A stretch of DNA of 26,611 bases from a virus (lineage: Duplodnaviria; Caudoviricetes), in the IMG/VR virus record IMGVR_UViG_3300035534_000170, positions 1 to 26,611 of that record. One strand, written 5' to 3'. The translations under genes and the position numbers were made by a program. Below are positions 1 through 26,611 of the stretch, piece after piece. The first letter of the stretch is position 1. Each line of letters starts with the position of its first letter. A model generated the notes under the pieces. That model saw nothing but the letters and a program-made list of their open reading frames with translations, had not been told where the DNA came from and did no database searches.

Positions 1-2
1 TG

Positions 3-254
3 GTTAATAAAGCTAAGTTCGATGAACCAATGGATGCAAAAGATTTAGCTTTTGAAGCAATGAAATCTGATAAGAAAAAAGCTGGTCAGTATCTTAACAA
101 TGTTAGAGAAGATACTGAAGAGTCAGGGGTAGAAGATGTAGAAGCTAACAATTCAGCCGAAGAAGATTCTGGCCCTAAAAATGTGGATGATAAAGCTAAA
201 AGTATAGTCGCTAAATTTGACGCTAAAAGGAGAGGAGTGAAGATTGATGGCTAA
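3..254 (+). CDS. C-terminal part (5'-truncated) of probable Clp-type head maturation protease/scaffold
   Basis: Frame is open from the window start (VNKAKFDEPMDAKDLAFEAMK...). It lies just upstream of the decoration and capsid genes, and the motif resembles phage ClpP C-terminal scaffold regions. Confidence 0.6.
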   Translation, partial: VNKAKFDEPMDAKDLAFEAMKSDKKKAGQYLNNVREDTEESGVEDVEANNSAEEDSGPKNVDDKAKSIVAKFDAKRRGVKIDG

Positions 255-621
255 TTATGAAGTTGTTGCTAACAATGAACCTGATAATTTAATTGCTGGC
301 CACGAAGTTCCACTATTGACAACCGGTTTAGTAATTTTAGAAGGTCAGGGCACTTTAGAAAGAGGAACTGTTTTAGGTGTTGTTTCCGCTTCTGGCAAAG
401 GTAAGCTTTGCGATAATGCAAGTGCTGATGGAAGTGAAGTTGCTAAATATGTTTTGCCAGAAGATGTTGATACTTCCGGAGGAGATGTAACTTTAGCAGT
501 TTGGAAATCAGGTATTTTTAATAGAAATGCTGTAATTTTCGGTGGAGAGGATACCCCTGCTGATCATGAAGAAGAATTAAGAGATGTGAATATACATCTT
601 AGAGATTCTGTTAATTACTAA
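247..621 (+). CDS. Head decoration protein (lambda gpD-like)
   Basis: ~124 aa with GTLERGTVLG and GIFNRNAVIF motifs, located between protease and major capsid; RBS GGAGTGA upstream. Confidence 0.8.
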   Translation: MANYEVVANNEPDNLIAGHEVPLLTTGLVILEGQGTLERGTVLGVVSASGKGKLCDNASADGSEVAKYVLPEDVDTSGGDVTLAVWKSGIFNRNAVIFGGEDTPADHEEELRDVNIHLRDSVNY

Positions 622-640
622 ATTTAAGGAGGAAATATAA

Positions 641-1702
641 ATGGCTAATGAAATTAATTTAAACAACCCTCGCACTATGAAACCTGCTAGATCAAAAAAT
701 ATGCCAGTTACGACTTTTATTCGCGACACATTTTTTGGTCAGGCACATACTTTTTTAACAAAAACTGTTGACGTAGATTTTAGAAAAGGAGGACGACAGA
801 TAGCTCCTTTTGTAGCTAAAAATGTTGGTGGTATTAACATGGAAAGAAAAGGCTTTGAAACCAAAAACTATGAGCCACCTAAAATTGCACCTCAAAGGCC
901 TTTGAGTCCTGAAGTTTTAGAACCTAGACTTCCAGGAGAAACGGTACACACAACTCAATCCCCGGAAGAAAGACAAGATTATTTTCTAGAGCAGGATTCT
1001 CAAGAGATGGAAGATTCAATTTCTCGCAGAGAAGAACTTATGTGTTCTGAACTTTTAACAGATGGAAAAGTAACTGTTAAAGGTTATATCGATAATGATT
1101 TAACTAACTTCAGAACAGATGAAGTGGATTACCAGTTTAATAATAAAACAATATTAACTGGAACTGATGCTTGGGATGATCCTGGAGCAACTAAATATAA
1201 AGATCTAGACAAAGCTGTAGAAAATGTTCATAAAGCTGGTTATAATGCTGAAATGGCCATTATCGGGCAGGATGCATGGGCGGATCTATCAAGCGATAGT
1301 GATTTCAAAGATAAATTAGATAACAGAAGAATGGAAATGGGAATGATTAATCCTGAATTTAGAACAGTCGATGGCCATGGGGTTAAATATCTTGGCTTCA
1401 TCAGTGATTTAGGAATTGATTTTTATACTTATTATTCCTGGTACATGGATTATGATGGTGTAATTAAACCTTATTTTCCATCTGATCATGTTGCAATTGC
1501 TCCTAAAGGAATTGGAGAAATGCTATATGCAGCTGTTACTCAGCTTGAAGATGATAAAAGATATCATACTTATGAGGGAACTAGAGTTCCTAAGATATTT
1601 GCTGATACCAGTAATGATGTTATGACATTCAGAATGACTTCAAAACCTTTACCAGCACCATTTGATATTGACAGCTGGCAAGTACTTGACACTAGAGGTT
1701 AA
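641..1702 (+). CDS. Major capsid protein (lambda gpE family)
   Basis: 353 aa with FIRDTFF, IAPFV, PPKIAP, ISRREELMC and SKPLPAP motifs typical of the family; strong RBS AAGGAGG. Confidence 0.92.
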   Translation: MANEINLNNPRTMKPARSKNMPVTTFIRDTFFGQAHTFLTKTVDVDFRKGGRQIAPFVAKNVGGINMERKGFETKNYEPPKIAPQRPLSPEVLEPRLPGETVHTTQSPEERQDYFLEQDSQEMEDSISRREELMCSELLTDGKVTVKGYIDNDLTNFRTDEVDYQFNNKTILTGTDAWDDPGATKYKDLDKAVENVHKAGYNAEMAIIGQDAWADLSSDSDFKDKLDNRRMEMGMINPEFRTVDGHGVKYLGFISDLGIDFYTYYSWYMDYDGVIKPYFPSDHVAIAPKGIGEMLYAAVTQLEDDKRYHTYEGTRVPKIFADTSNDVMTFRMTSKPLPAPFDIDSWQVLDTRG

Positions 1703-1717
1703 TAAAGGAGGTAAATT

Positions 1718-2137
1718 ATGTTTAGAGTAACTCACGGCAAAGTTAGATTTAATAAAACTTTATATGGAGAAAATGAAAAGGCCGGAGATATGATTTCTGG
1801 CCTTTCTGCATCTCAAGAAAAAAGTTTAGCTGAAAAAGGCTATGGGGAAATTATAAAAGATGTCAAAAAGAAAGAAAGCTCTGAATCTGATGGCCCGGGT
1901 GGAGAAAAAGAGCCTGAAATTATTCCAGATGATTTCACTGTTGAAGAAGTCGAAAAATTAATTTCTGAGACTGATGATCTGGATGAGCTTTATGACATGC
2001 TGGATTTTGAAAGAGAAACTAAGAATAGAAAAGGGGTTGTATCCCCACTTGAAGAGAAAATTGGTGAAATGGAAGAACCACCAGAAGAAGGGGAAGTGAA
2101 TGTTGATTTAGATCCTGATCAAGTAATCACTGATTAA
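1718..2137 (+). CDS. Acidic head-associated protein (position of lambda FI-like packaging accessory) with a small C-terminal helical domain
   Basis: RBS AAGGAGGT; follows the capsid gene; TVEEV...ERETKNRKGVV helical motif. Confidence 0.5.
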   Translation: MFRVTHGKVRFNKTLYGENEKAGDMISGLSASQEKSLAEKGYGEIIKDVKKKESSESDGPGGEKEPEIIPDDFTVEEVEKLISETDDLDELYDMLDFERETKNRKGVVSPLEEKIGEMEEPPEEGEVNVDLDPDQVITD

Positions 2138-2140
2138 GGT

Positions 2141-2482
2141 GTGATATTAATGCCAAAATTAAAAGATTACTTACAATCTGATCTTGATATTTTCATGAAC
2201 ACTGATGAATTTGCTGAACCTCACACTGTTAATAATACTGACATGGATGTAATTATTGATAATGACATGATTGAAAAATGGGGTAAAAACAGACAGACTG
2301 GGTTTAAGGATCCTACCGGAATTTATAATGCAGATATGCTGATTATTGTTAAAGCTGCAGATTATGGAGATAAACCTTTACCTGGAGAAAATATCCGCTT
2401 TGACGGTGACTTGTACCAGGTAGCAGATGCAAAAGAAGAAACAGGATCATACCTGATCGGATTGGTGGCGAATTTCTCATGA
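2141..2482 (+). CDS. Head-tail joining/head closure protein (lambda FII-like); likely start ATG 2150
   Basis: DLDIFMNTDEFAE N-terminus and PLPGENIRFDGDLYQV beta motif; synteny. Confidence 0.7.
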   Translation: MILMPKLKDYLQSDLDIFMNTDEFAEPHTVNNTDMDVIIDNDMIEKWGKNRQTGFKDPTGIYNADMLIIVKAADYGDKPLPGENIRFDGDLYQVADAKEETGSYLIGLVANFS

Positions 2483-3033
2483 TAGAAATATCCGATAATT
2501 TAATTAAAGAAATTGAGAAAACTCTGGGAAGATATAAGAGTAAAGCTCCTGTAGTTTTATATAGAGCTCTTAATAGAGCTGTATCAACTGCAAGAGCTTC
2601 CGCTGCTAAAAAGACAAAAAAAGAATATCACATTAAATCTAGTGATGTTAAAAAAACAATAACTACGATTAAAGCTCGCAGGTCTGACCTGGGAGCTTCT
2701 CTAGTTTCTGAGGGAGAACACGTACCTCTAGATAAATTCCGGTATAAACCTAGAAACCCCAGGCCATCTAATCCTCCTCAGCTAAAAGTTGCTATCAAAA
2801 GGGATGGCTATAAAGATTTAAAAGATGCTTTTGTTACTGATGTGAATGGCAACAAAATTTTTAAAAGAGTTGGCCAGGATAGATTGCCTATTTCCAGATT
2901 ATCTGGTCCGGCTGTACCGCAAATGATTGCCAATGAAGATACTGCAGATTTTACAGAAAAACAGGCAGAAGCAACATTTTTCAAAAGGTTAGATCATGAA
3001 ATCAAAAGATTAGTTGTGGAGAGTGGTAAATAA
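2479..3033 (+). CDS. Minor tail/neck protein Z (lambda gpZ-like)
   Basis: Basic protein with RALNRA, RLPISRLSGPAVPQM and RLDHEI motifs. Confidence 0.8.
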   Translation: MIEISDNLIKEIEKTLGRYKSKAPVVLYRALNRAVSTARASAAKKTKKEYHIKSSDVKKTITTIKARRSDLGASLVSEGEHVPLDKFRYKPRNPRPSNPPQLKVAIKRDGYKDLKDAFVTDVNGNKIFKRVGQDRLPISRLSGPAVPQMIANEDTADFTEKQAEATFFKRLDHEIKRLVVESGK

Positions 3034-3500
3034 TGATACCAGTATTATTTCAAAAACATTTAGTAGAGGAAGAACTGCCAGATCTTTTTAAAGACGTCAC
3101 TCTAATTAATTCAAAAAAAGAAGCATCAAAATTAAATTTCCACAAACAATATTTACCACAGAAAAATAGAAATAAAGAAGATTTTCCATATATAAATGTC
3201 ATTTTACTCAATGGTGAAAGACAGGACGAACAGTCCGGTAATATGGCTCACGTCTTATTTATGGCCGGTGTTTATGATGAAAATGAAAATAACCAGGGAT
3301 ATCAAGATAGTTTTATATTAATCAATAAGTTATATCAGCATATTAACAGCAAAAGAATTATTAAAAATAAATATGTTTTAGAGTTTCCAGTCAAATGGAT
3401 GACTAACGATGATGTGACTTATCCTTATTTTTATACTGCACTGGAAACTTACTGGTCTATCGCAAAACAAGAACAATCGCACGAAAATTTATATTTATAA
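3033..3500 (+). CDS. Tail terminator/completion protein
   Basis: Directly before the sheath gene; DFPYINV and FPVKW...TYPYF motifs; TAATG coupling. Confidence 0.6.
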   Translation: MIPVLFQKHLVEEELPDLFKDVTLINSKKEASKLNFHKQYLPQKNRNKEDFPYINVILLNGERQDEQSGNMAHVLFMAGVYDENENNQGYQDSFILINKLYQHINSKRIIKNKYVLEFPVKWMTNDDVTYPYFYTALETYWSIAKQEQSHENLYL

Positions 3501-3512
3501 GGAGTGAAATTA

Positions 3513-4985
3513 ATGGCTTATGAACACGGTGTTTATATCGAAGAACAGGCAACCTCGTTAACTCCACCTGTTGAAGTTGCAAGTGCTGTGCAAATTATTA
3601 TTGGCACTACACCAGTCAACCTGGCAGATGATCCAAATGCAGCTGTAAACAAACCTGTTATTGCTTACAGTTTTAGAGAAGCATCAGAAAAAGTAGGTTA
3701 TTCTGACGACTTCGAAAAGTTTACAGCCTGTCAGTCAATTGATGCATCTTTTAGAGTATTTAATGTTGCACCAATTATTATTGTTAATGTTTTAGATCCT
3801 GAACAACACAATATAGCTGTGACTGAAGAAATACACGCTATTAACAGAGACGAAGTAGTTATTGAAGAAGAAGGAATTATGTTAAATGAAGAATTTGTAG
3901 TAAAAAGCGAAGATGGAACAACTACTTATGATAAAGGTGCTGATTATGAAGTTTCCTTTAATGATGATGGATTTGTAAAATTGGAAGTCATTGAAGAGGG
4001 ATCTATAGATACTGCCAGTGAAACCTCTTTATCTTTTGATTATACTCAGCTTGATCCTGATGCAATTACAAAAGAAGATATAATCGGAGGTTATGATAAT
4101 ACTACAGGTAGATACAAAGGGCTTGAAAATGTAGAACAAGTTTTTCCTAGACTATCAATGTTACCTGGTCTGATTTTGGCACCTGGATGGAGTCACAATC
4201 CATCTGTAGCAATTGCTATGACTGCTAAGACAACCAATATTAATGAAGTCTTCTCTGCTGTAGCGATCGCTGACATAGATTCTTCCGAAACAAATGGAGT
4301 TGTCGAATACAGTGAGGTAGCAGCCTGGAAAAATGACAATGGATATAATGATAAAAACCTTATTGCTGCATGGCCAAAAGTTACAGTAGGAGATAAGGTT
4401 TATTATTATAGTGCTATTTTGGGACCGTTAACAGCCTTTGTTGATGATGAAAATGGAGGAGTTCCTTATGTAACTCCATCGAATAAATCAGCTAGAATTA
4501 CCGGTACTGTTTTAGAAAGCGGAGAAGAAGTTTATTTAGGACAGGGACAGGCTAATTCGCTTAATGGAAACGGAATCATAACAGCTATTAACTGGAGAGG
4601 TTGGAAAGCCTGGGGAAGCAGAACTTCTGTTTATCCTTCAAGCACCGATCCTAAAGACTCGTTTATTCCGGTCCGAAGGATGTTTGTTTGGTGGGGCAAT
4701 ACTTTTATTGAAACTTATTTCCAACGTGTAGATGATCCTCTAAACAGGCGTCTTATCGAAAATGTAGTTGACAGTGAAAATATTAGAGCTAACGGATTTA
4801 AAGCTAGACAACAGATAGCGGGAGCAAGAATGGAATATCTTGAAGAAGAAAATCCACTTACTGATATTATTGATGGAAAAATAAGATTCCACCAATATCT
4901 AACTCCTTTCCCTCCTGCCAGATCTATTACTAATGTGCTAGAATTTGATCCTTACGCTCTGCAGGCTCAGCTCGGAGGTGAATAA
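3513..4985 (+). CDS. Contractile tail sheath protein
   Basis: HGVYIEE N-terminus, PGLILAPGWS, WPKV, PSNK, WGSRT and FIPVRRM motifs. Confidence 0.93.
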   Translation: MAYEHGVYIEEQATSLTPPVEVASAVQIIIGTTPVNLADDPNAAVNKPVIAYSFREASEKVGYSDDFEKFTACQSIDASFRVFNVAPIIIVNVLDPEQHNIAVTEEIHAINRDEVVIEEEGIMLNEEFVVKSEDGTTTYDKGADYEVSFNDDGFVKLEVIEEGSIDTASETSLSFDYTQLDPDAITKEDIIGGYDNTTGRYKGLENVEQVFPRLSMLPGLILAPGWSHNPSVAIAMTAKTTNINEVFSAVAIADIDSSETNGVVEYSEVAAWKNDNGYNDKNLIAAWPKVTVGDKVYYYSAILGPLTAFVDDENGGVPYVTPSNKSARITGTVLESGEEVYLGQGQANSLNGNGIITAINWRGWKAWGSRTSVYPSSTDPKDSFIPVRRMFVWWGNTFIETYFQRVDDPLNRRLIENVVDSENIRANGFKARQQIAGARMEYLEEENPLTDIIDGKIRFHQYLTPFPPARSITNVLEFDPYALQAQLGGE

Positions 4986-4988
4986 TAG

Positions 4989-5510
4989 ATGCCAGTAAAT
5001 CCAATTCCTGAAAAGGTAGTCAATTATAATTTGTATAAAGAAGGTAATCGATTATTAGGAGTGACTGGAGAAGTTACACTCCCGAATCTTGAAGCTATGA
5101 CTGAAACAGTTTCTGGCCCGGGAATTGCCGGAGAATATGAAAGTCCAACTCCCGGCCATTTTGGTAGCATGGAAATTGAAATACCTTATAGAACTTTATC
5201 CGGTGAAGCTACAAGTTTTATGCCGGCTAAAACAACAACAATCACTTTGAGAGCATCTCAGCAGGTAAATGATACTGCTGCAGGAGAGACAACTTATCAA
5301 GGTGTTAAGATCACAATGAAAGTTGCTCCAAAAAACTTTAATTTAGGAACAATGGGGGTTGGCCAGCCAACTGAATCAGCCAATACCCTGGAAGTTCTGT
5401 ATATAAAAATTGATATTGATGGAGAAACAAAGCTTGAATACGATAAGTTGAACTTTATTTTTAGTGTAGACGGAGAAGATCAATTGGCACAAGTAAGAGA
5501 ACAAATATAA
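4989..5510 (+). CDS. Major tail tube protein (P2 FII-like)
   Basis: EVTLPNL, GPGIAGE and YIKIDIDGE...DKLN...VDGED motifs; follows the sheath gene. Confidence 0.9.
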   Translation: MPVNPIPEKVVNYNLYKEGNRLLGVTGEVTLPNLEAMTETVSGPGIAGEYESPTPGHFGSMEIEIPYRTLSGEATSFMPAKTTTITLRASQQVNDTAAGETTYQGVKITMKVAPKNFNLGTMGVGQPTESANTLEVLYIKIDIDGETKLEYDKLNFIFSVDGEDQLAQVREQI

Positions 5511-5523
5511 TAGGAGGTAAATT

Positions 5524-5832
5524 ATGCCTAATAAAAATGATAATCCTTTAATTTTGGACTTTAAAAAACCAATTAAATTTGAAGGTAAAGATTTCGATAA
5601 GATAGATTTAACTGGTTTAGAAAAACTTACAACTAAAGACCTTTTAGAAGTAGAAAAACAGTTCAGCATGGAGGGCAATTTTGCAGCTCAGCCAGAATCA
5701 AGTGTAGCTTATGCAAGGTTAATGGCTGAAAGAGTAACTGATCAACCGCTAGAATTTTTTGATCAATTAAATGCAAAAGCAATGATCAGAGTCAAAAATG
5801 CTGTGATGAATTTTTTCTACGGAGAGGAATAA
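5524..5832 (+). CDS. Tail assembly chaperone (P2 E / Mu gp41-like)
   Basis: ~100 aa between tube and tape measure; ends in NFF on a slippery T-run. Confidence 0.85.
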   Translation: MPNKNDNPLILDFKKPIKFEGKDFDKIDLTGLEKLTTKDLLEVEKQFSMEGNFAAQPESSVAYARLMAERVTDQPLEFFDQLNAKAMIRVKNAVMNFFYGEE

Positions 5833-5978
5833 AACCAAGAGACGGACAGGAGTTGAGAAAAGTTTCTGTCCGTCTGTCTATTAATACAAATACCAGCTTA
5901 GAGTTTTATATCAATTTAGAATTTGAGGATCTATTAGATGTAGCAAAAGATATAGAGGAGGCGACTAAAAATGGCTAG
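5811..5978 (+). CDS. -1 frameshift extension of the tail chaperone (E+E'-like), not in the ORF track
   Basis: Slippery T TTT TTC at 5811-5817. The -1 frame is open to TAG at 5976-5978 (LRRGIKPRDGQELRKVSVRLSINTNTSLEFYINLEFEDLLDVAKDIEEATKNG) and fills the gap up to the tape measure gene. Confidence 0.8.
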   Translation, partial: FFLRRGIKPRDGQELRKVSVRLSINTNTSLEFYINLEFEDLLDVAKDIEEATKNG

Positions 5979-8187
5979 CCGGACAACTTACCAAACACAA
6001 TTTTTGCTAGGTGCTAAAGTTCAATCTAGCATGGGAAAATCATTTTCTAAAGTGCAAAAAAATATGAAAAATATCAGAAATAGTGCCGGCTATACAGAAA
6101 GCGCCTACCAAAAATTAGGAAGAACAATCAAAACCGCTCTGGGAGCTGCAGGTATATATTTTAGTGCCAGAACTATAGTTAATTCTTTAAGATCTGCCAC
6201 AGATGCAGCAATGAAATTTGAAGATCAGATGGCAGATGTAGGAACCCTTTTAGATGGTGATGCACAAAAAAAGCTGGACAAATACGGAAAACAGGTGTCG
6301 CAGACTGCTATAGATACAGGTATATCTCATTCCGAACTAACAAAAGGACTTTATGAGACAATATCTGCACTTGGAGAAGGAGCAGACACTTATGAAATAT
6401 TTAGAAAAGCAGCAGAAAATGCCCGCGGTGGTAATGCAGATGTTCAAAATGTAGTGAAATTCCTCTCCGCAACAATGAAAGGTTATGGAGATGTAAGTGC
6501 AGAAACAGCTCAAAAAGTTTCTGACTTAGGTTTTCAAACTGTAAAATTAGGTCAAACCAGTTTTCCAGAATTATCTCAGCATATGGGAAATGTAATTCCT
6601 CTTGCCGGAGAAATGGGAACTGAGATGGAATCTGTTTTTGGAGCTATGGCAACTCTTACTGGTGTGACTGGTGATACTGCAAAAGTTTCAACTCAGTTAA
6701 GAGGAGTTTTTGCAGCTCTTACCAAACCCTCTTCAAAAATGAAAGAAGTTATGAATGGACTTGGTTATGAATCAGGTAAAGCTATGATTGAAGCAAAAGG
6801 TTTTCAGGGTTCTTTGAATTTACTTAGAAAAGCTACCGGTGGATCAGAAGAAATGCTTTCTCAAATGTTTGGAAGAGTAGAAGCACTGAATGCAGTATTA
6901 GCTTTAACCGGAACTCAATCTGATAATTTTACTGAAAAAACTGAAGCTATGTATAATGCTGTAGGAGCTAGTAATGACGCTTTTCAAGATAAAATAAATA
7001 CTTCAAAAGCATTAAGAGAGAGATTTGGAGAATTAGCTTATTTCTTAAAAATACAGGTTGGCAATCAAATATTACCTTATATTAATTCTGGTTTAGAGTT
7101 TCTTTTAAATAATTATCAAGATATTGGAGCTCAAGCTAGAGCTGCAATGGAGCCAGTAGTCTCAACTTATAATTTCATAAAACAAAACTGGTCCACTATC
7201 GAGCCTATTGTTGTAGGAATAACTTCTGCACTTGTAGCTTATAAAGTAGCACAAATTGCAGTAACAGCTGCTCAAAAAGCAGGAATGATAGTGCAAAGTA
7301 TATCCAAAGCTTATAGCACTTTTCAGACAACAATGAATGCAGCAAGATATTCAACTTTAGCAGCCAGTAAGGCACAGGTAGCACTTAACCTGGCAATGTC
7401 AGCAAATCCAATTGTAGCAGTAGCAATAGCAGTTGGATTATTAGCTACAGCAGGTTATCTTTTATACAAAAACTGGGACAAAATTCTACCTAAACTTAAG
7501 GCTTTTTATAATCTGATTAAAGAACTGCCAGTTGTAGATGCTTTTATAAGTGGTATAACTGATATAAAAGACTCTGCCATTCAGACATTTAATGGAATAG
7601 TTGATTTTGTAAGTGGTGTATTTACTGGTAACTGGTCAAAAGCATGGGATGGAGCGGTCCAGGCTGTTGGTGGATCATTCTCTATATTAGGAGATTTAAT
7701 TAAATTCCCTATAAATAATACTATTGGGCTAATTAATACTGCTTTATCAGGTATAAGTAGTATAGATGTATCAATACCTGACTGGGTGCCAGGGGTCGGA
7801 GGAAAAAGTTTTGGCCCGGATATTCCTGAAATTCCTATGCTGGCAAAAGGAACAAATAATTTTGCTGGAGGAATGGCAATAGTCGGAGAAAAAGGACCAG
7901 AACTGGTTAATATGCCTCACGGAACTCAAGTCACTAAAGCAAGTAAAACAGAAACTATCATTCAGAAACTTAAAGAAATGCCTTCGAGAGCAACACAAGC
8001 TCTTAATAACCTTGTCACAAATAATTCAACTACTAATAACCAAAAATTTAGTATAACTATTGAAAATATAATTAAGGGAAATCCAGATGAAGAAACATTA
8101 AACAAATCAAATCGAGAATTAAGAGACATGATAGAAGAAGTAATTAAAGATTTTGGTGGAGATCCTAGAGTTGATTTTGGAAGTTGA
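5971..8187 (+). CDS. Tail tape measure protein (TP901-type core)
   Basis: 738 aa, Ala/Gly-rich helical; AMKFEDQMADV, LGQTSFPEL, ANPI, GNWSKAWDG and VGEKGPELV motifs. Confidence 0.92.
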   Translation: MASRTTYQTQFLLGAKVQSSMGKSFSKVQKNMKNIRNSAGYTESAYQKLGRTIKTALGAAGIYFSARTIVNSLRSATDAAMKFEDQMADVGTLLDGDAQKKLDKYGKQVSQTAIDTGISHSELTKGLYETISALGEGADTYEIFRKAAENARGGNADVQNVVKFLSATMKGYGDVSAETAQKVSDLGFQTVKLGQTSFPELSQHMGNVIPLAGEMGTEMESVFGAMATLTGVTGDTAKVSTQLRGVFAALTKPSSKMKEVMNGLGYESGKAMIEAKGFQGSLNLLRKATGGSEEMLSQMFGRVEALNAVLALTGTQSDNFTEKTEAMYNAVGASNDAFQDKINTSKALRERFGELAYFLKIQVGNQILPYINSGLEFLLNNYQDIGAQARAAMEPVVSTYNFIKQNWSTIEPIVVGITSALVAYKVAQIAVTAAQKAGMIVQSISKAYSTFQTTMNAARYSTLAASKAQVALNLAMSANPIVAVAIAVGLLATAGYLLYKNWDKILPKLKAFYNLIKELPVVDAFISGITDIKDSAIQTFNGIVDFVSGVFTGNWSKAWDGAVQAVGGSFSILGDLIKFPINNTIGLINTALSGISSIDVSIPDWVPGVGGKSFGPDIPEIPMLAKGTNNFAGGMAIVGEKGPELVNMPHGTQVTKASKTETIIQKLKEMPSRATQALNNLVTNNSTTNNQKFSITIENIIKGNPDEETLNKSNRELRDMIEEVIKDFGGDPRVDFGS

Positions 8188-8197
8188 GGTGGTTAAC

Positions 8198-8401
8198 TTG
8201 TCATATATAACCAAAACAGGAGAAACTTTTGACAGTATTGCAAAAAATAAAATGGGAAAAGAAAAATATGCTAGAGAATTAATGGAAGCAAATCAGAAAT
8301 ATATTGAGTATGTTTTTCTGCCGGCCGGCATTGAATTGGAAATTCCAGAAGTTGATGAAGAAAGTTCTACTGGAGAAAAAGCACCTCCCTGGAGGGATTA
8401 A
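8198..8401 (+). CDS. Tail protein X (P2 gpX/LysM-like)
   Basis: YITKTGETFDSIA...LMEAN...LPAGIELEIP...PPW; RBS GAGGTGG favours TTG start at 8198 over the track's 8153. Confidence 0.85.
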   Translation: MSYITKTGETFDSIAKNKMGKEKYARELMEANQKYIEYVFLPAGIELEIPEVDEESSTGEKAPPWRD

Positions 8402-8404
8402 ATA

Positions 8405-9412
8405 ATGAAAACTAGAAGAGCTCATCCTATTATATATTACCAGGGAACAAATATTACAGCAGATTTAGAAAATGAAATAAAATCTTTCTCTTTTACTGAT
8501 GTAGCTTCTGGATCTTCTGATTCGATTGGATTAGTTTTACATGATATTACAAAAAAATGGTTATCTAACTGGGCTCCTCAAAAAGGAGATACTATAGAAG
8601 CTTCAATAAAAGTTGAAAACTGGTCTGAGGAAGGTGACAGTAGAACCTTTAGCTGTGGCAGTTTTGTTGTTGACAGACCACGATATAGGGGCCGGCCAAT
8701 AACTTTAAATCTAAATGCTGCAGCTATTCCTAATGATACAAATTTTTCAACAACAGAAAAAAGTAGAACTTGGGATAAAGCAACTTTAGAAAAAATAGCT
8801 CAATCTATTGCCAATGATAATAATTTAAGTTTAGTTTTTGATTCGTCTAATAATCCTACTATTGAATTTATAGAGCAAAGCGAAGTTAGCGATAAATCTT
8901 TTCTTAATGATCTGGCCACCAGGTATGGTGTAGTTATGAAGATTTATAAAGAGCAGATCATTTTATATGATGAAAAAAGTTATGAAGAAAAAGAAACTGC
9001 AGCAACAATTGATATTTCTGAAATAGAGAACTGGGACCTAGATCCCAATTTAACAGACAGCGGTTATGATGGAGCTCATATCAGTTACTTTGATCCAGAA
9101 GATGAAGAACACAAAGATTACACTTTTACTATACCTGGAGAACCGGGCCAGAAAATATTAGAGTTAAATGATATTGTATTTTCCTTATCAGAAGCTGAAT
9201 CGAAAGCAAAAGCTGCCTTAAGAAAGAAAAATAAAAGTGAAATAACTTTAAAAGGATCTATTCCTGGAGGAAGGTTTTTAGTAGCTTCTAACACTGTAGA
9301 AATCACCGGCTTTGGTGTTTATTCCGGTAAATACTATATAGATAGAATAGTTCACACTGTAAAACCATATAAACTTGATTTGACAATGCACAAAGTGATG
9401 GAGGGTTACTAA
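8405..9412 (+). CDS. Baseplate hub / late control D protein (P2 gpD, Mu gp44-like)
   Basis: SFSFTD...SD, EQSEVSDKSFL and GFGVYSGKYYI motifs; synteny. Confidence 0.88.
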   Translation: MKTRRAHPIIYYQGTNITADLENEIKSFSFTDVASGSSDSIGLVLHDITKKWLSNWAPQKGDTIEASIKVENWSEEGDSRTFSCGSFVVDRPRYRGRPITLNLNAAAIPNDTNFSTTEKSRTWDKATLEKIAQSIANDNNLSLVFDSSNNPTIEFIEQSEVSDKSFLNDLATRYGVVMKIYKEQIILYDEKSYEEKETAATIDISEIENWDLDPNLTDSGYDGAHISYFDPEDEEHKDYTFTIPGEPGQKILELNDIVFSLSEAESKAKAALRKKNKSEITLKGSIPGGRFLVASNTVEITGFGVYSGKYYIDRIVHTVKPYKLDLTMHKVMEGY

Positions 9413-9966
9413 TGTTTGGTGTAGATAAAGTGTTAATGAAAATACTAAAAAATATTATTAGGACCGGCAAAGTTTCGAGCATTAATTATGATAAAGGAAC
9501 AGTCAAAGTAACTTTCCCAGATAAAGATGATATTGTAACAAGAGATCTCCCTTATCTATCTTTTGAATACAATATGCCAGATGTAGGTGATACTGTTTTA
9601 TGTGTTTTTTTGCCGAACGGAATCTCTAAAGGGTTTTGCCTGGGCCAGCCCTATAGTCTTAAAAATATGCCGGTCCAGCCCGGGCCACAATATTACTATA
9701 AAAACATTTATGATGAAGCTTTCTATCAATATGATAAGAATACAAAAACTCTTACCATAGATGCAGAAAATATTGTCTTAAATGCAGCTACATCAATAAT
9801 TTTAAAGTCACCAGAAATCACTTTAGATGGAGAAGTTACTGTTACTAAAAACTTAAACGTTAATCAAGATCTATCAGTATCAGGTGAAATTTCTGCAGGA
9901 GGAGACATTACATCTGGTGGATCTATTATTGATACTGCCGGCAACACTAACCACCACACTCACTAG
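9412..9966 (+). CDS. Baseplate central spike (P2 gpV-like)
   Basis: N-terminal OB-fold (RTGKVSSI, MPDVGDTV), beta-helix repeats, and C-terminal HTH metal-binding His motif (TNHHTH). Confidence 0.9.
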   Translation: MFGVDKVLMKILKNIIRTGKVSSINYDKGTVKVTFPDKDDIVTRDLPYLSFEYNMPDVGDTVLCVFLPNGISKGFCLGQPYSLKNMPVQPGPQYYYKNIYDEAFYQYDKNTKTLTIDAENIVLNAATSIILKSPEITLDGEVTVTKNLNVNQDLSVSGEISAGGDITSGGSIIDTAGNTNHHTH

Positions 9967-9981
9967 AAATAAGGTGATTAT

Positions 9982-10380
9982 ATGATTGGATATTTTGGAC
10001 CTATTTTATTTGAAACATCAGATAAAAAAATATTGAATTTTAATGGCTTGACTCATAATGCTTCAGCCAATTATGAAAAACATGAAGTAATAGGTAAAAA
10101 GCCACGAAGTGAATTTAATAATCCCGAATTAGAAACTATTTCATTTACAATAAACTTAAACGGAAACCACGGGGTTAAACCTCGAAAAGAAATAGAAAGA
10201 TGGCTCAATATTGTTAATAATGGAGAAGCATATTCTTTAGTTGTTGGCAGCAAAGTTATCGGTGATGATTTATGGGTTTGCACAAGTATCAGTTCAGCCT
10301 GGGGCACTGTGTTTAATCAAGGTGAACTTTTTTCAGCTAAGATTGATGTTTCTTTAGAAGAATATATATCGGAGATGTGA
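9982..10380 (+). CDS. Tail tube initiator (P2 gpU-like)
   Basis: MIGYFG N-terminus, HEVIGKKP and VSLEEY motifs. Confidence 0.85.
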   Translation: MIGYFGPILFETSDKKILNFNGLTHNASANYEKHEVIGKKPRSEFNNPELETISFTINLNGNHGVKPRKEIERWLNIVNNGEAYSLVVGSKVIGDDLWVCTSISSAWGTVFNQGELFSAKIDVSLEEYISEM

Positions 10381-10385
10381 TGTAG

Positions 10386-10697
10386 ATGATTAATATAAAT
10401 GAACTGCAGCTGCAGCTTAATGAAGAGCTAGAAGATTATGAAGAGGTAATAAGAAATGTTAAGACAATACTCACAACTCCTAAGGGAACTGTACCTTTCG
10501 ATAGAGAGTTCGGGATAGACTGGTCTATTGTTGATCAGCCGATGGCCCGGGCCAAATCATTGTTAGCTGCTGAATATGCTAAGCAAATAAGAAAATATGA
10601 GCCCAGAGTAAGAGTTAGAGAAGTTAATTATGAAACTAAAACTACAGAAGCTCAAGATGGAATATTAGTGCCAAAGGTGGTGTTAGAGAGTGGCTAA
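10386..10697 (+). CDS. Baseplate wedge protein (gpW/gp25 family)
   Basis: ILTTPKGTVPFDREFG and YEPRV motifs. Confidence 0.9.
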   Translation: MININELQLQLNEELEDYEEVIRNVKTILTTPKGTVPFDREFGIDWSIVDQPMARAKSLLAAEYAKQIRKYEPRVRVREVNYETKTTEAQDGILVPKVVLESG

Positions 10698-11838
10698 AAT
10701 TGAAGAATTAAAACATTTGCCAGAAATAAATTTTGTAGAAACAGATGTAGAAACTATGTTATCTGATGCTATAAGAACCTATGAAGAAGCTTTTTATGAT
10801 CAGACTGGAAAGAAAAAGACTTTATCTCCTGGTGATCCGGTCCGAATATGGATATATTCACAGGTTTTAAAGTTATATCATGCCCATATGCTAATTGATA
10901 AAACAGCAAAAAAGAACCTGCTTTATTATGCAGAAGATGAACCTTTGGATCATCTGGGAGCTAGAGTTGGAGAGGAAAGAGAAGAAGCAAAAGCTGCAAT
11001 AGTTACTGTAAGGATTAATTTATCTGCATCTCAATCAAATCCAGTTCCGATTGAAGAAGGGACCAGGGCTTCAGCTGCTAATAATATTTTCTTTGAAACT
11101 ACTGAATATCATGAAATACCGACCGGAGAATCAAGTTATGAAGTTGAAATGACATGTACTGAAACAGGAACTATAGGAAATGATTTTACCCCTGGCCAGA
11201 TAGATACTTTAGTTGATCCTATCCCTTATGCTGAATCAGTAGAAAATATAGATACAAGTCAGGGTGGGGCAGAAAAAGAAAATAATGAAAGCCTTACACG
11301 AAAAATATATTTAAAACCGGAATCTTTTTCAACTGCTGGCCCGGAACTTGCTTATGACTTTTTCACTAGAGAATATAATCAGAGCATTATTGATGTTTCT
11401 GTCGATTCTCCTTCTGCTGGAGTAGTAGATGTAAGATTTCTTTTAGAAGATGGAGAAATACCAGATGCTGCAATAATTGATGGAGTAAAAGATTATCTTT
11501 CAGATAAAAAGAGAAGACCTCTCACAGATAATGTGACTGTTCAAGCTCCTGATCAGGTTTCTTATGATATTGATATTACTTATTATATTTCTGATGATGA
11601 AGAAGAATTTGCTCAATCAATTCAAAATGAAGTTAATAAAGCTGTTGATGAATATATATTGTGGCAAAAAATTAAAATAGGCAGGGATATTAATCCATCT
11701 GAATTGATCTATAAAATAAGACGGGCCGGAGCTAAACGGGTGGAGGTGACAGCTCCTGTTTTTACAACTATTTCTAATATTGAAGTAGCATCAGAAGGTA
11801 CAATTAATATTAATTATGGAGGTTTAGAAGATGAATAA
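10690..11838 (+). CDS. Baseplate J-like protein
   Basis: LSPGDP, LDHLG, GTIGN, GGAEKE, FSTAGP and RPLTDNV motifs. Confidence 0.92.
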   Translation: MAKIEELKHLPEINFVETDVETMLSDAIRTYEEAFYDQTGKKKTLSPGDPVRIWIYSQVLKLYHAHMLIDKTAKKNLLYYAEDEPLDHLGARVGEEREEAKAAIVTVRINLSASQSNPVPIEEGTRASAANNIFFETTEYHEIPTGESSYEVEMTCTETGTIGNDFTPGQIDTLVDPIPYAESVENIDTSQGGAEKENNESLTRKIYLKPESFSTAGPELAYDFFTREYNQSIIDVSVDSPSAGVVDVRFLLEDGEIPDAAIIDGVKDYLSDKKRRPLTDNVTVQAPDQVSYDIDITYYISDDEEEFAQSIQNEVNKAVDEYILWQKIKIGRDINPSELIYKIRRAGAKRVEVTAPVFTTISNIEVASEGTININYGGLEDE

Positions 11839-12484
11839 AAAAATGGGTGAAGTTAATTTAATTGATTTAATACCTCCAAATTTAAAAAAAGATCCAGATA
11901 TAATTGCAGCAAGTGAAGCAGTTGATCATGAATATAAAAAAGTAATAGATCAAATAGATAACTGTTTAACTATTGTTGGTATAGATAATGCTAAAGAAGA
12001 GGTTGTTGATCATATAGCATTAGGGGCTAATCATTATTTTTATGATCAAAATTTACCTTTAGAAACTAAAAGAAAACTTGCTAAAAAAGCTTATATATTT
12101 CATTTTACTAAGGGAACTCCCTATGCTGTAGAACAGTTAATAACTGATGTATTCGATGAAGCTACTGTTGAAGAGTGGTTTGAGTATGGAGGAGATCCTT
12201 ATTATTTTAGATTACAAATTATTGACAGAATTACTGACACTGAAAAATTAGAGCAATTAATCAAAGCAATAAATTCAGTTAAAAATAAAAGATCTAAATT
12301 AGAAGTAATTAACATAAATCGAAAAAATAAAGCTAATATATTTTTAGGAACTTTTGTTCATTCAAATAAAAATATAACTATTAAACAGGATAGAACAGTT
12401 TCTGATCAAAGCATTATGAATGATTTAAAAATAGGAATAGCAAATAGACAAAATAATTATATTCAAATATTTACGGAGGTGTAA
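11831..12484 (+). CDS. Tail protein I (P2 gpI-like baseplate wedge)
   Basis: KGTPYAVE, VEEWFEYGGDPYYF and VKNKRS motifs. Confidence 0.88.
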   Translation: MNKKMGEVNLIDLIPPNLKKDPDIIAASEAVDHEYKKVIDQIDNCLTIVGIDNAKEEVVDHIALGANHYFYDQNLPLETKRKLAKKAYIFHFTKGTPYAVEQLITDVFDEATVEEWFEYGGDPYYFRLQIIDRITDTEKLEQLIKAINSVKNKRSKLEVININRKNKANIFLGTFVHSNKNITIKQDRTVSDQSIMNDLKIGIANRQNNYIQIFTEV

Positions 12485-12486
12485 TA

Positions 12487-14421
12487 ATGGCCAAATTTAA
12501 TAGTTTAAAATTAACTAATGATGGTCTAGATTTACAATCAAAAGCTCAAGCAGGAACACTTTTAGAGTTTAGCAGAGTGGCTGTTGGAGATGGAGAATTA
12601 CCAGATGGAACTGACTTAATTGACTTAACATCTTTAATAAATGAAAAAGAAAGTTTAGATATAACTTCTATTTCAGTTGATGAAGATGGAAATGCAAAAG
12701 TTAGATCAACAATTTCAAACCAGGGATTAGATAATGGTTTTTATATTAGAGAAATAGGTCTTTTTGCTAATGATCCAGATAAGGGAGAAATACTTTATTG
12801 TATAGCAAATGCAGGTGATTTAGCAGATTATTTACCATCAGGATACGGAACCGATATAGTTGAATCTACTTTAGATTTAATTACTGTTGTAGGTAATGCA
12901 GATAATGTTGCCGCAGAAATTAATAAAAGCTTAACTTATGCTTCTATTAAGGATCTTGAAGATTCTTATCAAGATTTAAATGGAGGTGTAACTGTAAGAA
13001 TTGCAGATATATTAACAGAAGGTGTACTTGATGGTGGAGATATAACAGAAAATACTACACCAGACTTAAATATAATTGTTAATAAATTAATTGGTTATAA
13101 TTCCAATGGTTCTAGAATTAATTTAGTAAGCAATCAGACTTTAGATTTAAGTACTTATTTGCCTACTACTACTGGAAATGAAAAATATGTAAGTATTTAT
13201 ATTGATGCCATAGACTTAGAAACTAACACAGAAATTAATATAGTAGAGGGAACTTCAGCTATTGCTGGTAGTGCTAAAAGACCTGATATTGACAATAGTC
13301 AAGGTGTATTATTAGCAGATGTATCACTATCTGAAGGTCAAACAAGTATAGTTAATAGTGATATAGAAGAATTTAGAAAACAAAAAATCTATTTTGAGGG
13401 AAAAACTCAGCAAAAAGAAAATATTAGTGCATTAACAAATCCAAAAAGAATGAATAGAAGGGCAGATTTTTCATCTTCATTTATAAATTTTACGAAATAT
13501 AAGAAAAATCCTATATTAAGTGGAGATATAGAAACCCAAAATCAAGCTGGGTTTGTATCTGTTATACATGCTGAAGATGTACTATCAAGTCCTATTGATA
13601 AATTTTATATGTTTTGGGCAGGGCACGATGGTGGAGGTATAAGATTAGCAACAGCTCCACACCCTTTAGGACCTTGGACTAGATATGGAAAGTTATTTGA
13701 TGTGACTGACGCAGGTGGAGGTAACCATGTTAGTTCCCCAGAAGTATTCTATCATCCAGAAAGTAATCAATTGGTTATGTTATATCATAGAAGCCATATA
13801 GTCACTAAAAATGGTATTACAACAACTATTCAAGATACTGAAAAAGCCTATCACTCTACTTTAACTGATGGAATAACTTGGAGCGGGTTTGAACCAGTTG
13901 CAGAAGCATCTTTAGATGGCCACTGGGATGATAAGACTAAAGCCTATATGCGGACTATGAGAATACAAGATTATTACATTGGAGTTTGTCAAAGTAGAGA
14001 TCAAAATGCTAATACTAAAGGTGTAAACTTATTGATATCAGCTAAAGATAATATTAACTATGGAATTGCTAGTTTAATACCTCTTTTTTATAACACTCAA
14101 TATGTTGATGAGTATGATCCAAGTGGGGATATAGGCGGCGCACCTAACTTGTTTTTATATGAAGGAGGTTTGTGGTTGCTTTATGGTGATGGGAATACTA
14201 ATAGAATTATAAAAGCTGCACCATTAAATGAACCATATTTAAAACATCCTCCTGTAACTGATGTACTATCTCCTACAGAAACCTGGGAAGGTTCTATGCT
14301 AGAAGCTCCTTGTCCTTTTGTTTGGGATGGTGTAATTTATCTCTATTACAATTCTATTACAGACAATTTTAGCAAAAGAGAAGTCGGGGTTGCTTATTAT
14401 GATTGGAGGGAGGAACAATAA
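12487..14421 (+). CDS. Tail fibre / receptor-binding protein with C-terminal glycosidase-like 5-bladed beta-propeller
   Basis: N-terminal P2 gpH-type anchor (LTNDG, VAVGDG, GFYIREIGLFA). C-terminal KYKKNPIL, IRLATAPHPLGPW, HVSSPEV and EAPCPFVWDGVIYLYY motifs resemble GH43/GH130-clan propellers. Confidence 0.8.
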   Translation: MAKFNSLKLTNDGLDLQSKAQAGTLLEFSRVAVGDGELPDGTDLIDLTSLINEKESLDITSISVDEDGNAKVRSTISNQGLDNGFYIREIGLFANDPDKGEILYCIANAGDLADYLPSGYGTDIVESTLDLITVVGNADNVAAEINKSLTYASIKDLEDSYQDLNGGVTVRIADILTEGVLDGGDITENTTPDLNIIVNKLIGYNSNGSRINLVSNQTLDLSTYLPTTTGNEKYVSIYIDAIDLETNTEINIVEGTSAIAGSAKRPDIDNSQGVLLADVSLSEGQTSIVNSDIEEFRKQKIYFEGKTQQKENISALTNPKRMNRRADFSSSFINFTKYKKNPILSGDIETQNQAGFVSVIHAEDVLSSPIDKFYMFWAGHDGGGIRLATAPHPLGPWTRYGKLFDVTDAGGGNHVSSPEVFYHPESNQLVMLYHRSHIVTKNGITTTIQDTEKAYHSTLTDGITWSGFEPVAEASLDGHWDDKTKAYMRTMRIQDYYIGVCQSRDQNANTKGVNLLISAKDNINYGIASLIPLFYNTQYVDEYDPSGDIGGAPNLFLYEGGLWLLYGDGNTNRIIKAAPLNEPYLKHPPVTDVLSPTETWEGSMLEAPCPFVWDGVIYLYYNSITDNFSKREVGVAYYDWREEQ

Positions 14422-15053
14422 TGTCTAAAATTAATTTTTTGCAGGCTTTAATTGATATTAAAGAAAAAGAATACAGCAATAAAATAGAAACAAAAGCTCC
14501 TATGTTAGGTACACTGGAAAGCTGGTTTTCAACTTCTTTAATCAGTGACGGTTCTGTTACTGTAGACCAATCAAAAGGTGCTATTGTGCAAGAGATAGGA
14601 ACTGCAGGTGGTGGAGAGGCAGAATTAAGACACCCTGATGTGTATTTTAAACCTTCAAATTATGCACATGTTGAAATTAAGGGTATAATTGAAGGTGAGA
14701 ATATACAACCGGGCACAGAACTAAATATTAATTTTGCTAATGCTACCAGTAATCCAGATAATTACTTTATGATAGATATTGGGAATAATCAAGTGAAAGT
14801 TAATAAAAATGGAACATTAACTGAAACACCAATTAAAACATTTATGCCTAATTATAAAATGCAATATACAATTTTCTGGAATAGGGAGAAATATGTAGAG
14901 GTGTATATTGATGGAATGTTCCAAGGGAGATTTAGTCCACCAGATGTTGACGCTAATTATTATTTGCGTCAATATCTTTATAATTCTTCTACAGCACAAA
15001 CTCAAAGGTTAAGGACATACCTATATGAGATAAGGTATTATTATAAGTCTTAA
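14421..15053 (+). CDS. Beta-rich protein, possible ConA-like lectin fold; tail-fibre-associated
   Basis: TAATG coupling to the fibre stop, RBS GGAGG; YTIFWNREKYVEVYIDG resembles a ConA/LamG/GH16 strand motif. Confidence 0.5.
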   Translation: MSKINFLQALIDIKEKEYSNKIETKAPMLGTLESWFSTSLISDGSVTVDQSKGAIVQEIGTAGGGEAELRHPDVYFKPSNYAHVEIKGIIEGENIQPGTELNINFANATSNPDNYFMIDIGNNQVKVNKNGTLTETPIKTFMPNYKMQYTIFWNREKYVEVYIDGMFQGRFSPPDVDANYYLRQYLYNSSTAQTQRLRTYLYEIRYYYKS

Positions 15054-15207
15054 GCTATACAGTACAGGTGAAAAAAAATATAAAAATATTATTTTATTTA
15101 GCCTCTTGAACAGGGCTTCTTAATGTGACCAGAATTAAAAAGTTGATGTGGTAAACAGATAATTAAATACTTTCGCCTTGTAGTGAGGCTGTTTGAGGTG
15201 AAAACAC

Positions 15208-15666
15208 GTGAATGCTAAATGGAGACCGTTTATAGACGAAGTTAATTATTATATAGATAATTTTTTAAATCATCCAGCAATAAAAGGTTGTTTTGCAGCA
15301 GGGGGCACAATAGTGACTATGTTTTTTGGAAATATTAATGCGCCTATGCAAGGATTTCTTATTCTGTTAGCTATAGATTACATAACAGGATTAACAAAAG
15401 CAAGCAAAAAAGGGCAGCTATCAAGCTGGATGTCTCGAAAAGGGTGGGGGAAAATAGCCACATATTCTATAGTGATTTCTCTTGGCCATCTTGTGACTCA
15501 AATAGGAATTGATGGCATGAGAGATTTTGTTATTTTATGGGCCGGAGCAACAGAAACAATATCAATTATTGAAAACTGTGATGAGCTCGGTATATATATA
15601 CCTGCTTTTTTAAGAGAAAAATTATTAAAAACAAAAGAAAATAAATTTGGAGAGGAGCTAAAATAA
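15208..15666 (+). CDS. Holin (toxin secretion/phage lysis holin family)
   Basis: IDYITG, KGWGK and ETISIIEN...LGIYIP motifs; GTG start with RBS GAGGTG. Confidence 0.9.
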   Translation: MNAKWRPFIDEVNYYIDNFLNHPAIKGCFAAGGTIVTMFFGNINAPMQGFLILLAIDYITGLTKASKKGQLSSWMSRKGWGKIATYSIVISLGHLVTQIGIDGMRDFVILWAGATETISIIENCDELGIYIPAFLREKLLKTKENKFGEELK

Positions 15667-16151
15667 TGGATGTAAAAGATATCAGGGATCAATTGCCTAA
15701 GCATGAATCTAAAAAATATCCAAAGAGAAATATTCAGGATATAAATCATATTGATATTCACCATAGTGCATCACCAACTGCTAACTATAAAGGTGTAGAA
15801 ACTATAGAAGGGTTTGCAAGATATCATATTAATAGTCATGGGTGGCCGGGACTAGGATATCACCACGTTATATCACCTGATGGGGATATTTTTAAAACTG
15901 GATATGCTTCAGAGAGTCGGTGGAGTGTTGGTGGGAACAATAGTTACACTATATCAGTTATGATTGTTGGGCGTTTTGATCAGGAAGAAATATTCGATAA
16001 ACAATATCAAGCATTATTGTGGTTGGTTAGACAACTTATGTCAGCATATAATGTTCCAAAAGAAAATGTAAAAGGCCATAATGAATACCCTGGTCATTCC
16101 AGCAATACTTGTCCAGGTATTAATATGGATAAACTCAGGAGTGATTTATAA
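15666..16151 (+). CDS. Endolysin, Zn-dependent N-acetylmuramoyl-L-alanine amidase (Amidase_2/PGRP-like), catalytic domain only
   Basis: IHHSA, GYHHVI, GHNE and TCPG motifs; 161 aa with no cell-wall-binding domain. Confidence 0.92.
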   Translation: MDVKDIRDQLPKHESKKYPKRNIQDINHIDIHHSASPTANYKGVETIEGFARYHINSHGWPGLGYHHVISPDGDIFKTGYASESRWSVGGNNSYTISVMIVGRFDQEEIFDKQYQALLWLVRQLMSAYNVPKENVKGHNEYPGHSSNTCPGINMDKLRSDL

Positions 16152-16354
16152 TGACTGAAGAAGAAAAACAAGAGCTTCGAGGTAGGTTAATATCGTTTAT
16201 CTCTAGAAAATTTGTACTTGCACTGATTGTTTTAATAGTTTCAACAGTTGTTGTTTTAGAAGGACAATTAGATGCACGCATCTGGCTGGGGATTGTGGCT
16301 GCAGATGTAATTGGTTATGACTATGGAAATGCAAAATCAAAGCAGGTGAGATGA
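16151..16354 (+). CDS. Small 2-TM membrane protein in the lysis cassette (second holin/antiholin-like)
   Basis: SRKF followed by two hydrophobic segments; translationally coupled to the amidase. Confidence 0.55.
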   Translation: MTEEEKQELRGRLISFISRKFVLALIVLIVSTVVVLEGQLDARIWLGIVAADVIGYDYGNAKSKQVR

Positions 16355-16355
16355 A

Positions 16356-16766
16356 ATGATTAAACAAAAACATAAAATCATACTCATTGTAATTGCTGTA
16401 ATTGTCGCTCTATTATTGTTATTTTTTGTTGGCAAAGAAATTGCTGCAGGGTTTGCAGCTGTATTAGGAATTTTCGGATTTAGCAGCAATAAAGCTCTCA
16501 AAAAGAAATCTGACGAGATTAAGAAAAAGGCTGATCAGGAAAAAGAAATCACCAAAAAAGTAGAAAATAATATTGATGATTATCAGAAAAAAGATGAGCA
16601 TCTGCAGAAGAAAGATAAAGAAAGAGTCAAAACAGCTGAAAAATTAAAGGAACAGGGTGAAGACAGAGAAAAAGAAATGCAAAAAATCAGAGATGATCAA
16701 GCAGCAAGAAAAGAAAAAGGTGAAGAGTTAAGTGCTCGATTGGAAGAATTGAAAGGGGATGATTGA
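16356..16766 (+). CDS. Candidate inner-membrane spanin (N-terminal TM + long coiled coil)
   Basis: Basic N-terminus, hydrophobic residues ~8-42, then ~90 aa of K/E-rich helix; located after the endolysin. Confidence 0.55.
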   Translation: MIKQKHKIILIVIAVIVALLLLFFVGKEIAAGFAAVLGIFGFSSNKALKKKSDEIKKKADQEKEITKKVENNIDDYQKKDEHLQKKDKERVKTAEKLKEQGEDREKEMQKIRDDQAARKEKGEELSARLEELKGDD

Positions 16767-17238
16767 AATTAAAAAAATATTAATTGTTATCATAGCTTTA
16801 GTTTTGTTATGCTTTCCAGGACAAATTAATGCTCAGGATCAATCTGATCCAAGTTATCAAGATCTTTTAGAGCGAAACCAGGAACTAATCAAAATTGCTG
16901 AAGATTACAAGGAAATGTGGGAAGAGTCCGAAAAGCAACTTGATAAAGCTGATAAGTCATATACTGAAGAAAAAGCAGAAAAAGAAAAATTCAAAAGACT
17001 GTATGAAAAAGAACGAGAAGATAAAAAAGAATATAGACAATTATATTTAAGTTCTGACGAAGACCTTAAAAAAACTTTGAAATCTAATGAAAGATTACAC
17101 GATTATATTGACAGCTTAAACGAGACTATTGACGAACATTTAGGTAGAAGTAATATATCTGTTTCAACCGGAGTCGGTATAAATGCTAAAAATCCAGAAG
17201 AGAGTTTGTTCATTGTTCAGCTCGAATTTGGAATTTAA
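16759..17238 (+). CDS. Secreted coiled-coil protein with C-terminal amphipathic beta-hairpin; candidate outer-membrane spanin component
   Basis: Sec-type signal peptide ending INA/QD, no canonical lipobox, coiled coil, C-terminus ISVSTGVGIN...LFIVQLEFGI; overlaps the previous gene by 8 nt. Confidence 0.5.
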   Translation: MIEIKKILIVIIALVLLCFPGQINAQDQSDPSYQDLLERNQELIKIAEDYKEMWEESEKQLDKADKSYTEEKAEKEKFKRLYEKEREDKKEYRQLYLSSDEDLKKTLKSNERLHDYIDSLNETIDEHLGRSNISVSTGVGINAKNPEESLFIVQLEFGI

Positions 17239-17266
17239 ATAGATAATTTCTGTAGCGGAGGTAAAT

Positions 17267-17497
17267 ATGCGATACCTTATGTTTTTATTATTAATTATTT
17301 TAGATTTGATTTTCAGTGCAGGAACTTCATTCTTTATTTTAACTAGAAAAATGAAGAAAATTGACAAAAATTCAAGTTGTGGAACCGGGAGTATTGGAGA
17401 AGCAATTATTGCCTGGATAGTTGTTGTGATTATTTTTATAATATTACTTGCTGTATATGGTTCATTATTGTATTGGATCATGTTTCTTTTGCTTTAA
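17267..17497 (+). CDS. Small 2-TM membrane protein
   Basis: RBS GGAGGT; two hydrophobic segments. Confidence 0.7.
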   Translation: MRYLMFLLLIILDLIFSAGTSFFILTRKMKKIDKNSSCGTGSIGEAIIAWIVVVIIFIILLAVYGSLLYWIMFLLL

Positions 17498-17508
17498 AGG
17501 AGGTCATT

Positions 17509-17721
17509 GTGGCTATTCTAAAAGTCTTACTCATTATTGTAGTTTCAATTATAATTTCTGGACTGCAAAGTTATTCTGTGTATAGGTGGTTGCTAAATAC
17601 AGATTATAAAGAACCTTTTAATCCATTTGCTCCATTTGAAAATGCTTTGATCGGAGCAGTAATAGCAGGGATAATTTTTGCATCAATAAACAGCAGCATA
17701 ATGTATTGGATCATATTCTAA
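17509..17721 (+). CDS. Small 2-TM membrane protein (70 aa), paralogue of the preceding gene
   Basis: AAGGAGGT RBS supports GTG start at 17509 rather than 17377; aligns by eye with 17267-17497. Confidence 0.7.
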   Translation: MAILKVLLIIVVSIIISGLQSYSVYRWLLNTDYKEPFNPFAPFENALIGAVIAGIIFASINSSIMYWIIF

Positions 17722-17727
17722 TTATTT

Positions 17728-17758
17728 AACCTCAGGTGAAAGCCTGGGGTCTTTTTTT
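17728..17758 (+). terminator. Rho-independent terminator ending the late operon
   Basis: ACCTCAGG-TGAAAG-CCTGGGGT hairpin followed by C and T7. Confidence 0.85.
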
Positions 17759-17818
17759 ATAAAATGAACATAAATTTAAAGGAGTTATTTACATAATATA
17801 TAATATATTAGTAGGAGG

Positions 17819-18760
17819 ATGATTAATATGGATAATAAGAGATATTTAATTACAGGAGGAACAGGATTTATTGGATCTCATTTAGCAAACAAATTAGCTG
17901 ATTTAGGAAAAGATGTTTATGTAATTTCGCATTCAAAAAATAATTTATGGAGAATAGACAATAAAGATAAAATAAATATAAAGTTTGCTGATTTGAAAGA
18001 TCTTAATAGACTAAGGAAAGTTATATCAGAAATCAAACCCGATATTATATTTCATTTAGCTGCCTATGTCAATGCTTCTAGAGATTTTAATGGTATTGAT
18101 AAAGCTTTAGATACTAATTTTAATGGGACATTAAATTTATTGAAAGCATTAAATGAAATAGAATATGATTTATTTGTTAATACTGGAACTTGTGAAGAAT
18201 ATGGTACTGGAAAATCACCTTTTAATGAAAATCAAAAAGAACATCCAGTTTCTCCATATTCTTTATCAAAGACTTGTACAACTTATTTATGTGAGTTATT
18301 TTCTAAAATTTATGATAATCCCATTATGACAGTCAGACCTTTTTTAACCTATGGACCTAAACAAACTTCTAAAATGTTAATTCCAGAACTTATAAATAAT
18401 GGTTTAAATAAAACTGAAATGAAATTAACTCCAGGTGAGCAAACAAGAGATTTTATTTTTGTAGATGATTTAATAGAAGGTTATTTAACAATATTAAATA
18501 ATTATAAAAAATTTAATGAATATAAAATTTATAATATAGGAACAGGAAAACAAATTTTAATTAAAGATGTAGTTAATATTGTTAGTGATTTTATTCCTGA
18601 AAACGATTTTAAATTAGGAGCGAGGTCATATAGAAAAGGGGAGACAATGGAATTTTATTCAGATAATACTAGTCTTAAAGAATTGGGTTGGCAATCTAAA
18701 ATATCAATTGAAAAAGGATTAGAAATGACTATTAATTGGTGGAAAAATTATTTGAAATAA
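17819..18760 (+). CDS. NAD-dependent epimerase/dehydratase (extended SDR), resembling CDP-3,6-dideoxyhexose synthases; moron. Likely start ATG 17828
   Basis: TGGTGFIG, FHLAA, NTGTCEEYG, YSLSK (YxxxK), GEQTRDFIFVDD and YNIGTG motifs; very AT-rich, flanked by terminators. Confidence 0.88.
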   Translation: MINMDNKRYLITGGTGFIGSHLANKLADLGKDVYVISHSKNNLWRIDNKDKINIKFADLKDLNRLRKVISEIKPDIIFHLAAYVNASRDFNGIDKALDTNFNGTLNLLKALNEIEYDLFVNTGTCEEYGTGKSPFNENQKEHPVSPYSLSKTCTTYLCELFSKIYDNPIMTVRPFLTYGPKQTSKMLIPELINNGLNKTEMKLTPGEQTRDFIFVDDLIEGYLTILNNYKKFNEYKIYNIGTGKQILIKDVVNIVSDFIPENDFKLGARSYRKGETMEFYSDNTSLKELGWQSKISIEKGLEMTINWWKNYLK

Positions 18761-18882
18761 AAATTTTAATTATAGTTATTTACATTACATTTAATGATTA
18801 ATATTTTGTTATTAGAATATTTTTTATAAATTTCTCTATCTATAAAAAAGTGAAACTTTACATATTTTAATATTAATTATCT

Positions 18883-18915
18883 AACCTCTGGGGCGAAAGC
18901 TCTTGAGGTTTTTTT
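18883..18915 (+). terminator. Rho-independent terminator after the epimerase moron
   Basis: AACCTCTGGGGC-GAAA-GCTCTTGAGGTT hairpin running into a T-tract. Confidence 0.85.
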
Positions 18916-18995
18916 GTAATTATGCAGGAATTTACTATATTTCCTCTAAATAATGTAAATATAGTCATAATATTTTAAAAAGGGGGAAATTGTGA

Positions 18996-19931
18996 ATGTC
19001 ATCAGTTCTTTATTTTGCTAAGATAAATGTTGCTTCACATGTTCAACAAATGTATAAATCTGGTCATGAAAAAAGAGAGGAGATTTTAAACTTAATTATC
19101 AAAAACATTAATAATGAATTAGAATGTGATAGAGAAGCAAAATATAGTGTTGAAGGAGAAGAGGAAACTTATAATGCTAATTATAAATTTAAATACATAC
19201 AAAAAGATGGTAAAGTTGTAATAGGAAATGTTATAAAAAACGCTCCTGTTAAAGTTAGAAAGTTAGATGAAAGAACTGGAAATATATATGTAAATGCTGA
19301 AGAAAACTTTGAATTAATACAATTTTATTATGACGTTTCAAAGGAAATAGTAACATTTTATAGGACCCAAAGATTTGGGTATAAGGAATTTGTAACTGCC
19401 TTTGAAATGCTATTAAATAAAGCTATGGAAAATGAAGAAGATGACTATGAAATTGAGGTTGAACTTTTAAGAGAAGGCCTAAATATAGATAAAATTAAAG
19501 AAGAACTAAAGAAATTAGGTAAAATAAAGGATTTAAAAATTACAATTAATCCTCCAAATCCAAATGAAGAACAATTAGATTCAGCACTAAAAAGAGGTGA
19601 AGAAGAACTAGAAGAATTTAAAAAAGCAAATATCACAAGTTCAAGCGTTTTATTTGAAACAAAAGATAAAGATGGAATAAATATTGATTCACCTATGGTA
19701 GAAAAAGAAATAGAAAGAACTAATTATATCCATTCCAAAATGAAAAGTGAAGAAGCTACATCAAAAGGTGATGCTAAAATTGAAGCTAGTAATATAAATG
19801 GCCGGTCATTTTCTACTGAAAAAAGTGATCCTATAAAAGATAGTATAACTGCCAGTCAAAAAGATGATTTTGGAGAATTTATAGAAGTTTGTCAAAAAAA
19901 GATTGCATCAGTAATTAGTTCATTTTTATAA
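18996..19931 (+). CDS. Soluble protein, DUF4747-like; putative defence sensor
   Basis: 311 aa, no TM; FYYDVSKEIVTF and IKDLKITINPPNP patterns recall DUF4747 proteins (from memory, not searched); first gene of a two-gene moron. Confidence 0.5.
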   Translation: MSSVLYFAKINVASHVQQMYKSGHEKREEILNLIIKNINNELECDREAKYSVEGEEETYNANYKFKYIQKDGKVVIGNVIKNAPVKVRKLDERTGNIYVNAEENFELIQFYYDVSKEIVTFYRTQRFGYKEFVTAFEMLLNKAMENEEDDYEIEVELLREGLNIDKIKEELKKLGKIKDLKITINPPNPNEEQLDSALKRGEEELEEFKKANITSSSVLFETKDKDGINIDSPMVEKEIERTNYIHSKMKSEEATSKGDAKIEASNINGRSFSTEKSDPIKDSITASQKDDFGEFIEVCQKKIASVISSFL

Positions 19932-19947
19932 GAAAGGAGCCATACCT

Positions 19948-20703
19948 TTGGGAGTATTTAAAAAGATATCTAATTATAATAAGTGGAAAGATCTATATAA
20001 AATAAAATCATTAGAAGTATATGGTTCTTTAATTTTAACCATTATTTTAATATTTTTATTTAGACACATCAATTTTTTTCAATGTTTTATATTGTATGAA
20101 ACTCCAGTAAAAAATATTTCTTTAAGCATTGGATCAGCATTACTGGGGATGCTAAGTATAATTTTGGCTGGAATTGCAATTATTATAGGAATGTTAAATA
20201 AAGATATTAATAATAAAATAAAAGAATTAAATGAAAAAGATATTATGGGAGAGGTTCTGGCCAGCTTTGTTTTTATAGCTTTTTTAATAGCCATTGAATT
20301 AACAGTTTTTTATTTAATATATTTACTTTTATATAGCCAAATAACTATTGGCTCAGAATATTTATTTTATATTATTGTAGCTGCAGTAATATATTTGTTT
20401 TTCTTTATAATTTTTTATATAATCGGTTTAATAAATAACTGCATTAAAATATATTCAATCATTGAAACTTATGAAGAAATAATTAATAGTGAAAAAAATA
20501 TATTTACATCTGCAAATGAACTAAGAATAGAATTTATTTTGCATCTATTGCTAAATGAAGATTATAAAAATGAATTTTTAAATAAGCTTTCTGGATCTGA
20601 AGATCAAAGAACTATTTTCTTGCAGGAGTTGATAAATTATACTAGAAATAGTAAAATAGAAAATAAGGAAGAAATAATAGATTATTTCATAAAATTTTAT
20701 TGA
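19948..20703 (+). CDS. 4-TM membrane protein with soluble C-terminal domain; putative defence effector
   Basis: TTG start with RBS AAAGGAG; four hydrophobic segments; 16 nt downstream of its partner. Confidence 0.65.
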   Translation: MGVFKKISNYNKWKDLYKIKSLEVYGSLILTIILIFLFRHINFFQCFILYETPVKNISLSIGSALLGMLSIILAGIAIIIGMLNKDINNKIKELNEKDIMGEVLASFVFIAFLIAIELTVFYLIYLLLYSQITIGSEYLFYIIVAAVIYLFFFIIFYIIGLINNCIKIYSIIETYEEIINSEKNIFTSANELRIEFILHLLLNEDYKNEFLNKLSGSEDQRTIFLQELINYTRNSKIENKEEIIDYFIKFY

Positions 20704-20741
20704 TATTATTTTTATAGATAATAATACTAAATCAGAGCAAT

Positions 20742-20769
20742 AAAAAAGCCCTGATAAATCAAGGCTTTT
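20742..20769. terminator. Bidirectional terminator between the convergent moron and integrase
   Basis: AAAAAAGCC(C)TGAT-AA-ATCA(A)GGCTTTT: hairpin with an A-tract on the left and a T-tract on the right. Confidence 0.8.
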
Positions 20770-22311
20770 CTAACGTCTGTAATCTTTTATATTAATTGTG
20801 GATTCAAAACGGTACGCCCCACCTCCACCATCAACATCCACAATATAATCTATACTTATATTGTTTTCATATACGGTGACTTTTTTAACGAAAGTTCTGA
20901 CGATCCTTCGCTGATCTTCAAGACTTTCGTTTTTTATATTTCTATACTTCATTAATGTTTCTACTATTTTTTCTTTAGAAGGAGAATTGTTTTCAGCCTG
21001 AAATCTAGCTTCTTCAAGATACATTTCATAGTCTGCTTTTTCATTTTCTAGAGAGTCCAATTTTTCTTTCATTGAAGGTTGATATAACCCCTCTGCAACT
21101 GCTTCTGTAATATTATCAATTTTTTTCTGGACTTCTTTTAAATGTTTTTCAAATCTTTCAATATCAGAATTTATTTCTTTATTTTGTTCTTTAGCATATC
21201 TATAAACTTTTGAAGATATCTTTTCTATAGCTTTTGGAGAAAAAATTTCTTCGATCATATTATCAATAACTGTTTTTTCGACAAAATCTTTACTAATAGA
21301 AGGCATATCACAATCTCTTTTTCTTTTTCTGGTAGAGCATTCATAAGAAGTATAGATAGTTTTATTTCTGCCGGCGACTCTTCTATTTCCGACCATAGCT
21401 CCTTCACACTTTCCACATCGGATTAAACCGGTCAATAAATAAACTTCTTTAGCTTTATTATTGACACTTTTTTTATTACCTTTCATCCTTTTTTGAACCC
21501 TCCTCCATGTTTGATCATCAATAATTCTAGGCATACCGCCTTCAACTCTTATGATTTTCTTTTCATCTTTAGATTTATGATGATTTCTCTTTCCAGCTTT
21601 TTTACTTACAGTTCTATTAAAGATATACACTCCTCTATATTTCTCATTTACCAAAATATCATGTAAGCTCGGTCTGCTAAAATTGCCACCTGTTTGAGTT
21701 TTAAAACCTTTCTTTTTTAATTCATCAATGATTTCCGAATAACCATGGCCATTAGCATACATTTCAAAAATCAGCTTTACACTTTTGGCTTGTTCTTCAT
21801 TTATAATATAAGTCTTATCCTCAGCAACATCAAACCCCAAAGGCGCTAGACCTCCATTGTGCTTGCAATTTAAAGCATTTTCCTTCATTCCTTTTTTCAC
21901 TTCTCGCCGTAAGTTAGCAGAATAATATTCATTATATCCTTCCAGTACCGATTCCAGTATGATCGATTCAGGACTCCCATCTAAATTTTCTAATGCAGAT
22001 ACAACCTCAACTCCATTTTCTCTTAATTTGCGCTTGTATACAGCTGAATCATATCTATTTCTGGCAAAACGATCTAACTTATGAACAATCACAAAATCAA
22101 ATAGATCTTTCTTGCTATCATTTATCATATCTAAAAATGCAGGTCGATCAGAAGTAGTAGCTGATTTTGCTCTATCGGTGTATATTTTATTAATTTTTAT
22201 ATTATTTCTTTCTGCATATTCCTTGATTGCTCTAATCTGAGCATCAATAGATTCTTCCCTTTGATTACTGGAGCTAAAACGTGCATAAATAGCTGCAGTT
22301 GTTTTGCTCAT
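20770..22311 (-). CDS. int: Large serine recombinase (phage integrase), 513 aa
   Basis: YARFSS catalytic motif, KLDRFARN, recombinase domain (GGLAPLGF, NEKYRG), Zn ribbon (CGKC...YEC...C) and coiled coil. Encoded on the minus strand (+ strand CTAACGTCTGTAATC at 20770 reads DYRR-stop in reverse complement). RBS GAAAGGGG precedes ATG at 22311. Confidence 0.95.
   Translation of the reverse strand: MSKTTAAIYARFSSSNQREESIDAQIRAIKEYAERNNIKINKIYTDRAKSATTSDRPAFLDMINDSKKDLFDFVIVHKLDRFARNRYDSAVYKRKLRENGVEVVSALENLDGSPESIILESVLEGYNEYYSANLRREVKKGMKENALNCKHNGGLAPLGFDVAEDKTYIINEEQAKSVKLIFEMYANGHGYSEIIDELKKKGFKTQTGGNFSRPSLHDILVNEKYRGVYIFNRTVSKKAGKRNHHKSKDEKKIIRVEGGMPRIIDDQTWRRVQKRMKGNKKSVNNKAKEVYLLTGLIRCGKCEGAMVGNRRVAGRNKTIYTSYECSTRKRKRDCDMPSISKDFVEKTVIDNMIEEIFSPKAIEKISSKVYRYAKEQNKEINSDIERFEKHLKEVQKKIDNITEAVAEGLYQPSMKEKLDSLENEKADYEMYLEEARFQAENNSPSKEKIVETLMKYRNIKNESLEDQRRIVRTFVKKVTVYENNISIDYIVDVDGGGGAYRFESTINIKDYRR
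20795..20844. other. Putative attP site inside the 3' end of the integrase gene
   Basis: 50-bp unit bounded by the perfect inverted repeat ATTGTGGAT (20795-20803) / ATCCACAAT (20836-20844). It contains CCCCACCTCCACCA (20817-20830), which resembles a tmRNA/tRNA-Ala 3' end. Confidence 0.7.
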
Positions 22312-22327
22312 ATTTTTATCCCCTTTC

Positions 22328-23356
22328 TCAAAATGGAACATCAAATTCGTCATCTGCAAATTCTTTTTCCAATTCATTTAAAGACTCATCTAAATCATTA
22401 TTTTCATTTGTCCAATGATCCAAATAATCATTTTCTAAAAAAGTAGTTGGGCTGCCGCATTGAGTGCAATGCCTGGCATTACTATCTAAAATAACATCAC
22501 AATTATTTTGGCATTCCTGATAAAGATAACTTCCACAAATTTTGCAATACTTATCTTCTTGTCCTATATCTTCATTATCACAATTAGGGCAGATATTAGC
22601 TCTGCCTTTATCATTTAATTCTATAAAATCATTATATTTCATTTTACCCTTCCCCCACTCAAAATTTTCATTACCACAAATAGGGCAATATTTAGCAGAC
22701 TCAGAAACAAATATATGTCCGCATGTTTTACATTTTTTCTTATTAATAAAATCGCTAAAATTGGATGCTATAATCTGATCTTTCTTATCTTTTATAAAGT
22801 TTTTCCATCTCAGATAATAACTAAATCTATTTTTAGAAGCTTCTGCAGATAATTTGCATATTTTCCGAACTTCTTTAGGAGAATTAACATTCAATTTATG
22901 TAAGACGACTGGAGGAGCTAATATCAAAGATGCAAAAAAATCGGCTTCTTTTTCTAGGGCTTCATATTGTTCTTCTTCTAATCCTCCTCTATAAATTTTG
23001 GTTTGCTTATATTCATGATGGCCCAAAACAATATGGCCTATTTCATGAGTTAGAGTCCACCTGATGCGACCTTTACTTCTAATATAATCATTATAAATTA
23101 TTTTAAATTCTTCAGTTTCAGCTGAATAAATTGAAGCTCCATCTTTAGTTTTAATCAATTTATTCAAAAGATAATACACTGAGAGATCTAGATCCGCAGC
23201 TACTTCACTTGCTTTTTCTATCATCCATCCATTATTTTTGGCTAATTCAAAAGGGTTTGTAGGCAGCTTATTTAACTTTTGAGATATCATAAAATTTTTA
23301 GCAATTGCTGCAGTTCTATTATAGTTAGGATTCTTTTTTATCTTCTTCAAATGCAT
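22328..23356 (-). CDS. immA: ImmA/IrrE-family Zn metallopeptidase (anti-repressor) with C-terminal zinc ribbons
   Basis: RIRWTLTHEIGH (HExxH) and EKEADFFAS motifs, six CxxC/CxxxC pairs; lies between repressor and integrase. Confidence 0.88.
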   Translation of the reverse strand: MHLKKIKKNPNYNRTAAIAKNFMISQKLNKLPTNPFELAKNNGWMIEKASEVAADLDLSVYYLLNKLIKTKDGASIYSAETEEFKIIYNDYIRSKGRIRWTLTHEIGHIVLGHHEYKQTKIYRGGLEEEQYEALEKEADFFASLILAPPVVLHKLNVNSPKEVRKICKLSAEASKNRFSYYLRWKNFIKDKKDQIIASNFSDFINKKKCKTCGHIFVSESAKYCPICGNENFEWGKGKMKYNDFIELNDKGRANICPNCDNEDIGQEDKYCKICGSYLYQECQNNCDVILDSNARHCTQCGSPTTFLENDYLDHWTNENNDLDESLNELEKEFADDEFDVPF

Positions 23357-23663
23357 TAGGAAATAACCTTTTTGCCAGACTTTTTAATTCTGCTGCCTCT
23401 TCTGAAGATAATTTATTTCCAGCTCGAGCTATTGCTCTAATATCTGGATTTTCTATTTCTTCTTTTTCTCTACCTAATAGATAATCAATTGATACATCAT
23501 AATAATTAGCTAGTTTTTCTAAAACCTCTTTACTGGGGTTTATTTTTTTGCCTTTTTCTAGATCAGAGATATAAACATCGCTTAAGCCAACTTTTTCCCC
23601 AACTTCTTTTAAAGTTTTATCTGAGTCTTTTCGAAGTTTTTTTAATCTTTTACCTAAAGACAT
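23325..23663 (-). CDS. XRE-family HTH repressor (CI/ImmR-like), no autoproteolytic domain
   Basis: LGKRLKKLRK...LEKG...PS...LANYYDVSIDYLLG; RBS AAGGGGGT; divergent from the cro-like gene. Confidence 0.92.
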   Translation of the reverse strand: MSLGKRLKKLRKDSDKTLKEVGEKVGLSDVYISDLEKGKKINPSKEVLEKLANYYDVSIDYLLGREKEEIENPDIRAIARAGNKLSSEEAAELKSLAKRLFPNAFEEDKKES

Positions 23664-23697
23664 AATCTCTACCCCCTTTAGAATATTTTATATATAC

Positions 23698-23726
23698 ATT
23701 ATAAGCTATTAGCTTACAATAATCAA
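23698..23726 (-). promoter_or_regulatory. Leftward sigma-A promoter for the repressor-immA-int operon
   Basis: Minus strand TTGATT-17 bp-TATAAT. Confidence 0.8.
23702..23716. promoter_or_regulatory. Perfect palindromic operator TAAGCTA-T-TAGCTTA
   Basis: Sits in the spacer of the leftward promoter; related copies at 23750-23762, 23833-23845 and 23864-23876. Confidence 0.75.
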
Positions 23727-23792
23727 GTATAAATAATGAAACAATTAACAAGCTCATAGATTGCATTAAATTAACTGACGGCTAATAAAGTT

Positions 23793-23812
23793 AGTATATA
23801 AGAGTATATAAG
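23793..23812. repeat. Tandem 10-bp direct repeat AGTATATAAG x2
   Basis: Exact tandem copies in the centre of the switch intergenic region. Confidence 0.7.
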
Positions 23813-23854
23813 AGATAATCATATCTGATAGCAATCTACTGGCTTATATTTAAT

Positions 23855-23883
23855 TTGAAAAACAAACTACTAGCTTATATAAT
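23855..23883 (+). promoter_or_regulatory. Rightward (early lytic) sigma-A promoter with operator in its spacer
   Basis: TTGAAA-17 bp-TATAAT; spacer holds AAACTACTAGCTT (1 mismatch to AAGCTANTAGCTT). Confidence 0.85.
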
Positions 23884-23914
23884 TAATTCAGAAATTAGCT
23901 AGGAGGTGATTCAA

Positions 23915-24112
23915 ATGGCATCTAAAATGAGAAAAGTCAGAAAAGAAAAAAATCTGAATTTATATGAAGCAGCAGAGATCTGTGGTGTTACTCCTCAGTA
24001 TTTGTCTGAGTTAGAAAGAGGAATTAAAGACAATCCCAGTGCAAAGATGTTAAGTAAAATTATTAAAGTATATGATGATGAATCGATTTTAGATGATTTT
24101 TTAAAGGATTAG
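23915..24112 (+). CDS. Cro-like XRE HTH regulator
   Basis: MRKVRKEKNL...AEICGVTPQYLSELERG...NPS; RBS AGGAGGTG. Confidence 0.9.
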   Translation: MASKMRKVRKEKNLNLYEAAEICGVTPQYLSELERGIKDNPSAKMLSKIIKVYDDESILDDFLKD

Positions 24113-24130
24113 AGACAGGAGGTAAACTTA

Positions 24131-24292
24131 ATGGCTTTAGCAATAAAAAGAGTTACTGTTGATAGAAAAACTGGCCAGGTTAAGAACAAAGAAATTATAG
24201 ATAATAATCCCGATATTAATGAAGATGAAGTTTATGCTCCTTTCTCTAAGATAATATACGAAAAAATAATGAGCCAGGAGGGGAATAATTAA
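24131..24292 (+). CDS. 53-aa hypothetical protein missing from the ORF track
   Basis: RBS AGGAGGT, ATG at 24131, MALAIKRVTVDRKTGQVKNKEII...EGNN; stop overlaps the next ATG (TAATG). Confidence 0.75.
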   Translation: MALAIKRVTVDRKTGQVKNKEIIDNNPDINEDEVYAPFSKIIYEKIMSQEGNN

Positions 24293-25269
24293 TGGATCAA
24301 TTGACAGAGAGTAAGTTTAATTATAGCCAACTCCAACCAGAGATGGCTAATTTTTTGAAAGAAAAAGAAAATAATATGCGAGAGACTGTATCTGACGCTT
24401 ATTATCAGCTCGGAAAAGAATTAAAAGAAGCTCAAGATAAATTGGCTGGAGACAATCAATATAATGGGATTTTTCAAAAATGGTATGAAAGTTTGGGGTT
24501 CAGTAAATCGACAGTTTATAGATATATGAATTATCATGAGTTGCTAGTTTCACAGTGGGACAAGCAGGAATTAATTGAATCTTTACCAAAAGGATTGGCT
24601 TATGAAATAGCAAAAAAATCAGCTGATCCTGAACTTAAGCAGCAGGTCCTGGATGGAGATATAACTTCTCATAAAGAATTCAAAAAACTTAAAAAAGAAA
24701 AAGAAAAGTTAGAAGAGGAAAAAGAACAACTGGAAGAAAGCAATCAATTTTTAGAAGAAATAAGAGATGCGCTTACAAAAGAGAGAGATGAAGAGCGGCA
24801 GAAAAAAATAAGTGTTTATGAAAAACTCAGGGAATTAAAAGAAAAAGATCCTGAAGTTGTTGAAAAAGAGGTTGTTCCTGAGGAAGTCAAAAAGAGGATT
24901 GAAGAACTTGAAGAAAGAGCTGGAGATTTAAAAAAACACAAATCAGATGTTAAGGATTACCAGGAGAAGAAAAATAAAATCAGTGATGAAATAAGTGATC
25001 TTCAAGATTATTTAAGAGAATTAAGGAATAAAAATAATCAAATTGCAAAAAAAGCAGAAGTAGTCCAGGGAATCTGCGGACCGATTAGAGAGTTCAAAAA
25101 AAGCAAAGGTGAAATCGAAACTCTTTTAAAGAAAAATGTTCAACTTGATCCTGATGACTTAAATACAATTGCTTTAAATGCTGATCTGTTAAATGAAATT
25201 TCAGAGGAATTATACAGTTTTATTGCTACACAAAAATCTAATGATGAAGGAGAGATTATTGATGTCTAA
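24292..25269 (+). CDS. DUF3102-like HTH protein with long coiled coil
   Basis: QLGKELKEAQ...GIFQKWYESLGFSKSTVYRYM pattern followed by K/E-rich heptads. Confidence 0.7.
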   Translation: MDQLTESKFNYSQLQPEMANFLKEKENNMRETVSDAYYQLGKELKEAQDKLAGDNQYNGIFQKWYESLGFSKSTVYRYMNYHELLVSQWDKQELIESLPKGLAYEIAKKSADPELKQQVLDGDITSHKEFKKLKKEKEKLEEEKEQLEESNQFLEEIRDALTKERDEERQKKISVYEKLRELKEKDPEVVEKEVVPEEVKKRIEELEERAGDLKKHKSDVKDYQEKKNKISDEISDLQDYLRELRNKNNQIAKKAEVVQGICGPIREFKKSKGEIETLLKKNVQLDPDDLNTIALNADLLNEISEELYSFIATQKSNDEGEIIDV

Positions 25270-25918
25270 TACTTATGATGTAATTCAGAGACAGAGGAAA
25301 GAAAGGAATCTACTCCAGAGAGAAATGGAAGCTGAGGAAAGATATCTCCATGTTTTATCACTGACTTATAAAGATACATGTCAGTCTGGTATAGGAAAGA
25401 ATAATTCTCAAAGTATATCTATTCAGCTTAATCACTGGATCAAGAGTATGAGCAAGAAAGAGCAGCTGTCTTCATTATTATTCGTTTCACTGGATAAATC
25501 ATTAGAGAAGTTTGAAAAATATGTTCTGGATAAATACAGCTCTAATAAAAGCAAATCAGCAGAATTTAAATCTTTATTTAATAATGATGACTATAGAAAT
25601 GACTGCAAAAGAATAATGATCCATAAGATTTATGATTTCAAATTAGATGAAACAATAAATAATTTAGAAAGTGGGTTTGTTAGTCCTAAAGCTCACAGTA
25701 TTGTGGCCTTTAATCAGCAGAGAAAAGAAATTAGATCTGCAGCTCATGAAGGTATGGCTTCTGCTTATAAGAGATTGAATGGTCCAGTTTTACCTGATGA
25801 TTTGGAAGATATGATGTATAACACCTTTGAAAGAGTATTTAATAAACATCTGGGAGACTTATTTGAAATCAACAAAAACCAGATTGATAGCAGAGATCAT
25901 TTAAGGTTATTAAAATAA
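25262..25918 (+). CDS. Hypothetical early protein
   Basis: RBS AAGGAG favours ATG at 25262 (MSNTYDV), overlapping the upstream stop; no motif recognised. Confidence 0.65.
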   Translation: MSNTYDVIQRQRKERNLLQREMEAEERYLHVLSLTYKDTCQSGIGKNNSQSISIQLNHWIKSMSKKEQLSSLLFVSLDKSLEKFEKYVLDKYSSNKSKSAEFKSLFNNDDYRNDCKRIMIHKIYDFKLDETINNLESGFVSPKAHSIVAFNQQRKEIRSAAHEGMASAYKRLNGPVLPDDLEDMMYNTFERVFNKHLGDLFEINKNQIDSRDHLRLLK

Positions 25919-25934
25919 GGAGAGGATGAATTAA

Positions 25935-26189
25935 ATGAAATTAACTAAAAAAGAGAAAACAGCCAGTTTATTAATTGATTTATTTGTAGATTTTAATGAT
26001 AAAGCTGAGGTCATTTATTTTGTTGATCCAGTAGATGAATTAGTAATGTGTTCTACAGGAGAAGGAACAAAACTTATTTGTCGCATAAATGAGGTAGAAA
26101 GCGTAACTAGTACTGAAGATGATGTTTTATTCATTGAAGCGGGTAAAACCTTTAAATTAACTAAATCTGGACCTGTGGAGGTGCAATAA
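25935..26189 (+). CDS. Hypothetical early protein
   Basis: RBS AAGGAGAGG; co-directional in the early operon. Confidence 0.7.
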   Translation: MKLTKKEKTASLLIDLFVDFNDKAEVIYFVDPVDELVMCSTGEGTKLICRINEVESVTSTEDDVLFIEAGKTFKLTKSGPVEVQ

Positions 26190-26395
26190 TGAAAATAGAA
26201 CTGAGTCTAACTGAGGAAATAACTATTATAGGTTCTTTACAAATGCAATTAGCTCAGCTTAAATCTAGAAAAAATAAGACTGATTTTGTAAAAAAGGAAA
26301 TCGAGAAAACAGAAAATACATTAAGAAGATTAAGATCAGAAAGCAAAAGACAGGCTGAGGAATTGATAGGAGCTGATTTAGATGGGAACAATTAG
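26189..26395 (+). CDS. Hypothetical early protein (helical)
   Basis: RBS GGAGGTG; TAATG coupling. Confidence 0.7.
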   Translation: MKIELSLTEEITIIGSLQMQLAQLKSRKNKTDFVKKEIEKTENTLRRLRSESKRQAEELIGADLDGNN

Positions 26396-26611
26396 AGAAT
26401 GGCAGTTATTCATAATGGGTTTACTCTGGGGATTGCTTATATTTGTACTTTTCCCTCCAATGATTAAAGAAATGATAGAAGATTTTAAGGAATTGTTTAT
26501 ACTGCTGCTGGCCCGGATAATTATATTTTTTAAGCGAATCAGAAAATTTTGGGCTATCTGGCGAAAGACTAAAGAAATCCCAGCTGATGGCACAGCTGAG
26601 ATTCAAAAGAA
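26382..26611 (+). CDS. Membrane protein, 3'-truncated by the window end (not in the track)
   Basis: ATG at 26382 after AGGAG; MGTIREWQLFIMGLLWGLLIFVLFPPM...; frame stays open to the end of the window. Confidence 0.6.
   Translation, partial: MGTIREWQLFIMGLLWGLLIFVLFPPMIKEMIEDFKELFILLLARIIIFFKRIRKFWAIWRKTKEIPADGTAEIQK
26576..26603 (-). terminator. Hairpin, possible antisense terminator
   Basis: AATCCCAGCTG-ATGGCA-CAGCTGAGATT; the single mismatch becomes a G-U pair on the minus strand, followed by a short U-rich tract. Confidence 0.35.

Follow-up and report, generated by a model that had tools for sequence, protein, structure and literature searches.

The locus described here holds a concrete, small, and cloneable candidate for the step by which phages of diderm Firmicutes cross the outer membrane of their hosts. 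The window (the whole stretch of viral DNA analyzed, 26,611 nucleotides of IMG/VR record IMGVR_UViG_3300035534_000170) carries head, tail, lysis, and integration modules, and its lysis cassette includes two overlapping genes, here called A and B. To our knowledge, all spanins described so far depend on a lipoprotein in the outer membrane. A preliminary description of this DNA had read A and B as a candidate spanin pair whose outer subunit is a secreted protein held by beta-hairpins, an interpretation that our analysis partly supports. A/B is a real, conserved, and undescribed module, and we lean toward viewing it as a lipoprotein-free spanin analogue that would breach the outer membrane of diderm Firmicute hosts. 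No description of the family was found in the literature searched, with subscription journals and bioRxiv supplements lying outside that search.

Layout of the lysis cassette

All genes of the cassette lie on the plus strand. It opens with a holin of the Phage_holin_4_1 family (15208..15666; PF05105, E 9e-25), followed by a catalytic-only Amidase_2 endolysin of 161 residues (15666..16151; PF01510 over residues 25-151, E 8.5e-20, without a second domain), in whose sequence no signal peptide was seen. Protein A (136 residues, 16356..16766) and protein B (159 residues, 16759..17238) come next, their ORFs overlapping by 8 nt. The preliminary description had placed the overlapping pair after the holin and the catalytic-only amidase; our results confirm that order, and add an ORF for a 67-residue, two-helix membrane protein with an SRKF motif between the amidase and A (16151..16354). 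This protein aligns with proteins directly upstream of A or of A-B fusions at five other loci; its best PHROG match is weak, to phrog_13256, to which no function is assigned there, and our guess is that it is a holin-like accessory. At other loci its slot is filled by unrelated membrane proteins of 80-96 residues, some of them matching the holin family phrog_1299, so that many cassettes possess two holin-like genes.

Downstream of B are two small hydrophobic ORFs (17267-17497 and about 17509-17721, together 17267..17721), neither with a family match, which are also found 3' of B at five related loci (L001-L003, L005, and L006). A terminator scan placed a terminator-like hairpin 3' of both, at 17729-17750, while promoter-like sites were at chance level (18 against 15.3 expected by chance). 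Positions 15000-17459 of the window are identical to a contig from an oil-field metagenome run (X1), which is possibly the window's own origin, and identical but shorter pieces of the region also occur in X3 and X4.

Further features were observed around this and related cassettes. A tail-fibre protein at 12487-14421 contains a region resembling glycosyl hydrolase family 43 (PF04616, E 7e-7, below the family cut-off), and the gap between the lysis and integration modules (17819-20703) is filled with low-GC cargo comprising an NAD-dependent epimerase/dehydratase and two ORFs. At L001:347-1303, a reverse-transcriptase-like ORF (YxDD, read by eye) lies directly upstream of the lysis cassette, as it does in L002, L003, L005, L006, L008, L013, L014, L019, and L020, and is absent from the corresponding position of the window; its place beside the cassette in related phages suggests diversity-generating retroelements.

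Protein B and its predicted anchor

Protein B consists of a signal peptide, a long coiled coil, and a C-terminal beta-hairpin. The signal peptide (residues 1-25, 16759..16833) is a hydrophobic region followed by an INA/QD site, whose Ala25 is invariant in alignment A1. It had been read as signal-peptidase-I-like, with its Cys in a poor lipobox, and the homologues bear this out. Among B and 13 close homologues (69-92% identical), Cys18 is present in 4/14 sequences, never within a lipobox, and replaced in the other ten, one of which is 91% identical to B of the window. Across 78 B signal regions (79 sequences, excluding one fragment without a signal), a permissive signal-peptidase-I pattern occurs in 71, a Cys in 23, and a strict lipobox in 5; four of these five belong to a single LAAC clade and none to the clade of the window. 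Lipidation at the Cys had been named as a check on the beta-anchored reading, which survives it, given that the Cys is not conserved. Judged by its sequence, B is not a lipoprotein.

It is highly improbable, then, that A/B is a conventional two-component spanin whose B subunit is lipidated at an atypical lipobox. That explanation can draw on the presence of Cys18 in the window, on the strict lipobox in 5/78 homologues, on the existence of unusual lipoboxes such as AWAC (mentioned in the spanin survey PMC6139136, in the parts available to us), and on matches to Rz-like PHROGs. Those matches are weak (best E 0.004 for A, range 0.004-0.08, and 0.036 for B), and they are at the level of generic matches to any anchor plus coiled coil. 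Replacement of the Cys in 10/14 close sequences also argues against a lipoprotein, as does the result that LolA was found in none of the 15 carrier genomes, of 17 known, in which it was sought, a result in agreement with diderm Firmicutes being described, in the parts consulted of PMC10665443 and PMC13018214, as lacking a Lol system.

AlphaFold2, run on a 52-sequence alignment, predicted B as one 98-residue helix (residues 31-128, 16849..17142) followed by a terminal hairpin (17155..17229) with strands at residues 133-140 and 150-157, at a mean pLDDT of 85 overall and 85-98 in the helix block across residues 31-120. This matches the earlier reading of a long coiled coil ending in two amphipathic strands. 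Homologues differ by indels of 7 and 14 residues; length variation falls mostly in the middle of the protein, and the 36 residues next to the hairpin are constant. In the last strand of the homologues, hydrophobic residues alternate at positions -1, -3, -5, and -7 from the C-terminus, with Gly at -6 in 52/79 sequences. A BamA-type C-terminal signal is not uniform, as 17/79 sequences end in Pro and only 41 in Phe, the others including Ile (8, among them the window), Leu (8), and Trp (3). Two fused relatives (P0040 and L046:157-870, minus strand) have more strands at the C-terminus, by our reading four instead of two. Such ends would be expected if hairpins pool into a barrel, and we take them as a possible clue to its stoichiometry.

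Searches for relatives outside the family gave little. Neither A nor B matched a Pfam family above cut-off, and no spanin family was among the Pfam results for either protein or among 25 of the 53 NCBIfam families matched by 52 members. Foldseek against viral and PDB libraries returned no structural match at E<=0.001, a PDB sequence search only generic coiled-coil matches (best E 0.002), and tblastn of B and of the fused homologue P0050 against 50,697 named phage records no match.

Protein A, gene fusions, and a proposed mechanism

Protein A was expected to be a single N-terminal membrane anchor followed by about 90 residues of coiled coil. The coil was confirmed, at 93 residues, but not the plain single anchor: hydropathy shows a strong helix at residues 8-25 and a weaker, hydrophobic, Gly/Ala-rich one at 29-43 (16440..16484), followed by a lysine cluster, the two helices forming a predicted inner-membrane anchor. 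The second helix is predicted to return the chain to the cytoplasm. Considered alone, A of the window is compatible with either topology.

Many distant homologues are a single ORF combining A and B, with the signal peptide kept internally. A of the window is 39% identical over 70 aa (E 8e-13) to the N-terminal part of one such fusion, P0050, an Iocasia frigidifontis (Halanaerobiales) protein according to NCBI, whose gene lies behind holin and amidase genes where a prophage tail module ends. At the fusion junctions, at least four Lys or Arg residues lie within the 12 residues before the internal hydrophobic region in 24/26 sequences, and acidic residues outnumber basic ones in the 15 residues after it in 26/26; the consensus of the internal signal ends in PVxA. 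Under the positive-inside rule the internal signal is thus oriented N-in, C-out, and because no hydrophobic segment separates it from the A anchor, the A coil of the fused forms would be made in the cytoplasm, which renders a simple periplasmic i-spanin doubtful. The two-helix anchor of the window lineage, a hairpin kept in A and in the fusions P0050, P0028, and P0051, fits a cytoplasmic coil. In other lineages the anchor is one short helix, and split A proteins of this type could be ordinary type II anchors; for split genes it is possible that A is periplasmic from the start. An internal translation start as the explanation for the fusions was ruled out, since a start codon with a Shine-Dalgarno-like motif precedes the internal signal in 1/10 fused genes with DNA, and the fusions are probably real polyproteins. 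Fused and split states changed at least twice on a tree of 34 B sequences whose root is not known.

The lengths of the two coiled coils vary together. Across 34 pairs (24 fused and 10 split; the other 18 of the 52 aligned B sequences had no A gene paired with them), A and B coil lengths correlate with a Spearman coefficient of 0.90, or 0.88 when only fused forms are counted. For the 10 split pairs by themselves the coefficient is -0.14 within a narrow range, nine of them being of nearly one length. Independent contrasts gave r=0.87 over 33 contrasts, with 13/15 sizeable ones in the same direction. Both this co-variation and the fusion genes with their internal signal peptide are new here, and together they support, indirectly, a partnership between A and B. 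The length pattern points to a pairing that would run along the whole coil, although both coils tracking the width of the periplasm would give an identical pattern. Indel positions do not decide between parallel and antiparallel pairing, as a short A coil can be aligned with either end of a long one. Antiparallel pairing would be favored because it alone brings the N-terminal anchor of A and the C-terminal anchor of B together.

From these observations we infer the functional steps of a model. B would be exported by Sec and cleaved by signal peptidase, several copies would pool their hairpins into a small outer-membrane barrel from which the coiled coils hang into the periplasm, and A would be held in the inner membrane by its anchor; where A and B are fused, cleavage of the polyprotein by signal peptidase would yield these same two products, with the A coil starting in the cytoplasm. 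After holin lesions have formed and the amidase has degraded the wall, the A coil would reach the B coil, and the two would zip together over their full length, probably antiparallel, bringing both anchors into contact and fusing or tearing the membranes. Holin lesions are known to pass folded endolysin; as the amidase has no visible signal peptide, its release requires holin lesions that a folded protein can cross, and through lesions of such size a cytoplasmic A coil could reach B too. An A coil that stays cytoplasmic cannot meet B before lysis, and its route through the holin lesions is something we purely infer. Zippering that draws two anchors together is familiar from SNAREs and class I fusion proteins, and a coiled coil followed by strands pooled between chains from the anchors of trimeric autotransporters; for A/B these are mechanical analogies only, as no sequence or fold match to them was found. 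The dimensions of the short members count against the model: at 0.15 nm per residue, the two coils of forms with about 45 + 60 residues, placed end to end, would reach no further than about 16 nm, less than the 24 nm measured for the Veillonella periplasm in section 8 of PMC10665443.

A different division of labor would have B attack the outer membrane alone, either as an oligomeric hairpin pore or as an uncleaved one-piece bridge, with A acting as a cytoplasmic chaperone or timer that covers the B coil until lysis. This would account for the cytoplasmic topology of the fused forms, the fusions, and the matched lengths without A having to cross the membrane. We nevertheless consider it rather unlikely: the conserved cleavage site argues against a one-piece bridge, the membrane anchor of A is kept in all sequences examined and would not be needed by a soluble chaperone, and virions would not fit through a small barrel. 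Veillonella MlaD (PMC10665443, section 8) offers a precedent for a one-piece bridge: a single chain is anchored in the inner membrane, continues as a long helix, and forms a barrel in the outer membrane. As portrayed in that section, MlaD is a diderm Firmicute protein in which a long helix and a beta anchor replace an outer-membrane lipoprotein, as proposed for B, but each chain forms a complete ten-stranded barrel and moves lipids, whereas B has two strands and would have to oligomerize.

Returning to A/B as a spanin analogue, comparison with described spanins, as they appear in the parts of PMC6139136 consulted, shows both kinship and distance. In lambda, Rz is a class II protein with a periplasmic coiled coil and Rz1 an outer-membrane lipoprotein. 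A/B shares with them the overlapping last genes of a lysis cassette, an inner-membrane coiled-coil subunit with an outer subunit, and diderm hosts. Unlike Rz1, B lacks a conserved lipobox, has a long coiled coil of its own and a C-terminal beta-hairpin, and is predicted to be anchored by its C-terminus; unlike Rz, A probably does not take the class II orientation (N-in, C-out), at any rate when fused; and unlike either, A and B are often one polyprotein and their sequence match to Rz/Rz1 is not above chance. Of the features that mark two-component spanins, A/B thus has the location in or beside the lysis cassette of a phage with a diderm host, but neither the lipobox Cys nor a sequence match to spanin families. 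The unimolecular spanin T1 gp11, described there as a mostly beta periplasmic domain with a lipoylation signal and a transmembrane helix, likewise shows that one gene can supply both membrane anchors, but the fused A-B is helical, without lipid anchor, and has an internal cleavage site; A/B displays a helical body, a terminal hairpin, and no lipobox where that class has a lipoprotein, a beta-rich periplasmic domain, and a transmembrane helix. Lacking the lipoprotein of both classes, A/B is a member of neither, yet probably works like a spanin. Section 15 of the same survey (Kongari 2018) anticipates that the o-spanin role could be filled by an outer-membrane protein, and gives no example there.

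A family compared with B is DUF6808 (PF20647), which arose as an ESM Atlas lead (0.80-0.82). In the one example read (L062:441-1776) it follows, by ORF reading, a holin-like gene and a peptidase-like endolysin, and ends in an amphipathic hairpin. In contrast to B, its body looks beta-rich and not coiled coil, and the A partner is absent; B has no Pfam match to PF20647, and hhalign gave a probability of 1.3% to a member. DUF6808 is a possible analogue of B, homology not being shown, and may represent another unrecognized spanin-like family. Kongari et al. (PMC6139136, in the parts consulted) list the Bacteroides phage B124-14 among those without a spanin; it was considered as a carrier of A/B or DUF6808 and rejected, as the protein directly 3' of its endolysin (L007:6765-7370) is a membrane-anchored DUF6549 protein instead.

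Hosts, genomic context, and chromosomal copies

Had homologues been common in phages of monoderm hosts, the proposed role would be difficult to sustain; carriers were found in Omp85-positive genomes only, leaving the idea standing. In an even sample of 401 genomes from one phylum, 100 of them with Omp85 and many of them incomplete bins, the A/B family occurs in 13/100 of those with Omp85 and in 0/301 of those in which Omp85 was not found (Fisher p 8e-9; 3e-8 if the seed genome is excluded), a test that overstates independence because few diderm clades are involved. Weak family matches in the sample proved on reading to be genuine A/B pairs or fusions. The holin family of the window is present, and the pair absent, in 84 Omp85-negative genomes, which are hence not simply devoid of phage-type lysis genes. 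As to the host of the window itself, its holin shares 78% identity with a prophage holin from an Omp85-positive genome (G037) of the class centred on a Halothermothrix bin. Against this host range, one homologue (P0061) is labelled Betaproteobacteria, from a metagenome bin.

The pair is not universal among phages of diderm Firmicutes. It was absent from 87/100 Omp85-positive genomes of the sample and from all 95 genomes of one class (that of G480), and occurred in 5/102 genomes of the seed class (that of G001). Reading the ORFs around 12 holin loci of other Omp85-positive genomes, among them two hydrolase-bearing cassettes of the seed class (L071 and L072), and around eight of Omp85-negative genomes likewise revealed no A/B pair. 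At one locus of an Omp85-positive genome (L070, in G321), a gene 3' of a holin and an amidase-like gene (about 2935-3363, plus strand) encodes a protein of 143 aa that combines a signal peptide with a coiled coil and has a hydrophobic tail at its C-terminus. It is another candidate, distinct from A/B, for breaking the outer membrane.

Whether homologues are confined to lysis cassettes had been proposed as a check: a peptidoglycan hydrolase lies within 3 kb of the pair at 37/40 loci (several being near-duplicate viral contigs), and several copies stand among non-phage genes. The neighboring hydrolases belong to four families (Amidase_2, Amidase_3, GH108, and Hydrolase_2), and the three loci without one within 3 kb are L054 and two short loci. 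Non-phage surroundings, recognized by reading ORF translations and for some copies only by a Pfam scan as well, were seen on both flanks for L053, L054, and L056-L058 and on one flank, the other being cut by the contig end, for L051, L052, and L061.

At most of these sites, a holin-like gene accompanies the pair, together with one for a Hydrolase_2 or Amidase_3 enzyme (L053:9481-11700, L051:42-1346, L052:124-2700, L056-L058, and L061:157-1825). They lie in diderm Firmicute genomes, with synteny between some, and the non-phage copies may be host-encoded self-lysis modules. At L054:10507-11330, an isolated A/B pair lies within 18 kb of non-phage DNA, with no hydrolase gene closer than 3 kb, in a genome that also carries two fused copies adjoining endolysins (L038 and L047).

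These copies raise the alternative that the pair is an envelope module of the lysogen or host, such as an exclusion factor or a vesicle or tether component, and not a lysis device. The several copies among non-phage genes, the hydrolase-free L054, and the many diderm Firmicute cassettes without the pair would all suit such a role. We judge it distinctly unlikely, however, given that the pair is translationally coupled to the cassette and that its neighbors include hydrolases from four unrelated families and holins of several types, a company that it keeps at most non-phage sites too.

Extending the spanin-like reading, we tentatively suggest, while thinking it doubtful as a whole, that A/B constitutes a third spanin class in the form of a polyprotein split by host signal peptidase, in which a B hairpin barrel and a length-matched A coil waiting in the cytoplasm are kept apart by the inner membrane until holin lesions permit assembly, and that the module was adopted into some diderm Firmicute chromosomes for self-lysis. 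The word spanin does not occur in the main text of a survey of Negativicutes prophages (bioRxiv 10.1101/606087), and A/B provides a search pattern for phages without a recognized spanin. If the proposed function is true, the pair would bring lysis biology a beta-anchored fusogen and perhaps a new principle of timing, while its chromosomal copies offer a lead on the self-lysis of diderm Firmicutes.
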